Position numbers and translations under genes: made by a program. This document shows, piece by piece, positions 1 to 64,000 of a stretch of DNA of 64,000 bases. The first letter of the stretch is position 1. Every line of letters begins with the position of its first letter. The stretch lies in the NCBI RefSeq assembly GCF_000006765.1, contig NC_002516.2; one strand, 5' to 3'. Source of the DNA: Pseudomonas aeruginosa PAO1 (GTDB taxonomy: Bacteria > Pseudomonadota > Gammaproteobacteria > Pseudomonadales > Pseudomonadaceae). The notes beneath the pieces are model-generated. The model was given only the letters and a program-made list of their open reading frames with translations. It did not search any database and was not told the DNA's origin.

Positions 1-39
1 TACAAGAAGGACGCGCGTTTCAGCGACATGCTCGACTGA
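1..39 (+). CDS. 3' end of upstream gene (YKKDARFSDMLD*); by recalled synteny the beta-ketoacyl synthase PA5174/FabY
   Basis: Open frame from base 1 to TGA 37-39 followed by a terminator; identity from synteny only. Confidence 0.45.
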   Translation, partial: YKKDARFSDMLD

Positions 40-54
40 GCGCCGCCACAACGG

Positions 55-81
55 AAAAGGCCCGGCTAGACCGGGCCTTTT
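55..81. terminator. Bidirectional intrinsic terminator
   Basis: AAAAGGCCCGG-ctaga-CCGGGCCTTTT between convergent genes. Confidence 0.85.
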
Positions 82-85
82 CGTT

Positions 86-907
86 TCAGTGCAGCGCGCG
101 CGCCAGTTGGATCAGCTCGCTGCGCCACTCGGCGGCGCGCGGCAGGGCCAGGAAGGAGCCGTTGAGGTAATCCTCGCGCGGCTCGTAGGTGAATGGCGCA
201 CCATGCAGGTCGAGCACCTCGCCGCCGGCGCCTTCCAGCACACCCTGGGCGGCGGCCGTGTCCCATTGCGAGGTTGGCGTCAGGCGCGGATAGCAGTCGG
301 CAGCGCCCTCGGCCAGCAGGCAGAACTTCAGCGAACTGCCGATGCTGGCTCGCCGCAGGTCGCCGAAGCGCTCGCTCAAGCCATCCAGCAGGCGCTCCTG
401 GGCCGGGCTGCCATGGCGCTTGCTGGCCACCACGGTGAAGGCCTCCTCGGGCTCCAGGCGCACACTGATCGGTTGCGCGCGGCCATCGGCCTCCTCGCGC
501 CAGGCACCGAGACCGGCGCCACCGTAGTAGCAGCGGCCGCTCACCGGCACGCCGACCAGGCCGAACAGCACCCGGCCATCCTCGACCAGGGCCACGTTGA
601 CGGTGAACTCCTCGCTACCGGAGATGAACTCCTTGGTGCCGTCCAGCGGGTCCACCAGCCACCAGCGCCGCCAGTGGCCGCGCTCGCTCAGCGGTATCTC
701 GCAATCCTCTTCGGAAAGCACCGGAATGTCCGGCGCCAGCGCCCGCAATCCCGCCTCCAATATATGGTGCGCGGCCAGGTCGGCGGCAGTCACCGGCGAT
801 TCGTCGGCCTTCGAGCGCACCACCACGTCGGCGCGCCAGTGCGGCAGGATCGCCTCGCCGGCGCGCCGCACCAGCGCCACCAATTCGCCCCAAGGCACCG
901 GCCTCAT
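86..907 (-). CDS. cysQ: 3'(2'),5'-bisphosphate nucleotidase CysQ, 273 aa
   Basis: Inositol monophosphatase-family motifs SEE, WLVDPLDGTKEF, WDTAA; ATG at 907 overlaps the nudE stop (ATGA). Confidence 0.95.
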   Translation of the reverse strand: MRPVPWGELVALVRRAGEAILPHWRADVVVRSKADESPVTAADLAAHHILEAGLRALAPDIPVLSEEDCEIPLSERGHWRRWWLVDPLDGTKEFISGSEEFTVNVALVEDGRVLFGLVGVPVSGRCYYGGAGLGAWREEADGRAQPISVRLEPEEAFTVVASKRHGSPAQERLLDGLSERFGDLRRASIGSSLKFCLLAEGAADCYPRLTPTSQWDTAAAQGVLEGAGGEVLDLHGAPFTYEPREDYLNGSFLALPRAAEWRSELIQLARALH

Positions 908-1470
908 GCCTGGTACTCGCCGCGCTGGGTGAGCAGGTCGCGCACCAGGTACAGCGCGGCCAGGGCACGGCCTTCGCTGAACTGGGCGTGCTGGGCCAGG
1001 CTCGAGAGTTCGCGCAGGCTGATGCGATCGACGCTCATCGGCTCCGGCTCGTCGCCCGGCAGGCGCTCCTCGTAGAGGTCGCGCGCCAGCACCACCTGGA
1101 TGCGCTGGCTCATGTAGCCCGGCGACAGCGACAGTTCGGTGATGTGCTCCAGTTGCCGGGCACCGTAGCCCGCTTCCTCCTTGAGTTCGCGGTTGGCCGC
1201 CGCGAGGATGTCCTCGCCCGGCTCGACCAGGCCCTTGGGCAACGACAACTGGTATTCGTCGACTCCGGCGCAATATTCCTCCACCAGCACCGCGTGCTCG
1301 GCATCGAGCATGGCCACCACCATCACCGCACCGTAGCCCTGGCCCTTGCCGACCAGACGCTCGTAGGTGCGCTCGACGCCATTGCTGAAGCGCAGTTGCA
1401 ACTCCTCGACATCGAACAGTCGGCTCTTCGCGACGATCTCGCTGGCGAGTACGGTGGGTTTCTGACGCAT
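904..1470 (-). CDS. nudE: ADP compounds hydrolase NudE, 188 aa
   Basis: Nudix box GLVEPGEDILAAANRELKEEAG; start reassigned to MRQKPTVL. Confidence 0.92.
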   Translation of the reverse strand: MRQKPTVLASEIVAKSRLFDVEELQLRFSNGVERTYERLVGKGQGYGAVMVVAMLDAEHAVLVEEYCAGVDEYQLSLPKGLVEPGEDILAAANRELKEEAGYGARQLEHITELSLSPGYMSQRIQVVLARDLYEERLPGDEPEPMSVDRISLRELSSLAQHAQFSEGRALAALYLVRDLLTQRGEYQA

Positions 1471-1595
1471 GTGGATAACTCCTTGGCGAAGCCGGCGGGT
1501 TATCATACCCCGGCTTTTCCGATTATCCCTGTCGGAGATTGATGGGAAGCGACAGATTTCCGCATCGATCGCGACGAACCGCGACAAGAGCCGCC

Positions 1596-2261
1596 ATGCC
1601 CACCCTGCCCTGGTCCGCCATCGACACCGTGCTGCTCGACATGGACGGCACCCTGCTCGACCTGCACTTCGACAACCACTTCTGGCTGGAACACCTGCCC
1701 CAGCGCTATGCCGAACGCAACGGCCTGAGTCGCACCGAAGCCGACGCCGTGCTCGAGCCGCTGTTCCGCGAACACGCCGGCCAGCTCAACTGGTACTGCC
1801 TGGATTTCTGGAGCCGGGAACTGGACCTGTCGATCCGCGAACTCAAGCACGAGGTGGCGCACCTGATCTCGCTGCGTCCGCACGCCGATACCTTCCTCGC
1901 CGCCCTGCGCCGGGCCGGCAAGCGCGTGGCGCTGATCACCAACGCGCACCGCGACTCGCTGTCGCTGAAGCTGGAACGGATCGAACTGGCGCCCTATTTC
2001 GACCGACTGATCAGCTCCCACGACTACGGCTACCCGAAGGAGGACGCGCGCTTCTGGAGCGCCCTGCAAGCCGATTTCGGCTTCGACCCGCAGCGCAGCC
2101 TGTTCATCGACGACAGCCTGCCGATCCTGCGCAGCGCCCGCGCCTATGGTGTCGCCCACCTGTTGGCGGTACGCCACCCGGACAGCCGTGGCCAGGTCCG
2201 GGACACCGAGGAGTTCGCCGCCCAGGAGGACTACCGGCGGCTGCTCGAAGGACTGCCGTAG
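1596..2261 (+). CDS. yrfG: HAD-family GMP/IMP nucleotidase (YrfG-like), 221 aa
   Basis: DMDGTLLD motif I, ITN motif II, K and FIDDS motifs; divergent from nudE as in E. coli. Confidence 0.88.
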   Translation: MPTLPWSAIDTVLLDMDGTLLDLHFDNHFWLEHLPQRYAERNGLSRTEADAVLEPLFREHAGQLNWYCLDFWSRELDLSIRELKHEVAHLISLRPHADTFLAALRRAGKRVALITNAHRDSLSLKLERIELAPYFDRLISSHDYGYPKEDARFWSALQADFGFDPQRSLFIDDSLPILRSARAYGVAHLLAVRHPDSRGQVRDTEEFAAQEDYRRLLEGLP

Positions 2262-2274
2262 CCGCGGAAACGAA

Positions 2275-2297
2275 AACCCCGCCACGCGGGCGGGGTT
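2275..2297 (-). terminator. Intrinsic terminator for the LysM/BON gene
   Basis: AACCCCGCC-5nt-GGCGGGGTT; T-run follows on the minus strand. Confidence 0.7.
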
Positions 2298-2312
2298 GGC
2301 GAAACGCCGGGA

Positions 2313-2750
2313 TCACTCGGGAATGCGCAGGACCTGGCCGGGGTAGATCTTGTCCGGATGGCTGAGCATCGGCTTGTTGGCCTCGAAGATCTTCATGTAG
2401 GCGTTGGCATTGCCGTATTCGGCCTTGGCGATGGCGCTCAGGGTGTCGCCTTTCTTCACGGTGACGAAGCGCGCCTCCGGAGCGGCCTGGGCCACGGTGA
2501 TCTTGTCTTCCACCGAGGAGACGCCGGCGACGTTGCCCAGCGCCAGCAGGATCTTCTCTTTCTCCTCCTGGCTGGCCACCTCGCCCGAGGCGATGACCTT
2601 GTCGCCTTCCACCGAAACCTGGATGTTCGGGTTGCCCAGGCCGACCTTGGCGACGTGCTCCTTCAGCGACTCGGCCGCCTGTGCCTCATGCCCCGTCAGC
2701 GTATCCCACAGCTTTTCACCGGCTTCCTTCACGAACGCGAAAATACCCAT
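2313..2750 (-). CDS. BON-LysM protein (Kbp/YgaU-like K+-binding protein), 145 aa
   Basis: MGIFAFVKEAGEKL N-terminus; BON domain; LysM VKKGDTLSAIAK...IYPGQVLRIP. Confidence 0.9.
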   Translation of the reverse strand: MGIFAFVKEAGEKLWDTLTGHEAQAAESLKEHVAKVGLGNPNIQVSVEGDKVIASGEVASQEEKEKILLALGNVAGVSSVEDKITVAQAAPEARFVTVKKGDTLSAIAKAEYGNANAYMKIFEANKPMLSHPDKIYPGQVLRIPE

Positions 2751-2818
2751 CTTTGGTTCTCCCTTTACGGTTACGGTTGCAAGCGGCCGGCGCAATCCCG
2801 ATCCGCGACTAGCCAAGT

Positions 2819-2845
2819 CTAGACTGCAAAAACCGGCGAAATATC
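2819..2845 (-). promoter_or_regulatory. Possible AlgU (sigmaE)-type promoter for the BON-LysM gene
   Basis: Minus strand GATATT-N16-TCTAG vs consensus GAACTT-N16/17-TCTNA; -35 matches only 4/6. Confidence 0.4.
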
Positions 2846-2923
2846 CCCAGGCTCCTTCGTCACCCCATAACACTGCGCCCATTCGCGTTAAGATTCGGCG
2901 ACACCCCCGCCACGGAAGCGCCG

Positions 2924-3805
2924 ATGGACATCAAGCAACTGAAATTCCTCTGCGCCCTCGACGAAACCCGCCACTTCGGCCAGGCCGCCGCGCGCTGCCA
3001 CGTCACCCAGCCGACCCTGTCCATGCGCCTGCGCAGCCTGGAGGAAGAACTCGGCCTGGAACTGGTGCGACGCAGCCAGCGCTTCGAAGGCTTCACCGAG
3101 GCCGGCGAGCGCGTACTGGCCTGGGCACGCAGCCTGCTGGCGGCCCAGGAAGGGCTGTACGCGGAAGCCGCCGCCTGCCGCGGGCAACTGGTCGGGACCC
3201 TGCGCCTGGGCGTGGTGCCGCTGGCCAGCTTCGACCCGATGCGCCTGGTCCAGCACATGGCCGGGCGCCACCCGGAGTTGCGTTTCCAGCTCTATTCCCT
3301 GAGTTCGGAACAGGTACTCGAAGGCCTGGCGCGCAACCAGTTCGATCTCGGCGTCTCTTATCTGGACCGTCTGGACCGCAGCCATTTCGAGGGCATCGAA
3401 CTGGCGGAGACCCGCATGGGCCTGCTCCATCACCCCAGCCATTTCCCGCTCGACGCCGCGCTGCTGAACTGGGAAGCGCTGGCTGGCCTGCCGCTAGGCC
3501 TGCTCTCGGCGGGCATGCACTTCCGCCAATCCATCGACCACAACTTCCGCAGCCGCGGGTTGAGCCCCATCGCGCGCCTGGAAACCGACTCGGTACAGCA
3601 ACTGCTGCAGGCGGTGCAGCGCGGCTTGTGCTGCGCGATCATGCCGCTGGGCAGCGAAGTCGACGGCGAGTTGCGCCTGATCCCCATCGAGGACGCCCAT
3701 ACCCTGGCAGCGCTCGGTCTGATCATCCGCAGCGGACAGCCGCGCTCGGCGCTGGCCGAAGCCTGTTTCGAGGAAGCCCGGAACTGGTTGGCGCCGCAGT
3801 CTTGA
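2924..3805 (+). CDS. LysR-family transcriptional regulator, 293 aa
   Basis: HTH HFGQAAARCHVTQPTLSMRLRSLEEELG. Confidence 0.93.
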   Translation: MDIKQLKFLCALDETRHFGQAAARCHVTQPTLSMRLRSLEEELGLELVRRSQRFEGFTEAGERVLAWARSLLAAQEGLYAEAAACRGQLVGTLRLGVVPLASFDPMRLVQHMAGRHPELRFQLYSLSSEQVLEGLARNQFDLGVSYLDRLDRSHFEGIELAETRMGLLHHPSHFPLDAALLNWEALAGLPLGLLSAGMHFRQSIDHNFRSRGLSPIARLETDSVQQLLQAVQRGLCCAIMPLGSEVDGELRLIPIEDAHTLAALGLIIRSGQPRSALAEACFEEARNWLAPQS

Positions 3806-3840
3806 TAGATCACGTCGATCAGCGCATCGGCACAACCGAT
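3805..3840. promoter_or_regulatory. Paired LysR-type boxes upstream of fdhD
   Basis: ATAGATCACGTCGAT (3805-3819) and ATCGG-cacaa-CCGAT (3826-3840); both fit T-N11-A, centres 21 bp apart. Confidence 0.5.
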
Positions 3841-3901
3841 TAGACGCTGCCCCGCGTCAGGCCTAGGCTGGTGCCACACCTAGAACGATAGGGCCCAGCC
3901 C

Positions 3902-4741
3902 ATGCCTTGCCAGCCTGCATGCCCGGTATCCGCGGATACCTGGGCGCCTTCCGCCGTTCCCGACGATTACCGCTACGCCGACCTGCACCTGCCGCAGCAG
4001 GTCGGCCAGGCCTCCCTTGCCGCCGAGTGTGCCGTGGCGATCAGCTACAACGGACTGAACCAGGCGGTGATGATGGCCTCGCCCGAGGACATCGAGGATT
4101 TCGTCCGCGGTTTCAGCCTCAGCAGCGGCTTCGTGGAGTCCATCGACGACATCTATGAAATCCGCGTCAGCGGCCAGGGCGAATCCCTCCACGCCGAGGT
4201 CGAAATCAGCAGCCGCGCGTTCTGGAACCTCAAGCGCCAACGCCGGCAACTGGCCGGCACTTCCGGCTGCGGCCTGTGCGGCGTCGAAGCCCTGGAGCAG
4301 GCCCTGCCGCAACTGCCGGAACGGTCGCCGCAGGCGCTGCCTCCCGCCGCCCATCTCGGCGCCCTGCGCCAGCGTATCGAGCAGGCCCAGCGACTGGCGC
4401 GCCATAGCGGCGCCCTGCATGCCGCGCTGTATTTCGACGGGCATGGCGAGCTGCGCCTGTGTCGCGAGGACATCGGCCGCCACAACGCCCTCGACAAGCT
4501 GATCGGCGCCCTGCACCGCCAAGGCCTCGACGCCGCGCGCGGTTTCGCCGTGGTCACCAGCCGCTGCAGCCTGGAGCTTATCCACAAGGCCGTACGTGCC
4601 GGGATCGGCACCCTGGTCAGCCTCTCCGCCCCCACCGCCCTGACCGTGCAATGGGCGCGCCGCCACCAACTGAACCTGATCCACCAGCCCCATCACAACG
4701 CCCCGCGGGTCTACAGCCCGGCGCCGGCCGCAACCGAGTGA
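3902..4741 (+). CDS. fdhD: Formate dehydrogenase accessory sulfurtransferase FdhD, 279 aa
   Basis: SGCGLCG motif; REDIGRHNALDKLIG; TSRCSLELIHKA. Confidence 0.93.
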   Translation: MPCQPACPVSADTWAPSAVPDDYRYADLHLPQQVGQASLAAECAVAISYNGLNQAVMMASPEDIEDFVRGFSLSSGFVESIDDIYEIRVSGQGESLHAEVEISSRAFWNLKRQRRQLAGTSGCGLCGVEALEQALPQLPERSPQALPPAAHLGALRQRIEQAQRLARHSGALHAALYFDGHGELRLCREDIGRHNALDKLIGALHRQGLDAARGFAVVTSRCSLELIHKAVRAGIGTLVSLSAPTALTVQWARRHQLNLIHQPHHNAPRVYSPAPAATE

Positions 4742-4748
4742 GTCCGCC

Positions 4749-7070
4749 ATGAGCCTGCAACCTCTCCAACCCCGCTACAAGCCCTATGCCGGCGCCGCCG
4801 CCGGCTGGGGCGCGCTGCGCAGCGTGGCGCACTTCTGGCTGGACAGCAAACAGCCGTTCAAGAACCTCCGCGCCCTGCTCAAGACCAACCAGAACGGCGG
4901 TTTCGACTGCCCCGGCTGCGCCTGGGGCGACTCGCCGGAAGACGGCCGGGTGAAGTTCTGCGAGAACGGTGCCAAGGCAGTCAACTGGGAAGCCACCAAG
5001 CGCCGCGTCGACGCGGCGTTCTTCGCCCGCTACAGCGTCAGCGCCCTGCGCGAACAGAGCGACTACTGGCTGGAATACCAGGGCCGCCTCACCGGACCGA
5101 TGCGCTACGACCCGCTCAGCGACCACTACCAGCCGATCACCTGGGACGCCGCCTTCGCCCTGGTCGCCGAGCACCTGCGACGCCTGGATAGCCCCGACCA
5201 GGCGGAGTTCTATACTTCCGGGCGGGCCAGCAACGAGGCGGCCTACCTCTACCAGTTGTTCGTCCGCGCGTTCGGCACAAACAACTTCCCCGACTGCTCG
5301 AACATGTGCCACGAAGCCAGCGGCGTGGCACTGGGCCGCAGCGTCGGGGTCGGCAAGGGCAGCGTGACCTTCGACGACTTCGAACACGCCGACGCGATCT
5401 TCATCCTTGGGCAGAACCCCGGCACCAACCACCCGCGCATGCTCGAGCCGCTGCGCGAGGCAGTGAAGCGCGGTGCCCAGGTGGTCTGCTTCAACCCTCT
5501 CAAGGAGCGCGGCCTGGAGCGCTTCCAGCATCCGCAGAACGCGCTGGAAATGCTGACCAACGGGTCCTCGCCGCTGAACACCGCGTTCTTCCGTCCGGCA
5601 CTGGGCGGCGACATGGCGGCGATCCGCGGGATCGCCAAGTTCCTCCTCGCCTGGGAGCGCGAAGCCCAGGCCGAGGGTAGCGAGCCGGTATTCGACCACG
5701 CCTTCATCGCCGAGCACACCGACGGCCTCGAGGCCTACCTGGCCGAACTGGATGCCACCCCCTGGGAACACCTGGAGCGCCAGTCCGGGCTGAGCCTGGC
5801 GGAAATCGAGCAGGCTGCGCGGATGTACCGGCGGGCGAACAGGGTCATCGTCTGCTGGGCGATGGGCATCACCCAGCACCACCATTCGGTGGCGATCATC
5901 CAGGAAATCGTCAACCTGCAACTCCTGCGCGGCAACCTGGGCCGCCCGGGCGCCGGTCTCTGCCCGGTCCGCGGCCACAGCAACGTTCAGGGTGACCGCA
6001 CCATGGGCATCAACGAGCGGCCGCCGGCGGCGCTGCTCGACGCACTGGAACGGCGCTTCGGCTTCGAAGTGCCACGCCACAACGGGCACAACGCCGTCGA
6101 GGCGATCGCCGCGATGCTCGCCGGCAAGTCGAAGGTCTTCATCGGCCTGGGCGGCAATTTCGCCCAGGCCACCCCGGACAGTCCGCGCACCCACGCCGCC
6201 CTGGCGTCATGCGACCTGACCGTGCACATCAGCACCAAGCTCAACCGCAGCCACCTGACCACCGGCCGCGACGCACTGATCCTGCCCTGCCTGGGGCGCA
6301 CCGACATCGACCGCCAGGCCGAAGGCCCGCAGGCGGTCACGGTGGAAGACTCGTTCAGCATGATCCACGCATCCTACGGGCAACTGGAGCCGCTCTCGCA
6401 GCAGATGCGTTCGGAGCCGGCGATCATCGCCGGCATCGCCAAGGCAACCCTGGGCAACCATCCGGTGGACTGGGACGCGCTGATCGCCAACTACGAGCGC
6501 ATCCGCGAGCTGATCGCCGACACCATCCCCGGTTTCGCCGACTTCAACCGCCGCGTCCGCCATCCCGGTGGCTTCTACCTCGGCAACTCCGCCGGCGAAC
6601 GACGCTGGAACACCGCCAGCGGCAAGGCCAACTTCGTCGCCAACCCGCTGCCCCGCGACCTGTTGCCGGCACAGGTGCGCGACAGCGGCCTCGAACCCGA
6701 CCTGATCCTGCAGACCCTGCGCTCCCATGACCAGTACAACACCACCATCTACGGCCTGGACGATCGCTATCGCGGAGTGAAGGGCCAGCGCGAAGTGGTA
6801 TTCGCCAACGAGGCGGATATCCGCCGCCTGGGCTACCAGCCGGGCGACAAGGTCGACCTGGTCTCGCTGTGGAGCGATGGCATCGAACGCCGGGTACGCC
6901 GCTTCACCCTGCTCGCCTTCGACATCCCGGCCGGCCAGGCAGCCGCCTACTACCCGGAAACCAATCCCCTGGTGCCGCTGGAGAGCGTCGGCGTCGGCAG
7001 CCATACGCCGACTTCGAAGTTCATCGCGGTACGCCTGGAAAAGGCCACGGGCGACGGGCGCATTATCTGA
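4749..7070 (+). CDS. FdhF/YdeP-family molybdopterin oxidoreductase alpha subunit, 773 aa
   Basis: GFDCPGCAW..KFCENGAKA, DCSNMCHEASG, RGHSNVQGDRTMG, C-terminal RSHDQYNTTIYG. Confidence 0.9.
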   Translation: MSLQPLQPRYKPYAGAAAGWGALRSVAHFWLDSKQPFKNLRALLKTNQNGGFDCPGCAWGDSPEDGRVKFCENGAKAVNWEATKRRVDAAFFARYSVSALREQSDYWLEYQGRLTGPMRYDPLSDHYQPITWDAAFALVAEHLRRLDSPDQAEFYTSGRASNEAAYLYQLFVRAFGTNNFPDCSNMCHEASGVALGRSVGVGKGSVTFDDFEHADAIFILGQNPGTNHPRMLEPLREAVKRGAQVVCFNPLKERGLERFQHPQNALEMLTNGSSPLNTAFFRPALGGDMAAIRGIAKFLLAWEREAQAEGSEPVFDHAFIAEHTDGLEAYLAELDATPWEHLERQSGLSLAEIEQAARMYRRANRVIVCWAMGITQHHHSVAIIQEIVNLQLLRGNLGRPGAGLCPVRGHSNVQGDRTMGINERPPAALLDALERRFGFEVPRHNGHNAVEAIAAMLAGKSKVFIGLGGNFAQATPDSPRTHAALASCDLTVHISTKLNRSHLTTGRDALILPCLGRTDIDRQAEGPQAVTVEDSFSMIHASYGQLEPLSQQMRSEPAIIAGIAKATLGNHPVDWDALIANYERIRELIADTIPGFADFNRRVRHPGGFYLGNSAGERRWNTASGKANFVANPLPRDLLPAQVRDSGLEPDLILQTLRSHDQYNTTIYGLDDRYRGVKGQREVVFANEADIRRLGYQPGDKVDLVSLWSDGIERRVRRFTLLAFDIPAGQAAAYYPETNPLVPLESVGVGSHTPTSKFIAVRLEKATGDGRII

Positions 7071-7077
7071 AGCCCAT

Positions 7078-7111
7078 GAAAAACGCCGCCTCCTGCAACA
7101 GGAGGCGGCGT
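7078..7111 (-). terminator. 13-bp hairpin with T5 tract on the minus strand
   Basis: ACGCCGCCTCCTG-caa-CAGGAGGCGGCGT (7083-7111); minus strand continues TTTT; weak tract on plus. Confidence 0.8.
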
Positions 7112-7225
7112 CTTAAGGAAAAAGTCGATGAAAGGCCTTGAAGGCAGGCCGCTCGTCGGCGTTAGAATGGCCAGCATCCCGCCAGCAAAAATACCGATTT
7201 CGACCCTGAAATCGCGCTTCACATT
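7078..7225 (-). ncRNA. Candidate ~145-nt small RNA; probably the sRNA I recall as P34 (PA5181.1)
   Basis: Bounded by an AlgU-like promoter (7231-7257) and a minus-strand terminator; 5' end estimated. Confidence 0.6.
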
Positions 7226-7230
7226 CGGTC

Positions 7231-7257
7231 TACGACCGCCTCTACTTAAGAAAGTTC
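7231..7257 (-). promoter_or_regulatory. AlgU (sigmaE)-type promoter pointing left
   Basis: Minus strand GAACTT-N16-TCGTA; perfect -35. Confidence 0.65.
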
Positions 7258-7379
7258 CCCATACAAAACAAGTACTTGGAATATTTCGAATTTGCTCTAC
7301 CAATCGTCGGCTGGCGCTTGTCAGCGGTTTGGGCCAACCCCAGCATCGCAGCCGTCATCCCCACAGAGAGAAACTCTCT

Positions 7380-7895
7380 ATGAAGTATTCCTCGATACTC
7401 CTGTTGTCCCTGAGTCTGGTCGGTAGTACCGCCTTCGCAGGCGACGACACCCGCGCGGCCATCGGCGGCGCCTTGGGCGGGGTGTTGGGTTCGGTCGTCG
7501 GCGATGCGGTCGGCGGCAGCACTGGCGCCGCGATCGGTAGTGGCATCGGTGGCGCTGCGGGCGGTGCAGTCGGCGCCGGACGCGGCAACAAGACCGAAGC
7601 GGCGATCGGCGGCGGCCTCGGTGCCGCAGGCGGCAACGTCATCGGCCGGCAGATCGGTGGCAGCACCGGTGGCCTGATCGGCGCGGCCCTCGGCGGCGCC
7701 GGCGGCGGCGCGCTGGGCAACCATTATGGCGACGGCAACCGCCGCTACGACGACGATGACGACTACCGCGACCGTCGCTACTACCGCCGCGCCGGCTATC
7801 GCGATGGCTATTACCGGCATGACAACGGCCATCACTATGGCCAGTACAAGAAGTGGAAGCGCCACAAGCATCATCGTCGCTACTACGACGACTGA
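7380..7895 (+). CDS. Secreted glycine-zipper protein with Arg/Tyr/His/Asp-rich tail, 171 aa (PA5182-like)
   Basis: Signal peptide MKYSSILLLSLSLVGSTAFA; repeated GGALGG/GAAGGAVG units. Confidence 0.85.
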   Translation: MKYSSILLLSLSLVGSTAFAGDDTRAAIGGALGGVLGSVVGDAVGGSTGAAIGSGIGGAAGGAVGAGRGNKTEAAIGGGLGAAGGNVIGRQIGGSTGGLIGAALGGAGGGALGNHYGDGNRRYDDDDDYRDRRYYRRAGYRDGYYRHDNGHHYGQYKKWKRHKHHRRYYDD

Positions 7896-7915
7896 ACCCG
7901 CCGCTCCCTACGACG

Positions 7916-7945
7916 CAAAGGCCGGGCCGGATGGTCCGGCCTTTG
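7916..7945 (+). terminator. Intrinsic terminator
   Basis: CAAAGGCCGGGCC-ggat-GGTCCGGCCTTTG. Confidence 0.75.
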
Positions 7946-7993
7946 TGCGAACGACCGTATTTCCCTCCCGATTGAAACGATGAGGCACGCACG

Positions 7994-8401
7994 ATGCGTA
8001 AATCTCTCCTGGTAATCGCGTTCGGCCTGCTGAGCGCACAAGCCGCGCTCGCCGGCGACTCCACCAAGACCGCGGTGGGCGGCGGCGTAGGCGGTGCCCT
8101 GGGCAACGTCGTGGGCGGCGCCATCGGCGGTAGCACCGGTGCCGCCATAGGCGCCGGCCTGGGTGGCGCGGCCGGCGGCGCGATGACCGCCAAGGACGGG
8201 CGCAAGACCGAAGCCGCCCTGGGTGGCGGGCTAGGCGCGGCCGGCGGTTCGGTGATCGGCAACAAGCTGGGCGGCAGCACCGGCGCGACCATAGGTGCAG
8301 GCCTCGGCGGCGCAGCGGGTGGCGCGGTCGGTAACAACCTGGGCAAGGACAACGACAGCGGTCACCGCGGCAAGAAACACCGCAAGCACAAGCATCGTTG
8401 A
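7994..8401 (+). CDS. Secreted glycine-zipper protein with basic His/Lys tail, 135 aa (PA5183-like)
   Basis: Signal peptide ending AALA; paralog of the preceding gene (AGD.T..A.GG, KTEAA.GGGLGAAGG). Confidence 0.88.
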   Translation: MRKSLLVIAFGLLSAQAALAGDSTKTAVGGGVGGALGNVVGGAIGGSTGAAIGAGLGGAAGGAMTAKDGRKTEAALGGGLGAAGGSVIGNKLGGSTGATIGAGLGGAAGGAVGNNLGKDNDSGHRGKKHRKHKHR

Positions 8402-8426
8402 TCGGCATGCTTGCCGAAGCTGATGT

Positions 8427-8456
8427 GTAAAAGCCCCGCGAACGCGGGGCTTTTAC
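8427..8456. terminator. Bidirectional intrinsic terminator
   Basis: GTAAAAGCCCCGCG-aa-CGCGGGGCTTTTAC between convergent genes. Confidence 0.88.
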
Positions 8457-8469
8457 TTTCTACCGTTCG

Positions 8470-8685
8470 TCAGCCTTTCGGTGCCGTTTTCAACTCGTCG
8501 CGAACGATCAGGACGCCACGCGGCGCCTCGATCCCGACCCGGGCCTGGTTGCCGATGATATCGGTGACCAGGATCCGGATGCCGCCTTCGCGCAATTGCC
8601 GAATCAGTTCCTCCGCCGGGTAGTCGGCCTTGAGGGACAGGGTGATGCCTTCGCCTTCTCGGCGGGAGAGTATCAGGAAACCCAT
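8470..8685 (-). CDS. rsmN: CsrA/RsmA-family RNA-binding protein RsmN (RsmF), 71 aa
   Basis: LILSRREGEGI start, inserted helix, ARVGIEAP..LIVRDEL. Confidence 0.93.
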   Translation of the reverse strand: MGFLILSRREGEGITLSLKADYPAEELIRQLREGGIRILVTDIIGNQARVGIEAPRGVLIVRDELKTAPKG

Positions 8686-8909
8686 GTTCCGCGTCCTTGC
8701 CAGTCATAGCAGGGGCAAACCGGCCCCTTTGGTGAATGAAATGGTGTGGAGGGATGGTCACAGAACATTGCTCCAGCGTCGAGACTGCAAACGTTCAATC
8801 AGAAATGTCCCATCCAGCGCTTCCTGTTCGCCTCACGCCATGTCATGGATTGTCGCACCGGCCTCGCTTTGCTAGCGTGCCGGACATCAATTCCATCCGA
8901 GATTTCCAG

Positions 8910-9467
8910 ATGCGCCCGTCGTTCGCCAGTTGGGGCCTGCTTGCCCTCCTGCTCCTGCAAGGCCCGTTGCTCCAGGCCCAGCCGCTGTCACCGGCTCTCC
9001 AGCAACTGTTGAGCCTGAGCAGCCAGCGTTTGCAACTAGCCGATCAGGTAGCCCAGAGCAAGGCCCAGTCGGGCAAGGCGGTACAGGACAGCCCGCGGGA
9101 AGAACAACAGTTGCAGATGCTCGCCGGACAAGCCGGGAGCCACGGGGTCGGCGCCGAGCAGGTGCGCCTGCTGTTCGCCGCGCAGATCGAGGCGAACAAG
9201 CTGGTCCAGTACCGCCTGCTCAGCCGGCCGCTACCGGACGCTGGCCAGGCGGTCGACCTGGAGCGCATCCGCAGCCGCCTCAATCAGCTCAACCTGGAGC
9301 TGCTGCGCGGCTACGCCCCGGCGCTCGCCGAACTGCGCGTCGACGACTGCCGGCCGAGGCTCAACCAGGCGCTGCAACGGCAGGTACGCGTCGATCGCCT
9401 GGACGAGCTGCACGCCATCGCCCTGTCACGGGCGGCGGGCGATCTCTGTCACTGGGCCGAGCTCTGA
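8910..9467 (+). CDS. Periplasmic AroQ-gamma chorismate mutase, 185 aa
   Basis: Signal peptide; [25 protein letters not shown] motifs. Confidence 0.88.
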
Positions 9468-9892
9468 AGCGCGGCCAGCGCATCGCGTAGTTCCTGCGGA
9501 ATGGCCACCGGGCGGCTGCTTCGGCGCTCCACGAAGACATGCACGAAACGCCCGGCCGCGCAGGCCTCCCGCTGCCCTTCGAGGAACAAGGCCAGTTCGT
9601 ACTGCACCGAGCTGTTGCCCAGGCGCGCCACCCGCAGGCCCATCTCGATCCGCTGGGGGAAGGCCACCGGCGCGAAATAGTCGCAGCTGGAGCTGACCAC
9701 CAGGCCGATCACTTCGCCGCCCTGGATATCCAGGCCGCCGCGCTCGATCAGGTAGGTATTCACCGCCGTGTCGAAGAATGCATAGTAGGTCACGTTGTTC
9801 ACGTGTCCGTAGATGTCGTTGTCGTGCCAGCGCGTGCTGATCGGCTGGAAATGAAGGTACTGCTCGCGCAGCGGTCGCGGGGCGGTCGCCAT
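9449..9892 (-). CDS. 4-HBA-CoA/YbgC-type acyl-CoA thioesterase, 147 aa
   Basis: [17 protein letters not shown] motif. Confidence 0.9.
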
Positions 9893-9914
9893 GCCCGGTC
9901 CTCGTAGAAGGGAT

Positions 9915-11078
9915 TCAGTATGCCGCGCGATAGATCGCCAGGGCATCCGCCTCGCCGACCTCGCGCGGGTTGTTGACCAGCAGACGCTGCTGGAGCATCG
10001 CGTCGGCGGCCAGGCGCGGCAGCATCGCCTCGTCCACCCCGGCGTCGCGCAAGCGGCTCGGCAGGCCGTTGCGCGGACTGAGCTGGGCCAGTTCGTCGAT
10101 CAGCTGCACGGTAAGCGCGTCGCGATCGCCCGGACGCAAGCGGTCGCCCAGCAGCAGCGGCGCCAGCTCGGCATAGAGTCCAGCGGCAGCGGGAGCGTTG
10201 AAACGGATCACCTCCGGTAGCACCAGCGCATTGCTCAGGCCGTGGGGAATGTGGAAATGCCCTCCCAGCGGATAGGCCAGGGCATGCACCGCCGCCACCG
10301 GCGCATTGGCGAAGGCCTGCCCGGCCAAGCAGGCGCCCAGCAGCATGGCCTGGCGCGCCTCGCGGTCGCCGCCGTCGCCTACCGCGCGTTCCAGGTTGGC
10401 CGCCAGCAGGCGCAACGCCTCCCGCGCCAGCAGGTCGGACAGCGGGTTCTTCTTCAGTTTGCTGGTATAGCTCTCGATCGCATGCACCATCGCGTCGATA
10501 CCGGTCGCCGCGGTGACCGCCGGCGGCAAGCCGAGGGTCAGGTCGGCGTCGAGCAGCGCCAGGTCGGGCAGCAAGTGGGGCGAGACCACGCCCATCTTGG
10601 TGGTCTCGCCGGTGGTGACGATGGCGATCGGCGTCACCTCGGAGCCGGTCCCGGCGGTGGTCGGCACCTGGATCAGCGGCAGGCGCGGCCCGCGTGCGTT
10701 GCCGACCCCGAAGACCTCGCCGAGCCCCTGCCCTGCTTCTGGGTGGGCGAGCAGCGCGACCAGCTTGGCTACGTCCATGGAGCTGCCGCCGCCGAAACCG
10801 ACCACCAGCTCGGCAGCCATGCCCCGCGCCCGCCCGAGCGCGGCCTCGACCACCGACTCGGGCGGATCGGCGAGCACCTGGTCGTACACCTCGACGGCCA
10901 GGCCCAGGCGCGGGAAGCCGGGCAGGATCGCATCCAGCAAGCCGAGCCGGGTGATCCCCGGGTCGGTCACGATCAACACGCGGCGCGCCCTTCGCTCGCG
11001 GCAGAGTTCCGCCAGGCGGATGGCGGAGCCGGCCTCGCAGAGGATCTGCGCGGTAGTGGCGAAACTGAAAGCTTGCAT
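9915..11078 (-). CDS. Iron-containing alcohol dehydrogenase (hydroxyacid dehydrogenase-like), 387 aa
   Basis: GGGSSMD, PTTAGTGSE, DAMVHAIE, HALAY, PHG metal ligands; start MQAFSF. Confidence 0.92.
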   Translation of the reverse strand: MQAFSFATTAQILCEAGSAIRLAELCRERRARRVLIVTDPGITRLGLLDAILPGFPRLGLAVEVYDQVLADPPESVVEAALGRARGMAAELVVGFGGGSSMDVAKLVALLAHPEAGQGLGEVFGVGNARGPRLPLIQVPTTAGTGSEVTPIAIVTTGETTKMGVVSPHLLPDLALLDADLTLGLPPAVTAATGIDAMVHAIESYTSKLKKNPLSDLLAREALRLLAANLERAVGDGGDREARQAMLLGACLAGQAFANAPVAAVHALAYPLGGHFHIPHGLSNALVLPEVIRFNAPAAAGLYAELAPLLLGDRLRPGDRDALTVQLIDELAQLSPRNGLPSRLRDAGVDEAMLPRLAADAMLQQRLLVNNPREVGEADALAIYRAAY

Positions 11079-11104
11079 ATCGGTCTCCTTGGGCGAGACG
11101 CCCG

Positions 11105-12895
11105 TCAGAACGAGAAATGCTCCTCGGGCAGGGCCATCAGGCAGTCGGCGCCACCGAGCAAGGCTTCGCGGTGCATGCTCGCCCGCGGCAGGATACGCCG
11201 CAGGTAGAAATCGGCGCTGCGCAGCTTGGCCCGATAGAAATCGCCCTCGCCGGAGCCGCCGTCCAGCGCTTCCTGGGCTCGTGCCGCGGCTTGCAACCAG
11301 AGGGCCGCGAGCAATACGTAGGCGCTGTACTGGAGGAAGTCCACCGAAGTGGCGCCGATCTCCTGGGGATCGCGGGCGCAGGCCTCGAGTACCTGGCCGG
11401 TGAGCTGCCGCCACTCTTCCAGGCGTTGCAGCACCGGCTCAGCCAGTGGCGCCAGCACAGCACGCCCTTGCAGCGCCTCGCTGGCCACCGCCAGTTCGCC
11501 TTGCAGCGCCAGCAGTTCGCCGCCCTGGTCGCCGAGCAGCTTGCGGCGGACCAGATCGAGCGCCTGGATGCCATTGGTGCCTTCGTATATCTGGGTGATG
11601 CGACTGTCGCGCATCAATTGCTCCATGCCCCATTCGCGGATGAAACCGTGACCGCCACAGACCTGTACGCCGAGGCTGGCGACTTCCTGGCCGACATCGG
11701 TAAGGAAGGCCTTGACGATGGGGATCAGCAGCGCTGCACGGCGCGTCGCCGCGCGCCGGCCGTCGGCATCCGGATGGCCGTGTTCCAGGTCGAGCTGGCG
11801 TGCGCAGCAGGCCGCCAGCATGCGGCAGCCTTCGACCAGGGTCTTCTGGGTCAGCAGCATGCGCCGCACGTCGGGGTGCACGATGATCGGGTCGGCGACC
11901 TTGTCCGGTGCCTGCGGGCCGACCAGGGCGCGCGACTGCAGGCGTTCGCGGGCGTAGCCGAGGGCGCCCTGGAAGGCCCGTTCGGCGATACCCAGGCCCT
12001 GCAGGCCGACCTGGAAGCGCGCGTCGTTCATCATCGTGAACATGCAGGCCAGGCCCTGGTTCGCCTGGCCCAGCAGCCAGCCCCTGGCGCCGTCGAAGTT
12101 CATCACGCAGGTGGAGGCGCCCTTGATCCCCATCTTGTGCTCGATGGCGCCGCACCCCAGGCTGTTGCGCTCGCCCAGGGAGCCATCGGGATTGGCGACG
12201 AACTTCGGCACCAGGAACAGACTGATGCCCTTCACCCCGGCCGGCGCGTCCGCCAGGCGCGCCAGCACCAGGTGGACGATGTTCTCGGTGAGGTCCTGCT
12301 CGCCACCGCTGATGAAGATCTTGCTGCCGCTGATCGCGTAGCTGCCGTCGGCCTGCGCCTCGGCGCGGGTGCGCAGGAGGGCGAGGTCGGTGCCGGCCTG
12401 GGGTTCGGTCAGGCACATGGTGCCGGCCCATTCACCGCTCACCAGCTTGGCCAGGTAGTCGCGCCGCAACGCCTCGTCGCCATGCTTGTACAGGGCCAGC
12501 ACGGCGCCCTCGGTCAGCCCCGAATAGACGCGGAAGGACAGGCTGGCGGCCATCAGCATCTCGTGGAAGCACGCGGAGACCATCTGCGGGAAGCCCTGGC
12601 CGCCGTACTCGGTGGGTCCGGTCATGCTCGCCCAGCCGTTCTCGCTGTACTGCCGGTAGGCTTCGCGAAAGCCGGTGGGGGTGGTCACCACGCCGTCCTT
12701 CAGCTTCGCGCCTTCCTCGTCGCTGTTGCGATTGAGCGGCGCCACCACCTGGCCGGTGTAGCGCGCGCCTTCCTCGAGCACGCCGTCGATCAGTTCGCGA
12801 TCGATGCCGTTGCCCAGCAGTTCGCAATGCGCGCCGACATCGAACAGTTCATGGAGAACGAAGCGCATGTCGCGCAAGGGGGCCTGGTAATCCAT
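11105..12895 (-). CDS. Acyl-CoA dehydrogenase, 596 aa
   Basis: MCLTEPQAGTD, GSKIFISGGE, EHKMGIK, GGHGFIREW..YEGTNGIQ. Confidence 0.93.
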   Translation of the reverse strand: MDYQAPLRDMRFVLHELFDVGAHCELLGNGIDRELIDGVLEEGARYTGQVVAPLNRNSDEEGAKLKDGVVTTPTGFREAYRQYSENGWASMTGPTEYGGQGFPQMVSACFHEMLMAASLSFRVYSGLTEGAVLALYKHGDEALRRDYLAKLVSGEWAGTMCLTEPQAGTDLALLRTRAEAQADGSYAISGSKIFISGGEQDLTENIVHLVLARLADAPAGVKGISLFLVPKFVANPDGSLGERNSLGCGAIEHKMGIKGASTCVMNFDGARGWLLGQANQGLACMFTMMNDARFQVGLQGLGIAERAFQGALGYARERLQSRALVGPQAPDKVADPIIVHPDVRRMLLTQKTLVEGCRMLAACCARQLDLEHGHPDADGRRAATRRAALLIPIVKAFLTDVGQEVASLGVQVCGGHGFIREWGMEQLMRDSRITQIYEGTNGIQALDLVRRKLLGDQGGELLALQGELAVASEALQGRAVLAPLAEPVLQRLEEWRQLTGQVLEACARDPQEIGATSVDFLQYSAYVLLAALWLQAAARAQEALDGGSGEGDFYRAKLRSADFYLRRILPRASMHREALLGGADCLMALPEEHFSF

Positions 12896-12896
12896 C

Positions 12897-14132
12897 TCAG
12901 CGCACCTCCTGCAGGTCGGCGAAGGCTCCGCCCTCGGCGGCCAGGCGCTCGACCAGGGACGCCGGCTTCCAGCGCGCGCCGTGGCGCTGTTCGAGGAAAC
13001 GCAAGCGTTGCAGCAGATCGGCCGCGCCGAGGCGATCGGCCCAGGCCATGGGACCGCCCTCCGCGGCGGGGAAGCCGTAGCCGTTCAGGTAGACAGTGTC
13101 GATGTCGGCACTACGGGCGGCGATACCCTCGTCGAGGATCTTCGCGCCCTCGTTGACCAGCGCCAGCAGGCAACGCTCGAGGATTTCCTCGTCGGCGAAA
13201 TCGCGCCGCGGGTAGCCCAGCGTCTCGGCAACCCGGAGCACCAGGGCATCCACCTCGGTATCGTGCTCCGCCTGGCGGCTGCCCGGCGCGTAGCGGTAGT
13301 AGCCGGCACCGCTCTTCTGGCCGAAGCGGCCCATCTCGCAAAGGCGGTTGTCCACCTGCACGGCCGGCTGGTCCTGGCCGACCCCGGCCAACTCGCGGGC
13401 GCGCCACTCCAGGTCGATACCGACCACGTCGTACATGCGGAACGGCCCCATGGCGAAACCGAACGCCTGGAGAGCCCGGTCCACCTGGTACGGCAGAGCG
13501 CCTTCCAGCAGCATCAGGCGGGCCTCGGTGGCGTAGGGTTCGAGCATGCGGTTGCCGATGAAGCCGTGGCAGTTGCCGGCCACCACGCTGACCTTGCCCA
13601 TCCGCTCGCCCAGCGCCAGGGCCGCCTCCAGCACCGCCGGCGCGGTCTGCGCGCCGCGCACGATCTCCAGCAGCCGCATGATGTGCGCCGGGCTGAAGAA
13701 GTGCAGGCCGAGCACCTGACGCGGACGCGCGGTGACCGCGGCGATGGCGTCGATGTCCAGGTAGGAGGTATTGCTGGCCAGCACCGCGGAGGGCTTCAGC
13801 GCCGCGTCCAGCTCGCGGAAGATCGATTGCTTGAGTTCCAGGTTCTCGTAGACCGCCTCGATCACCAGGTCCGCCTCGCGCATCGCGGCGAGGTGCTGGA
13901 CCGGCGTGATGCGGGCGCGGCGCGCGGCCGCTTCCTCTTCGCCGATGCGCCCCTGGCGCACGTTGTGCGCGTAGGTGTCGGCCACGGCGCCGAGCGCCTG
14001 GTTGAGCATCTGCGGGTTGCTGTCCAGCCACTGCACGTCGAGACCGGCGTTGGCCAGGCACATGACGATACCGCGACCCATGGTGCCGGCGCCGATCACC
14101 GCGGCCTGGCGGAAGGAAAAGTTCTGGCTCAT
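12897..14132 (-). CDS. 3-hydroxyacyl-CoA dehydrogenase (no hydratase domain), 411 aa
   Basis: VIGAGTMG, EAVYE, ASNTS, GLHFFSPA..LLE, GFIGNR. Confidence 0.92.
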   Translation of the reverse strand: MSQNFSFRQAAVIGAGTMGRGIVMCLANAGLDVQWLDSNPQMLNQALGAVADTYAHNVRQGRIGEEEAAARRARITPVQHLAAMREADLVIEAVYENLELKQSIFRELDAALKPSAVLASNTSYLDIDAIAAVTARPRQVLGLHFFSPAHIMRLLEIVRGAQTAPAVLEAALALGERMGKVSVVAGNCHGFIGNRMLEPYATEARLMLLEGALPYQVDRALQAFGFAMGPFRMYDVVGIDLEWRARELAGVGQDQPAVQVDNRLCEMGRFGQKSGAGYYRYAPGSRQAEHDTEVDALVLRVAETLGYPRRDFADEEILERCLLALVNEGAKILDEGIAARSADIDTVYLNGYGFPAAEGGPMAWADRLGAADLLQRLRFLEQRHGARWKPASLVERLAAEGGAFADLQEVR

Positions 14133-14274
14133 GGTCTTGTCCTCGTTGTAGCGAGCGCAGGAGGAACGGTGGACGAAACCTGGGGCAGTCCGACCGCACA
14201 AAAAGCGACCACTACCTTAGGGGAAGGTCGTACTATTTTTGAAATTTAGTCTTGTGATAGCTGGAATTCAGGCA

Positions 14275-15183
14275 GTGAATATCCAAACCTTCGACCTCAA
14301 CCTGCTACGCGTCCTTGACGCGCTGCTGCGCGAACGCAACGTCTCGCGCGCGGCGGAGCGCCTGGCGCTGAGCCAGCCGGCAGTGAGCAATGCGCTGAAC
14401 CGCCTGCGCGAGCTGCTCGACGACCCGCTGCTGGTCCGCGCCGGTCGTGCGATGCAGCCGACGCCCCGGGCGCTGGCGCTGGAAGCGCCGATCCGCGCGG
14501 CGCTGCGGCAGATCGAACAGAGCCTGGGCGACGGCGAGGGCTTCGATCCGGGGCGCAGCCGGCAGCGCTTCACCGTAGCGGTGACCGACTACGTCGAACT
14601 GATCTGCATGCCCGCCCTGATGCGCCGCCTGAGTGAGCGGGCGCCGGGAATCTCCATCGCCATCCAGCACCTGACCCCGACCTTGCCGGCCGAGGCGCTG
14701 GACAAAGGCGAACTGGACCTGGTGCTAGGCCGCTTCGAAAACGTCCCGGCGCGCTTCCAGCGCCGCCATTGGGCCAGCGAGACCCTGCAACTGGTCGCCC
14801 GGCGTCAGCACCCGCTGCTGGCGCAGGCTCCCGACCTGGCCACCTTCCTGGAGCTGCAGCACCTGTGGGTGCACGGCGGGCAGACCAAGGGGATGGTCGA
14901 CCAGTGGCTGGGCAGCCAGGGGCTCAAGCGGCAAGTGGCCTACACCACGCCGAACTACCTGCAGGCAGCGCACATCGCCGCGTACAGCGACCTGGTCGGC
15001 GTCCTGCCGCGACAACTGGCGCACTACTTCGAACGATTGCTGCCCCTGCAATCGTTCGACCTGCCGTTCGACCTCGGCCCGTTCCACCTGGAACTGGTGT
15101 TTCTGGCCCAGCGCGAACGCGACATCGCCCTGCAATGGCTGGTCGAACAGATCCGCCAGGTCGGGGCCGCCGGACCGGACTAG
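14275..15183 (+). CDS. LysR-family regulator divergent from the acyl-CoA cluster, 302 aa
   Basis: DLNLLRVLDALLRERNVSRAAERLALSQPAVS; GTG start assumed. Confidence 0.9.
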   Translation: MNIQTFDLNLLRVLDALLRERNVSRAAERLALSQPAVSNALNRLRELLDDPLLVRAGRAMQPTPRALALEAPIRAALRQIEQSLGDGEGFDPGRSRQRFTVAVTDYVELICMPALMRRLSERAPGISIAIQHLTPTLPAEALDKGELDLVLGRFENVPARFQRRHWASETLQLVARRQHPLLAQAPDLATFLELQHLWVHGGQTKGMVDQWLGSQGLKRQVAYTTPNYLQAAHIAAYSDLVGVLPRQLAHYFERLLPLQSFDLPFDLGPFHLELVFLAQRERDIALQWLVEQIRQVGAAGPD

Positions 15184-15197
15184 GGGAATCCGGGCAG

Positions 15198-15800
15198 TCA
15201 GAAGCGGTCGCGAATGACCAGTTCTTCCCGCGGCAGCTTGCCGCTGCGCGGCCAGGGTTCAACGGCCTTTTTCCCGACCGCGACCATCAGGCCGATCACA
15301 TGGTTGTCCGGCAGGTTGATCAGCCGGGCCACGGCATCGAAGTCGAAACCATCCATCGGACACGAATCCAGGCCCTGGCCGCGGGCGACCAGCATCAGGG
15401 TCTGCGCCAGCAGGCCGCAGCTGCGCATGGCTTCGTCGCGCTGTACCTGGGGCTTGCCGCGGTAGTAGGTGTCGATGGCGCCTGCCATGAACGCCTGTAC
15501 CGCCTCGGGAGCACCGTCCCAGACCCGCTGCGCGTTGCGCTCCCAACTGTCGAGCTGGGCGCACACCACCACCAGCATCGCCGCGTCGGTGACCTGCGCC
15601 TGGTCCCAGGCCACTTCACGCAACTGCACGCGCAATTGCGGATCGCTGACCTCGACCAGCCGCACGTGTTGCAGGTTGAAGGCGGAAGGCGCATGCAGCG
15701 CCAGGTCCAGGAGATGGTCCTTCTCTTCGCGAGTCAGGCTGAAGGATGAGTCGTAGCCCTTGATGGCACGGCGACTACGAACGGCGTCTTCGATATGCAT
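15198..15800 (-). CDS. Nitroreductase-family flavoprotein, 200 aa
   Basis: SRRAIKGY, APSAFNLQ, DSCPMDGFD. Confidence 0.9.
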   Translation of the reverse strand: MHIEDAVRSRRAIKGYDSSFSLTREEKDHLLDLALHAPSAFNLQHVRLVEVSDPQLRVQLREVAWDQAQVTDAAMLVVVCAQLDSWERNAQRVWDGAPEAVQAFMAGAIDTYYRGKPQVQRDEAMRSCGLLAQTLMLVARGQGLDSCPMDGFDFDAVARLINLPDNHVIGLMVAVGKKAVEPWPRSGKLPREELVIRDRF

Positions 15801-15912
15801 GGGGGAAATCCACTGCGAGGGAACAAAGGGGCGCCCACTCTAGGGCATTGGCGAGAAGATAAACCAGACTTCAATAAATCCGACGCAGCCCCACAGCAGC
15901 TACTTACAGAAT

Positions 15913-15961
15913 TAGGACTAGGACTATTCCTAGGAAGGAATTTTCCTAAGGAATTGTCCTA
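15913..15961. repeat. AT-rich array of six TAGGA/TCCTA pentamers
   Basis: TAGGA at 15913, 15919, 15931; TCCTA at 15928, 15944, 15957; palindrome TTCCTAGGAA 15927-15936. Confidence 0.8.
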
Positions 15962-16053
15962 TATTCCACTCCAATGCCAGCGCCTGGGAGAGGGCCCCTC
16001 CCGGGACGCACGAACGCAGAAAAATAAGGATGAACTCACGTAGGAGTAAGCTC

Positions 16054-16410
16054 ATGAACAGGATGGGCCAACTGGCTTTGTTCGGTCTTCTTGTAGGAAC
16101 TTCCAGCAACCTGTTCGCCGCCCCCGGCAGCATCAGCGGCGTCATCCGCTTCACCGGCGCCATTGTCGAGCCACCATGCTCGATGAGCGCTCCCCGCCAA
16201 GACGAAAGCAAGGGCAGTTTCCACCTCAGTGGCTGTCCCATGCAGGCGCGCACCGCGGATGTCAGCATCCGTTCGATGAAGACCGGCGAGGTGCGCCACT
16301 TGCAACCCAGCGATACGGTCATCGGTGAACGGGATTTCTCGGCGCGCTATGAGCTGGCCGGAAGCGGTCGCCGCTCCGGCAACTACCTGATCACCGTCAC
16401 CTACCCCTGA
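16054..16410 (+). CDS. Small secreted type-1 fimbrial-subunit-like protein, 118 aa (PA5191-like)
   Basis: AGGAG RBS; signal peptide; GVIRFTGAIVEPPC motif, second Cys, C-terminal ITVTYP. Confidence 0.7.
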   Translation: MNRMGQLALFGLLVGTSSNLFAAPGSISGVIRFTGAIVEPPCSMSAPRQDESKGSFHLSGCPMQARTADVSIRSMKTGEVRHLQPSDTVIGERDFSARYELAGSGRRSGNYLITVTYP

Positions 16411-16419
16411 CGTTCGCCC

Positions 16420-16451
16420 ATGAAAAAACCGCCCGAAGGCGGTTTTTTCAT
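16420..16451. terminator. Bidirectional intrinsic terminator
   Basis: ATGAAAAAACCGCC-cgaa-GGCGGTTTTTTCAT. Confidence 0.92.
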
Positions 16452-16467
16452 GGTGCCGAAACGTGGC

Positions 16468-18009
16468 TTACAGCTGCGGGCCGGCGGCCTTGATCGCATC
16501 GGAAACCTCGAATTTCTTGAAGTTTTCGATGAACTGCTTGGCCAGGCCCTTCGCCGCCTCGTCGTAGGCAGCCTTGTCAGCCCAGGTGTTGCGCGGGTTG
16601 AGCAGATTGGTCTCGACGCCCGGAACGGCCTTCGGCACGTCCAGGTTGATGATCTCCAGGTGCTCGGTTTCCGCGCCGATCAGCGCGCCGCTCTGGATCG
16701 CCGCGATCACGCCACGGGTGGTCGGGATGTTGAAGCGCTTGCCGACGCCGTAGCCACCGCCGGTCCAGCCAGTGTTGACCAGGTAGACCTTGGAGCCGAA
16801 GGCCTTGATGCGCTTGATCAGCAGCTCGGCATAGACGCCGGCCGGACGCGGGAAGAAAGGAGCACCGAAGCAGGTGGAGAAGGTCGACTTGATACCGCCG
16901 CCGGAACCCATCTCGGTGGAGCCGACCAGCGCGGTGTAGCCGGACAGGAAGTGGTAGGCCGCCTGCTCATTGTTCAGGATCGATACCGGCGGCAGTACGC
17001 CGGTCAGGTCGCAGGTCAGGAAGATCACCGCGTTGGGCTCGCCGCCGAGGTTCTTCTCCGAACGCTTCTCGACGTGCTCCAGCGGGTAGGCGGCGCGGCT
17101 GTTCTGGGTCAGGCTGTCATCGGCGTAGTTGGGCACGCGCTCTTCGTCGAGAACCACGTTCTCCAGCACGGCGCCGAACTTGATGGCTTTCCAGATGACC
17201 GGCTCGTTCTTCTCGGACAGGTCGATGCACTTGGCATAGCAACCGCCTTCGACGTTGAACACCACGCCCTCGCCCCAGCCGTGCTCGTCGTCACCGATCA
17301 GGTAACGGCTTTCATCGGCGGACAGGGTGGTCTTGCCGGTGCCGGACAGGCCGAAGAACAGGGTCACATCGCCCGCTTCGCCGATGTTGGCAGCGCAGTG
17401 CATCGGCAGCACGTCGCGCTCGGGCAGCAGGAAGTTCTGCACGGAGAACATGGCTTTCTTCATCTCGCCGGCATAGCGCATGCCTGCGATCAGCACTTTC
17501 TTCTGGGCGAAATTGAGGATCACGCAACCGTCGGAGTTGGTGCCGTCGCGCTCGGGCACGCATTCGAAGTTGGCGACATTGAGGACCTGCCACTCGTCCT
17601 TGCCGGCCGGGTTGTACTGCTCCGGCTCGATGAACAGGCAACGGCCGAACAGATTCTGCCAGGCGGTAGCGGTGGTCATCTTCACCGGCAGGTAGTAAGC
17701 CTCGGCGGAACCTACATGAACATGGGAAACGAAATGGTCCTGGGCGTTGTTGAACGCTTCCACGCGGGCCCACAGCGCATCGAACTTGTCGGCCGGGAAC
17801 GGACGGTTGATGTTGCCCCAGGCGATCGCGTCCTTGGTGCTCGGCTCTTCGACGATGAAACGGTCGACCGGCGAACGGCCGGTGCGATGGCCGGTACGTA
17901 CGACCAGCGAGCCGTTGGCGGCCAGTTCGCCCTCACCGCGGCGAATGGCTTCTTCTACCAGTTGGGCGGCGCTGATATCGGTGTACACGGCGTTGTTGGC
18001 TTGCGTCAT
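16468..18009 (-). CDS. pckA: PEP carboxykinase (ATP), 513 aa
   Basis: [33 protein letters not shown]. Confidence 0.97.
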
Positions 18010-18048
18010 GTGGTTCCCCGTCGGCCAGAGGCCGAGTCCTCCAAACTT

Positions 18049-18074
18049 CGTAGCGCTTCAAAAAACTCACTACA
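18049..18074. promoter_or_regulatory. RccR/HexR-like operator in the pckA leader
   Basis: Minus strand TGTAG-N16-CTACG, similar to the TGTAG...CTACA inverted repeat of Pseudomonas RccR. Confidence 0.45.
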
Positions 18075-18124
18075 GGAAAAAAGTGGCGGGATTATGCCAG
18101 AAAAGCCCGCTGGATGAAAAATCG

Positions 18125-19018
18125 TCAGTGGCGGGTCTCGGAAGGCCCCTGGCTGCCAGCGCCAGCGAACAACTGGGCGACGTCGGAGGCGTCGAACAGG
18201 TAGCGCTGGTTGCAGAACTGGCAGTCGATGCTGATCGAGCCTTCTTCCTCCTCGAGCAGCCGCTCGCAGTCGGCCTGCCCGAGACTGACCAGGGCGTTGG
18301 CCGAACGTTCCCGCGAGCAACTGCAATGGAAGACCAGCGGTTGCGGCTCGAACAGGCGCACGGTTTCCTCGTGGTAGAGGCGGTGCAGGACGGTCTCGTT
18401 GTCCAGCGCCAGCAGCTCTTCGGCGGTCAGCGTGTCGGCCAGGGTGGTCAGGTGCTGCCAACTGGCCTCGCGGGCCTCGGGGTCCTTCAGGCGGTCGGCG
18501 GGAAGCTGCTGCAGCAGCAGGCCGCGGGCACGGCGGCCGTTGGCGTTGAGCCAGAAACGGGTCGGCAGCTGTTCCGAGCTGGCGAAGTAGTTGGACAGGC
18601 ATTCCGCCAGGTTCACCCCCTCCAGGGCGACGATCCCCTGGTAGCGCTGGCCCTTGACCGGGTCCACGGTGAGGGTCAGCACGCCTTCGGGCATCAGTTC
18701 CTGCATGCCGGCGTCGGCGCCGATGGACTCCGCCGAATAGCGGGCCAGGCCACGCACCTGGCGGTCGCTGGAACACTCCACCATCAACAGCGGAACCGCG
18801 CCGCTGGAGCGCGCCTGCAATACCAGCAGGCCGTCGAACTTGAGCGTGCCGCAGAGCAGCGAGGCCGCCGCGAGCATCTCCCCGAGCAGCTGCGCGACCG
18901 GTTCCGGATAGGGATGTTTGGCCAGCACTTCGCTGTAGCTGCGCTCGAGATCGACCATCTCGCCGCGCACGTCGGTATCGTCGAAAAGGAAACGCTGGCT
19001 CTGATCTGAATGGGACAT
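18125..19018 (-). CDS. hslO: Redox-regulated chaperone Hsp33, 297 aa
   Basis: CSCSRER and CQFC zinc motifs; start [12 protein letters not shown]. Confidence 0.95.
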
Positions 19019-19130
19019 GCGGGACACAACGCTACGAATGAGGGAATGACAAGTGAGTGACAAAGGCCTATAAAAGCGCGCTTCGTGACAGTCGTACGCC
19101 GACCCGGCGCCGATAGGGGGAAACGATTTT

Positions 19131-19934
19131 ATGGATAATGCCTCTCCGTTCCAAGCGGCCTGGCAATGGCGCAAGTTCGCCATCTGTCATCTTCTGGCGC
19201 TCCTGCTGCTGATCCTGTGGCTCTGGGGCCCCACCCGCGAGCTGATGAACGGCTTCGACTTCTGGCTCTTCGACAAGCTCAACGGCTCCCTCGCCCTCAA
19301 CGAAACCTGGCTGAAACTCTGGGGCCTGCTCAGTACCCGACCGTTCGACGCGGTGGTCGGGGTGATCCTGCTCTGCCTGCTGATTCGCGGCGACTGGCTG
19401 CTGCCGGCGAACCAGGTACGGCGGCTGACCTTCGGCTTCATCGTGACCCTGCTGATCCTGGTGGTGATCCGCGTGCTCTACGCCAAGATCGCCCACCACC
19501 TGCACTGGCAGCACGCCAGCCTGTCGATGCTGATGGACAAGGCCATCCACCTCAGCGACCACTTCCCGGACTGGGAACGCGTGTGGGAAATCAAGGACCG
19601 CTCCAAGCGCAGCTTCCCCGGCGACCACGCCTCGGTGCTGCTGGTCTGGGCGCTGTTCATGTCGCTGTTCGCCCGCCGCGCCGGGCAGTTCCTGCTGATC
19701 TGGACCCTGGCCGTGCTGTTCATGCTGCCGCGCCTGGTAGCCGGCGCGCACTGGGGCCAGGACGACTACATCGGCGGCCTGCAGATGGCCCTGCTGGCCC
19801 TCGCCTGGGGCTGCTACACACCGCTGGCGGCGAAGGCCAGCGGCTGGCTGGTGCAGGTGACCGAACCGCTGTTCCGCCTGCTGGCGAAATTGCCGCTGAT
19901 CGGCCGCCTCGGCGTGGTCCGCGACTCGGCCTGA
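19131..19934 (+). CDS. lpxT: PAP2-family membrane phosphotransferase, lipid A kinase LpxT-like, 267 aa
   Basis: Multiple TM helices; [14 protein letters not shown] and PRLVAGAHW motifs. Confidence 0.8.
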
Positions 19935-19971
19935 GGCCATCCCGGTCTCCCCTGCGGGAGATCGGCGCTTC

Positions 19972-20373
19972 TCAGTCCTGGCCGCCGCGCAACTGGTGGA
20001 TCTGCCGCCGCTGCTTCTTGCTCGGCCGCCCCTCGGTCTGTACGCCCAGCGCCCCGGCCTTGCGCATGGCCGCCGCGCGCTCGCGGCTTTCCACGCTGTC
20101 CGCGGTTTCCTCGTAGAGAGCCTGGGCCTCCTGCGCGCCACGACGGACTACGGCAAGCGCGCGAATGGTCACGGTTCGCTCGTCGAAGCCCGTACGAATG
20201 GTCAACTCCTCCCCTACCCTGGGTTCCTTGCTCGGCTTGCACCGCTCGCCCCGGCAATGCACCTTGCCGCCCTCTATCGCGGCCTTGGCCAGCGCCCGGG
20301 TCTTGAAGAAGCGCGCCGCCCAGAGCCACTTGTCCAGGCGCACCTTGTCGTCGTCTTTCTCGCTCACTGGCAT
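19972..20373 (-). CDS. hslR: Ribosome-associated heat shock protein Hsp15, ~133 aa
   Basis: VRLDKWLWAARFFKTR S4 domain; GRPSKKQRR. Confidence 0.93.
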   Translation of the reverse strand: MPVSEKDDDKVRLDKWLWAARFFKTRALAKAAIEGGKVHCRGERCKPSKEPRVGEELTIRTGFDERTVTIRALAVVRRGAQEAQALYEETADSVESRERAAAMRKAGALGVQTEGRPSKKQRRQIHQLRGGQD

Positions 20374-20480
20374 TTCCCGTATTCGTTCCGCCGCTGTCTC
20401 GCGACTGTCATCGACAGCCGCTAGGTTCGTCTTCGGCATCCTCGGGCAGCCGCCTGGCGGCCGCCCATAGCCCTGCTAGA

Positions 20481-21011
20481 ATGCCGGCAAAACGCCTGGA
20501 ATGCCTACCCGTGAAGACATTCGACCAGCTTTCCGTCATCGGTCTGCGCGAGTGGATCGCCTTTCCCGAACTGGGCATGGTCGGGCTGCGCGCGAAGATC
20601 GACACCGGCGCCAGCACCTCCAGCCTGCATGCCTCGGACATCGTTCCCTTCGAGCGCGACGGCGAGAAGTGGGTGCGCTTCACCGCCCACCTCGGCACGC
20701 TGGTGCAGCGCCGGCACCGTTGCGAAGCGCCGATGGTCGCGCGCAAGAGCATTCGCAGCTCCAACGGCCAGGCCCAGACCCGCTACGTGATCCGCACCAC
20801 CCTGGCGCTGGGCGATCGCATGTGGCCGGTAGAGTTCACCCTGGCCTGCCGCAAGTCCATGCGCTATCGCGTGCTGCTCGGCTCCAAGGCGCTGATCGCC
20901 GGGCAACTGGTGGTCAACCCGGCCCTGGCCTACGTCCAGGATCGTCCCGAGTCGCCGGCCGCCCTGCCCGCGGCGACGAGCATCGACCTGCTCGACGGGA
21001 GCCCGGTTTGA
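20481..21011 (+). CDS. rimB: Retropepsin-like RimB protease
   Basis: AKIDTGASTSSLHA; RKSMRYRVLLG; directly upstream of rimK; start uncertain. Confidence 0.8.
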   Translation: MPAKRLECLPVKTFDQLSVIGLREWIAFPELGMVGLRAKIDTGASTSSLHASDIVPFERDGEKWVRFTAHLGTLVQRRHRCEAPMVARKSIRSSNGQAQTRYVIRTTLALGDRMWPVEFTLACRKSMRYRVLLGSKALIAGQLVVNPALAYVQDRPESPAALPAATSIDLLDGSPV

Positions 21012-21142
21012 GCCATTCGCCGGCAGCACCTGTCCAACCTCCATCCATTCCCGAAACGGCCGGTCCGATGCCTGCCGCGACGACAACCCACAGCTTCGCC
21101 GCCGCTGCCCGCCAGCCGGTCCAACCCATCCACAGGTGCTGA

Positions 21143-22048
21143 ATGAAAATCGCCGTGCTGTCGCGCAATCCCCGGCTCTACTCGACCCGTCGCCTGGTGG
21201 AGGCCGGGCGGGAGCGCGGCCATGAAATGGTGGTCATCGATACGCTGCGCGCCTACATGAACATCGCCAGCCACAAGCCGCAGATCCACTACCGGGGACA
21301 ACCGCTGGAGGGCTTCGACGCGGTGATCCCGCGCATCGGCGCCTCGGTGACCTTCTACGGCTGCGCGGTATTGCGCCAGTTCGAGATGATGGGCGTGTTC
21401 CCGCTCAACGAGTCGGTCGCCATCGCTCGCTCGCGGGACAAGCTGCGCTCGCTGCAACTGCTCTCGCGCAAGGGCATCGGCCTGCCGGTGACCGGCTTCG
21501 CTCATTCCCCGGATGATGTCCCGGACCTGATCGAGATGGTCGGAGGCGCACCGCTGGTGATCAAGCTGCTGGAGGGCACCCAGGGCATCGGCGTGGTCCT
21601 CTGCGAAACCGAGAAGGCCGCCGAATCGGTGCTCGAGGCTTTCATGGGGCTCAAGCACAACATCATGGTCCAGGAGTACATAAAGGAAGCCGGCGGCGCC
21701 GACATCCGCTGCTTCGTGGTCGGCGACAAGGTGATCGCCTCGATGAAGCGCCAGGCAGCGCCCGGCGAGTTCCGCTCCAACCTGCACCGAGGCGGCAGCG
21801 CCAGCCTGATCAAGATCACCCCGGAAGAACGCATGACCGCCATCCGCGCCGCCCGCGTGATGGGCCTGAACGTCGCCGGGGTGGACATCCTGCGCTCCAA
21901 CCATGGTCCGCTGGTAATGGAGGTGAACTCCTCGCCGGGCCTGGAAGGTATCGAATCCACCACCGGCAAGGACATCGCCGGGATCATCATCCAGTACCTG
22001 GAAAAGAACGGCGGCCCCCACCTGGCCAGGACGAAGGGAAAGGGGTGA
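21143..22048 (+). CDS. rimK: Ribosomal protein S6 glutamate ligase RimK, 301 aa
   Basis: [18 protein letters not shown]; ATP-grasp [23 protein letters not shown]. Confidence 0.96.
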
Positions 22049-22057
22049 GCCGGACCA

Positions 22058-22075
22058 GACAACGCATGCGTTGTC
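22058..22075. repeat. Perfect 18-bp palindrome
   Basis: GACAACGCATGCGTTGTC, flanked by GCCGG/CCGGC, just after the rimK stop. Confidence 0.85.
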
Positions 22076-22238
22076 CCGGCCCATCGGACGCACCGCATTA
22101 CGCTGGCGATCCCGGCCTCGACAGAAGGTCCATGCCACGCTTGAATGAAGCATCGCCGCAACCGATGCCGGAAACCCCGCCGAACCCTGGGCTATTCCGG
22201 CACTCGAATCCTTTCCTGACGCTTCACGGAATCGCCGC

Positions 22239-23162
22239 ATGACCTCTCGTCCCTCCTCCGACCAGACTTGGCAGCCCATCGACGGCCGGGTGGCGCTGAT
22301 CGCGCCAGCCTCGGCCATCGCCACCGACGTGCTGGAGGCGACCCTGCGGCAACTGGAAGTGCACGGCGTGGACTACCATCTCGGCCGCCACGTCGAAGCC
22401 CGCTACCGCTACCTCGCCGGGACGGTCGAGCAGCGCCTGGAAGACCTGCACAACGCCTTCGACATGCCGGACATCACCGCGGTCTGGTGCCTGCGCGGCG
22501 GCTACGGCTGCGGCCAGTTGCTGCCGGGCCTGGACTGGGGGCGCCTGCAGGCGGCCTCTCCGCGGCCACTGATCGGTTTCTCCGACATCTCGGTGTTGCT
22601 CAGCGCTTTCCACCGCCACGGCCTGCCTGCGATCCACGGCCCGGTGGCCACCGGACTCGGTCTGTCGCCGCTGAGCGCCCCCCGCGAGCAGCAGGAGCGG
22701 CTAGCCTCTCTGGCCTCGGTCAGCCGCTTGCTGGCCGGAATCGACCATGAACTCCCGGTGCAGCACCTCGGCGGACACAAGCAACGCGTCGAAGGCGCGC
22801 TGATCGGCGGCAACCTCACCGCCCTGGCCTGCATGGCCGGCACACTCGGCGGCCTGCACGCCCCGGCGGGGTCGATCCTGGTCCTGGAGGACGTCGGCGA
22901 ACCCTACTACCGCCTGGAGCGCAGCCTCTGGCAATTGCTCGAAAGCATCGACGCGCGCCAGCTCGGCGCGATCTGCCTGGGCTCGTTCACCGATTGCCCG
23001 CGCAAGGAAGTCGCCCACAGCCTGGAGCGGATCTTCGGCGAATACGCCGCCGCCATCGAGGTGCCGCTCTACCACCACCTGCCCAGCGGGCATGGTGCGC
23101 AGAACCGAGCCTGGCCTTACGGGAAGACCGCGGTGCTCGAGGGAAACCGGTTGCGCTGGTAG
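22239..23162 (+). CDS. ldcA: Muramoyltetrapeptide LD-carboxypeptidase (S66), 307 aa
   Basis: RGGYG, IGFSDIS (Ser nucleophile), GGNL, LEDVGE, GHG. Confidence 0.93.
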   Translation: MTSRPSSDQTWQPIDGRVALIAPASAIATDVLEATLRQLEVHGVDYHLGRHVEARYRYLAGTVEQRLEDLHNAFDMPDITAVWCLRGGYGCGQLLPGLDWGRLQAASPRPLIGFSDISVLLSAFHRHGLPAIHGPVATGLGLSPLSAPREQQERLASLASVSRLLAGIDHELPVQHLGGHKQRVEGALIGGNLTALACMAGTLGGLHAPAGSILVLEDVGEPYYRLERSLWQLLESIDARQLGAICLGSFTDCPRKEVAHSLERIFGEYAAAIEVPLYHHLPSGHGAQNRAWPYGKTAVLEGNRLRW

Positions 23163-23238
23163 GGACGGGGCGCGCCCTTCTCCGTAAGCACGAGAGGGGG
23201 CGGGAAGTGCCGCTGGAACGGCACAAACCCGTCGGGTA

Positions 23239-24558
23239 TCAGGCCGCGCCGCGCGGCAGCAGCAACCCCAGCGGCAGGCAGACCCGCGCTTCGAGGCCGC
23301 CGCCATCGCGGTTGCGCAGTTCGACGCTGCCGCCGTGCTGGGCGGCGATGCGCTTGACGATCGCCAGGCCGAGGCCGGTGCCCTTGCCGCCACGCGCCTT
23401 GTCGCCACGGATGAAGGGATTGAAGATGCTGTCCACTTCCGCGGGATCGATGCCCTGGCCGCGATCGAGCACGCTCAGCACCACGTAGGGCGCCGCGCTT
23501 TCGCCGGCCACGTAGCTGGCCACCTCCACCGAACCGCCGCCGTGGTTCAGGGCATTGTCGATCAGGTTGCCCAGCAGACGCTTCATCGACACACGCCGCA
23601 ACGGCATCGCCGGTACCGGTTGCAAGGCCATGCGCACCTGCTCGCGAGTCTGGTTGAACGGCGCCACGACCTCGCGCACCAGGTCGGTCAGGTCGCCCTC
23701 CTCCACCGGCTCGTCGCGGCCGTCGCGGATGAAGGCGAGGAACTGGTCGAGGATCGCGTCCATGTCCTCGATGTCGCGGATCATGTCCTCGACCATCTCC
23801 CGTTCGCTCTCCGGCAGCAACTCCAGCGACAGGCGCAGGCGCGTCAGCGGGGTGCGCAGGTCGTGGGAGACACCGGCCAACATCAATTCGCGTTCGCGCC
23901 CGCCCTGCTCGATGTCCTCGGCCATCTGGTTGAAGGCGCGATACACCTCGGCCATTTCACTCGGCGTCTCCGGTCCCAGCGGCAGGCGCACGCTGCGCCC
24001 CTGGCCGAACTGGCGGGCGGCGACCACCAGGCGCTTGAGCGGCTGGCTGAGCTGGCGGACGAAGATCCAGGCGGCGGCGGTGGAGAGCAGGCCGATGCCG
24101 AGGAACCAGCCGAGCACGCTCCAGATCCGTTGGCCACGCAAGGGATGCGGATACAGCGGCACCGCCAGCCAGCCTTCGCCGAGGCTCGGTGCGCGCACCC
24201 AGAGCTGCGACGGCTGGTGGATACGCAGGCGGGTCTCGGTGTCCGGCCCCAGCTCCATCTGCATCTGCCGCTGGAAGATTTCTGTGTACGGCCAGTGCTG
24301 CTCGCCGGGCTGGTCGGCGCTGCTCGGCACCCAGCGCAGGCCGGAAGCCTTGGCGATGGCCGCGCGCGACTCCTCGTCGGCAGCCCAGAACGCGCGGATG
24401 GTCAGCGCCGCGCCGTGGCTGTACTGGCGGTCGACGATCACGTCCTCGTTCATCAGCAGGTAGACCAGGGTCAGCGCCTTGGAGAACAGCACGACGATCA
24501 GCACCAGCCAGAGGGTGCGGGCGAAGAAGCTTTGCGGGAACCAGAGCGGCGTTTTCAT
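23239..24558 (-). CDS. amgS: EnvZ-like sensor kinase AmgS, 439 aa
   Basis: Two TMs, HAMP, SHDLRTPL H-box, N/G1/G2 boxes. Confidence 0.92.
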   Translation of the reverse strand: MKTPLWFPQSFFARTLWLVLIVVLFSKALTLVYLLMNEDVIVDRQYSHGAALTIRAFWAADEESRAAIAKASGLRWVPSSADQPGEQHWPYTEIFQRQMQMELGPDTETRLRIHQPSQLWVRAPSLGEGWLAVPLYPHPLRGQRIWSVLGWFLGIGLLSTAAAWIFVRQLSQPLKRLVVAARQFGQGRSVRLPLGPETPSEMAEVYRAFNQMAEDIEQGGRERELMLAGVSHDLRTPLTRLRLSLELLPESEREMVEDMIRDIEDMDAILDQFLAFIRDGRDEPVEEGDLTDLVREVVAPFNQTREQVRMALQPVPAMPLRRVSMKRLLGNLIDNALNHGGGSVEVASYVAGESAAPYVVLSVLDRGQGIDPAEVDSIFNPFIRGDKARGGKGTGLGLAIVKRIAAQHGGSVELRNRDGGGLEARVCLPLGLLLPRGAA

Positions 24559-24615
24559 CGATCGGACCGGTTGCGCGCCGGCGGACGGGGCCGACGCCTG
24601 TTGCGGGTAAGACGA

Positions 24616-24645
24616 CGCGGCCGGTGCATCGCTGCACCGGCCGCG
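24616..24645 (-). other. Perfect 13-bp hairpin between amgR and amgS
   Basis: CGCGGCCGGTGCA-tcgc-TGCACCGGCCGCG; no clean U tract. Confidence 0.8.
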
Positions 24646-24652
24646 CGGAGAC

Positions 24653-25396
24653 TCAGGCCTTGCGCGCGTTGCCGTCCGGCACGAACACGTAGCCGACGCC
24701 CCAGACCGTCTGGATATAGCGCGGCTTGGACGGATCCGGCTCGATCAGCCGGCGCAGGCGCGAGATCTGCACGTCGATGGAACGCTCCAGGGCATCCCAC
24801 TCGCGGCCACGGGCGAGGTTCATCAGCTTGTCCCGGGTCAGCGGTTCGCGGGCGTGCTGCACCAGGGCCTTGAGCACGGCGAACTCGCCGGTGGTCAGCA
24901 TGTGTACCTCGTCGCCCTTCTTCAGTTCGCGGGTGGCGAGGAACAGCTGGTAGTCGCCGAAGGTCACCACCTCGTCGGCACCGGCAGGCGCGCCGGGCAC
25001 CAGCGGCGCCTGGCGGCGCAGCACGGCCTTGATCCGCGCCAGCAGTTCGCGCGGGTTGAACGGCTTGGCCAGGTAGTCGTCGGCGCCCAGTTCCAGGCCC
25101 TGGATGCGGCTGCCCTCGTCGCCCTTGGCGGTGAGCATGATGATCGGCACCTGGTTGTTCTGTTCGCGCAGGCGGCGGCAGGCAGTGAGGCCGTCCTCGC
25201 CGGGAAGCATCAGGTCGAGCACAACCAGCTGGAACAGTTCGCGGGATAGAAGGCGATCCATCTGCTCGGTGTTCTCCACCGCGCGGACGCGGTAGCCCTG
25301 CTCGTCGAGGAAACGTTCGAGCAGGCGGCGCAGGCGGGCGTCGTCGTCGACGACGAGGATCTTTTCACCTTCGGCCAGGGCGGCAGGGTTCGACAT
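24653..25396 (-). CDS. amgR: OmpR-family response regulator AmgR, 247 aa
   Basis: Receiver VVDDD, LDLMLPG, AKPF; wHTH RSIDVQISRLRR. Confidence 0.93.
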   Translation of the reverse strand: MSNPAALAEGEKILVVDDDARLRRLLERFLDEQGYRVRAVENTEQMDRLLSRELFQLVVLDLMLPGEDGLTACRRLREQNNQVPIIMLTAKGDEGSRIQGLELGADDYLAKPFNPRELLARIKAVLRRQAPLVPGAPAGADEVVTFGDYQLFLATRELKKGDEVHMLTTGEFAVLKALVQHAREPLTRDKLMNLARGREWDALERSIDVQISRLRRLIEPDPSKPRYIQTVWGVGYVFVPDGNARKA

Positions 25397-25584
25397 AGAA
25401 ACTCCCAGAATGAGTCAGGCGGGCATTATCGCCCAGGTAGCGGCTGGGCCGGACTGTCCATTGTTAGCAGATTTTTCCCCGACCAGCCGCCCTCCAAGGC
25501 GAAACTTGGCAGGTATAATGCGGCGCTTTTGCGGCGGGGCGTTGTCTACACGGCCCGTTTTCGTTCGTTTTACCAGGTGGATCA

Positions 25585-27924
25585 ATGGACAGCATCAACA
25601 CCCGTATCGCCGAAGAGCTCTCCGCACTGCCCTCCGGCCGCGTTCAACCGCAGCAAGTCGCCGCTGCCGTCGCCCTGCTCGACGAAGGCTCCACCGTTCC
25701 CTTCATCGCCCGTTACCGCAAAGAGGTCACCGGCAGCCTCGACGATACCCAGTTGCGCATGCTGGAAGAGCGCCTGCGCTACCTGCGCGAACTGGAAGAA
25801 CGCCGCGGCGCGATCCTCGCCAGCATCGAGGAACAGGGCAAGCTGACCCCCGAACTGGCCCGCGACATCAAGCTCGCCGACACCAAGACCCGTCTCGAAG
25901 ACCTCTACCTGCCTTATAAGCAGAAGCGCCGCACCAAGGGCCAGATCGCCCTGGAAGCCGGCCTCGGCGCGCTGGCCGACGCACTGTTCGACGACCCGAC
26001 CCTGGTCCCGGAAAGCGAGGCCGCGCGTTTCGTCGACGCCGAGAAAGGCTTCGCCGACGTCAAGGCGGTGCTGGAAGGCGCCAAGTACATCCTCATGGAG
26101 CGCTTCGCCGAAGACGCCACGCTGCTCGACAAGCTGCGCGTGTTCATGAAGAACGAAGCGACCCTGACCGCCCGCGTGGTCCCCGGCAAGGAACAGGAAG
26201 GCGCCAAGTTCAGCGACTACTTCGAACACGATGAGCCGCTGAAAAGCGCCCCGTCGCACCGCGCCCTGGCGATCTTCCGCGGACGCAACGAAGGCGTCCT
26301 CAGCGCCTCGCTGAAGGTCGGCGAGGAAGCGCCGGGCACCCTGCACCCATGCGAAGTCATGATCGCCGAGCGCTTCGGCCTGTCCAACCAGGGCCGCGCC
26401 GCCGACAAGTGGCTGGCCGAGGTGGTGCGGTGGACCTGGAAGGTCAAGCTCTATACCCACCTGGAAACCGACCTGTTCGGCGAGCTCCGCGACGGCGCCG
26501 AGGACGAGGCGATCAGCGTGTTCGCGCGCAACCTGCACGACCTGCTGCTGGCCGCCCCGGCCGGCCCGCGTGCCACCCTCGGCCTCGACCCGGGCCTGCG
26601 CACCGGGGTCAAGGTCGCGGTGGTCGACGCCACCGGCAAGCTGCTGGACACCGCCACCGTCTACCCACATGCGCCGAAGAACCAGTGGGACCAGACCCTC
26701 GCCGTGCTCGCCGCGCTGTGCGCCAAGCACCAGGTCGAGCTGATCGCCATCGGCAACGGCACCGCCAGCCGCGAGACCGACAAGCTGGCCGGCGAACTGA
26801 TCAAGAAGTATCCGGGCATGAAGCTGACCAAGATCATGGTCAGCGAAGCCGGCGCATCGGTGTATTCCGCCTCCGAACTGGCGGCGAAGGAGTTCCCCGA
26901 GCTGGACGTGTCCCTGCGCGGCGCCGTATCCATCGCCCGTCGCCTGCAGGACCCGCTGGCGGAGCTGGTGAAGATCGAGCCCAAGTCGATCGGCGTCGGC
27001 CAGTACCAGCACGACGTGTCCCAGCTGAAGCTGGCGCGTAGCCTGGACGCGGTGGTCGAGGATTGCGTGAACGCCGTCGGCGTCGACGTCAACACCGCCT
27101 CCGCCGCCCTGCTGGCACGCATCTCCGGCCTCAACTCGACGCTGGCGCAGAACATCGTCGCGCACCGCGACGCCAACGGAGCGTTCCGCACCCGCGACGA
27201 GCTGAAGAAAGTCAGCCGCCTGGGCGAAAAGACCTTCGAGCAAGCCGCCGGCTTCCTCCGCGTGATGAACGGCGACAACCCGCTGGACGCCTCGGCGGTG
27301 CACCCGGAGACCTATCCGCTGGTGCAGCGCATCGCCGCCGACACCGAGCGCGACATCCGCTCGCTGATCGGCGACTCGGCGTTCCTCAAGCGCCTCGACC
27401 CGAAGAAGTTCACCGACGAGACCTTCGGCCTGCCGACCGTCACCGACATCCTCAAGGAACTCGACAAGCCCGGCCGCGACCCGCGTCCGGAGTTCAAGAC
27501 CGCAGAATTCCAGGAAGGCGTCGAGAGCCTCAAGGACCTCAAGCCGGGCATGGTCCTGGAGGGCGTGGTGACCAACGTCACCAACTTCGGCGCGTTCGTC
27601 GACATCGGCGTCCACCAGGACGGCCTGGTGCACATCTCGGCGCTGTCCGAGAAGTTCGTCAAGGATCCGTACGAAGTGGTCAAGGCCGGCGACATCGTCA
27701 AGGTCAAGGTCATGGAAGTGGACATCCCGCGCAACCGTGTCGGCCTGTCCATGCGCATGAGCGACACCCCCGGCGAGAAGGTCGAAGGCCAGCGCGGCGG
27801 GCGTCCCACCGGCAGCGGCCAGCCGCGCCAGGAGCGTGGCGCCCCGCGCGGACAGAGCGCGCCGCCGGCGAACAACGCCATGGCCGCGCTGTTCGCCAAC
27901 GCCAAGCAACTGAAGAAGAAGTGA
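25585..27924 (+). CDS. tex: Tex transcription accessory protein, 779 aa
   Basis: [12 protein letters not shown], YqgF-like [13 protein letters not shown]-terminal S1 domain. Confidence 0.96.
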
Positions 27925-27935
27925 CGGAGCCGTCC

Positions 27936-28325
27936 ATGAGCGAGATGCCCGCCCGCGAGCAGATGATCAGCGCCTACAGCGAACTGGTCGGCCTGGACCC
28001 GGTCAGCCTCGGCGACGGCGTCGCCGAGGTACGCCTGCCGATGGCCGCGCACCTGCGCAACCGCGGCGGGGTCATGCACGGCGGCGCGCTGTTCTCGCTG
28101 ATGGACGTGACCATGGGGCTGGCCTGCTCCAGTTCCCATGGTTTCGACCGCCAGAGCGTCACCCTGGAATGCAAGATCAACTACATCCGCGCCGTCGCCG
28201 ACGGCGAGGTGCGCTGCGTCGCCCGCGTCCTCCATGCCGGGCGCCGCAGCCTGGTGGTGGAAGCCGAGGTGCGGCAAGGCGACAAACTGGTCGCGAAAGG
28301 ACAAGGTACCTTCGCCCAGTTGTAA
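27936..28325 (+). CDS. PaaI-family hotdog thioesterase, 129 aa
   Basis: NRGGVMHGGALFSLMD; GGAG RBS. Confidence 0.88.
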   Translation: MSEMPAREQMISAYSELVGLDPVSLGDGVAEVRLPMAAHLRNRGGVMHGGALFSLMDVTMGLACSSSHGFDRQSVTLECKINYIRAVADGEVRCVARVLHAGRRSLVVEAEVRQGDKLVAKGQGTFAQL

Positions 28326-28531
28326 ACCGGCGCGGCCGCCATGCGGCAGAATGGCGCGCAACGGCGATCCCGATCCGTGCCAGGCGCCCGCCTCGACGGC
28401 TCCCGCCGAAGTCGCGGCGACCGGCCCCAGGACGAAGCGAAAACGCATTTACGTCCTCCCTCTTGTAGACCGCTCGGTCCACCCTCATATTGGGGCGACC
28501 GATCTGGGACGCGATCACAAGGAATCCCGAC

Positions 28532-30115
28532 TTGAGCGATCTTCTCTCCCGCCGCCTGGCTCTGCTCGGCGCCGCAGCCAACCTGCCCCTGCTGACCGAG
28601 TGCCTGCATGGCATCGAGCGCGAATGCCTGCGAGTCGATAGCGACGGCAAGCTGGCGCTCACCCCCCACCCCCGGGCCCTGGGTTCGACCCTGACCCATC
28701 CGCAGATCACTACCGACTACTCCGAGGCCTTGCTGGAGTTCATCACGCCCACGGAAACCGACGTCGCCGACACTCTGGGCGATCTCGAGCGCATCCACCG
28801 CTTCGCCAGTTCGAAACTGGACGGCGAATACCTGTGGAGCCCATCGATGCCCTGCGAGCTGCCGGACGAGGAGAGCATCCCGATCGCCCGCTACGGCAGC
28901 TCGATGATCGGCCGCCTGAAATACGTCTACCGCAAGGGCCTGGCGCTGCGCTACGGCAAGACCATGCAGTGCATCGCCGGCATCCACTACAACTTCTCCC
29001 TGCCGGAGAGGCTCTGGCCGCTGCTGCGCCAGGCCGAAGGCAGCGAGCTGTCGGAACGCGACTACCAGTCCGCCGCCTACATCGCCCTGATTCGCAATTT
29101 CCGCCGCTACAGCTGGCTGCTGATGTACCTGTTCGGCGCCTCGCCGGCCCTCGACGCCGGCTTCCTGCGTGGCCGCCCGAGCCAGTTGGAGCGCCTCGAC
29201 GAACACACGCTTTACCTGCCCTACGCCACCAGCCTGCGGATGAGCGACCTGGGCTACCAGAACAACGCCCAGGCCGGCCTGACGCCCTGCTACAACGACC
29301 TGCAGAGCTACATCGACAGCCTGCGCCAGGCGGTCAGCACGCCCTACCCGCCCTACGAGAAGGTCGGCACCAAGCAGGATGGCGAATGGGTGCAGCTGAA
29401 CACCAACATCCTGCAGATCGAGAACGAGTACTACTCGAGCATCCGGCCAAAGCGCGTCACCTACACCGGCGAGCGTCCGGTGCAGGCCCTGGCCGCTCGC
29501 GGCGTGCAGTACGTGGAAGTGCGCTGCCTGGACATCAACCCGTTCCTGCCGCTGGGCATCGACCTGGACGAGGCGCGCTTCCTCGACGCCTTCCTGCTGT
29601 TCTGCGCGTTCAGCGACAGCCCGCTGCTGAACGGCGAGTGCAGCGACGCCACCGACAACTTCCTCGCCGTGGTCAAGGAAGGCAGGCGGCCGGGCCTGCA
29701 ATTGCAACGTCGCGGCCAGCCGGTGGAATTGCAGGTCTGGGCGAACGAGCTGCTCGAACGAATCGCCGACACCGCGGCGCTGCTCGACCGCGCGCGCGGC
29801 GGCGAAGCCCACGCGGCGGCGCTGGCAGCGCAGCGGGCGAAGGTGGCCGATGCGGAACTGACGCCTTCGGCGCAGGTGCTGAAGGTCATGCGCGAGCGCG
29901 GCGAGAGCTTCGAAGCGTTCTCCCTGCGCCAGAGCCGCGAACACGCGGAGTATTTCCGCCAGCATCCGCTGGCCGCCGAAGAGCAGGCGCGCTTCGAGAA
30001 GATGGCCAGCGACTCCCTGGCCGAACAGACGGAGCTGGAACGCGACCAGGATGGCGACTTCGATACCTTCGTCGCCGCCTACCAGGCGAGCATCCTCGGC
30101 CTGATCAGCAACTGA
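28532..30115 (+). CDS. gshA: Glutamate-cysteine ligase, 527 aa
   Basis: [36 protein letters not shown]; TTG start after AAGGA. Confidence 0.95.
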
Positions 30116-30120
30116 GCCAA

Positions 30121-30154
30121 GCCGGCGCGCCCCTGCGCCCAGGGACGCGCCGGC
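30121..30154. terminator. 15-bp hairpin between convergent gshA and argA
   Basis: GCCGGCGCGCCCCTG-cgcc-CAGGGACGCGCCGGC; no U tract. Confidence 0.55.
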
Positions 30155-30157
30155 GGA

Positions 30158-31456
30158 TCACAGGCTCTTCTCGAATACCTGCGAATTGCGCTGGAAGTTG
30201 TACAGCGAGGCCCGCGCCGCCGGTAGCCGTTCGACGCTGCTAGGCTGGAAGCCGCGCTCGCGGAACCAGTGCGCGGTCCGCGTGGTGAGCACGAACAGGG
30301 TCTTCAGGCCGAGTCCGCGCGCGCGCTCCTCGATCCGCTCCAGCAGTTCGTCGCCACGCCCGCCGTGGCGGTACTCCGGGTTGACCGCCAGACAGGCCAG
30401 CTCGCCCGCCTCGGAATCGGCGATCGGGTAGAGCGCGGCGCAGGCGATGATCAGCCCTTCGCGCTCGACGATGCTGAACTGTTCGATCTCGCGTTCCAGC
30501 ACCTCGCGGGAACGGCGTACCAGGATGCCCTGCTCTTCCAGCGGGCGGATCAGCTCGATCAGCCCGCCAACGTCCTCGATGCCCGCCTCGCGCAACTGCT
30601 CGAACTGCTCCTGGGCGACCAGGGTGCCGTTGCCGGTGCGGGTGAATAGCTCGCTGAGCAGCGCGCCGTCCTCGGTGTAGCTGACGATATGGCTGCGCTT
30701 GACCCCGGCCCGGCAGGCCTGCGCCGCGGCGTCCAGCAGCTCGGCCTGGTAGCTGTTGCCCAGCCGTTGCAGGTGCGCGGGCACCTGCTGCGGGCGCAGT
30801 TCGCGGACCAGTTTGCCGGATGCGTCCAGCAAGCCCTGTTCGGCGCCGTAGAGAATCAGCTTTTCCGCTTCCAGGTCGATGGCGGCGCGCATGGCCACGT
30901 CTTCACAGGCCAGGTTGAAGATTTCCCCGGTCGGCGAGTAGCCCAGCGGCGAGAGCAGAACGATGCTGCGCTCGTCGAGAAGGCGGCCAATACCCTTGCG
31001 GTCGATGCGACGGACCTCACCGGTATGGTGATAGTCGACACCCTCGACCACGCCGATCGGCCGCGCGGTGACCAGGTTGCCGCCAGCGACCCGCAGGCGC
31101 GCGCCCTGCATCGGCGAGGCGGCCATGTCCATCGACAGCCGCGCCTCGATGGCGATGCGCAGGCTACCCACGGCGTCGATGACGCACTCCAGGGTCGGTG
31201 CATCGGTCACTCGCAGGTCGCGGTGATAGCGCGGAGCCAGGCCGCGCGCGGCCAGGCGCGCCTCGATCTGCGGACGCGAACCGTGCACCAGCACCAGGCG
31301 CGCACCGAGGCTGTGGAGAAGGACTAGGTCGTGGACGATATTGCCGAAATTGGGATGCTCCACCCCTTCGCCGGGGAGCATGACCACGAAGGTGCGGTCC
31401 CGGTGCGAGTTGATGTAGGGCGAAGCGTGACGTAACCAGTTGACGTAGTCGGGCAT
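30158..31456 (-). CDS. argA: N-acetylglutamate synthase, 432 aa
   Basis: WLRHASPYINSHR, AAK domain, ELFTRTGNGT, C-terminal GNAT..RNSQVF. Confidence 0.96.
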   Translation of the reverse strand: MPDYVNWLRHASPYINSHRDRTFVVMLPGEGVEHPNFGNIVHDLVLLHSLGARLVLVHGSRPQIEARLAARGLAPRYHRDLRVTDAPTLECVIDAVGSLRIAIEARLSMDMAASPMQGARLRVAGGNLVTARPIGVVEGVDYHHTGEVRRIDRKGIGRLLDERSIVLLSPLGYSPTGEIFNLACEDVAMRAAIDLEAEKLILYGAEQGLLDASGKLVRELRPQQVPAHLQRLGNSYQAELLDAAAQACRAGVKRSHIVSYTEDGALLSELFTRTGNGTLVAQEQFEQLREAGIEDVGGLIELIRPLEEQGILVRRSREVLEREIEQFSIVEREGLIIACAALYPIADSEAGELACLAVNPEYRHGGRGDELLERIEERARGLGLKTLFVLTTRTAHWFRERGFQPSSVERLPAARASLYNFQRNSQVFEKSL

Positions 31457-31464
31457 GGTGGGGA

Positions 31465-31563
31465 AAGCCTGTCGTTTCGTGAGCGAGAGCAAAGCGTGAG
31501 CGGCCGGGACGGCCCGAAGGGCGCCGTTATCGTCGTCGCAGCAACATCGACAGGCTTCTCCTC
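31465..31563 (-). promoter_or_regulatory. argA leader: 10-bp complementary arms linking the leader-ORF spacer to the argA RBS region
   Basis: mRNA AAGCCTGTCG (31557-31548) is the exact reverse complement of CGACAGGCTT (31474-31465). Confidence 0.75.
31527..31547 (-). CDS. Putative argA leader peptide MLLRRR
   Basis: GAGGAG-N10-ATG TTG CTG CGA CGA CGA TAA; three tandem rare Arg codons, 91 nt upstream of the argA ATG. Confidence 0.75.
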   Translation of the reverse strand: MLLRRR

Positions 31564-31792
31564 ACTTTCTGGTTAACGAGACGGATGGATCACGCGCGAG
31601 TTTAAACCCTCGGCGGCCCCCCGGCCGCGGGATTCGACCATGGTACGGGGCCTGGGGCCGGAACGAACCGTTTTACCACTATTTTTGAAAAAAACTATCC
31701 GAAAACCCCGGTTAACTCGCACAGCGCTTTTTCGCTAGGCTGCCTCGTTCGCCGTGCCGTCCGGCGCGCAACCACGCGAACGAGGAAAATCC

Positions 31793-32494
31793 ATGAGCGA
31801 ATACTTCCATCACGTCCTGATCGGACTGCTCGCCGTGCTTCCGGTGGCCAACCCGCTGACCAGCGTCTCGCTACTGCTCGGCCTCGGCGGCAGCCTGCCG
31901 CCGGCGGAGCGCAACCGGCAGATATTCAAGGCCAGCCTCTACGTGGCGCTGATCATGCTGGTCAGCTTCTACGGCGGCAGCCTGGTGATGCAGGTGTTCG
32001 GCATCTCCATTCCCGGCCTGCGCATCGCCGGCGGGCTGATCGTCGCCTATATCGGTTTCACCATGCTGTTCCCCGCCACCACGCCGGACGAGACCGAAGT
32101 CCAGCACGACCTGCTGTCGGACGAGGAAAAGATCACCCCGCACTTCCGCGACCTGTCCTTCGTTCCGCTGGCCCTGCCGGGTACCGCGGGGCCGGGGACC
32201 ATCGCCCTGGTGGTCAGCTCGGCGTCGACGCTGCAATCCACCTACGGAAGCATTCCGCTGTTCATCCACCTCGCGGCGATCACCGTCACCCTGCTCACCG
32301 CGCTGATCTTCTGGATCGCCCTGCAAAGCTCCGGGCGCATCATGAAGTTCCTCGGCGAATCCGGGATCGACGCCATCTCGCGAGTGGTCGGCTTCCTGCT
32401 GGTGGCGATGGGCGTGCAGTTCGTCATCAACGGCGGCTTCGAGCTGGTCGCCGGCCACGCCGCGCTTCAGTCGGCGGCGGGCGTCAGGCAGTAA
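31793..32494 (+). CDS. MarC-family membrane protein, 233 aa
   Basis: VANPL, FGISIPGLRIAGG, PLALPGTAGPGTI, GFLLVAMGVQF. Confidence 0.9.
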   Translation: MSEYFHHVLIGLLAVLPVANPLTSVSLLLGLGGSLPPAERNRQIFKASLYVALIMLVSFYGGSLVMQVFGISIPGLRIAGGLIVAYIGFTMLFPATTPDETEVQHDLLSDEEKITPHFRDLSFVPLALPGTAGPGTIALVVSSASTLQSTYGSIPLFIHLAAITVTLLTALIFWIALQSSGRIMKFLGESGIDAISRVVGFLLVAMGVQFVINGGFELVAGHAALQSAAGVRQ

Positions 32495-33621
32495 TGCTGG
32501 ATCAGCCGGCGCAGCACGCCGACCATCGGTTCGATACGCGCCAGTTCGAGGTGCTCGTCGGGCTGGTGGGCACAGGCGATGTCGCCGGCACCGAGGACCA
32601 GGGTCTCGCTGCCCAGGCGCTGGAAGTACGGCGCCTCGGTACCGAACGCCACGGCCTCCGCGCGATGCCCGGTCAGGCGTTCGGCGACGCGTACCAGTTC
32701 GCTGTCCTGCGCCTGTTCGAACGGCGGCACGGCAGGGAACAGCGGCTGGTAGTCGATGCTCACCTGGTGCCGTTCGGCCAGCGGCCGCAGGCGCTGGCGG
32801 ATCGCCTCGCGCAACTGCTTAGGCTGCATGCCGGGTAGCGGGCGCAGGTCGAATTCCAGCGAACACTGGCCGCAGATGCGGTTGGGATTGTCGCCACCGT
32901 GGATGCAACCGAAGTTCAGGGTCGGCTGGGGCACGCTGAACTGCGGGTTGTTCCAGGCCCGCTGCCATTCCCCGCGCAGCGCCATCAGCTCGCCGATGGT
33001 CGCGTGCATGGCCTCCAGGGCGCTACGGCCGAGGTTCGGATCGGACGAATGGCCGCTCTGCCCGAGAATCTCGATGCGCTCCATCATCACCCCCTTGTGC
33101 AGGCGGATCGGCCGCAGGTTGGTCGGCTCGCCGATCACCGTGGCGCGACCCAGCGGTCGCCCGCTTTCGGCGAGGGCACGGGCGCCGGCCATCGAGCTTT
33201 CCTCGTCGCAGGTGGCGAGGATCATCAGCGGCTGGCGGAACGGCTGGTCGAGCAGCGGCAGCAAGGCCTCGATGGCCAGCGGGAAGAAGCCCTTCATGTC
33301 GCAACTGCCGAGGCCGTACCAGCGGCCGTCGCGCTCGTCCAGGCGCAGCGGATCGCTGCTCCACAGCGCTTCGTCGTAGGGCACGGTATCGGTGTGGCCG
33401 GCCAGCACCAGCCCGCCGGGACCGCTGCCGTAGCTGGCCAGCAGGTTGAACTTGCCCGGCGAGACTTCCCGGATCTCGCAGCGGAAGCCTAGATCGCCCA
33501 GCCAGGAGGCCAGCAGGTCGACCACCGGGCGGTTGGTCTGGTCCAGCTCGGGCTGGGTGCAACTGACGGAAGACGCGGCGATCAGCGCGCCGAACTGGTC
33601 TTTCAGAGACGGCAACGGCAT
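32467..33621 (-). CDS. argE: Acetylornithine deacetylase, 384 aa
   Basis: M20 motifs GHTDTVP, GSCDMKG, DEE, GEPT, AHQPDE. Confidence 0.94.
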   Translation of the reverse strand: MPLPSLKDQFGALIAASSVSCTQPELDQTNRPVVDLLASWLGDLGFRCEIREVSPGKFNLLASYGSGPGGLVLAGHTDTVPYDEALWSSDPLRLDERDGRWYGLGSCDMKGFFPLAIEALLPLLDQPFRQPLMILATCDEESSMAGARALAESGRPLGRATVIGEPTNLRPIRLHKGVMMERIEILGQSGHSSDPNLGRSALEAMHATIGELMALRGEWQRAWNNPQFSVPQPTLNFGCIHGGDNPNRICGQCSLEFDLRPLPGMQPKQLREAIRQRLRPLAERHQVSIDYQPLFPAVPPFEQAQDSELVRVAERLTGHRAEAVAFGTEAPYFQRLGSETLVLGAGDIACAHQPDEHLELARIEPMVGVLRRLIQHYCLTPAAD

Positions 33622-33720
33622 GGGACTCTCCACACGGATCGAGCCCCATCATGGCCTATCGCGGCAGTGGATAAAACCGTCCGTTCCGGTTCCGCCTGCG
33701 CCAGCCGACGAAGATCGCGC

Positions 33721-34989
33721 TCAGGCGCCGAACAGCGCGCGCAGGACCAGGAAGAACAGGATCGCCAGCACCGCGCCGGCCGGTAGGGTCACTACCCAGG
33801 ACAGGAAGATCGAGCCGATCACCCGCAGGTTGAGCGCGCCGATGCCGCGCGCCATGCCGATGCCGAGCACCGCGCCGACCAGGGTATGGGTGGTGGATAC
33901 CGGCAGGCCGATGGCCGAGGCGCCAACCACCGTGGAGGCGGTCGCCAGCTCGGCGGCGAAGCCGCGGCTGGGGGTCAGCTCGGTGATCTCCCGGCCGATG
34001 GTGGCGATCACCCGGTAGCCATAGGTAGCCAGGCCGATGACGATGCCCACCGCGCCCAGCAGCAGTACCCAGGACGGCACCGGCGAACGGCTCACCAGAT
34101 CCAGGTCGCCGCCGGCCTGGACCACCGCGACGACCGCCGCCACCGGGCCGATGGCGTTGGCCACGTCGTTGGCACCATGGGCGAAAGCCATGGAGCAGGC
34201 GGTGAAGATCATCAGCACCGCGAAGACCCGCTCGACGCTGGCGAAACCGCCACGCGGATCGGCTCCGCCAGTGGGTCGGATGCGCAACAGCAGGACGATG
34301 CCCAGGCCCATCACCAGGCCGCCGGCGAGCAACGCCAGGCCCAGCGTCTGGAGGCCGGAAAGCTCCAGGCCGACATGCTTCAGGCCCTTGCCGACGGTCA
34401 TCAGCGCGACCATGAAGCCCGCCAGGAACATGTACAGCGGCACGTAGCGGCGCGCGCTGCGGAACGGGTCCTCGGCATGCAGTACCAGCCACTGCACGCT
34501 CCTGAACAGGGCGAAGGCGAGCAGCCCGGACAGCACCGGCGTCACCACCCAACTGGCGACGATCGGGCCGATCGCGCCCCAGTGCACCGCGTGCACCGAG
34601 ACACCGACCGAGGCGAAGCCGATGATCGCGCCGACGATGGAGTGGGTGGTCGACACCGGCCAGCCCTTGATCGTCGCCAGCAACAGCCAGACCCCGGCGG
34701 CCAGCAAGGCCGAGAGCATGCCGAAGACCAGCAGGTCGGGGGTCATGTACTGCGGGTCGACGATGCCGCTCCTGATCGTTTCGGTGACTTCGCCACCAGC
34801 GAAATAGGCACCGCAGAACTCGAAGACCATGGCCACCAGGATCGCCTGGCGGATGGTCAGAGCGCGCGACCCCACCGAAGTGCCCATGGCGTTGGCGACG
34901 TCGTTGGCGCCGACGCCCCAGGCCATGAAGAAACCGAACAGGCAGGCGAGTACGAGGAAGGCGAAGCCGTGGTCGGCGATCAGGGACAT
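33721..34989 (-). CDS. PiT-family inorganic phosphate transporter, 422 aa
   Basis: GANDVANAMGTSVGS and AHGANDVANA repeats; PVSTTH twice. Confidence 0.93.
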   Translation of the reverse strand: MSLIADHGFAFLVLACLFGFFMAWGVGANDVANAMGTSVGSRALTIRQAILVAMVFEFCGAYFAGGEVTETIRSGIVDPQYMTPDLLVFGMLSALLAAGVWLLLATIKGWPVSTTHSIVGAIIGFASVGVSVHAVHWGAIGPIVASWVVTPVLSGLLAFALFRSVQWLVLHAEDPFRSARRYVPLYMFLAGFMVALMTVGKGLKHVGLELSGLQTLGLALLAGGLVMGLGIVLLLRIRPTGGADPRGGFASVERVFAVLMIFTACSMAFAHGANDVANAIGPVAAVVAVVQAGGDLDLVSRSPVPSWVLLLGAVGIVIGLATYGYRVIATIGREITELTPSRGFAAELATASTVVGASAIGLPVSTTHTLVGAVLGIGMARGIGALNLRVIGSIFLSWVVTLPAGAVLAILFFLVLRALFGA

Positions 34990-35033
34990 GGGCGGTATCC
35001 GTGTGCAGGCAGGGTCGGAAAGAAGACTGGCGC

Positions 35034-35711
35034 TCACCGCGCCAGCAATTGCTCCAGGCGGTTGCCGACCCGCTGGGCGCGGTCGGCGACATCGCCGATC
35101 CATTCGATGATCTGGTAGAGGAACATCACGTCCACCGGCGGCAGCTCGCTTTCCAGACGGAACAGCTCGCGGCGTACCTCGACCTGGATGCGGTCGGTAT
35201 CGTTCTCGATCGCCTCGAGTTCCTCCACCATGCTCTCCACCAGGCTGGTCTCGCGCCCGCCGAAGCCGGTCTCGAGCAGTTCGTTGAGTTCGTTGACCAC
35301 CCGCAACGCCTGGGCGCTGGCGTCCACCGAGCGCTGCACATAGGCGAGCATCTGGCCTTGTAGCGGCAACGGGATGCGCATGCGCCGGCCCAGCATCAGC
35401 CCGGCGATGTCCTTGGCGCGATTGGCGACTTTGTCCTGTACACTGAGCAGCTCCAACAGATCGGAGCGCGGCACCGGAAGGAACAGGCTCTTGGGCAGGT
35501 GCATCCGGACGTGCTTCTTCAGCCGATCGGCTTCCTGCTCCAGTCGCACCATGTCCTGCTGAACCTGTTCGACCTGCGCCCAGTCCTCGGCGATCACCGC
35601 GCGGAAGAACGGCAACAGGCCGGCCGCGCATTCGTGGGCCTTGGCGATGTGCTGCTGCATCGGCCCGATCGGCGAACGGCCGAACAGGCTGATGAACGGA
35701 TTGGTCGGCAT
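35034..35711 (-). CDS. DUF47/TIGR00153 PhoU-like Pit accessory protein, 225 aa
   Basis: LEQEAD..K, LPKSLFLPVPRSD, QDKVAN, IGDVADRAQRVG; upstream of pit. Confidence 0.88.
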   Translation of the reverse strand: MPTNPFISLFGRSPIGPMQQHIAKAHECAAGLLPFFRAVIAEDWAQVEQVQQDMVRLEQEADRLKKHVRMHLPKSLFLPVPRSDLLELLSVQDKVANRAKDIAGLMLGRRMRIPLPLQGQMLAYVQRSVDASAQALRVVNELNELLETGFGGRETSLVESMVEELEAIENDTDRIQVEVRRELFRLESELPPVDVMFLYQIIEWIGDVADRAQRVGNRLEQLLAR

Positions 35712-35824
35712 GGAACGCCTCCCTGGTGGAAATGCCGAAAAGTATAGGCCACCCACCCCGCGCGCCTTTGATCTGGAACACCTTCACCCGCGGACGCCTG
35801 GCGTCCCGAGCCGGACATCGCCCC

Positions 35825-37189
35825 ATGCAGAAAGAAACCGAAATCAAACTCCGCGTCAGCCGCGCCACCCTGGAAGCCTTGCAGGAGCACCCGTTGCTGA
35901 AGAAGCGCAACAAATCGGGCTGGGAGCGCCGCGAACTGTACAACCAGTACTACGACACCCCCGGCCGCGAGCTGGCCCGGGCCAAGGTCGCGCTGCGCAT
36001 GCGCCGCGACGGCGAGCAGTACATCCAGACGCTGAAGAGCCGCGGGCAGAGCGTGGCCGGGCTGTCCGAACGCAACGAGTGGGACTGGTACCTGGAAAAG
36101 AACAAGCTCGACCTGAAGAAACTCGACGACAAGTGCTGGCCGGCGGCCCTCAAGGATCTCGACAAGAAGCAGCTCAAGCCGATCTTCAGCACCGACTTCG
36201 TCCGCCAGCGCGCCGAGATCGCCTGGGGCCGCGGCAAGGCCAGGGTAGTCGTGGAGGCGGCGCTCGACCTGGGCAAGGTGGTCGCCGGCGACAACCAGGA
36301 GGAAATCTGCGAACTGGAGCTGGAACTGCGCCAGGGCGATGCCGCCGCGCTGCTGGAGCTGGCCGCGGAACTGGCCGCCGACCTGCCGCTGATGCCCTGC
36401 GACATCAGCAAGGCCGAGCGCGGCTACCGCCTGTTCGACCCGAACAGCTACGAGGTCGATCCCCCGGCCCAGAAACTGCTGGCGGAAACCCCGCTGGACG
36501 GTGCCTTCGCCGCCATCGCCTGGTACCTGCTCGGCAGCAGCCAGCGACTGGCCGAACAGTATCGCTTCAACGGCCACTGGCGCCTGCTGGAGGACTGGCT
36601 GCAACACCTGCAGAACCTGCGCACCCTGCTCGGCAGCCTCGGCCAGGCGGTGCCACGCGCCAGCAGTCGCGAGCTGCGCGAAGCGCTGGACGCTCTCCTT
36701 GCCGACTGGGCGCCGCGCATCGAGCGCGGCCGTGACGACGAGACGCTACGCCAGCAGGCGCCGCAACTGTTCCGCGGCGAACTCGACGAGACCCGCTGGG
36801 GCCTGTTCTCCCTGAATGCCTCGCGCTGGCTGCTGGCCAAGGCCTGGACCGAGTCGCGCAACGAGCGCGGCAACCGCCAGGGCTCTGCCGCGCTGGGCAA
36901 GTGGCTGCTGCGTAGCCTTGCCGAAGAAGCCCAGGCCACGCCGCTGGCGCGCGCCCACCAGCATCCCGAGCTGCTCCCCGACCAAGCGCCGCGCCTGCAG
37001 CGCATGCTTACCTGGTTGCGCCTGGCGCGCGGCGTGCTCGACCTGCCGGAAGCCGACCGCCTCTACGGCGAACTGGCCAAGTTGCTGGAGCTGCTGCGGC
37101 AACCTGTCGATGCCGAGCGCCTGGCTGCCCGCGCCGCGCAGGCCCATACTGTGCTGACGCTCAAACCCTGGAAGGCGCTGATGAAATAA
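35825..37189 (+). CDS. CYTH + CHAD-like inorganic triphosphatase (YgiF-like), 454 aa
   Basis: ETEIKL, YYDTP, LRMRR, EICELELEL, SKAERGY. Confidence 0.88.
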   Translation: MQKETEIKLRVSRATLEALQEHPLLKKRNKSGWERRELYNQYYDTPGRELARAKVALRMRRDGEQYIQTLKSRGQSVAGLSERNEWDWYLEKNKLDLKKLDDKCWPAALKDLDKKQLKPIFSTDFVRQRAEIAWGRGKARVVVEAALDLGKVVAGDNQEEICELELELRQGDAAALLELAAELAADLPLMPCDISKAERGYRLFDPNSYEVDPPAQKLLAETPLDGAFAAIAWYLLGSSQRLAEQYRFNGHWRLLEDWLQHLQNLRTLLGSLGQAVPRASSRELREALDALLADWAPRIERGRDDETLRQQAPQLFRGELDETRWGLFSLNASRWLLAKAWTESRNERGNRQGSAALGKWLLRSLAEEAQATPLARAHQHPELLPDQAPRLQRMLTWLRLARGVLDLPEADRLYGELAKLLELLRQPVDAERLAARAAQAHTVLTLKPWKALMK

Positions 37190-37226
37190 GCTTCGCCGCT
37201 ACCGCCATCATCCGAAGGGAGTCTGC

Positions 37227-39011
37227 ATGTCCGTGTTCGCCACCGCCGCCCAGGACCGCCTGCTGGACCTCGGCGACCTGCTCCGCGAGCTGGTCGCCCA
37301 GGGCCGGGTCGGGCAGGAGCAGGCCGAACAGTGCCTGGCGATCCGCCGCAGCGCGGTGCGCAACCAGCAGCATCCGCTGGAGTTCCTCGCCGCGCAGCAG
37401 GTCGAGGATCTCAAGCGCCCCGGACGCAAGCTCGACCTGGAGACCCTCACCCAGTGGCTGGCCGAGTACGCCGGCCAGCCCTACCTGCGCATCGACCCGC
37501 TGAAGATCGACGTCGCCGCGGTGACTCCGCTGATGTCCTACGCCTTCGCCCAGCGCCATGGCATCCTCGCCGTCGCGCTGAGTCCGGAGGAAGTCACCAT
37601 CGCCAGCGCCCAGCCCTTCGTACAGGGCTGGGAAAGCAACCTGGTGCATGTGCTCAAGCGACCGATCAAGCGGGTGGTGGCGAACCCGGCGGACATCCAG
37701 CGCTACACCGTCGAGTTCTTCCGCCTGGCCCGCTCGGTCAGCGGCGCCACCTCGCCGGACCAGAAGATCAGCGGCGTCGGCAACTTCGAGCAGTTGCTCA
37801 ACCTCGGCGCCGCCGACCAGGAGCCGGACGCCAACGACGCGCACATCGTCACCATCGTCGACTGGCTGTTCCAGTACGCCTTCCAGCAGCGCGCCAGCGA
37901 CATCCACATCGAGCCGCGCCGCGAGCAGGGCACCGTGCGCTTCCGTATCGACGGCGTGCTGCACAACGTCTACCAGTTCCCGCCGCAGGTGACCATGGCG
38001 GTGGTCAGCCGCCTGAAGTCGCTGGGACGGATGAACGTGGCGGAGAAACGCAAGCCGCAGGACGGCCGGGTCAAGACCAAGACCCCGGACGGCGCCGAGG
38101 TGGAGCTGCGCCTGTCGACCCTGCCCACCGCCTTCGGCGAGAAGATGGTGATGCGCATCTTCGACCCCGAGGTGCTGCTCAAGAGCTTCGACCAGCTCGG
38201 CTTCTCCGCCGACGACCTGCGCCGCTGGCAGAGCATGACCAGCCAGCCCAACGGCATCATCCTGGTCACCGGCCCCACCGGCTCGGGCAAGACCACCACG
38301 CTCTACACCACGCTCAAGCAACTGGCCACCGATGAGGTGAACGTCTGCACCATCGAGGACCCGATCGAGATGATCGAGCCCTCGTTCAACCAGATGCAGG
38401 TCCAGCACAACATCGACCTGACCTTCGCCAGCGGCGTACGCGCCCTGCTGCGGCAGGACCCGGACATCATCATGGTCGGAGAGATCCGCGACCTGGAGAC
38501 CGCCGAGATGGCGATCCAGGCGGCGCTCACCGGGCACCTGGTGCTCTCCACCCTGCACACCAACGACTCCCCCACGGCGATCACCCGCCTGCTCGAACTG
38601 GGCGTACCCTACTACCTGATCCGCGCCACGGTGCTAGGGGTCATGGCCCAACGCCTGGTGCGCACGCTCTGCCCGCACTGCAAGGCGCCGATGCAACTGG
38701 CGGACAGCGACTGGCACGAACTGACCCGCCCCTGGAGCGCCCCGCCGCCCAGCGGCGCGCACCAGGCCGTGGGTTGCCTGGAGTGCCGCGACACCGGCTA
38801 TCGCGGGCGCGCCGGCGTCTATGAAATCATGCTGCTCAGCGATAGCCTGAAAGAACTGATCACCGCCGACACCGACCTAGTCGCCCTGCGCCGCCAGGCG
38901 TACAAGGAAGGCACCCGCAGCCTGCGCCTGTCCGGCGCGCAGAAGGTCGCCGCAGGTATCAGTACGCTGGAGGAAGTACTGCGGGTGACCCCGCAGAGCG
39001 AACAGAAGTAG
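37227..39011 (+). CDS. GspE/PilB-family secretion ATPase, 594 aa
   Basis: ASDIHIEP, GPTGSGKTTT, TIEDPIE, LRQDPD, GHLVLSTLH, CPHC..CLEC. Confidence 0.93.
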   Translation: MSVFATAAQDRLLDLGDLLRELVAQGRVGQEQAEQCLAIRRSAVRNQQHPLEFLAAQQVEDLKRPGRKLDLETLTQWLAEYAGQPYLRIDPLKIDVAAVTPLMSYAFAQRHGILAVALSPEEVTIASAQPFVQGWESNLVHVLKRPIKRVVANPADIQRYTVEFFRLARSVSGATSPDQKISGVGNFEQLLNLGAADQEPDANDAHIVTIVDWLFQYAFQQRASDIHIEPRREQGTVRFRIDGVLHNVYQFPPQVTMAVVSRLKSLGRMNVAEKRKPQDGRVKTKTPDGAEVELRLSTLPTAFGEKMVMRIFDPEVLLKSFDQLGFSADDLRRWQSMTSQPNGIILVTGPTGSGKTTTLYTTLKQLATDEVNVCTIEDPIEMIEPSFNQMQVQHNIDLTFASGVRALLRQDPDIIMVGEIRDLETAEMAIQAALTGHLVLSTLHTNDSPTAITRLLELGVPYYLIRATVLGVMAQRLVRTLCPHCKAPMQLADSDWHELTRPWSAPPPSGAHQAVGCLECRDTGYRGRAGVYEIMLLSDSLKELITADTDLVALRRQAYKEGTRSLRLSGAQKVAAGISTLEEVLRVTPQSEQK

Positions 39012-39232
39012 CGGCACATCCCGTCGGCGGAGTTCCGACGGTTGCACGGCACAACGCCGGACGGGCCTGCTAGGCCCACAGACAAGGATGTAGACGATGA
39101 CGAGCGTTCCCCCCGCCGTCCCCGCGCCGACGCTCCCCAGCCGCGGCGCACCGCACCTGCGGCGAGCCGCGAGCGGCGTCCCTGGCTCGATGTGGCTCGG
39201 CCGGCCGCCGAGCCGGCGCTGAGGGCCGGCCG

Positions 39233-39685
39233 ATGGAAATCCTGCTGCTACGCCTGGACTTCTGGGACTGGCTGGCCTTCGGTACCGTCCTCCTGCTCCT
39301 GGAAATCTTCGGTGCCGGCGGCTATCTGCTGCGGGTCGGCCTCACCGCCGCTTGTGTCGGTGCGCTCGGCGCGCTCCTGCCGGGACTGGCCTGGCCTTGG
39401 CAGGTAGGGCTGTTCGTCCTGCTCTCCGGGCTGGTCGCCGCCTTGCATCGACGCCGTCGCCGCAAGGCCGGTAGCGTCGAGGAAACGCCAGGGTTGCAGC
39501 GACGCGGCGACGACCTGTTCGGCCGCACCTTTCCCTTGCACCGGGCGATCGTCGGCGGGCTCGGCGAGCTGCGCGTCGAGGACGCGTCGTGGCTGGTCAG
39601 CGGTCCCGACCTGCCGCGCGGCGCCCTGGTCCGGGTCACCGGCCAGGACGGCGCCCTGCTGCACGTCGAGCCTGCCGCGCCCTGA
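39233..39685 (+). CDS. NfeD/YbbJ-like membrane protein, ~150 aa
   Basis: W..FG.VLLLLEI.G.GGYLL TM region; C-terminal OB-fold G.LRVEDASWLVSGPDLPRG. Confidence 0.8.
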   Translation: MEILLLRLDFWDWLAFGTVLLLLEIFGAGGYLLRVGLTAACVGALGALLPGLAWPWQVGLFVLLSGLVAALHRRRRRKAGSVEETPGLQRRGDDLFGRTFPLHRAIVGGLGELRVEDASWLVSGPDLPRGALVRVTGQDGALLHVEPAAP

Positions 39686-39755
39686 ATCGCTGTAGCTCCC
39701 GGCCGGCGGGGGCTGTACGGCAGCGGAAAAAGCGACCGGACGGTCATCCCCGCTG

Positions 39756-39783
39756 GAACTCCGGGACGGCAAACGCGATCTGA
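39756..39783 (+). promoter_or_regulatory. AlgU (sigmaE)-type promoter
   Basis: GAACTC-N17-TCTGA, 33 nt before the ATG. Confidence 0.7.
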
Positions 39784-39816
39784 TGTAACACGCAGCCCCC
39801 TATCAGGAGTTCCCCC

Positions 39817-40146
39817 ATGCGTTCCGTCAAACTCGCCGCCGCCACCCTGGTCATCGCCGCCCTGCCGCTGGGCTCGGCCATGGCCGATACCTTCTGGCGC
39901 AACATCATTTCCTCGGGTGCCACCACGGCCTCCACCTACCTGACCTTCCGCCACGACCACAAGCTGATCGTCGCCGCGCAGGACGACGCCGGCAGCTACA
40001 TCGCCAGCGACGGCGCGATCCGCGGGCCGTACCTGGAAGCCGCCCTGCAGAAGCTGCGCAACGACAACCCGGACCTGCAGGCCAGCGACATGGAACTGGC
40101 CAGCGCGATCCTCGCCGGCGGCGAGCAGTCCGCCGTCCAGCAGTAG
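39817..40146 (+). CDS. Secreted DUF2388-type protein, 109 aa
   Basis: Signal peptide; A.DDA.SYIASDG.IRGPYLEAAL..R...SDMELA.AILA. Confidence 0.82.
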   Translation: MRSVKLAAATLVIAALPLGSAMADTFWRNIISSGATTASTYLTFRHDHKLIVAAQDDAGSYIASDGAIRGPYLEAALQKLRNDNPDLQASDMELASAILAGGEQSAVQQ

Positions 40147-40154
40147 GCCCCGGC

Positions 40155-40182
40155 GACCTCGCCTCCGCCCGGAGGCGAGGTC
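40155..40182. terminator. 12-bp hairpin between convergent genes
   Basis: GACCTCGCCTCC-gccc-GGAGGCGAGGTC. Confidence 0.65.
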
Positions 40183-43057
40183 ACTCGCGGTAGTCGTCCA
40201 GCGGCACGCAGGCGCAGAACAGGTTGCGGTCGCCGTAGACGTTGTCCACCCGGTTAACCGCCGGCCAGTACTTGAACGCCCGCGCATGTTCGCTCGGGGT
40301 CACTGCCTCGGCGATCTCGTAGGGTCTCTGCCAGATCCCGGTGACGTCGGCCAGGGTATGCGGCGCCCGTTTCAGCGGGTTGTCCTCCGCCGGCCAGGCG
40401 CCGCTCTCCACCTTGCCGATCTCGGCCCTGATGCTCAGCATCGCCTCGACGAAGCGATCCAGCTCCGCCTTCGACTCGCTCTCGGTCGGCTCCACCATCA
40501 GCGTGCCCGGCACCGGGAAGGACATGGTCGGGGCGTGGAAGCCGTAGTCCATCAGGCGCTTGGCCACGTCTTCCTCGGTTATCCCGGTCTGCGCCTTGAG
40601 CGGTCGCAGGTCGAGGATGCATTCGTGGGCGACGCGCTCGTTGCGCCCGCGGTAGAGCACCGGGAACGCCCCGTCCAGGCGGTTCGCCAGGTAGTTGGCG
40701 GAGAGGATCGCCACCTCGCTGGCGTCGGCCAGCTGCGGGCCCATCATGGCGATGTACATCCAACTGATCGGCAGGATGCTGGCGCTGCCCCAGGGCGTCG
40801 CGCTGACCGCGTCGTTCAGCGGGTTCGGCCCTTCGACGCGGATCACCGGATGGTTGGCGACGAACGGCGCCAGGTGCCGCTTGACCCCGATCGGCCCCAT
40901 GCCCGGCCCGCCACCACCATGGGGGATGCAGAAGGTCTTGTGCAGGTTCATGTGCGAGACGTCCGCGCCGATGTCCGCCGGTCGCGCCAGGCCGACCTGG
41001 GCGTTGAGGTTGGCGCCGTCCATGTAGACCTGGCCGCCGTGGCGGTGGACCACTTCGCAGATCTCGCCTATCCCCTCTTCGTAGACGCCGTGGGTCGAGG
41101 GATAGGTGATCATCAGGCAGGACAGCCGGTCGCCCGCCTCGGCCGCCTTGAGGCGCAGGTCGTCGAGGTCGACGTTGCCGCGGGGATCGCACTCGACGAT
41201 CACCACCCGCATGCTGGCCATGATCGCCGAGGCCGGGTTGGTGCCATGCGCCGATGCGGGGATCAGGCAGATGTCGCGCTGGCTATCGCCGCGGCTCTGG
41301 TGGTAGCGGCGGATCGCCAGCAACCCGGCATATTCGCCCTGTGCTCCCGAGTTCGGCTGCATGCAGATGGCGTCGAAGCCGGTGATCGCCCGCAGCCAGG
41401 CTTCCAGTTCGTCGATCATCCGGCGATAGCCCTCGGCCTGCTCGCGCGGCACGAACGGATGCAGTTCGGCGAATTCCGGCCAGGTGATGGGGATCATTTC
41501 GCTGCTGGCGTTGAGCTTCATGGTGCAGGAGCCGAGCGGGATCATCGCCTGGTTCAGCGCCAGGTCCTTGCCTTCCAGCTGGCGCAGGTAGCGAAGCATC
41601 TCGGTCTCGCTGTGGTGGGCGTTGAACACCGGATGCTGCAGGTAGGCCGAAGTGCGTTGCAGGACCGCCGGGATGCCGTCGGCCACCGCCCCGCCATCCA
41701 GGTGCGCGACATCCAGCCCGTGGCCGGCGCCGAGGAAGATCTCGAACAGGGTCGCCAGGGTCGCCGCGTCACAGGTTTCGTCGAGGCTCAGGGCCAGCCG
41801 CCGGTCGTCGACCACGCGCAGGTTGACCCGTGCCGCCCGCGCCCGTTCGAGGATCGCCGCCTGACGCTCGCCGACCTCGTAGGTCAGGGTGTCGAAGAAG
41901 TGCCGGTTGAGCCGCCGCAGTCCCTTGCTTTTCAGGCCCGCCGCCAGCAGCGCGGTCAGGCGCTGGACGCGTTGGGCGATGCGTTTCAGCTCCTGTGGCC
42001 CATGGTAGACGGCATACAGCGAAGCAATGTTGGCCAGCAGCACCTGGGCGGTGCAGATGTTCGAGTTGGCCTTTTCCCGACGGATGTGCTGCTCGCGGGT
42101 TTGCAGGGCCATGCGCAACGCCGGGTTGCCGCGGGCGTCGCGGGAAACGCCGATGATCCGCCCCGGCATTGCCCGCTTGTACCCTTCGCGGGTGGCGAAG
42201 AACGCCGCGTGCGGCCCGCCGTAGCCCATCGGTACGCCAAAGCGCTGGGCGCTGCCGAGCACCACGTCGGCACCGAGTTCCCCCGGCGGGGTCAGCAACA
42301 ACAGGGCGAGCAGGTCGCTGGCGACGCAAGCCAGCGCCTGTTGGCCGTGCAACGCCTCGATAAGCGGGCGCAGGTCGCGGATCTCGCCGCGACTGTCCGG
42401 GTATTGCAGCAAGGCGCCGAACACCGCGTGGGCGGCAAGATTGTCCGGCTCGTCGACGACCAGCTCGAAACCGAACGCCTCGGCGCGGGTACGCAACACC
42501 GAAACGGTCTGCGGATGGCAATGCGCATCGACGAAGAACCGGTTGCTCCTGGCCTTTGCCACCCGCCTGGCCAGGGCCATGGCCTCGGCGGCGGCGGTGG
42601 CTTCGTCGAGCAGCGAGGCGCTGGCCAGGTCGAGTCCGGTGAGGTCGATGGTCAGTTGCTGGAAATTCAGCAGCGCTTCCAGGCGGCCCTGGGCGATTTC
42701 CGGCTGGTAGGGCGTATAGGCGGTGTACCAGCCGGGATTCTCCAGCACGTTGCGGAGGATCACCGACGGCGTCACGGTGCCGTAGTAGCCCATGCCGATC
42801 AGGCTGGTCCAGCGCTGGTTGAGCCCGGCGTAGCCGCGCAGGCGCGCCAGGGCGGCCTGTTCGTCGAGCGCGGCGGGCAGTTCCAGCGGCCGGTTGAGGC
42901 GGATCGCCGGCGGCACCGTCTGCACGATCAGTTCGGCGCGAGTGGAAACTCCGAGGAAGGCCAGCATGGCCTGCTGTTCCGCAGGATCGGGGCCGAGATG
43001 GCGGCGCAGGAAGGCATCGGCGGGCTGGAGCTGGGCGAGGGACGGCGTCTGCGACAT
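40181..43057 (-). CDS. gcvP1: Glycine dehydrogenase (P protein), 958 aa
   Basis: [42 protein letters not shown] (PLP Lys); start MSQTPS. Confidence 0.96.
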
Positions 43058-43158
43058 GGCTTCGGTCTCGTTGGGGGCGGCATCGCCCTGCCAGCGATCG
43101 TCGCCGAACGGATATCGAATGAGAAAGCAACGACGGCGAAAACGCATTTCGCCGCTGC

Positions 43159-43191
43159 AAAAAGAACAAAGCCTCGAATGATCGAGGCCTT
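43159..43191 (-). terminator. Intrinsic terminator between gcvH and gcvP
   Basis: Minus strand AAGGCCTCGA-tcat-TCGAGGCTTT then GTTCTTTTT. Confidence 0.6.
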
Positions 43192-43230
43192 GTCCAAGGA
43201 TAGCGGGTTTTGTCGCGACTACGCGGCGGC

Positions 43231-43620
43231 TCAGCCTTCCGCGTCGACGGCGGCCTGGTAGCCAGCGGCATCGAGCAGCTTGTCCAGCTCGGCCGGATTG
43301 CTCGGCTTGAGCTTGAAGAACCAGGACACGTACGGGTCGTTGTTGACGTCTTCCGGGGTGTCGGCCAGGGCTTCGTTGATGGCGATGACTTCGCCGCCGA
43401 TCGGCGAATAGATGTCGGAGGCGGCCTTCACCGACTCGACCACGCCCGCTTCCTGCCCGGCGGCGAGGGTCTTGCCCAGCTCCGGCAGCTCGATGAAGAC
43501 CACATCGCCAAGGGCTTCCTGGGCATGGTCGGAAATGCCCACGGTAACGCTGCCGTCGGCTTCCAGGCGAGCCCATTCGTGGCTCTGGGCGTAACGCAGT
43601 TCGGCGGGAATATTGCTCAT
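43231..43620 (-). CDS. gcvH1: Glycine cleavage H protein, 129 aa
   Basis: [28 protein letters not shown] (lipoyl Lys). Confidence 0.96.
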
Positions 43621-43666
43621 CTTGTTTTCCTCGAAGTCGGGGGCGACGGCGGTCGCCATTGCCAGG

Positions 43667-44749
43667 TTAGATCAGGGGCTTGCCGTGACGCACGAAACTG
43701 GGCTGGACCACCCGTACCGGGTACCACTTGCCGCGGATTTCCACCTCGGCGCGGTCGCCGGTGGCGGCCGGCACGCGGGCCAGCGCGATGGACTTGTTCA
43801 GGGTAGGCGAAAAGCTGCCGCTGGTGATCTCCCCCTCACCAATGCCAGCTACCCGCACCACCTGGTGGGCGCGCAGCACGCCGCGCTCCTCCAGTACCAG
43901 GCCGACCAGCTTCGGCTGGTCGCCGGCGGCCTTCTGCGCTTCCAGCGCGCGGCGGCCGACGAAGTCCCGCGCAACCGGCTCCCAGGCTACGGTCCAGCCC
44001 ATGTTGGCGGCAAGCGGGGAAACGCTTTCGTCCATGTCCTGGCCGTAGAGATTGAGCCCGGCCTCCAGGCGCAGCGTATCGCGCGCACCCAGGCCCGCCG
44101 GGGAGATCCCGGCGCCAACCAGCTCATTGAGGAAACCCGGCGCCTCGGCGGCCGGCAGCATGATTTCCAGGCCGTCCTCGCCGGTGTAGCCGGTGCGGGC
44201 GATGAACCAGTCGCCCTCGGCACGGCCCTGGAACGGCTTGAGTTCGCGTATCAGCGCGGCGCGTGCCGGGGACACCAGTTCGGAGCTGTGCACGCGGGCG
44301 TTGGGGCCCTGGATGGCGAGCATCGCCAGGTCGCCGCGTTCCTGCAGGTCGACCTTGAAGCCGGCGGCCTGCGCCTGCATCCAGGCGATGTCCTTGTCGC
44401 GGGTGGAAGCATTGACCACCACCCGGTAGCCGTGCTCGGTCAGGTAGACGATCAGGTCGTCGACCACCCCGCCCTCTTCGTTGAGCATCGCGCTGTAGAG
44501 CGCCTTGCCGGTTTCGCCGAGACGCGCCACGTCGTTCGCCAGGAGATGCTGCAGATAGGCCGTGGCCTGCTCGCCGGCGACGTCGACCACGGTCATGTGG
44601 GACACGTCGAAGACGCCGCAGTCACGCCGAACCTGATGGTGCTCCTCGACCTGCGAACCGTAGTGCAGCGGCATGTCCCAACCGCCGAAATCGACCATCT
44701 TGGCGCCGAGCGCGACGTGCAGCTCGTAAAGCGGGGTGCGCAATCCCAT
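43667..44749 (-). CDS. gcvT1: Aminomethyltransferase (T protein), 360 aa
   Basis: [40 protein letters not shown]. Confidence 0.96.
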
Positions 44750-44899
44750 GGGTATTCTCCTTCCGGGCGTAGCGGGTGCCGTCGGCAGGGACCGCCGGCA
44801 CGAAATCGCGCGCATTGTAGCCGCAAGCCCCGGAGCAGGACACCATGGAAGCGTGCCGCGATCCGTGCATAGACCCTACGACCTGCATGGATACTGGGC

Positions 44900-46519
44900 T
44901 CAGCGATCTGAATGATGGGCAGAACGACGAATCAACCCGACCACCGGTAGCAGGCCGACCAGCACCAGGGTCAGGGCCGGCAGCGAGGCGCGCGCCCATT
45001 CGCCCTCGCTGGTCATCTCGAAGATCCGTACGGCCAGGGTGTCCCAACCGAAGGGACGCATCAGCAGGGTCGCCGGCATCTCCTTGAGCACGTCGACGAA
45101 GACCAGCAGCGCGGCGCTCAGCGAGGCCGGCAGCAACAGCGGCAGGTAGACCCGCAGGAACAGCAGCGGGCCGCCCACGCCGAGGCTGCGCGAAGCTTCC
45201 GGCAGCGACGGGCGGATCCGCGCCAGCCCGCTTTCCAGCGGCCCGTAGGCCACCGCCATGAAACGGATCAGGTAGGCCAGCAGCAGGGCGAACAGACTGC
45301 CCAGCAGCAGCGGCTTGCCGGCGCCGCCGAGGGCGCTGGAAAGCGGGATCACCCAGTGATTGTCCAGCCAGCTGAAGGCCAGCATGATCGAAACCGCCAG
45401 GACCGAGCCCGGCAGCGCATAACCGAGGTTGCCCAGGCCCACCGCGCCGCGGATAGCGCGGGTCGGCGCCAGGCGCACGGCGAAGGCCAGCAGCAGGGCC
45501 ACGGCGACCGTCGCCAGCGCGGCGATGCCGCCCAGCGTCAGGGTATGGCCGATCAGGTCCCAGTAGCGCTCGTCGAGGTCGAAACGGCCCTGGCGCCAGA
45601 ACCAGACAACCAGTTGCGCCACGGGAATCACGAAGGCGCAGAGGAACACCAGCCCGCACCAGGCGCTCGCCGCCAGCGCCCTGGCGCCGCGCAGGCGATA
45701 CAGCGGCGCGCCGCGCGGACGCTCGCTGGCGGCCTTGGCTCGGCCTCGCGTGTGGCGCTCGCCGAGCAGCACCAGGCATACCCCGAGCAACAATAGGCTG
45801 GCCAGCTGGGCGGCGCTGGAGAGGCTGTAGAAGCCGTACCAGGTCTTGTAGATGGCGGTGGTGAAGGTGTCGAAGTTGAACACCGATACCGCGCCGAAGT
45901 CGGCCAGGGTTTCCATCACCGCCAGCGCCAGGCCGGCGCCGATCGCCGGCCGCGCCATCGGCAGGGCGACCCGCAGGAACGCCTGCCAGGGCGACAGGCC
46001 GAGAACCCGCGCGGCTTCCATCAGGCCCTTGCCCTGGGCGATGAAGGCGCTGCGCGCGAGCAGGTAGACATAGGGATAGAACACCAGCACCAGGACCAGG
46101 ATCACCCCGCCGGTGGAGCGTACGCGCGGCAACCGCAGGCCGCTGCCGAACCACTCGCGCAGCAGGCTCTGCACCGGTCCGGCGAAATCCAGCAGGCCGA
46201 CGAAGACGAACGCCAGGACGTAGGCCGGGATCGCGAACGGCAACATCAGCGCCCAGTCCAGCCAGCGCCGCCCGGGGAATTCGCAGAGGCTGGTGAGCCA
46301 GGCCAGGCTGACCCCGAGCAGAGTCACGCCGATGCCGACGCCGAGCACCAGGGTCAGGGTGTTGCCGAGCAAGCGCGGCAACTGGGTATCCCACAGGTGG
46401 CTCCAGATTTCCCGGTCGATCTCCAGCCAGCTCAGCAGCAGCACGCTGAGCGGCAGCAGCACCAGCGCGGCAACGGTGAAGGTGATGGGGTACCAGCGGC
46501 GGGGAGCGGGATGGGCCAC
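44900..46519 (-). CDS. Fe3+ ABC transporter permease (FbpB-like), 539 aa
   Basis: Two EAA loops (EAARVLG, EASRSLG); GTG start. Confidence 0.9.
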   Translation of the reverse strand: MAHPAPRRWYPITFTVAALVLLPLSVLLLSWLEIDREIWSHLWDTQLPRLLGNTLTLVLGVGIGVTLLGVSLAWLTSLCEFPGRRWLDWALMLPFAIPAYVLAFVFVGLLDFAGPVQSLLREWFGSGLRLPRVRSTGGVILVLVLVFYPYVYLLARSAFIAQGKGLMEAARVLGLSPWQAFLRVALPMARPAIGAGLALAVMETLADFGAVSVFNFDTFTTAIYKTWYGFYSLSSAAQLASLLLLGVCLVLLGERHTRGRAKAASERPRGAPLYRLRGARALAASAWCGLVFLCAFVIPVAQLVVWFWRQGRFDLDERYWDLIGHTLTLGGIAALATVAVALLLAFAVRLAPTRAIRGAVGLGNLGYALPGSVLAVSIMLAFSWLDNHWVIPLSSALGGAGKPLLLGSLFALLLAYLIRFMAVAYGPLESGLARIRPSLPEASRSLGVGGPLLFLRVYLPLLLPASLSAALLVFVDVLKEMPATLLMRPFGWDTLAVRIFEMTSEGEWARASLPALTLVLVGLLPVVGLIRRSAHHSDR

Positions 46520-46541
46520 GAAATCCTCGGTGCGGAACGAA

Positions 46542-46572
46542 CGACGCCCCGCTCGGACGAGCCGGGGCGTCG
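46542..46572 (-). other. Intercistronic hairpin after the binding-protein gene
   Basis: CGACGCCCCGCTC-ggac-GAGC(C)GGGGCGTCG, 13 bp with one bulge. Confidence 0.7.
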
Positions 46573-46586
46573 AGTATAACCGGCGG

Positions 46587-47585
46587 TCAGTTCCAGCCGG
46601 CGCGGTCCATCAGGCGAATCGCCTCGGCCTGGCGCTTGCCGGCAACTTCCACCGGGATGCTGTCGGCCTTGAAGCTGCCCCAGCTGGCGACTTCGGCTGA
46701 CGGCGCGACCTGCGGGTTGGCCGGGAATTCCTGGTTGATCCCGGCGAACAGCGCCTGGGCGTCGGGCCCGGTCATCCATTCCACCAGCGCCTTGGCTGCC
46801 TCGGGATGCGGCGCGTGGCGAGTCAGGCCGATGCCCGACAGGTTGACGTGGACGCCGCGGTCGGCCTGGTTCGGCCAGAACAGCTTGACCCGCAGGTTCG
46901 GGTTCTGCTTGTGCAGGCGCCCGTAGTAGTAGGTATTGACGATGCCGACGTCGCACTGGCCGGCGTCCACCGCCTGGATCACCGCGTTGTCGTCGGCGAA
47001 TACGTCGGTGGCCAGGTTGTTCACCCAGCCCTGGAGGATTTCCTCGGTCTTCTGCGCCCCGTGGGTCTCGATCAGGGTCCCGGTCAGCGACTGGTTGTAG
47101 ACCTTCTTCGCCGTGCGCAGGCACAGGCGGCCTTCCCATTGCTTGTCGGCCAGGGCTTCGTAGGTGCTCAGCTCTTCCGGCTTGACCCGCTCGGTGGAGT
47201 AGACGATGGTCCGCGCGCGCAGCGACAGTCCGGTCCAGCTATCGGTGCTGGAACGATACTGCGAGGGAATGTTCCGTTCGATGGTGGCCGACTTGAACGG
47301 TTGCAGCAGGCCCATCTGCTCGGCCTGCCAGAGGTTGCCGGCGTCCACGGTGAGCAGCAGGTCGGCCGGGGTGTTAGCGCCTTCGGCCTTGATCCGCGCC
47401 ATCAGCGGCGCTTCCTTGTCGGTGATGAACTTGACCTTCACGCCGGTCTTGCTGGTGTAGGCATCGAACACCGGCTTGATCAGCTCGTCGATGCGCGAGG
47501 AATACACCACCACTTCGTCGGCGGCCTGGGCCAGGCCGGTGATGCCCAGGGCCAGGGCGGCGAGTAGAGCTTTGCTTGCCTGCAT
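46587..47585 (-). CDS. Fe3+ ABC periplasmic binding protein (FutA/FbpA-like), 332 aa
   Basis: Signal peptide; [33 protein letters not shown]. Confidence 0.9.
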
Positions 47586-47615
47586 GAAGAACAGCCTCGT
47601 CAGCGGAACGTAGGC

Positions 47616-47634
47616 ACGAATGATAAGAAATCTC
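47616..47634. promoter_or_regulatory. Fur-box-like site upstream of the Fe3+ binding-protein gene
   Basis: ACGAATGATAAGAAATCTC, 12/19 match to GATAATGATAATCATTATC. Confidence 0.55.
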
Positions 47635-47652
47635 GCTTGCGAACCCGCGCGA

Positions 47653-48567
47653 CTAAATGTGTCGGGGTGTTTCGCCTGCGTCCAGGCCACCGAGGATGGC
47701 GAGGAACGCCTCCACCGCGGCGCTGCGGCCATGGCGGCGGGTGAAGACGAGGAAATCGGCCAGCGCCTCGGGCTCGGCCAGCGGGCGATAGACGACTCCG
47801 GCCCGGGCCAGCGCGGTGCTGCAACGCGGCACCAGGGCAACGCCCTGGCCGGCCGCGACCAGGGCGATGATCGAGGTGATCTGGCGTCCGGCCGGTCCCC
47901 TCGTCAGCGCCAGCCCGGCCTTCCGGTAGAGGCGCTCGATCAGTTCGTTGAGGCCGGAGCCGTAGTCCAGTGGAAACAGGATCAGCGGCCGATCACGCAG
48001 ATCGTACAGGTCGATCCGCTCTTGCCGCGCCAGCGGATCGCCGTTGGGCACGGCCACCACCAGCGGCTCGCCGCCCAGGGCCAGCACCTCGATGCCGACC
48101 TGGCCTTCCGGCGGCGGCAGGCGCCCCAGCCCCACATCGATGCCGCCTTCGGCGATCTGCGCCCATTGCGCCGCCGAAGCGCCTTCGAGCAGCTCCAGTT
48201 GCACCTCCGGATGGCGCTCGCGGAACAGTCGGATCGCCTCGGTGAACAGGTCCGACAGGGCGATGGAGCTGGCGTAGCCGAGGGTCAGGTGGCCGGCCAG
48301 CCCCTGCGCCAGCTTGCGGGCGAAGCCGGCGGTGCGCTCCAGTTGGTCCAGCAGGGCGCGTGCGTAAGGCAGGAACAGGCTGCCCTCGGCGGTGAGGGTC
48401 ACCGCCCGGCTGGAGCGGTCGAACAGGCGAAAGCCCAGCTCTTCCTCCAGCGCGGATATCTGCCGGGTCAAGGGCGGCTGCGCCATGTGCAGGCGCTGGG
48501 CGGCGCGGCCGAAATGCAGGGTTTCGGCAACGGCTGCGAAGCAGCGCAGGCGGCGTAGGTCGAGCAT
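47653..48567 (-). CDS. LysR-family regulator (AlsR/BenM-like), 304 aa
   Basis: [35 protein letters not shown]. Confidence 0.92.
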
Positions 48568-48663
48568 GCGGTTCCTCGGTATCGATCGGTCCTGAATCGG
48601 TATTGGCCAGCCCGTCGGGAGCACCCCTATAACAGGGGGTTTCTCGTCCAGGCAGAGCGTTCC

Positions 48664-49857
48664 ATGAATTCGTCCCAGGGTTTCCCCCGCCTCGCGCTGT
48701 TTCTCTGCGGTTGCGCTGCGTTCCTCAATCTCTATACCACCCAGGGCATCTTCGACGAACTGGCGGCGAGCTTCCACATCAGCGCCCATCAATCGAACTG
48801 GAGCATCACCGCCACCACCCTGGCGGTGGCCCTCGCCGCGCCCTTCGTCGGCCGGCTCAGCGGCGGCCGCGAGCGCAGCCGGGTGATCGCCTTCGCCGCC
48901 AGCCTGCTCTGCGTGCCCATGCTGCTGGCCGCCCATGCCGGCAGCTTCGCCGCCTTCCTGCTCTGGCGCTTCGCCGAAGGGATGCTGATTCCCCTGCTGT
49001 TCGCCAGCAGCGTGGCCTACATCGGCGAGCGCTGGAGCGGCGGCGCGGTCATCGAGCTGACCAGCCTCTATGTCGCCGGGACCATCCTCGGCGGCTTCGC
49101 CGGACGCTTCCTCACCGGCCTGCTGACCGAGGAGTGGGATTGGCGCGTCGCCTTCCGGATCCTCGCCGGGCTGACCCTGCTCATCGCTGTCGCCATCCGT
49201 GCGCTGCTCCCTGCCAATTCTGGCAGGCACGCGCCCGCACCGGGGAAACGCCCCTTAGTATCCCGTGAACTGTTCCGGGCTCCGCTGCTGTCGTCCTACG
49301 CGGTGGGGTTCTGTGTCCTCTTTTCCCAGGTCGCCATGTTCACCTATATCGGCATCCATCTCAGCCGTCCGCCGTACAGCCTGGACACCGCTCAGCTCGG
49401 CTCGATCTACGCGGTGTTCCTCCTCGCCCTGCTGGTGATTCCCGCCAGCGGCCGCCTGGCCCGCACCCGCCCGCACCGCCAGTTGCTGCTGGGCGCATCG
49501 CTGCTGGGCGTGTGCGGCTCGCTGCTGACCCTGGCGCCGGGCCTGCCGACGATTCTCGTCGGCCTGGCCCTCAGCGCCACCGGCGTGTTCCTCGCACAGT
49601 CCACGGTCAACGCCTTCACCGCCAGCAATGCCGGGACCGACAAGGCCGGTGCCGTCGGCCTCTACCTGACCTGCTACTACGCCGGCGGCAGCCTCGGCGC
49701 GGTACTGCCGGCGCCATTCTGGGAGCGCTGGGGCTGGCCGGGCTGCCTGGGCCTGATCCTCCTGGCCCAGTTGCTGCCGTTGCTTCTGACCCGCTACGGC
49801 TGGTCCGCACCACAGGCCGAACGCGCGGCCCTGCGCGCGTCGCAAGGAAGACCGTAA
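48664..49857 (+). CDS. MFS transporter (YnfM-like), 397 aa
   Basis: About 12 TMs; FLNLYTTQ, GRLS.GRER motif A, YVAGTILGGFAGR, YLTCYYAGGSLG. Confidence 0.9.
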   Translation: MNSSQGFPRLALFLCGCAAFLNLYTTQGIFDELAASFHISAHQSNWSITATTLAVALAAPFVGRLSGGRERSRVIAFAASLLCVPMLLAAHAGSFAAFLLWRFAEGMLIPLLFASSVAYIGERWSGGAVIELTSLYVAGTILGGFAGRFLTGLLTEEWDWRVAFRILAGLTLLIAVAIRALLPANSGRHAPAPGKRPLVSRELFRAPLLSSYAVGFCVLFSQVAMFTYIGIHLSRPPYSLDTAQLGSIYAVFLLALLVIPASGRLARTRPHRQLLLGASLLGVCGSLLTLAPGLPTILVGLALSATGVFLAQSTVNAFTASNAGTDKAGAVGLYLTCYYAGGSLGAVLPAPFWERWGWPGCLGLILLAQLLPLLLTRYGWSAPQAERAALRASQGRP

Positions 49858-49864
49858 CCATCGC

Positions 49865-49879
49865 AAGAACAACAAGAAC
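49865..49879 (+). promoter_or_regulatory. (AAN)5 Hfq/Crc catabolite-activity-type motif beside the RBS
   Basis: AAG AAC AAC AAG AAC immediately 5' of CAGGAGG (49883-49889). Confidence 0.6.
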
Positions 49880-49895
49880 CGACAGGAGGTTAGCC

Positions 49896-50717
49896 ATGAA
49901 CCATGTCATCACCCCCCACAGCAAGCTGCTCGGCGTCATCGAGCCGGTCCTCAACGACATGCCCGCCGGAACCCTGCGCCACGCACTGTTCCGGGCCTTC
50001 TGGGACGAGACGGCGTCGTTGCTGGACATCGAGGACGCCTTCGCCCGGGTCACCGCCCGGCGCCAGGCGGTCGAGCCGCTGCGCAAGTTCTTCGCCAGTT
50101 GGTCGAAGACCAACAACTCGGCGGCCAGCGTTTCCGGACTGGCCAATCGCCTTACCCTGCTGGCCCGTTCGGAACAGGGTTCGGCAGCGGCAGACCAGCT
50201 CTATCGAGCCTGCGGCAGCCTGCAACGGATCACCGACGAAGACCTCGGCGCCCTCGGCAACACCGTGCATGCCGATCTTTTCTACACCATGGCCACCACC
50301 CTTTGCGGCGACGACCGCTGGCTGCTGCGCGAGAACTGCCTGCCTTCGGCGCAGGCGTTCAAGGACTGGACCGACCGCCAGCGCCTGTGCGAGCGCGACC
50401 TGATGCAGGGACTGCTGACCACGCTGGTACACGAGGTCTATACCCACGGCGAGGTGGAGTACATCCACCCGCTGTACAAGGAATGGTTCAGCCGCGACAT
50501 GGGCGTACCCGCCGAACGCGCCCGCGCCACCGTGGCCTGGGTAACGGTGCACACCGGCGGCACCGAGAGCAATCACTTCGCCCACGCCACGGCGGCGGTG
50601 AACGCCTTCGTCGAGGCGATGGAAATCGAGGTGAACGAAGAAGCCGCGCGCAACCTGTTCGGGCTCTACCTGCGCAACAAGGCGCAGGTCATGCGTGACT
50701 GCGCGGCGCTGTTCTGA
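49896..50717 (+). CDS. Heme-oxygenase-like diiron oxidase (HDO) candidate, 273 aa (PA5220-like)
   Basis: E115-x9-H125, E180, H219-x4-E224-x2-H227; largely helical; strong RBS. Confidence 0.7.
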   Translation: MNHVITPHSKLLGVIEPVLNDMPAGTLRHALFRAFWDETASLLDIEDAFARVTARRQAVEPLRKFFASWSKTNNSAASVSGLANRLTLLARSEQGSAAADQLYRACGSLQRITDEDLGALGNTVHADLFYTMATTLCGDDRWLLRENCLPSAQAFKDWTDRQRLCERDLMQGLLTTLVHEVYTHGEVEYIHPLYKEWFSRDMGVPAERARATVAWVTVHTGGTESNHFAHATAAVNAFVEAMEIEVNEEAARNLFGLYLRNKAQVMRDCAALF

Positions 50718-50722
50718 GGACT

Positions 50723-50749
50723 GGCGGCCCTCCCGTCAGGGGGGCCGCC
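50723..50749. terminator. Hairpin between the HDO gene and convergent ubiI
   Basis: GGCGGCCCTCC-cgtca-GGGGGGCCGCC. Confidence 0.6.
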
Positions 50750-50753
50750 CCGC

Positions 50754-51971
50754 TCAGACTCGTGCCAGCATCGGCAGGTCGCCGCTGAGGCCAAGCGCCT
50801 GGCGGACGAACAGCGCCTTCGCCTCGTGATGGCCGTCGACCAGGCGCAGGCCGGCGTTGCGCAGCCAGCGCAGCGGCAACCGGTCGGCCTGGAACAGGCG
50901 CTCGAAGCCTTCCATCGCCGTCATCATGCCCAGGTTGTGCGGCATCCGCCGCCGCTCGAAGCGACTCAGCACGCGTTCGTCGGCAAGCCGTTCGCCGCGC
51001 TCCAGGGCGTGCAACAGGACCTCGGACAGCACCGCCGCATCGAGGAAGCCCAGGTTCACGCCCTGTCCGGCCAGCGGGTGGATGGTGTGCGCAGCATCGC
51101 CGACCAGCGCCAGGCCCGGCTCGACGTAACGCTTGGCGTGCCGCTGGCGCAGCGGGATGCACAGGCGCCGGTCGGCATGCAGGATGGCGCCCAGGCGCTG
51201 TTCGAAGGCTTCGCCGAGGGCGGCGCGGAAGCCATCCTCGTCCAACGCCATCAGGCGTTCTGCCTGTTCCGGGGTGGTCGACCAGACGATCGAGCACCAG
51301 TGCTCGTCGCCGCGGTCCGGCAGGGGCAGGAAGGCCAGCGGACCGTCGTCGGTGAAGCGCTGCCAGGCGGTTGCGCGGTGCGCGTTCTCGCAGCGCACGC
51401 TGGTGACGATGGCGTGGTGCAGGTAATCCCATTCGCGGGTGGCGCAGCCGGCCAGGCGGCGTACCGCCGAGTTGGCGCCGTCGGCGGCGACCACCAGCGG
51501 CGCACGCAGCTGGCGACCGTCGGCCAGGGTCAGCAGCCAGTCGTCGCCGGAGTGGCGCATCTGTTCCAGGCGCGCATTGGCCAGCAGGCCGGTGGTGGAA
51601 TCGTGCAGGCGTTCCAGCAGGGCGTCCTGCACCACCCGGTTCTCGACGATATGGCCGAGTACCTCGGCGTGCACGCTGGCGGCGCTGAAGCCGATCCGCC
51701 CGGTGCCGGAGCCATCCCACACCTGCATCTCGCGATAGGGCTCGGCGCGGCGCGCGACGATGCCGTCCCAGGCATGCAGGCGCTGGAGAATCCGCCGGCT
51801 GGCTTCGGACAGCGCGCTGACCCGCGGCTCGTAGGGCGCCTCCGGCTTGAACGGCGCCACGTCGAGCGAGCCGCCGTCCACCAGCAGCACCTCCAGGCCG
51901 CTGCCCTCCAGGGCCAGGGCCAGGGCGCTACCGACCATGCCGGCGCCGACGATGACCAGATCCGCGTGCAT
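50754..51971 (-). CDS. ubiI: FAD-dependent ubiquinone hydroxylase UbiI/VisC-type, 405 aa
   Basis: IVGAGMVG, RVSAL, AADGANS, GDAAHTIHPLAGQGVNLG. Confidence 0.88.
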   Translation of the reverse strand: MHADLVIVGAGMVGSALALALEGSGLEVLLVDGGSLDVAPFKPEAPYEPRVSALSEASRRILQRLHAWDGIVARRAEPYREMQVWDGSGTGRIGFSAASVHAEVLGHIVENRVVQDALLERLHDSTTGLLANARLEQMRHSGDDWLLTLADGRQLRAPLVVAADGANSAVRRLAGCATREWDYLHHAIVTSVRCENAHRATAWQRFTDDGPLAFLPLPDRGDEHWCSIVWSTTPEQAERLMALDEDGFRAALGEAFEQRLGAILHADRRLCIPLRQRHAKRYVEPGLALVGDAAHTIHPLAGQGVNLGFLDAAVLSEVLLHALERGERLADERVLSRFERRRMPHNLGMMTAMEGFERLFQADRLPLRWLRNAGLRLVDGHHEAKALFVRQALGLSGDLPMLARV

Positions 51972-51999
51972 ATCCTCGTTCTCCACTCGTGGGCCCTCT

Positions 52000-52482
52000 T
52001 CAGGCCGCGTTCCGCAGGCGCGGCTTGAGCCGCACGTACAGGGTTTTCTGAACCCGCGCCACCAGGGTGCCGGCGTCGTCGCGCACTTCGGCGTGCAGCC
52101 GGGGCAGGTACTTCTCGCCGCCGGCGGTCCGCTCGCGGACCTCGTCGAGCAGCTTCTGGTCGATGCTGAAATGCGCATGCACCGGGCCCTTGCCCGGGCT
52201 GACGAACTCGATGTTGGCCGCCTTGTCCCAGACCACGTAGTCGCGGCCCAGGTTCTCCATCAGCATCAGCATGAAGAACGGGTCGGTCATCGCGTAGAGG
52301 CTGCCGCCGAACTGGGTGCCTACATAGTTGCGATTGAGCCGGTTCAGGCCCATGCGCACCCGAACCTCGCGGAAATCGCCAGCGATGTGCCGCACACGGA
52401 TGCCCGCCCCCAGGAAGGGCGGGTAGAGATTCATGGCGAAGCGCAGCAGGCGGGCCTTGCGCGCCCTCGACCAGACCGGCAT
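52000..52482 (-). CDS. DUF4442/YiiD-like hotdog-fold protein, ~160 aa
   Basis: NLYPPFLGAGIRV, NRNYVGTQFGGSLYAMTDPF, YVVWDK. Confidence 0.85.
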   Translation of the reverse strand: MPVWSRARKARLLRFAMNLYPPFLGAGIRVRHIAGDFREVRVRMGLNRLNRNYVGTQFGGSLYAMTDPFFMLMLMENLGRDYVVWDKAANIEFVSPGKGPVHAHFSIDQKLLDEVRERTAGGEKYLPRLHAEVRDDAGTLVARVQKTLYVRLKPRLRNAA

Positions 52483-52486
52483 GGCG

Positions 52487-53671
52487 CTACAGCGGCCGCG
52501 CGCCGAGGCCCATGGCCTGGCGGGCGAACCAGCGCTTGGCCGGCGGCAGCAGGTCGAGCCCGAGCAGGCCGAGGTTGCGCCCGGCGCCGAGCAGCGCGCG
52601 GTCGTTGGAGAACAGCCGGGTCACCCGGTCGGAGAAGCCGACGGTCATCTGCTGGTCCAGGCGCTGCCCATCGAGGTAGCGCTGCAGCACGGCGAACTCG
52701 CCCAGCGGCGCGTCGTCGTGGAGCAGGGCGTCGACCAGCGCCAGGGTGTCGCGCAACGACAGGTTGAAGCCCTGGCCGGCGATGGGGTGCAGACTGTGCG
52801 CAGCGTTGCCCAGCACCACCAGGTGCGGACGCACCTGCTCGCGGGCCTCGACCAGGTGCAAGGGGTAGCAGTGCCGTGCGCCGACCTGGCGGAAGGCGCC
52901 GAGGCGGTAGCCGAAGGCAGCCTGCAGCTCGCCGAGGAAGGCCGCGTCATCGAGGCCACGCAGGCGTTCGGCGTCCTTGCCTGGGCGGGTCCAGATCAGC
53001 GCGCAACGGTTATCCGGCAACGGCAGGAGGGCCATCGGACCGCTGGGGGTGAAGCGCTCGAAGGCCTGCCCGAGGTGCGCCTCGGAGGGCGATACGTTGG
53101 CGATCAGCGCAGTCTGCCGGTACGGCGTCTGCTCCACGGCGATGCCAAGTTGTTCGCGCAGCCCGGAACGACCGCCATCGGCGAGGATCGCCAGCTCGCA
53201 ATCGAGTTGCGTCTCGTCGTCGAGGGTAAGCCGGTAACCGCCCTCCCGGGCTTCCAGGGTCTTCACTTCGGCCGGGCAGTGCCAGCGCACCACCTCGGGG
53301 TCGAGCGCCTTCCACAGGCACTGGCCGAGCCAGGCGTTCTCCACCACGTAGCCCAGCGCCGGCACGCCTTCCTCGATGGCGGTCAGGCGGGTGGCGCCGA
53401 AGCGGCCGCGGTCGGAAACATGGATATGCAGGATCGGCTCGGCGCGCTCGGCGATCGCCGGCCACAGGCCGAGTCGCTCGTAGATCTGCCGGCTGCCGTA
53501 GGACAGCGCCGAAGAGCGGGCGTCGTAGCTGGGCTGGTAGGCGTTGCCGGGGGCGAAGGGTTCGATCAGCACGATCGACCAGCCGCGCTCCCGAGCGCCG
53601 GCCTGCAGGGCCAGCGCCAGCGAGGCGCCGACCAGGCCCCCGCCGATGATCGCCAGGTTGACCTTGCTCAT
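52487..53671 (-). CDS. ubiH: 2-octaprenyl-6-methoxyphenol hydroxylase UbiH, 394 aa
   Basis: IIGGGLVG, DARSSALS, GNAAHSLHPIAGQGFNL; downstream of pepP. Confidence 0.93.
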   Translation of the reverse strand: MSKVNLAIIGGGLVGASLALALQAGARERGWSIVLIEPFAPGNAYQPSYDARSSALSYGSRQIYERLGLWPAIAERAEPILHIHVSDRGRFGATRLTAIEEGVPALGYVVENAWLGQCLWKALDPEVVRWHCPAEVKTLEAREGGYRLTLDDETQLDCELAILADGGRSGLREQLGIAVEQTPYRQTALIANVSPSEAHLGQAFERFTPSGPMALLPLPDNRCALIWTRPGKDAERLRGLDDAAFLGELQAAFGYRLGAFRQVGARHCYPLHLVEAREQVRPHLVVLGNAAHSLHPIAGQGFNLSLRDTLALVDALLHDDAPLGEFAVLQRYLDGQRLDQQMTVGFSDRVTRLFSNDRALLGAGRNLGLLGLDLLPPAKRWFARQAMGLGARPL

Positions 53672-53678
53672 CGTCACC

Positions 53679-55013
53679 TCAGGCTGCCTCGCTCTTGGCC
53701 GCGGCCATCAGCGCCTCGATCTCGGCGACGGTCTTCGGCACGCCGTTGGTCAGCACTTCGCAGCCATTGCGGGTGACCACCACGTCGTCCTCGATGCGTA
53801 CGCCGATACCGCGCCACTTCTTCGCCACCGTGGTATTGTCCGGGGCGATGTAGATGCCCGGCTCGACGGTCATCGCCATGCCCGGTTCGAGCACCCGCCA
53901 TTCGCCGCCGACGCGGTACTCGCCGACGTCGTGCACGTCCATCCCCAGCCAGTGGCCGGCGCGGTGCATGTAGAAAGCCTTGTAGGCCTCGTGGGCGATC
54001 AGCTCGTCGACGTCGCCCTCCAGCAGGCCCAGGCGCACCAGCCCGGCGGTGATGACCCGTACGGTGGCCTCATGGGCCTCGTTCCAGTGGCGACCGGGGG
54101 CGATGTAGTCGAACGCCGCCATGTTGGCTTCCAGCACCAGTTCGTAGATCGCCTTCTGCTCGGGACTGAAGCGGCCATTGGCGGGGAAGGTACGGGTGAT
54201 GTCGCTGGCGTAGCAGTCGATCTCGCAGCCGGCATCGATCAGGATCAGGTCGCCGTCCTTGATCGCCGCATCGTTCTCGCGGTAGTGCAGGATGCAGGCG
54301 TTGCGTCCGGCGGCGACGATCGAGCCGTAGGCCGGCATCTTCGCCCCGCCCTTGCGGAACTCGTATTCCAGTTCGGCTTCCAGGTGGTACTCGAACAGCC
54401 CCGGCCGGCACACCTCCATCGCCCGGATGTGCGCCCGGGCGGAGACCTCGGCGGCGTAGCGCATGACCTTCACTTCGTTGGCGCTCTTGTACAGCCGCTG
54501 GTCGTGCAGCAGGTGGTCGAGGGCAACGAACTCGTTCGGCGGCTGCGCGCCCTGGCGGGCCTTGGAGCGGATCACGTTGATCCAGTCCATCAGCCGGCGG
54601 TCGAAGTCGGGATTGGCGCCAAGGGCGTAGTAGACCCGGTCGCGGCCTTCGATCAGGCCGGGCAGGATGTCATCGATATCGCCGATGGGAAAGGCGTCGT
54701 CGGCGCCGTACTGGCCGATCGCACCGTCCTGGCCGGCGCGCAGGCCGTCCCACAGTTCACGCTCCGGATCCCGCTCGCGGCAGAAAAGCACGTATTCGCC
54801 GTGGGCACGGCCGGGAATCAGCGCCATCACCGCCTCCGGCTCTGGGAAGCCGGTGAGGTACTGGAAGTCGCTGTCCTGGCGGTAGACATGCTCGACGTCG
54901 CGATTGCGGATGTACATCGGCGCCGCCGGCAGGATGGCGATGCTGTTGGGTTCCATCTGCGCCATCAGCGCCTTGCGCCGACGGGCGTACTCCGACTTGG
55001 GGATACGGATCAT
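53679..55013 (-). CDS. pepP: Xaa-Pro aminopeptidase, 444 aa
   Basis: YRQDSDFQYLTGF, DAGCE..YASDITRT, HWLGMDVHD, TVEPG, RIEDD. Confidence 0.96.
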   Translation of the reverse strand: MIRIPKSEYARRRKALMAQMEPNSIAILPAAPMYIRNRDVEHVYRQDSDFQYLTGFPEPEAVMALIPGRAHGEYVLFCRERDPERELWDGLRAGQDGAIGQYGADDAFPIGDIDDILPGLIEGRDRVYYALGANPDFDRRLMDWINVIRSKARQGAQPPNEFVALDHLLHDQRLYKSANEVKVMRYAAEVSARAHIRAMEVCRPGLFEYHLEAELEYEFRKGGAKMPAYGSIVAAGRNACILHYRENDAAIKDGDLILIDAGCEIDCYASDITRTFPANGRFSPEQKAIYELVLEANMAAFDYIAPGRHWNEAHEATVRVITAGLVRLGLLEGDVDELIAHEAYKAFYMHRAGHWLGMDVHDVGEYRVGGEWRVLEPGMAMTVEPGIYIAPDNTTVAKKWRGIGVRIEDDVVVTRNGCEVLTNGVPKTVAEIEALMAAAKSEAA

Positions 55014-55022
55014 GCAGAAACC

Positions 55023-55637
<615 letters not shown>

Positions 55638-55765
55638 CTAGCACCGCCCGCCCCGGCAAGACCATGCGACCGGTTGCCGGCGCGCCGGCCCGGCCGGGGC
55701 ATTGGCCCCGACCGGGGACGATCCTATATAGTTGTCCAATCACCCCAATTCCCAAGCGAGAGCCC

Positions 55766-55975
55766 ATGGAAGACGCCGATCTGCAATTGTTGACGGCCAA
55801 GTTCGACCAGCTGCTCCAGAAGCTGGAACAGCTCAAGGCGGAGAACCGGCTGCTGCGGGCGAACGAAAAGTCCTGGCGCGAAGAGCGCGCTCATCTGATC
55901 GAAAAGAACGAAATGGCGAGACACAAGGTCGAAGCGATGATTTTGCGTCTGAAAGCCTTGGAGCAGGACACATGA
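55766..55975 (+). CDS. Short coiled-coil TIGR02449 (ZapB-like) protein, 69 aa
   Basis: Heptad pattern; KVEAMILRLKALEQ; ATGA overlap with zapA. Confidence 0.8.
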   Translation: MEDADLQLLTAKFDQLLQKLEQLKAENRLLRANEKSWREERAHLIEKNEMARHKVEAMILRLKALEQDT

Positions 55976-56286
55976 GCCAGTCGAATACCCTCACCGTGCA
56001 GATTCTCGACAAGGAATACTGCATCAATTGCCCGGACGACGAGCGCGCCAACCTGGAAAGCGCCGCCCGTTACCTGGACGGCAAGATGCGCGAGATCCGC
56101 TCCAGCGGCAAAGTCATCGGCGCCGACCGGGTTGCCGTGATGGCCGCCCTCAACATCACCCACGACCTGCTGCACCGCAAGGAGCGCCTGGACCAGGAAA
56201 GCAGCTCGACCCGCGAGCGCGTGCGCGAACTGCTCGATCGCGTCGACCGCGCCCTGGCGAATCCGGCCGATGCCGGCGAAGCCTGA
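55972..56286 (+). CDS. zapA: Cell division protein ZapA, 104 aa
   Basis: VQILDKEYCINCP, AARYLDGKMREI, VMAALNITH. Confidence 0.93.
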   Translation: MSQSNTLTVQILDKEYCINCPDDERANLESAARYLDGKMREIRSSGKVIGADRVAVMAALNITHDLLHRKERLDQESSSTRERVRELLDRVDRALANPADAGEA

Positions 56287-56320
56287 CCCGGGCGCGGCCA
56301 ATTCGGGTATACTGGCCTCC

Positions 56321-56497
56321 GCTCCCTGGTGTGTTGGCCAGTCGGTGATGTCCCTGAGCCGATAACTGCAACAACGGAGGTTGCCAGTTGGACCGGTGTG
56401 CATGTCCGCACGACGGAAAGCCTTAAGGTCTACTGCAACCGCCACCTTGAACTTTCGGGTTCAAGGGCTAACCCGACAGCGGCACGACCGGGGAGCT
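56321..56497 (+). ncRNA. ssrS: 6S RNA
   Basis: zapA-ssrS-fau synteny; 5' GCTCCCTGGT pairs with 3' ACCGGGGAGC; TCCCTGAGCCGA core; TATACT -10 at 56308-56313. Confidence 0.92.
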
Positions 56498-56507
56498 ACC
56501 TTTCCAC

Positions 56508-57119
56508 ATGATCGAATCGCAAGACCTCAGCCGCCCGGCCCTGCGCCGCAAGCTCCGCCAGGCGCGCCGCGCGCTCTCCCCCCTGCAGCAACGCCTCGCC
56601 GCCCGCGCCCTCTATCGACAACTGGCGCAGCATCCCCTTTTCCGCCGTGCCCGCCATATCGCCCTGTACCTGCCCAACGACGGCGAGATCGACCCGCGTC
56701 CGCTGCTGCGTGCGGCGCAGAAGCGCGGCAAGGCCACCTACCTGCCGGTGCTGGCGCCCTGGCCGCGGACGCGCATGGTATTCCAGCGGGTCGGCAGCGG
56801 CGAACGCTGGACCCGCAACCGCTTCCGCATCAGCGAACCGCTGGCCGACGCCGGCCGCCAGCGCAAGGCCTGGGCGCTGGACCTGGTACTGCTGCCGCTG
56901 GTGGGGTTCGACGAACAGGGCGGGCGCCTGGGCATGGGCGGCGGCTTCTACGACCGCAGCCTGGCCTACCTGGCGAGGCGCAAAAATGGTCACAAACCGA
57001 CGCTGATCGGCCTGGCCCATGAATGTCAGAAGGTGGATCGACTGGCGCTGGCCAGCTGGGACATTCCCCTGGCGGGAACGGTGACCGATGCGGGCTGGTA
57101 CGTGGCAGGGAAACGCTAG
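56508..57119 (+). CDS. fau: 5-formyltetrahydrofolate cyclo-ligase, 203 aa
   Basis: ALYLPNDGEID, LLPLVGFD..G.RLGMGGGFYDR. Confidence 0.92.
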   Translation: MIESQDLSRPALRRKLRQARRALSPLQQRLAARALYRQLAQHPLFRRARHIALYLPNDGEIDPRPLLRAAQKRGKATYLPVLAPWPRTRMVFQRVGSGERWTRNRFRISEPLADAGRQRKAWALDLVLLPLVGFDEQGGRLGMGGGFYDRSLAYLARRKNGHKPTLIGLAHECQKVDRLALASWDIPLAGTVTDAGWYVAGKR

Positions 57120-57169
57120 GAAGGAGGGAGAACCCTGGGTACCGCGTTCCATGCGATACCCGGCGAGTC

Positions 57170-57301
57170 TTACGGCTGTTGCGTCACCTGGGCGGGCGTG
57201 CTGGCCTGTCGTTCCCAGAGGCTCTGGGTATAACCGGTGGTGACGACCCCAAGTCCGAAGATGATGACCAAAACCCACAGCAAGTCTGGCTTGCGCTTCA
57301 T
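57170..57301 (-). CDS. 43-aa single-pass membrane microprotein MKRKPDLLWVLVIIFGLGVVTTGYTQSLWERQASTPAQVTQQP
   Basis: GGGGGAGG RBS 6 nt before ATG; basic N-terminus plus hydrophobic helix; fills an otherwise empty intergenic gap. Confidence 0.75.
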   Translation of the reverse strand: MKRKPDLLWVLVIIFGLGVVTTGYTQSLWERQASTPAQVTQQP

Positions 57302-57485
57302 CGATTGCCTCCCCCTTCCAGGCAATTTTCGAGGCCGGTCCTTGCGATTATCTTATCGCCTGAGCACCCTGCCCCGCTGAAAAACGGCATTTTCCGATAA
57401 GCTGAAGTCATACGCAATTACACCGGCGACCGGTGGTCACGCGCAGACGTTTCCTACGTATATCTACGAAAGAGGAGCAAAGTTC

Positions 57486-57944
57486 ATGCCTGCCTACTGG
57501 CTGATGAAATCCGAGCCGGACGAACTCTCGATCCGCGACCTGCAACGCCTCGGAACCGCCCGCTGGGATGGCGTGCGCAACTATCAGGCGCGCAACTTCA
57601 TCCGCAGCATGAACCCCGGCGACCTGTTCTTCTTCTACCACTCCAGTTGCCCGCAGCCCGGCATCGCCGGTATCGCCCGCATCGAAGGCGAAGCCTACCC
57701 CGATCCCACGGCCCTGGATCCCGCCAGCCCCTACCACGACCCCAAGGCCAGCGCCGGGAAGAACCCCTGGAGCGCCCGCGACGTCAGCTTCGTCGAAGCC
57801 TTCGCCGAGGTCGTTCCACTGGCCCGGCTGAAGGCCCAGGACGCCCTGGCCAACCTCGCCCTGGTGCAGAAGGGCAGCCGCCTCTCGGTAATGCCGGTCA
57901 GCGCCGAGGAATGGCAGGCGATCCTGCCGCTGGCGAAACGCTGA
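57486..57944 (+). CDS. EVE-domain protein, 152 aa
   Basis: YWLMKSEP, WDGVRNYQARN, FFYHS, RLSVMPV..EW. Confidence 0.92.
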   Translation: MPAYWLMKSEPDELSIRDLQRLGTARWDGVRNYQARNFIRSMNPGDLFFFYHSSCPQPGIAGIARIEGEAYPDPTALDPASPYHDPKASAGKNPWSARDVSFVEAFAEVVPLARLKAQDALANLALVQKGSRLSVMPVSAEEWQAILPLAKR

Positions 57945-57953
57945 AGCCATCGC

Positions 57954-59078
57954 TCAGGCCATCTGCGAGATGGTCCGGCGGAAACGCCAGAGCGCGCCGA
58001 AGAAGAACGCCGAACCGATCACCACGATACCGGCGAACTGCGGCCAGACGATGTCGAAACCGGCGCCGCGGAACAGGATCGCCTGGGCCAGGCTGACGAA
58101 ATGCGTGGTCGGCGCCGCCAGCATGATGTTCTGCACCAGTTCCGGCATGCTTTCCCGTGGCGTGGTGCCGCCCGAAAGAATGTTCAGCGGCAGCAGCACG
58201 AGGATGGTCAACAGTCCGAGCTGCGGCATCGAACGCGCCACCGTGCCGAGGAATATGCCCATGGAGGTGGTGGCGAACAGATGCAATCCGGCGCCGAGCA
58301 GGAACAGTCCCACCGAGCCGCTGATCGGCACGTCCAGCCAGCCACGCACCACCCACTGCAACGAGAGCCCCGCCGCCACCAGCACCACCAGCCCCATCGA
58401 CCAGACCTTGGCCATCATGATCTCGAAGGCCGACAGCGGCATCACCAGCAGGTGCTCGACGGTGCCGTGCTCGCGCTCGCGGATCAGCGCGGCGCCGGTG
58501 AGGATGATCGACAGCATGGTGATCTGGTTGATCACTTCCATCACCCCACCGAACCAGGCCTGGGTCAGGTTCGGGTTGAATTCCATGCGCACCTCGATCT
58601 GCGCCGGCATGCTCGGCTCCGCGCGGTAGCGGCTGACGAATTCGCGCACCTCGGTGGCGACGATGTTCTGGATGTAGCCCGCGCCAGAGAAGGCCTGCCC
58701 GGTCTGGGTCGCGTCGACGTTGACCTGGATCGAGGGCTTGCGCCCGGCGAGCACGTCGCGCTGGAAGTCCGGCGGGATATCGAGGGTGAAGGTATACAGG
58801 CCGACGTCCATGCCGCGATCCATCTCGGCATGTCCGATCATTTCCGGCGGCCGGAAGTATGGGGGCTGGAAGGCATTGACGATACGCGACGAGAGCTGCG
58901 AGCGGTCCTCGTCGACCACCGCGATCGGCGCGTGATGCAAGGTTTCCGGAATACCGGTGGCGGAACTGTAGACGCCCAGGGTGAAGGCCCAGACGATCAG
59001 TGCCAGCATCGCGTAGTCGCGGCCGAGACTGCGGAACTCCTTGATGCCCAGGTTGAAGATGTTGGCCAGGCTGCGCAT
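57954..59078 (-). CDS. yhhJ: ABC-2 permease YhhJ-like, 374 aa
   Basis: IAVVDEDRSQLS, REREHGTVEHLLVMP. Confidence 0.88.
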   Translation of the reverse strand: MRSLANIFNLGIKEFRSLGRDYAMLALIVWAFTLGVYSSATGIPETLHHAPIAVVDEDRSQLSSRIVNAFQPPYFRPPEMIGHAEMDRGMDVGLYTFTLDIPPDFQRDVLAGRKPSIQVNVDATQTGQAFSGAGYIQNIVATEVREFVSRYRAEPSMPAQIEVRMEFNPNLTQAWFGGVMEVINQITMLSIILTGAALIREREHGTVEHLLVMPLSAFEIMMAKVWSMGLVVLVAAGLSLQWVVRGWLDVPISGSVGLFLLGAGLHLFATTSMGIFLGTVARSMPQLGLLTILVLLPLNILSGGTTPRESMPELVQNIMLAAPTTHFVSLAQAILFRGAGFDIVWPQFAGIVVIGSAFFFGALWRFRRTISQMA

Positions 59079-59081
59079 CGC

Positions 59082-61832
59082 TCAGTCCTCCTGCTTCTTC
59101 AGGCAGGCCACGCTGAGCAGGGTCAGCACCACGATGGAAGCGGCAAGCGGCAGGTAGTAGGCCCAGAGATCGGACAGGCCCAGCGATTTGGAAAAGGCGC
59201 CGCGGCTGACCACCAGGAAATGCGAGGTCGGATAGAGCTTGCCGATCCAGGCCGCCGCACCCTCCAGCGAGGACACCGGGTGGATCAGCCCGGAGAACTG
59301 GATCGCCGGGATCATGGTGGCGATCGCCACGCCGAATACAGCGGCGATCTGGCTGCGCATGAACGTCGAGAGGAACAGCCCGAGGCCAGTGCTGGTGACC
59401 ACATAGAGGAAAGCGCCGATGGTCAACGCCAGGAAGCTGCCCTTGAGCGGCACGCGAAATACCACGATGGCCAGGACCAGCATCAGCAGGAAGTTGATCA
59501 TGCCCATGGCGACGTAGGGCAGCTGCTTGCCAACCAGGAACTCCAGGCGCGTCACCGGGGTGACATAGAGGTTGGTGATCGAACCCAGTTCCTTTTCGCG
59601 CACCACGCCGAGGGCGGTGAGCATGGCCGGGATCATGATCAGCAGCAGCGGGATCACCGCCGGCACCATCGCCTTCAGGCTTTCCACGTCGGGGTTGTAG
59701 CGATAGCGCACCTCGGTGCTGGCCGCCGCGCTGGCCTCGGCCCCACCCGCCTGCCGCGAGAGGTCCGCCAGGTAGCTGGTGTGCAGACCCTGCACGTAGC
59801 CGAGCACGGTGTTGGCACGGGTCGGCATCGCTCCGTCGATCCACACGCCGATGGCCGGATCGGAGCCACGCTTGAGATCGCGCCCGAAGTTCGGCGGAAT
59901 CTCCACCGCCAGGCTCAGCTCGCCGCTGCGCAGGCGCCGGTCGAGGTCGTCCGGGTCGGTGATCGGCGCATGTTCGACGAAATAGCGCGAGCCGGCGATG
60001 TTCAGCGCGTAGGCCTGGCTGGTGGTGGTCTGGTCACGGTCGAGGACCGCCCAGGAGAGGTCCTCGACGTCCATGTTGATGCCATAGCCGATGATGAACA
60101 TCAGCAGCGCGGTGCCGAGCAGGGCCAGGGTCAGGCGGATCGGGTCGCGGCGCAGCTCCATGGCTTCGCGGCGCGCATAGCTGAACAGCCGCAGGGGGCT
60201 GAAGCGTTCGCGTTGCGCCTGGCGCTCCTGGCCATCGCCGGGCTGCTCCGCGACGGCCGGCGCCTCGGCCGGTTGCGCTGGCGCGGCGGCGCCGGCGGCT
60301 TCTTCCAGGTACGCGATGAAGGTCGCCTCCAGGGTCGGCAGGCCGCGCTGGCGCACCAGCTCATCGGGAGTATCGCTGGCCAGTACCTTGCCGGCATGCA
60401 TCAGCGAGATGCGATCGCAGCGCTGGGCCTCGTTCATGAAGTGGGTGGAAATGAAGATGGTCACCCCGTCGCGGCGCGACAGCTCGACCATTAGCTCCCA
60501 GAAGCCGTCGCGAGCCACCGGGTCGACCCCCGAAGTGGGCTCGTCGAGGATCAGGATTTCCGGCTTGTGGATCACCGCCACCGCCAACGACAGACGCTGG
60601 CGAATGCCCAGCGGCAGGTCGTTGGGCAGCTCGTCGGCCACCTTCTCCAGGTCGAAGCGCCGGAGCATTTCGCCGACCCGTGCCGGGATGCCATCCGCCG
60701 GCAGGTGGAACAGCCGGGCGTGCAACACCAGGTTCTGCCGCACGCTCAGCTCGGCATACAGGGAAAAGGCCTGGGACATGTAGCCGACCCGGCGACGGGT
60801 CGCCATGTCGCTGGCGTCCACCGGCTGGCCGAACAGCGCGCACGTGCCTTCGCTGGCCGGCAGCAGGCCGGTGAGCATCTTCATGGTGGTGGACTTGCCG
60901 CAGCCGTTGGAGCCGAGAAAGCCGAAGATTTCCCCACGCTCGATACGGAAGCTGACGTGATCGACCGCGACGAAGTCGCCGAAACGACAGGTCAGGCCCT
61001 CGGCCTCGATGGCGATCCGCGGCGCGCCTTCGCTCTGCGGTCGCGGCGGGATCACCAATCGATGGTGGCCGGCGCGCTTGCTTTCCGGCAGCAGGGCGAT
61101 GAACGCCGACTCGAGGCTCTGCGTCCCGGTACGCTCGCGCAACTCCTGCGGCGTACCGGTGGCCAGGACCTTTCCGTCGTCCATCGCCACCAGCCAGTCG
61201 AAGCGCTCGGCTTCCTCCATGTAAGCGGTGGCGACCAGCACGCTCATGCCTTCGCGGCCCGCGCGGATACGGCCGATCAGCTCCCAGAACTGGTTGCGCG
61301 ACAGCGGGTCGACGCCGGTGGTCGGCTCGTCGAGGATCAGCAGGTCGGGATCGTGGATCAGCGCGCAGCACAGCCCGAGCTTCTGCTTCATGCCGCCGGA
61401 CAGCTTGCCCGCAGGACGCTCGGCGAACGGCGCCAATCCGGTGCTTTGCAGCAGATCGGCGATGCGCCGCTCGCGCTCGGCCTTGTCGTGGCCGAACAGC
61501 CGACCGAAGAAGTCGACGTTCTCGAACACCGAGAGCGTCGGGTAGAGGTTCTTGCCCAGCCCCTGGGGCATGTAGGCGATGCGCGGGCAGACCGCCCGGC
61601 GGTGGCGGCGGTCGCGCATGTCGCCATCGAGCACGCGGATCTCGCCATCCTGCATCTTCCGTGCGCCGGCCAGCAGCGCCAGCAGGCTGGACTTGCCGAC
61701 CCCGTCCGGACCGATCAGGCCGACCATGCGGTTGGCCGGGATCTCCAGGCTGACGTCGTCAACCGCACGCGTCTCGCCGTAGCGCAGCGAAACGCCCCGG
61801 AGGCTCGCCACGCCGCTCCCGCCAGCGGTCAT
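59082..61832 (-). CDS. rbbA: RbbA-like double ATPase plus permease fusion, 916 aa
   Basis: Walker [10 protein letters not shown] and [16 protein letters not shown]; C-terminal VREKELGSI permease; start overlaps the upstream stop. Confidence 0.9.
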
Positions 61833-62902
61833 TGCGGAACCTTGATCTGCAGGTTGGCCGGCCACTCGACCTCAGGGTCCAGTCGCAGGTAGGCCATTCC
61901 GGGCACGCCGGTCTTGACGTAGGTGATGTATTTTTCCAGCAGCGCCGGATCGAGCCGCGCCTTGACCCGGAACATCAGCTTCTCCCGCTCGTTGGCGGTT
62001 TCCACCGTTTTCGGGGTGAACTGGGCGACACTGGCGACATAGGAAACCTTGGCCGGGATCACGTAGTCCGGCACCGCGTCGATCACCAAGCGCACTTCCT
62101 GGCCCAGTCCGACCCTGCCGGCCTGCATGGATGGCAGGAAGAAAGTCATGTAGACGTCGGCCAGGTCGACCATGTTGAGGAGCTTGCCACCGGCCGGCAG
62201 CACTTCCCCCGGCTGTGCCACGCGGTACTGCACGCGGCCGTTGCGCGGCGCCTTGAGCAGGCTGTCGTCGATATCCGCCTGGAGCCGGGCGACGCTGGCC
62301 TTGGCCGCCTCGATGGCCGACTGCGCCTCGATTACCTGGGAACGCCCGGCCTCGATCGCCGCCTGCGCCGAAATCACTTGCGAGCGTGCCGCGGACAACG
62401 CCGCCTGGGCGCTCTGCAGGGTCGCCCGATCGTCGTCGAGTTGCTGTTGCGGCAGGGCATTGCGCTTGACCAGCGCCTCGGTACGGGTGAAGCGCTTCTG
62501 CGCCGCTGTCAGCTCTGCCTGGCGCTGCGCCACCACGGCCTGGGCGGTGCTCTTCTCGCTCTCGCGCTGGGCCACCAGCGAGGTCGCGGTGAGCTTGGCG
62601 TTCTCCGCCTGGCGCACCTGGGCCTGGGCCTGGGCCAACTGCGCCTCGAGCACCTGGGTATCCATCCGCGCGACGATTTCGCCGGCCTTGACGAAGTCGC
62701 CCTCGTCGACCTTGATCTCGGCGACCCGCCCGGGAAGCTTGGCCGCCACGTCCACCTCGGTGGCCTCGATGCGTCCGTTGCCGCTGGCGAATCCCTCGCC
62801 CAGGCCGGTCGGTCGCGATACCTGCCAGACCAGCACGCCTACGCCGAGCAGCGCCGCCACGATCAAGGCACGGCTCAGCCACCGTTTGCTTTCCTGTTTC
62901 AT
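61829..62902 (-). CDS. yhiI: HlyD-family membrane fusion protein YhiI-like, 357 aa
   Basis: [10 protein letters not shown], lipoyl halves, coiled coil, [18 protein letters not shown]. Confidence 0.88.
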
Positions 62903-63108
62903 CCCTTCTCCTCGCACGTCCGGCCAGGCCGCGGCGATGGCGCTCACGCTGGAAAGCGCGGCCGCCGCGGACTTCACTGGCTCGATTGTCCCTCCAGGGC
63001 GGCGCGCGGGTGTTGATGCACGTCAGACGCGCCCGACCGAATCTCACAGGAAAGCAGAATCGCCGGTGCCTCGCATCCGGGAGCGCGGGACAGAACGGAT
63101 AGTTGACC

Positions 63109-63528
63109 TCAGGGCTGGACGATGAGGTTGTTGAACAGCAGGTCGGTCACCAGCGGCTTGCCCTCTTCCTGCTCGAGGGTCTGCTGGACCTGCTTCAGCG
63201 CCTCCTGGCGCAGGCTTTCCTTGGCCTCGACCGTACCCAGGCTCTGGTCGGTCTGCTGGGCGAACAGCATGATCAACTGGTTGCGGATCAAGGGCTCGTG
63301 ATGCTCGACCTTGGTCGCCGCGTCCTTGTCGGCCACCTGCAGGGCGATGTCGGCCTTGTAGTACTGCAGGCGCGGCCCGCTGCCGTAGTTGCCGACCAGC
63401 GCCGGGGTCAGGTCGACGTAGACCGGCTTGTTCGCGCCCTCGCCTTCCGGAGCGGCCTCCTCGGCCGAGGCGAACGACGGGAACAGACTCAGGCACAGGG
63501 CCAGCGACAGGGCAATGGGGGTTCTCAC
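63109..63528 (-). CDS. FliL-like protein, ~139 aa
   Basis: N-terminal hydrophobic segment; YVDL.P.LVGNY, IRNQLI.LF, TVEAKESLRQEAL, DLLFNNLIVQ; GTG start after GGAG. Confidence 0.8.
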   Translation of the reverse strand: MRTPIALSLALCLSLFPSFASAEEAAPEGEGANKPVYVDLTPALVGNYGSGPRLQYYKADIALQVADKDAATKVEHHEPLIRNQLIMLFAQQTDQSLGTVEAKESLRQEALKQVQQTLEQEEGKPLVTDLLFNNLIVQP

Positions 63529-63682
63529 GGGCGCATCTCCTCGACGAATGCCGGCAAGCATAGCCAGACTCTCGGCCGGGCCCAAGCCCGGGGTTTATGG
63601 ACAACCATCAGTTGCGGCGATGCTGATTGACCCCCGGCGTCTCCCTCCTACACTGGCCGGACCGCAAACTGGAGCGTCCCCG

Positions 63683-64000
63683 ATGAAAGCCGTCCTCTGC
63701 AAAGCCTTCGGCCCGGCCAGCAGCCTGGTCCTGGAAGAAATCGCCAGCCCGAGCCCGGCGAAGAACGAAATCCTCCTCGATGTGCACGCCGCCGGGGTCA
63801 ACTTCCCAGACACCCTGATCATCGAGGGCAAGTACCAGTTCAAGCCACCCTTCCCCTTCTCCCCGGGCGGCGAGGCGGCCGGGGTGGTCGCCGCGGTCGG
63901 TGAAAAGGTCGCCCACGTCAGGCCCGGCGACCGGGTCATGGCCCTGACCGGCTGGGGCAGCTTCGCCGAGCAGGTCAAGGTGCCCGGCTATAACGTGATG
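63683..64000 (+). CDS. NADPH:quinone oxidoreductase (MDR family), 5' part, runs off the window
   Basis: GGAG RBS; MKAVLCKAFGP, AAGVNFPD.L..G.YQ, PFSPGGE.AGVV. Confidence 0.88.
   Translation, partial: MKAVLCKAFGPASSLVLEEIASPSPAKNEILLDVHAAGVNFPDTLIIEGKYQFKPPFPFSPGGEAAGVVAAVGEKVAHVRPGDRVMALTGWGSFAEQVKVPGYNVM

Follow-up and report, generated by a model that had tools for sequence, protein, structure and literature searches.

A putative arginine-tRNA-sensing leader ORF conserved upstream of argA in the Pseudomonadaceae

Short open reading frames that are preceded by a Shine-Dalgarno (SD) sequence and carry tandem codons for the end product of a pathway ahead of a biosynthetic gene are known in Proteobacteria from trpL, hisL, leuL, thrL, pheL and ilvL. 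The short ORF (uORF) ahead of argA in Pseudomonas resembles these leaders in each respect, as well as in its use of a starvation-sensitive or slow codon and in codons that are kept genus-wide while the peptide drifts. It differs from them in lacking a terminator/antiterminator pair, in being much shorter (4-8 codons) with the regulatory codons at the very end, and in its usual position between two genes, argE and argA, rather than at the 5' end of an operon. A terminator is likewise not needed in the translational attenuation of ermC, cat and cmlA, where a stalled leader ribosome melts a helix that sequesters the ribosome-binding site (RBS), and the anatomy predicted for P. aeruginosa fits this scheme. 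Cysteine-responsive short ORFs of a similar translational-attenuation kind occur in mycobacteria. However, the stall is brought about by an antibiotic in the erm and cat type of system, whereas here it would be due to a lack of charged tRNA, and the sequestering helix of argA is not kept in all Pseudomonas lineages.

Arginine is sensed by two consecutive Arg codons of the speF leader orf34 (speFL) of Salmonella and E. coli through ribosome pausing and alternative mRNA folds, and both Rho and RBS sequestration take part in this control (PMC6386406). Unlike the argA uORF, orf34 is 34 codons long, contains a conserved peptide domain by which ornithine is sensed as well, holds its Arg codons internally, controls a polyamine gene and has an output that includes RNase G sensitivity. 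Ribosome occupancy of the argA leader could also gate the access of Rho to a C-rich untranslated spacer, as in tnaC and mgtL; the stall site of tnaC lies at the end of the ORF. In contrast to these systems, the P. aeruginosa sequence beside the stop codon is structured and G-rich, and the encoded peptide has neither the length nor the constancy of an arrest peptide. The fungal arginine attenuator peptide of arg-2 and CPA1 shares with the proposed element a uORF before an arginine-pathway gene and arginine-responsive translation. However, it is a conserved peptide of ~24 residues that responds, within the exit tunnel, to free arginine and stops scanning ribosomes, while the argA uORF conserves the choice of codon and not the peptide. 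The long conserved peptide that would mark an arrest peptide was not found among the 73 uORFs compared, which encode 4-8 residues and keep the terminal RR alone.

The synthesis of arginine is a textbook example of control by a repressor without attenuation, and argA of Pseudomonas is regarded as governed essentially by feedback inhibition of the enzyme. Our literature searches found no description of a leader element of argA and no arginine example of an amino-acid leader peptide for arginine biosynthesis genes, in agreement with the original prediction, which knew of no Arg leader peptide for Pseudomonas argA.

The argA leader of P. aeruginosa

The window analysed is a stretch of 64 kb of the P. 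aeruginosa PAO1 chromosome, and the features of the argA leader within it are collected in Table 1. The start codon of argA is at 31456; that of the uORF, at 31547, is 91 nt upstream and out of frame. The short ORF, its SD, start, CGA codons and stop, the hairpin and the C-rich tract were all found, base for base, where they had been predicted. The composite motif of an SD, a start, up to 8 codons, CGACGA and a stop occurs once in the window when both strands are searched, and no occurrence was found in both strands of 313 kb of locus flanks.

Table 1. Features of the argA leader, in coordinates of the window
Feature	Position	Strand	Basis
uORF ATG TTG CTG CGA CGA CGA TAA (MLLRRR*)	31527..31547	-	read from sequence
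uORF Shine-Dalgarno GAGGAG	31558..31563	-	sequence; conserved block in anchored logo
P1 5' arm AAGCCTGTCG = AAGCCUGUCG, the SD-to-AUG spacer of the uORF	31548..31557	-	inverted repeat with 31465-31474
Three tandem CGA (Arg) codons, proposed sensing site	31530..31538	-	codon bias; P2 pairs in MFE
Inner helix P2, 5' strand = CGA codons, GCGA.GACGA with UUG.UCUCGC	3' strand 31496-31483	-	pairs in MFE
Apical GC-rich hairpins	31502..31522	-	sequence and predicted folds
Hairpin gCCCUUCGGGc (GCCC-UUCG-GGC)	31522-31512	-	sequence and predicted folds
Hairpin GGCCG-UCC-CGGCC, overlapping the GCCC-UUCG-GGC hairpin	31514-31502	-	predicted folds
C-rich, G-poor tract CUCACGCUUUGCUCUCGCUCAC; possible rut, in part the 3' strand of P2	31479..31500	-	sequence
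P1 3' arm CGACAGGCTT = CGACAGGCUU, carrying the SD-like AGG of argA	31465..31474	-	sequence; inverted repeat
SD-like AGG of argA, 11 nt before the argA ATG	31470-31468	-	sequence
argA, N-acetylglutamate synthase, 432 aa, controlled gene	30158..31456	-	TIGR01890 match, E = 2e-212
TAAACT, earlier -10 candidate, unsupported	31599..31604	-	letters present only

The two arms of helix P1 are 10 nt long and 100% complementary, and they make up the longest non-palindromic inverted repeat in 31420-31620. Eight core pairs of P1 have a pairing probability of ~1.0 in the folded leader, and when the 3' window was shuffled 200 times, no shuffle gave as good a duplex (z = -4.0). The signal in the leader resides in this single helix and not in general foldedness, because the MFE of the whole leader is ordinary (z = -0.82). 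A perfect 10-bp helix over the AGG of argA, as originally proposed, is borne out for P. aeruginosa and is predicted to be very stable. Modelling a ribosome whose A site holds the first CGA removes P1 and lowers the predicted opening energy of the argA region -16..+13 in the window from 16.0 to 5.6 kcal/mol; P1 returns when the modelled ribosome has moved on to the stop codon. This predicted drop of ~10 kcal/mol is what would be expected if a ribosome at the CGA codons freed the argA initiation site, as had been suggested.

Promoter and terminator signals were searched for in the same region. The letters of the proposed -10 element TAAACT are present, but a matching -35 is missing, and a sigma-70 scan of 31300-31950 found no promoter-like site. 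An intrinsic terminator is absent from the leader, the sole match lying upstream of the uORF at 31711-31699, and a hairpin with a U-rich tail, weak at best, occurs in just 8/73 leaders; the earlier statement that the leader holds no intrinsic terminator thus extends to the other species, in which none is conserved. The intrinsic-terminator model was rejected, and with it the CAGCC...GGCUG-U-run of the fluorescens group, which has a 5-7-bp stem and a loop of 30-40 nt. Most clades have a GC-rich hairpin without a U tail after the uORF stop. The spacer from the uORF stop to argA is ~69 nt long, largely base-paired in predicted folds, and has in the window a composition of C 0.46 / G 0.24. A search of 31000-32200 against Rfam 15 with E up to 10 gave just two chance matches far below threshold, and 13 representative argA loci gave zero matches at the gathering score. 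The CGACGA block was also considered as an ArgR operator; it is unconvincing against TGTCGC-N8-AA, which we take to be the P. aeruginosa ArgR box.

Conservation, codon choice and gene context

Upstream regions of argA were compared across 81 Pseudomonadaceae loci, defined by ArgA relatives at least 85% identical. The conserved Arg codons that such an alignment was predicted to reveal are present: a uORF of 4, 5, 6, 7 or 8 codons with an SD and an ATG or GTG start precedes argA in 73/81 loci, and in 73/73 carriers it ends in an invariant CGA CGA, followed by an optional third codon (CGA, CGC or AGC) and a stop. A GGAG, GAGG or AGGA motif lies 5-12 nt ahead of the start in every one of the carrier species. 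The stop is TAA in 55, TGA in 14 and TAG in 4 of the 73, and the peptides drift (MLLRRR, VQRR, MLRRS, VKLPQLRR, VSPSLFRR and others), with only the terminal RR kept. Arg-Arg directly abuts the stop in 66/73 uORFs, and the other 7 have CGC or AGC in between. In the anchored logo, CGACGA and the stop reach 2 bits per position, and the flanks 0.1-0.6. A constant frame, SD and CGA-CGA-stop, combined with a varying peptide, length, start and stop, supports at the sequence level the signature of a translated regulatory ORF in which the Arg codons would be functional.

In the ArgA tree, the uORF is found on both sides of the root; Azotobacter and a single Stutzerimonas-type clade are the only groups to lack it, and this distribution indicates an ancient origin with later loss in some lineages. 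A metagenome scan for the MxxRRR* form gave 50 matches, of which 20 look biological, each 67-78 nt before a Pseudomonas-type ArgA; it found none before genes other than argA, the remaining ~30 matches being due to chance.

The choice of the Arg codon is extreme. CGA accounts for 163/166 Arg codons of the uORFs (98%) and for 46/3463 of those in argA coding sequences (1.3%). Among 37 high-GC3 ORFs of the window, it makes up 4.3% of Arg codons (3.6 per 1000 codons), which confirms the earlier description of CGA as rare in P. aeruginosa, and a single in-frame CGA-CGA pair occurs in their 15,119 codons. CGA is the slowest codon of the major Arg tRNA, tRNA-Arg(ICG). In Salmonella, the decoding of CGA is significantly slower than that of CGU and CGC by the same tRNA, is slow even under rich conditions, and Arg-Arg pairs with CGA stall ribosomes in a leader-peptide reporter (PMC4046918).

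Most species have the uORF in the argE-argA intercistronic region. The view of the element as primarily a 5' leader fails in almost all species other than P. aeruginosa. In P. aeruginosa, a marC-family gene is inserted between argE and argA, and the uORF still adjoins argA; it travels with argA through this change of gene order. In the mendocina group, argE itself runs in frame into CGA CGA TGA and ends there, and stop/start overlaps (GUGA, UGAUG) are present in some clades. The VKLP clade shows the GUGA form, in which the uORF GUG shares bases with the argE stop, and the RNA is therefore certainly translated up to the overlap. A 438-codon in-frame extension at locus L110 was discarded as merely an open alternate frame, argE ending in another frame. 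In the species without a uORF, argA follows argE at 29-46 nt with its SD (AAGGCUU) at a normal distance.

The helix is less uniform than the uORF. A comparison by RNAduplex of native and swapped-species partners (-17.6 vs -15.0, sd 3.9) discriminates poorly in GC-rich sequence, and a test of opening energy with a parked ribosome and shuffled controls was used in its place. Controls in which the 29 nt under the ribosome had been shuffled give a mean predicted relief at the argA site of 0.36 kcal/mol (sd 1.5), and the native leaders one of 3.2 kcal/mol; 66% of native leaders and 11% of controls reach a predicted 2 kcal/mol or more, and 44% and 3%, respectively, reach 4 kcal/mol or more. Across species, the predicted partner nucleotides of the argA site are located at -20 to -3 relative to the first of the terminal Arg codons, which would place them within the footprint of a ribosome paused at that codon. 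For the nearest relatives of P. aeruginosa, the nitroreducens type and loci L092 and L110, the models pair the 5' arm with a mid-leader copy instead, favoured by 3.6 kcal/mol, and in the VKLPQLRR clade the partner of the 5' arm is at -36..-27; a parked ribosome gives ~0 predicted relief at the argA site in all of these. Equivalent pairing of the argA site is thus predicted in two thirds of species and appears absent from two or three clades. Since the uORF is equally conserved where the predicted relief is ~0, any universal role of the uORF could not, on these models, rest solely on P1.

The expectation of a helix that is common to the genus and covaries did not find support. Registers and sequences differ by clade, and in the alignable fluorescens/putida clade (37 sequences) the helix pairs are invariant, and hence uninformative there, with one double change and pair-count covariation not above controls. 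RNAalifold on MxxRRR-type leaders did not recover a common long-range helix, because the 3' partner occupies non-homologous positions. A universal sequestration of the uORF's own initiation region was considered as well and rejected, with 10.6 kcal/mol showing no difference from the 10.2 kcal/mol of controls. An ACAGG(C/U)U motif ahead of argA is kept in nearly all species; the argA ribosome-binding site has been given as AGGCTT-X8-ATG (PMC13637947).

Proposed mechanism and competing explanations

We consider it fairly probable that the uORF is a leader ORF that is translated and signals to argA how much charged tRNA-Arg(ICG) is available. A ribosome would initiate at the strong SD of the uORF, meet two or three CGA codons after 1-5 codons, and terminate. 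With Arg-tRNA plentiful, it would depart within a fraction of a second, and in P. aeruginosa 31557-31548 would then pair with 31474-31465, burying the weak and distant SD of argA, so that little ArgA would be made. With Arg-tRNA scarce, the ribosome would pause, the first CGA occupying its A site, and would shield both the 5' arm and the inner helix CGACGA:UCGC, leaving the argA initiation region single-stranded for 30S subunits to load. The translational switch would come first, and any transcriptional effect, by Rho polarity on the C-rich spacer or in argA left untranslated, would be secondary. We infer the translation of the uORF, the stalling under arginine limitation, the direction of the regulation and a mechanism common to all lineages; the folding models suggest that the mechanism is probably not identical in all of them.

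The same features could serve a constitutive coupling or pause device, in which ribosomes translating the uORF, or the last codons of argE, melt the structure for an argA with a poor SD and the CGA codons prolong the opening regardless of arginine. The intercistronic position in most species, the overlaps and the in-frame fusion with argE in some clades, the slowness of CGA in rich conditions and the closer argE-argA spacing with a normally placed SD in species without a uORF all favour such a device. However, any rare codon would do for this purpose, yet the choice of CGA holds in every lineage on both sides of the root of the tree, all 166/166 codons specify Arg, the end product of the pathway, and AGA/AGG, AUA and CUA do not occur at these positions. 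Pausing on a codon that the major Arg tRNA reads would moreover inevitably depend on charging, so that this explanation, which we hold to be unlikely, shades into that of a charging sensor. An output primarily through Rho is also rather improbable. Once the ribosome had left the uORF, Rho would load on the C-rich spacer and terminate transcription ahead of or inside argA; a ribosome stalling at the uORF end would block it, either sterically as in tnaC or by refolding as in mgtL. C exceeds G in the spacers of 71/73 species (mean C/G 1.57, 64% pyrimidine; in argA, C = G = 0.33), a conserved intrinsic terminator was not found in the leaders, the Arg codons are always at the stop codon, like the stall site of tnaC, and Rho could account for the clades in which the argA site is not sequestered. 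On the other hand, the first 20 nt past the stop in the window are G-rich hairpins and not rut-like, and the C-rich tract lies 27-50 nt downstream of the stop, beyond the footprint of a stalled ribosome. A ribosome on the 5' arm is also predicted to expose the C-rich strand more, which would favour Rho under starvation, the wrong direction, and the richness in pyrimidines is in part forced by pairing with the purine-rich SD region.

That the ORF is untranslated and the CGACGA-TAA block an RNA or DNA motif, such as a strand of P2 or a binding site for a protein or sRNA, is very improbable. CGACGA is predicted to pair with downstream UCGUC, UUGUC or UCGC in many folds, and UCGUC is found in 24/73 spacers vs 7.8 expected (~3-fold), so that the invariance of CGACGA could partly be an RNA-level effect exerted through P2. 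However, UCGUC is missing from two thirds of the spacers, an SD, an in-frame ATG or GTG and an in-frame stop are kept in 73/73 species despite five lengths and three stops, and the block is the end of the argE coding sequence in one clade, while in another the uORF start overlaps the argE stop; nor does the block resemble what we presume to be the ArgR box. Alternatively, free L-arginine might be sensed when the ribosome terminates: with the stop codon in the A site and peptidyl-tRNA-Arg in the P site, it would inhibit release, much as Trp does on TnaC, ornithine on SpeFL and arginine on the fungal attenuator peptide, and the arrested ribosome would fix the repressing fold or block the leader. 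The adjacency of Arg-Arg to the stop in most uORFs would suit such an arrest, as would the modelled ribosome at the stop codon, which lets P1 form while still on the uORF. We nevertheless regard it as extremely improbable: the peptide is as short as 4 residues (VQRR), is otherwise unconserved and in some species ends in RRS, and the near-exclusive use of CGA over the common CGC and CGG would be left unexplained. We know of no precedent for so short a sensor peptide without a drug.

Returning to the charging sensor, the leader ORF is real and conserved, as judged from sequence, and is most likely a new sensor of Arg-tRNA; the folding models make it likely that translational attenuation operates in P. 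aeruginosa, but this mechanism may not be general. In the original reading as an Arg attenuator, the conserved Arg-codon uORF and the P. aeruginosa helix have stood, while the genus-wide covarying helix and the placement as a 5' leader have not found support. We put at slightly better than an even chance the broader picture, in which the charging of tRNA-Arg(ICG) is sensed throughout the genus by an ancient ribosome-based device: an ORF of 4-8 codons, placed between argE and argA or fused to the argE end, that attenuates argA at the level of translation without a terminator and whose expression platform has been repeatedly rewired among lineages.

A practical consequence concerns the design of argA constructs. 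A published argA construct and its primers begin 70 bp upstream of argA and cut through the uORF element (PMC13637947), and constructs that start there may alter argA expression in complementation experiments. If true, the proposal would add a second layer of control on argA, one that reads charged tRNA instead of free arginine, and it would be the first such case found for an arginine biosynthetic gene in the Gammaproteobacteria. It would also offer a small and tractable model of attenuation without a terminator, made of 4-8 codons and one helix, for which the natural variants (fusion with argE, overlap with the argE stop, decoy arms and complete loss) constitute an evolutionary mutagenesis series. 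Should the lineages without the helix use another read-out, such as Rho or a stop-codon arrest by free arginine, the Pseudomonadaceae would present one sensor with several interchangeable outputs.

Anatomy of the argA leader in P. aeruginosa

The N-acetylglutamate synthase gene argA (TIGR01890, E = 2e-212) is preceded by a short leader ORF (uORF) encoding MLLRRR. A minus-strand reading recovers, at its expected position, every leader element named in the original prediction. The uORF starts 91 nt upstream of the argA ATG and is thus out of frame with it. The proposed -10 candidate is unsupported: it lacks a -35 partner, and a promoter scan returned no match.

Features of the argA locus in the window
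Feature	Coordinates	Strand	Basis
argE	32470-33633	-	
MarC-family NAAT transporter gene	31793-32494	+	NF008228, E = 1e-89
uORF SD, GAGGAG	31563-31558	-	sequence reading
10-nt spacer AAGCCTGTCG, the 5' arm	31557-31548	-	sequence reading
uORF, ATG TTG CTG CGA CGA CGA TAA	31547-31527	-	sequence reading
Hairpin gCCCUUCGGGc	between uORF and C-rich tract	-	sequence reading
C-rich, G-poor tract	31500-31479	-	sequence reading
3' arm CGACAGGCTT, AGG within	31474-31465	-	sequence reading
argA start ATG	31456	-	sequence reading

A recent study names AGGCTT-X8-ATG as the P. aeruginosa argA ribosome-binding site and placed primers within the uORF without commenting on it (2026; PMC13637947). In species without the uORF, argA follows argE by 29-46 nt and carries AAGGCUU at the normal SD distance, which identifies the widespread ACAGG(C/U)U as the ancestral argA SD region.

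An in-frame GTG at 31565 (minus strand) would extend the uORF (31565-31527) to VRRSLSMLLRRR, including the rare arginine codons AGG AGA, which are the SD itself (GUG AGG AGA); this start is probably unused because no SD lies upstream of it. The AGC CUG frame matches the fluorescens-type ..S-L-F-R-R, a hint that the P. aeruginosa uORF may have been cut down from a longer ancestor. Just upstream of the uORF SD, 31569-31575 is perfectly complementary over 7 nt (CTGGTTA / TAACCAG) to 31433-31439 (argA codons 6-8, N-W-L); this pairing closes the entire leader in the MFE structure, though it may be due to chance. Further upstream on the argA strand, a terminator-like hairpin with a T-run (CCGGGGTTTTCGG ATAGTTTTTT; 31699-31711, minus strand) sits in the AT-rich stretch between marC and argA; no gene on the minus strand has its end directly ahead of this hairpin.

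Conservation and genomic setting of the uORF

One scan of species-representative genomes gave 80 Pseudomonadaceae argA loci (ArgA identity 85-91%; L-numbers below are their handles), or 81 sequences with the window. Comparison of their upstream regions supports the arginine-sensor reading: immediately before argA, 73 of the 81 carry an SD, a start codon (ATG or GTG) and an ORF of 4 to 8 codons closing with CGA CGA, then a stop, a third codon (CGA, CGC or AGC) sometimes preceding the stop (TAA 55, TGA 14, TAG 4). Around this fixed end the peptides vary widely (MLLRRR, MFLRRR, MLMRRR, MPLRRR, MLRRR, MLRRS, VQRR, VLQPQFRR, VKLPQLRR, VLRCLFRR, VTPSLFRR, VTASLFRR and VSPSLFRR), and an alignment anchored on CGACGA holds about 2 bits per position over the six bases and the stop, against 0.1-0.6 bits in the flanks. 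CGA accounts for 163 of 166 arginine codons in the uORFs versus 46 of 3463 (1.3%) in the neighbouring argA genes, and for 4.3% in the window ORFs. The composite motif occurs once in the window, at the argA leader, and was not found in 313 kb of locus flanks on both strands.

On the ArgA tree the uORF occurs on both sides of the midpoint root and is absent only in a Stutzerimonas-type clade of 7 species and in Azotobacter vinelandii (L031, L048, L050, L054, L066, L068, L072 and L040). These lineages are nested among uORF-bearing ones, which together with the occupied root sides points to an ancient uORF that has been lost at least twice. When metagenomes were scanned for the strict MxxRRR* form, 50 matches came up, 20 of them argA leaders of the Pseudomonas type whose stop precedes ArgA by 67-78 nt; the remaining 30 are unrelated, a number expected by chance, and none of the 50 precedes any other gene of interest. 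Three loci titled Enterobacterales bacterium, Leclercia tamurae and Pantoea sp. (L004, L046, L073) carry a Pseudomonas-type argE-uORF-argA arrangement with ArgA identity of 86-91%, and are probably mislabelled or contaminated assemblies.

In nearly all other species argE immediately precedes argA in the same orientation, with the uORF inside the argE-argA spacer. The window instead has a marC-family gene on the opposite strand between them, its 3' end overlapping that of argE by ~25 nt. This split was seen in none of the 80 other loci, including the L081 lineage, which shares the 5' arm, and the insertion looks specific to P. aeruginosa; the uORF module still adjoins argA despite it. In the mendocina/oleovorans group (L017, at ~1411-1425, L020, L025, L027, L032), CGA CGA TGA is the in-frame ArgE C-terminus (...HYCLTRSEDVQRR*), with the internal SD and GUG kept, so that each ribosome completing ArgE translates the CGA pair. 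The stop codon of argE and the start codon of the uORF overlap, as GUGA in four VKLP-type loci (L008, L011, L038, L058) and as UGAUG in L078, a classic layout for translational coupling, here of argE to the uORF. Such fusions and overlaps imply that, in those species, the uORF RNA belongs to an mRNA and ribosomes arrive there.

The anti-RBS helix and its variation

The anti-RBS helix proposed for P. aeruginosa is supported by prediction. A repeat search finds its arms to be a 10-nt inverted repeat with 100% complementarity; the eight core pairs have partition-function probabilities of ~1.0, and the duplex is better than 200 of 200 shuffles (z = -4.0), while whole-leader stability is ordinary (z = -0.82). 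The predicted cost of opening argA -16..+13 falls from 16.0 kcal/mol in the free leader to 5.6 with a ribosome parked on the leader, the first CGA in its A site; once the ribosome is modelled at the stop codon, the two arms are able to pair again.

Across the 73 leaders, this predicted relief averages 3.2 kcal/mol (median 3.7), against 0.36 (sd 1.5) when the covered 29 nt were shuffled (15 controls per leader). Relief of 2 kcal/mol or more is predicted for 66% of native leaders and 11% of controls, and of 4 kcal/mol or more for 44% and 3%; 36 of the 73 leaders exceed all 15 of their own controls. The predicted partners of the argA site lie at -20 to -3 from the first terminal arginine codon, within a paused-ribosome footprint.

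This support is limited in several lineages. In the fluorescens/putida lineage the 5' strand of the helix falls inside the uORF, GCGUG at the uORF start being predicted to pair with YAUGC at the argA start, and GCCUGU with ACAGGC. These pairs are near-invariant (one double change), so covariation says little, and pair-count measures do not exceed controls. Other clades use different sequences with non-homologous 3' partners. In the nearest relatives of P. aeruginosa the same 5' arm is predicted to pair instead with a mid-leader copy of the 3' arm (CAUCCGACAGAUUUCC in L001-L004, L103, L109 and L125; CGACAGACUUCC in L081), preferred by 3.6 kcal/mol over the argA-proximal copy in the nitroreducens type; there the two copies compete for the uORF spacer, and the mid-leader one could be a decoy or part of a three-state switch. 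L092 and L110, also among these nearest relatives, have a U-to-C change in the arm uncompensated at the argA site. For the VKLPQLRR clade, with the partner at -36..-27, no effect of a parked ribosome is predicted. The arginine codons are also recurrently predicted to form a second, inner helix with a downstream segment resembling UCGUC, a sequence that 24 of the 73 spacers contain versus 7.8 expected. By these models P. aeruginosa has a real and strong anti-RBS helix, which is common but not universal in other species; the universal feature is the uORF.

A putative sensor of arginyl-tRNA charging

CGA is the codon read worst by the major tRNA-Arg(ICG), and A:I wobble in its decoding was reportedly found inefficient by Curran in 1995. 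Isoacceptor-charging theory expects the largest charging drop in the major tRNA; as tRNA-Arg(ICG) serves ~80% of arginine codons in the window ORFs, its charging should drop most under limitation. Chevance et al. show slower decoding of CGA than of CGU/CGC, and ribosome stalling at CGA pairs in a leader reporter (PMC4046918). The evidence best supports reading the uORF as a translated sensor of charged tRNA-Arg(ICG): a ribosome pausing at CGA would cover the 5' strand and free the argA site, whereas prompt termination would let the helix close. The anatomy, conservation, codon bias and predicted energetics are shown; that the uORF is translated, that ribosomes stall on it, which way argA is regulated and how general this is are inferred.

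Other modes of control fit less well. The trpL class is defined by a terminator/antiterminator, a feature the argA leader lacks: as originally held, no intrinsic terminator is present, and none is conserved across the 73 leaders, a weak hairpin with a U-rich tail occurring in only 8. The uORF peptide lacks the length and constancy of a metabolite-sensing arrest peptide. In 71 of 73 species the uORF-argA spacer is rich in C and poor in G, which is compatible with a rut site; this C-richness is partly imposed by base-pairing to purine-rich SD sequences, and the part of the window adjoining the uORF stop is structured and rich in G. With a ribosome occupying the 5' arm, the C-rich strand would become exposed, so Rho alone would act in the wrong direction unless argA translation begins, which places any Rho effect downstream of the translational event. 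The original prediction is not established as regards the promoter, the role of Rho or a single mechanism for the whole genus.

The sensor part of the proposed tRNA-Arg(ICG) device resembles leader-peptide attenuators and its output ermC/cat translational attenuation, the closest functional precedent being the arginine codon pair in Salmonella speF orf34 (PMC6386406). The leader matches no Rfam family, full-text literature searches found no description of the element, and the recent P. aeruginosa argA paper is silent on it (PMC13637947); an arginine-codon leader ORF before argA is probably previously undescribed. The uORF-less loci offer a natural loss series for comparison with an arginine-codon leader ORF that is real and ancient in this family and that, judging from sequence, would control argA.

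Follow-up and report, generated by a model that had tools for sequence, protein, structure and literature searches.

Organization of the PA5218–PA5220 locus

The window analysed here is a stretch of 64,000 nucleotides from Pseudomonas aeruginosa PAO1 (contig NC_002516.2). Open reading frame calls and translation place three genes in its cassette PA5218–PA5220: a LysR-type regulator, an MFS transporter and a 273-aa open reading frame. The features of the locus, with positions in the window, are as follows.

46587..47585: solute-binding protein of an ABC system, flanking the cassette
47653..48567, minus strand: LysR-type regulator PA5218, 304 aa (HTH_1, 3.7e-23; LysR_substrate, 4.1e-44)
48578..48606: conserved motif GGTATCGATCGGTCCTGAATCGGTATTGG resembling an operator, between the divergent LysR and MFS genes; candidate LysR site
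48628..48633, plus strand: -10-like hexamer TATAAC of a candidate MFS-operon promoter, in a conserved alignment block (TATAAA in relatives)
48664..49857, plus strand: MFS transporter PA5219, 397 aa (MFS_1, 5.8e-41, residues 12-346)
49209..49228, plus strand: palindrome CCCTGCCAATTCTGGCAGGC resembling a las/rhl box (CT-N12-AG), within the coding sequence of the MFS gene; candidate RhlR site serving an internal PA5220 promoter
49865..49878, plus strand: CA motif AAGAACAACAAGAA for catabolite repression by Crc/Hfq, located at -31 to -18 relative to the start codon of PA5220
49884..49889, plus strand: ribosome-binding site AGGAGG of PA5220, read from the sequence, with the ATG 6 nt downstream
49896..50717, plus strand: PA5220, 273 aa, candidate heme-oxygenase-like dimetal oxidase (HDO) from its predicted fold and conserved ligands
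50713..50758: GC-rich hairpin (outer stem; core stem 50723-50749) between the convergent stops of PA5220 and the ubiquinone hydroxylase gene

The LysR and MFS genes are divergent and separated by 96 bp. The hairpin lies between convergent stop codons at 50717 and 50754, with a free energy of -34.8 kcal/mol (z = -3.54), and none of 200 shuffled sequences folded as well. It lacks a T tract, which is why the terminator scan gave no call there. The other flank is a ubiquinone hydroxylase gene (NF004318, 840 bits against a cutoff of 653). The first-pass annotation had described exactly this arrangement, a regulator, a transporter and an enzyme closed by a hairpin beside a ubiquinone gene, and every element was recovered at the locus; the flank that it took for iron uptake is the ABC solute-binding gene, of putative iron specificity. 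It had also remarked on the lack of NRPS or tailoring genes, and in P. aeruginosa further biosynthetic genes are indeed not attached to the cassette.

Sequence and predicted fold of PA5220

PA5220 had been described as unannotated-looking, and sequence searches of Pfam, NCBIfam and the PDB returned no match to it. In the same three databases no characterised HDO was reached by sequence, either with single sequences or with three profiles; the three family profiles retrieved no HDO from the PDB at E-values up to 10. The Pfam model Haem_oxygenas_2 (PF14518) matched one of 64 family members (E 0.044) and not PA5220 itself. The lack of recognition by HDO sequence models shows sequence distance; recognition by such models is not what defines the superfamily. 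TENA_THI-4 matched neither PA5220 nor any of the 64 relatives, and there was no heme-oxygenase Pfam match.

The AlphaFold2 model of PA5220 is confident (pLDDT 94.4, pTM 0.92) and all-alpha, with the seven-helix arrangement of the heme-oxygenase (HO) type. Among the top 50 Foldseek matches in the PDB, HO-fold proteins were found almost exclusively, headed by a TenA homolog (3oql), UndA, CADD, HrmI, PolF, RohS and BesC (TMq 0.53-0.65, probability 1.00, with E-values of only about 1e-3 to 1e-2). UndA (6p5q_B) aligned with the model over 255 columns (TMq 0.65, TMt 0.73, rmsd 3.6 A). The best single match is labelled a TenA homolog and several other TenA structures are in the list, a resemblance that reflects the common HO fold. 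The HO-like fold, which had earlier been called from motif spacing, is thus borne out by a confident model that, within the PDB, best matches dimetal enzymes of the HO-like type. Helix breaks are predicted at residues 117-124 and 220-222, where the lowest internal pLDDT blocks are also located, and these are the ligand segments. In metal-free HDO structures, core helices 1 and 3 are described as interrupted.

Conservation of the proposed metal ligands

The six residues that the first-pass annotation had named as metal ligands (E115, H125, E180, H219, E224 and H227) were all found at those positions in the translation, including the segment TDEDLGALGNTVH. Among 54 close relatives, E115 and H227 never vary, and each of the other four residues (H125, E180, H219 and E224) is retained by 90% or more. 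Across 64 relatives with identities down to 17%, the six remain the best-conserved polar positions (E115, 49 Glu and 7 Asp; H125, 57; E180, 59; H219, 59; E224, 54 Glu and 3 Asp; H227, 55). A paralog with 27% identity also retains all of them.

HDOs carry a Glu and a His on core helix 1, a Glu on helix 2 and a His, an Asp/Glu and a His on helix 3 (PMC13108848, PMC13133933). PA5220 has this 3-His/3-carboxylate set on three successive predicted helical elements, E115/H125, E180 and H219/E224/H227, spaced as E-x9-H with the next ligands at +65 and +39 residues. The canonical HxxxD/ExxH motif of core helix 3 is absent from PA5220, which instead reads H219-TGGT-E224-SN-H227, that is, HxxxxExxH, one residue longer; the family consensus for this motif is VHxGxTExxHF. 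The helix prediction has a break at 220-222, so the additional residue could lie in the unwound turn that has been described in HDOs without metal. The HDO layout proposed for this protein therefore stands as to order, spacing and conservation, but not as to the form of its last motif. Position 89, which lies 26 residues before E115, is a Leu, with a conserved Arg85 nearby (60 of 64 relatives), an equivalence placed by spacing alone.

Regulator, transporter and their intergenic region

PA5218 has the HTH_1 and substrate domains of LysR-type regulators together with a divergent layout and a conserved operator-like motif. It is 37% identical to Escherichia coli YnfL over 289 aa (E 2e-56), and LysR proteins of its type (45-66% identity) are found beside the MFS gene in 34 related loci. 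PA5219 combines an MFS_1 domain with 29% identity to E. coli YnfM over 373 aa (E 3e-36). All its NCBIfam subfamily matches fall far under their cutoffs, so that no curated subfamily was reached. The earlier label of a YnfM-like transporter is appropriate, and the LysR protein moreover resembles YnfL, the divergent neighbour of YnfM.

Within the intergenic region, 29 loci from Pseudomonas, Azorhizophilus, Burkholderia and Trinickia share, with at least 85% conservation, the pattern GGTAT-N2-ATCGGTC-N-GAA-N-T-N-GGTATTGG. This operator-like motif is a candidate binding site for the LysR protein. A generic sigma-70 scan did not call a promoter at the -10-like hexamer (48628..48633).

Quorum sensing, RpoS and Crc inputs

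Published responses of PA5220 are 14-fold for RhlR, 5.4-fold for RpoS, 2.6-fold for acyl-HSL and 15-fold for net quorum sensing. The 5.4-fold induction was obtained by RpoS overexpression, and the gene is also induced in stationary phase. In array studies PA5220 is quorum-sensing-controlled and RhlR-induced, while PA5219 is absent from those lists. The genes PA14_68930 and PA14_68940, which are probably PA5219 and PA5220, belong to the core lasR regulon. In 13 papers that mention PA5220, no metabolite, phenotype or activity is reported for it.

Upstream of this quorum-sensing-activated gene, the MFS coding sequence contains a 20-bp CT-N12-AG dyad of the las/rhl-box kind (49209-49228). It was the only match in the 64 kb, at up to three mismatches, to a lasB-operator-like 20-mer (0 expected by chance), and it is kept in the MFS remnant of Pseudomonas paraeruginosa. 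The CT(N12)AG motif has been described (PMC2018727), and the palindrome is a plausible RhlR-binding site. The CA motif preceding PA5220 matches exactly the sequence and position listed for this gene (PMC3480352). The suggestion that the molecule is sensed by the LysR protein covers only half of the regulation: RhlR and RpoS induction, Crc, the internal palindrome and the LysR-less state of P. paraeruginosa fall outside it.

Family distribution and genomic contexts

The PA5220 family is small, with 132 clusters (50% identity) in a set of 1.84 billion representatives. The LysR/MFS/enzyme triplet was found in 34 of the 35 other loci examined in Pseudomonas, Azorhizophilus, Burkholderia, Trinickia and Glaciimonas, and thus in 34 other species. 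Because of this recurrence and the conservation of the six residues, the arrangement is more than chance; synteny and the conserved operator likewise uphold the earlier treatment of the three genes as a unit. They are not obligatorily coupled, since P. paraeruginosa keeps an intact enzyme gene while LysR and most of the MFS gene have been deleted.

In other pseudomonads the cassette heads longer operons, which continue either with ATP-grasp, aldolase and aminotransferase genes or with a PEP-mutase phosphonate module that includes a paralog. The former tail is encoded on the same strand as the head with short gaps. In about 20 pseudomonads and one Burkholderia, the triplet directly abuts a second MFS gene (MFS2), an aspartate-type aminotransferase, the paralog and a PEP mutase, which is a true one (TIGR02320, 406.7 bits against a cutoff of 319.55). 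The description of the cassette as a minimal one-enzyme pathway consequently applies to P. aeruginosa only, as the head runs on into longer operons in most relatives. Gene context follows the protein tree (7 changes of label, compared with 50.8 in shuffles).

Further contexts include a trio on an Azospirillum plasmid, in which a non-orthologous GntR/FCD regulator accompanies a family member and an MFS gene; fusions of the FCD domain to the family domain also exist. The proteins that repeatedly accompany the family in other clades are aminotransferases (in one case as a fusion), ATP-grasp ligases, adenylate-forming enzymes and an A-T didomain protein, and a four-gene operon context is found in Bacteroidota.

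Proposed function and alternatives

We favour, with a probability of about 0.6, the reading that PA5220 is a cytosolic HO-like dimetal, most likely diiron, oxidase or oxygenase of a small and previously unclassified family, which works in a conserved unit with its regulator and transporter and receives additional RhlR/RpoS and Crc inputs. In this model the binding of metals, the chemistry with O2, the class of the substrate, the direction of transport and the protein-site pairings are all inferred. Two metals would be bound by E115 and H125 on the interrupted core helix 1, E180 on the second core helix and H219, E224 and H227 on the interrupted third, and O2 would serve in the oxidation of a small metabolite with a carboxylate group, an amino acid being the most likely. 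The enzyme may be substrate-triggered, with a carboxylate of the substrate itself completing the metal site, since no carboxylate is seen at the place that corresponds by spacing to the seventh ligand of SznF and RohS. The YnfM-like transporter would carry the product, or else the substrate, across the membrane. LysR would act across the conserved operator on the divergent MFS and enzyme genes, PA5220 being the last gene of the unit. The RhlR/RpoS input, probably through the las/rhl box inside the MFS gene, would allow PA5220 to be expressed on its own, and Crc/Hfq would repress its translation at the CA motif just before the start codon. More tentatively, PA5220 alone might convert a common amino acid or other carboxylate into an unrecognised, RhlR-controlled and exported (possibly volatile) metabolite by an undescribed HDO reaction at the variant HxxxxExxH site, with the same head feeding dipeptide-type or phosphonate products elsewhere.

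Several other roles were considered. The enzyme might inactivate an amino-acid-like or phosphonate antimetabolite, produced by competitors or by an adjacent cluster, with the MFS protein exporting the compound or its oxidised product and LysR sensing it. The triplet does abut the PEP-mutase module in about 20 pseudomonads and a Burkholderia, self-resistance genes are often found at cluster edges and spread without the cluster, as in the P. aeruginosa arrangement, and a LysR gene with a divergent efflux pump is the classic layout of inducible efflux. However, the head also precedes the unrelated ATP-grasp/aldolase/aminotransferase tail, where it looks like part of a single biosynthetic operon, the paralog inside the phosphonate module points to a biosynthetic role of the family, RhlR induction groups PA5220 with secondary-metabolite genes, and the P. 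paraeruginosa enzyme survives without the pump. We regard a resistance function as unlikely. A catabolic or salvage role, with a less-preferred nutrient brought in by the MFS protein and first oxidised by the enzyme, and with LysR inducing the operon when this substrate is present, appears less probable again: downstream catabolic enzymes are absent, characterised HDOs are biosynthetic, the ligases and aminotransferases that partner the family elsewhere are typical of biosynthesis, and quorum-sensing and stationary-phase control suits secondary metabolism. That role would nevertheless agree with the CA motif and with the PA5220 transcript changes in a CbrAB/Crc study, both typical of genes for non-preferred substrates, with the LysR-plus-divergent-operon layout common in catabolic operons and with one study that treats PA5219 as a sugar (arabinose) transporter from annotation and transposon enrichment.

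Doubtful to a greater degree is a stress-protective factor resembling DtpC, which would limit oxidative damage through metal sequestration, ROS scavenging or synthesis of a protectant. PA5220 rises 5.4-fold on RpoS overexpression and increases in stationary phase, DtpC is an orphan HDO-like protein with E-x9-H that is needed to limit oxidative damage, and the enzyme alone persists in P. paraeruginosa; against this, the conserved association with a transporter and with a regulator of its own, and elsewhere with ligases and aminotransferases, argues for a small-molecule substrate and product. We give the lowest probability to a protein that has the HO fold but no metal site, in the manner of TenA, PqqC or heme oxygenase, or that uses mononuclear iron as FlcD or HamA does. 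Cofactor-free and mononuclear chemistries are also known on the HO fold, and the TenA annotation of the top Foldseek match, with several more TenA structures listed, fits such a protein. Mononuclear variants, however, lose the Glu and the second His of the third helix, whereas PA5220 conserves the full 3-His/3-carboxylate set including both, and TENA_THI-4 and heme-oxygenase Pfam matches are absent.

The proposed assignment of PA5220 as a dimetal oxidase matters because the protein is part of the core quorum-sensing response in a major opportunistic pathogen and has been called hypothetical for more than 20 years. Placing it in an O2-activating dimetal family provides a biochemical hypothesis that is concrete enough to test. 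Reactions are known for only about a dozen HDOs, nearly all of which brought new chemistry; PA5220 is a good candidate for producing a bacterial small molecule not yet discovered. Annotation-based surveys of the HDO superfamily may have missed this family because it is small and escapes Pfam and NCBIfam. Its different gene neighbourhoods offer independent routes to the substrate: the stand-alone cassette, the operon with ATP-grasp, aldolase and aminotransferase genes, the PEP-mutase module with its paralog and the four-gene Bacteroidota operon.

Comparison with known systems

The diiron N-oxygenases SznF (central domain) and RohS share with PA5220 an HO-like helical fold, a Glu and a His nine residues apart on an interrupted core helix 1, a Glu about 65 residues further on core helix 2 and a His/carboxylate/His triad on a flexible core helix 3. 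Their published ligands are E124/H134/E190/H218/D222/H225 in RohS and E215/H225/E281/H311/D315/H318 in SznF, and RohS (9pfw) is among the Foldseek matches of PA5220. Sequence similarity to either is nonetheless undetectable. The triad of PA5220 is HxxxxExxH with a Glu, whereas SznF and RohS have HxxxDxxH, and at the place that corresponds by spacing to their seventh ligand (E189 in SznF, E98 in RohS, 26 residues before the first Glu) PA5220 has Leu89, with the conserved Arg85 nearby. SznF and RohS also belong to multi-gene antibiotic pathways.

Like PA5220, DtpC of Acinetobacter baumannii was recognised as HDO-like only through predicted structure and conserved ligands (E143-x9-H153 and H232), and both proteins are chemically uncharacterised and expressed in stationary phase or under stress. 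Residue spacing gives no hint of homology between them; the HDO-like part of DtpC is one domain of a larger protein, for which no transporter/regulator cassette is reported. In P. aeruginosa itself, FlcD and FlcE of fluopsin C biosynthesis are HDO-superfamily enzymes that make a secreted bioactive small molecule, but they act in a five-gene copper-responsive pathway and no sequence relationship to PA5220 was detected. FlcD is described with altered metal nuclearity.

The head-to-head arrangement of PA5218 and PA5219 is that of ynfL and ynfM in E. coli, where ynfM is followed by asr and not by an enzyme gene; the operator sequence of Pseudomonas and Burkholderia is not visible in the E. coli ynfL-ynfM intergenic region.

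UndA, the 1-undecene synthase of Pseudomonas, gave the best structural superposition with PA5220, with 13% identity in the alignment. It is a 3-His/3-carboxylate enzyme that lacks a seventh protein ligand and is substrate-triggered. Its first motif is ExxH, whereas that of PA5220 is E-x9-H, it is not known to have dedicated MFS or LysR partners, and the partners of the PA5220 family in other clades point to amino acids and not to fatty acids as in UndA. UndA is a single-gene HDO that converts lauric acid, a primary metabolite, into a released volatile, and this logic of one gene turning a primary metabolite into a released product is the same as that proposed here for PA5220.

Organisation and identity of the locus

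The cassette consists of a LysR-type regulator gene, a divergently transcribed MFS gene and an enzyme gene. The features of this part of the window are as follows.

47653-48567, minus strand: LysR-type gene PA5218, 304 aa, with Pfam domains HTH_1 and LysR_substrate
48578-48606: intergenic operator-like motif
48628-48633: TATAAC, the counterpart of the TATAAA element of relatives
48664-49857, plus strand: MFS gene PA5219, 397 aa, divergent from the LysR gene, with Pfam domain MFS_1
49209-49228: palindrome within the PA5219 coding sequence
49865-49878: CA motif
49896-50717, plus strand: PA5220, 273 aa, from the ORF listing and translation
50723-50749: core stem of a hairpin
50754-51971 and 52487-53677, on the same strand as the DUF4442 gene: ubiquinone hydroxylase genes
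52000-52482: DUF4442 gene, 160 aa

The LysR and MFS genes are separated by 96 bp and the MFS gene and PA5220 by 38 bp, with AGGAGG six bases 5' of the PA5220 ATG. A GC-rich hairpin lies 3' of PA5220 across both convergent stop codons. This hairpin, which the first-pass annotation had described as closing the cassette, folds at -34.8 kcal/mol (z -3.5, with no shuffle folding equally well); it was missed by the terminator scan because it has no T tract. No promoter was called by a generic sigma-70 scan of 47400-50900. The cassette is flanked by an ABC solute-binding protein gene on one side and by a ubiquinone hydroxylase gene (NF004318, scoring 840 bits where the cutoff is 653) on the other, the latter followed by genes for a DUF4442 protein, UbiH and PepP. 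The DUF4442 protein is hotdog/thioesterase-like, and its gene sits between two ubiquinone hydroxylase genes. The idea of a compositional island was rejected, as the GC content of the cassette (0.66-0.71) is no different from that of its flanks.

The CA motif, a Crc/Hfq catabolite-repression target, reads AAGAACAACAAGAA and occupies positions -31 to -18 relative to the PA5220 start codon. PMC3480352 names PA5220 of P. aeruginosa PAO1 among Crc targets and gives the same motif at the identical position; this match in sequence and position identifies the three genes as PA5218, PA5219 and PA5220. PA5220 appears as a 30.5 kDa hypothetical protein in a proteomics paper, and a function is assigned to it in none of 13 papers that mention the gene. 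The protein was also recovered, at 5.3-fold enrichment, in the set that cross-links in vivo to the type VI secretion tube protein Hcp1, alongside many metabolic enzymes (PMC8262886). The cross-linking itself is probably background, and the data show that the PA5220 protein is produced and cytosolic.

Sequence family of PA5220

PA5220 belongs to a small family of hypothetical proteins. A word-indexed search retrieved 121 clusters, all of which are named 'hypothetical' and lack Pfam domains; their sources are Pseudomonas, Burkholderia, Trinickia, Paraburkholderia, Streptomyces, Thermoanaerobaculia, Niveispirillum and metagenomes. An HMMER search run exhaustively on 1.84 billion representatives returned only 132 clusters at E <= 1e-3. 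Neither Pfam nor NCBIfam assigned a family to PA5220 or to 64 relatives, a single one of which matched PF14518 (E 0.044). Searches of PDB sequences with PA5220 alone and with the family profiles A1, A2 and A3, at E up to 10, retrieved no heme-oxygenase-like diiron/dimetal oxidase (HDO), returning either nothing or chance matches such as a P450 and catechol O-methyltransferase. The protein had been described as unannotated-looking, and at the sequence level it remains an orphan in Pfam, NCBIfam and the PDB sequence set.

The first-pass annotation had proposed six metal ligands, all of which are found in the translation exactly where it placed them. They are among the best-conserved polar columns in the 64 relatives, which extend down to 17% identity.

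Conservation of the six proposed ligands of PA5220 in 64 relatives
E115: 49 Glu and 7 Asp
H125: 57
E180: 59
H219: 59
E224: 54 Glu and 3 Asp
H227: 55

Further well-kept columns are W142 (64), E186 (61), R85 (60) and D116 (58). Among 54 close relatives E115, H179, E186 and H227 are invariant, while H125, E180, H184, E188, H219, E224 and H230 are kept in at least 90%; H179, H184, E188 and H230 are specific to the subfamily.

Predicted fold

An AlphaFold2 model built on the 54-sequence alignment (pLDDT 94.4, pTM 0.92) contains 13 helices and no strands. Foldseek searches of the PDB with this model retrieved proteins of the heme-oxygenase (HO) fold almost exclusively: the TenA homologue 3oql and other TenA proteins, UndA (4wwj and 6p5q_B, the latter with TMq 0.65, TMt 0.73 and rmsd 3.6 Å), CADD (1rcw and 8vag), HrmI, PolF, RohS and BesC. 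Probabilities were 1.00 throughout, yet E-values were only 6e-4 to a few times 1e-2. The HO-like fold, originally called from motif spacing only, is thus now a confident prediction. We consider it very likely that PA5220 combines this fold with a dimetal-type site, and quite probable that it is an O2-activating enzyme. More than 10,000 members are predicted for the HDO superfamily, and about a dozen are characterised (2026 review), so that the kind of enzyme is known. The PA5220 family is missed by current domain libraries and carries a variant third-helix motif.

A conserved LysR-MFS-enzyme unit

A scan of species-representative genomes yielded 164 loci, of which the best 80 were kept for comparison. 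Among these, LysR and MFS genes lie directly upstream of the enzyme gene at all of loci L002-L034 and L036, from Pseudomonas, Azorhizophilus, Burkholderia and Trinickia, with identities of 45-66% for LysR, 47-65% for MFS and 67-77% for the enzyme. At none of them is the cassette placed between the binding-protein gene and the ubiquinone hydroxylase gene. The intergenic motif GGTAT-N2-ATCGGTC-N-GAA-N-T-N-GGTATTGG, with two GGTAT repeats either side of ATCGGTC..GAA, is strongly kept across these genera, as is the TATAAA about 20-30 bp beyond it. Together they have the signature expected of a LysR operator and its promoter, to which the regulator would bind; the conservation of the motif from Pseudomonas to Burkholderia and Trinickia is unusually strong for such an operator.

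PA5218 and PA5219 are similar to YnfL and YnfM, which form a divergent pair in E. coli (37% and 29% identity, respectively), so that the MFS protein was rightly called YnfM-like, and the cassette may be viewed as a pair of the YnfL/YnfM type to which an enzyme has been added. The motif is not visible in the ynfL-ynfM intergenic region of E. coli. PA5219 had no match among PDB sequences. A transposon/biosensor screen took it as an arabinose transport system, insertions being enriched in the dim population with arabinose as inducer (PMC7857532), which hints that this MFS protein is able to move a sugar or the inducer.

On an Azospirillum plasmid (L082, 6181-9088), a family member of 32% identity is encoded together with a divergent GntR/FCD regulator and a non-orthologous MFS protein as separate genes. 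The regulator-enzyme-transporter logic has therefore arisen at least twice, independently. Several metagenomic proteins have the FCD domain (GntR ligand-binding) fused to the family domain, once with an additional N-terminal TIR domain, and another carries a fused DegT aminotransferase (fusion proteins P0154, P0176, P0190, P0169 and P0127).

Downstream genes in relatives

Gene maps annotated with Pfam and NCBIfam revealed three types of continuation on the strand of the cassette. The first, directly after the cassette in P. lactis, P. fluorescens, P. viridiflava, P. asturiensis, a Burkholderia and others (L010, 6858-11152; L033, 6830-12643; L017, 3044-7669; and about 17 more), comprises genes for a second MFS protein, an aspartate-type aminotransferase, a paralogue of the enzyme and a true PEP mutase (TIGR02320, 406.7 bits where the cutoff is 319.55, with the EDKx5NS motif), joined at some loci by a fumarase/aspartase-type lyase. 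The paralogue is 27% identical and keeps every ligand. This arrangement looks like an uncharacterised phosphonoalanine-type phosphonate cluster with an HDO-like enzyme. A dinuclear iron enzyme also occurs in Burkholderia and Pseudomonas phosphonate clusters (flavophos/PsfC); this was rejected as an explanation, as that pathway runs via 2-phosphonomethylmalate and uses different genes.

The second continuation encodes an ATP-grasp ligase, an AbrB-family membrane protein, 4-hydroxy-2-oxovalerate aldolase, an acylating acetaldehyde dehydrogenase and an aminotransferase in P. antarctica, P. entomophila, P. soli and others (L027, 5995-12506; L029; L030; L034), and resembles a route to a non-proteinogenic amino acid or dipeptide. 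At some loci nothing recognisable follows the cassette. The cassette had been described as a minimal one-enzyme pathway, which applies only to P. aeruginosa; most relatives extend it with one of these two gene sets.

More distant members occur in other contexts. Thirty-seven loci from Bacteroidota, Lysobacterales, Chromobacterium and sphingomonads were grouped as one tight operon type (L040-L080; for example L050, 5992-10150, and L070, 5923-10222), in which four genes encode the family member, an ATP-grasp-like protein (413 aa, with no solid Pfam match), a GT2 glycosyltransferase and a PaaK-like adenylate-forming enzyme. This operon recurs in Pedobacter, Mucilaginibacter, Flavobacterium, Tenacibaculum and Lysobacterales genomes; a few of the 37 loci, such as those of Chromobacterium, show no glycosyltransferase in the gene maps. 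On plasmid pn1 of Nostoc sp. UHCC 0926 (L083, 6905-9980), the gene of a 27%-identical member and the start of a gene for an adenylation-thiolation didomain protein overlap. Gene context follows clade in a maximum-likelihood tree (7 label changes against 50.8 in shuffles), with support of 100/100 for the paralogue clade. Since all of the recurring partners work on amino or carboxyl groups, we infer an amino-acid-like, carboxylate-bearing substrate.

Quorum-sensing and catabolite control of PA5220

Schuster and Greenberg list PA5220, and not PA5219, as quorum-controlled in their Table S1: PA5220 was induced 2.6-fold by added acyl-HSL, 14-fold by RhlR overexpression and 5.4-fold by RpoS overexpression, was not induced by LasR overexpression, and had a net quorum-dependent induction of 15-fold in stationary phase, a profile shared with hcnABC, rhlAB and the PA3327 cluster (PMC2018727). 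PA5220 is among the quorum-sensing-dependent changes in other studies too, and PA14_68930/68940, probably PA5219/PA5220, belong to the 138-gene core lasR regulon of clinical isolates.

Within the coding sequence of PA5219, 668 bp ahead of the start of PA5220, CCCTGCCAATTCTGGCAGGC forms a perfect 7+7 palindrome with the CT-N12-AG signature of las/rhl boxes (as defined in PMC2018727). No other such site occurs in the 64-kb window, where none is expected by chance, and the palindrome may be an RhlR site that accounts for the listing of PA5220 without PA5219. A literature search for the exact 20-mer used as reference operator found no paper, so that the published definition cited here is that of CT-N12-AG. 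The palindrome is absent from all loci other than those of P. aeruginosa and P. paraeruginosa, as expected of species lacking Las/Rhl.

P. paraeruginosa ATCC 9027 has the enzyme gene in the same chromosomal place with two deletions (L001, 5442-6000, against window 47586-49895), one of which took out LysR together with the 5' half of the MFS gene, and the second the MFS 3' end. What is left is an MFS piece of about 350 bp that bears the palindrome, together with the CA motif, the ribosome-binding site and an enzyme gene that is intact (95% identity to PA5220). Taken together, the expression data, the palindrome and this remnant suggest an RhlR-responsive promoter within PA5219 that serves PA5220 specifically, and an enzyme that can be of use where the transporter and LysR are missing. 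Control in P. aeruginosa goes beyond the sensing by the LysR that was first proposed, with induction by RhlR and RpoS and a Crc motif.

Proposed function and alternatives

The fold prediction, the conserved 3-His/3-carboxylate set, the conserved cassette with its operator-like motif and the published expression behaviour are the established parts of the mechanism that we propose. PA5220 would bind two Fe (or Fe/Mn) and form a peroxo intermediate once a carboxylate substrate binds; the substrate would then be oxidised with one of the known HDO outcomes, namely N-oxygenation, desaturation, C-C cleavage or rearrangement. The MFS protein would export the product or import the substrate, and LysR would tune expression of the operon to a ligand. 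RhlR and RpoS would raise enzyme levels at high cell density, while Crc/Hfq would block translation as long as preferred carbon sources are present. We give this combined mechanism a probability of roughly 0.6. That PA5220 makes an exported secondary metabolite is a tentative reading, a little short of even odds.

The phosphonate clusters adjoining the cassette would also suit a resistance or detoxification unit, although the single operons look biosynthetic, the paralogue lies inside the cluster and the enzyme is under RhlR control. Crc control would likewise fit a catabolic unit, but there are no downstream catabolic genes. RpoS induction, together with survival of the enzyme alone in P. paraeruginosa, is what a DtpC-like protective factor might display. 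Conservation of the full ligand set argues against a metal-free or mononuclear HO-fold protein and is in keeping with the dimetal oxidase that we favour. Such an enzyme would be no surprise in principle; the family, one of whose members has long been a hypothetical gene within the quorum-sensing regulon of P. aeruginosa, offers a well-defined, tractable target for deorphanisation, with several independent genomic handles.

Comparison with characterised HDOs

HDOs are defined by a seven-helix HO fold and usually a 3-His/3-carboxylate set on core helices 1 to 3, with a seventh Glu on auxiliary helix 2 in about a quarter of them (2026 review).

Ligand sets of PA5220 and two characterised HDOs
PA5220 (proposed, from sequence and conservation): E115, H125, E180, H219, E224, H227; seventh, none seen
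RohS: E124, H134, E190, H218, D222, H225; seventh, E98
SznF: E215, H225, E281, H311, D315, H318; seventh, E189

E-x9-H is common to all three, and the distance to the second Glu is essentially the same (65 residues in PA5220 against 66 in RohS and SznF). The gap to the triad is longer in PA5220 (39 against 28-30), and its triad, HxxxxExxH, differs from those of RohS and SznF in having one extra residue and a Glu. In the AlphaFold2 model the helices are broken at 117-124 and 220-222; these breaks coincide with the ligand-bearing segments, as do the blocks of lowest internal confidence (111-130 and 201-230); core helices 1 and 3 have been reported as interrupted or unwound in metal-free SznF and RohS. 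Judged by spacing, the expected site of the seventh Glu, 26 residues before E115, is position 89, a Leu with a conserved neighbour, Arg85. By spacing alone, PA5220 would thus fall with the substrate-triggered 3-His/3-carboxylate group (UndA, BesC and AetD), in which the carboxylate of the substrate completes the metal site.
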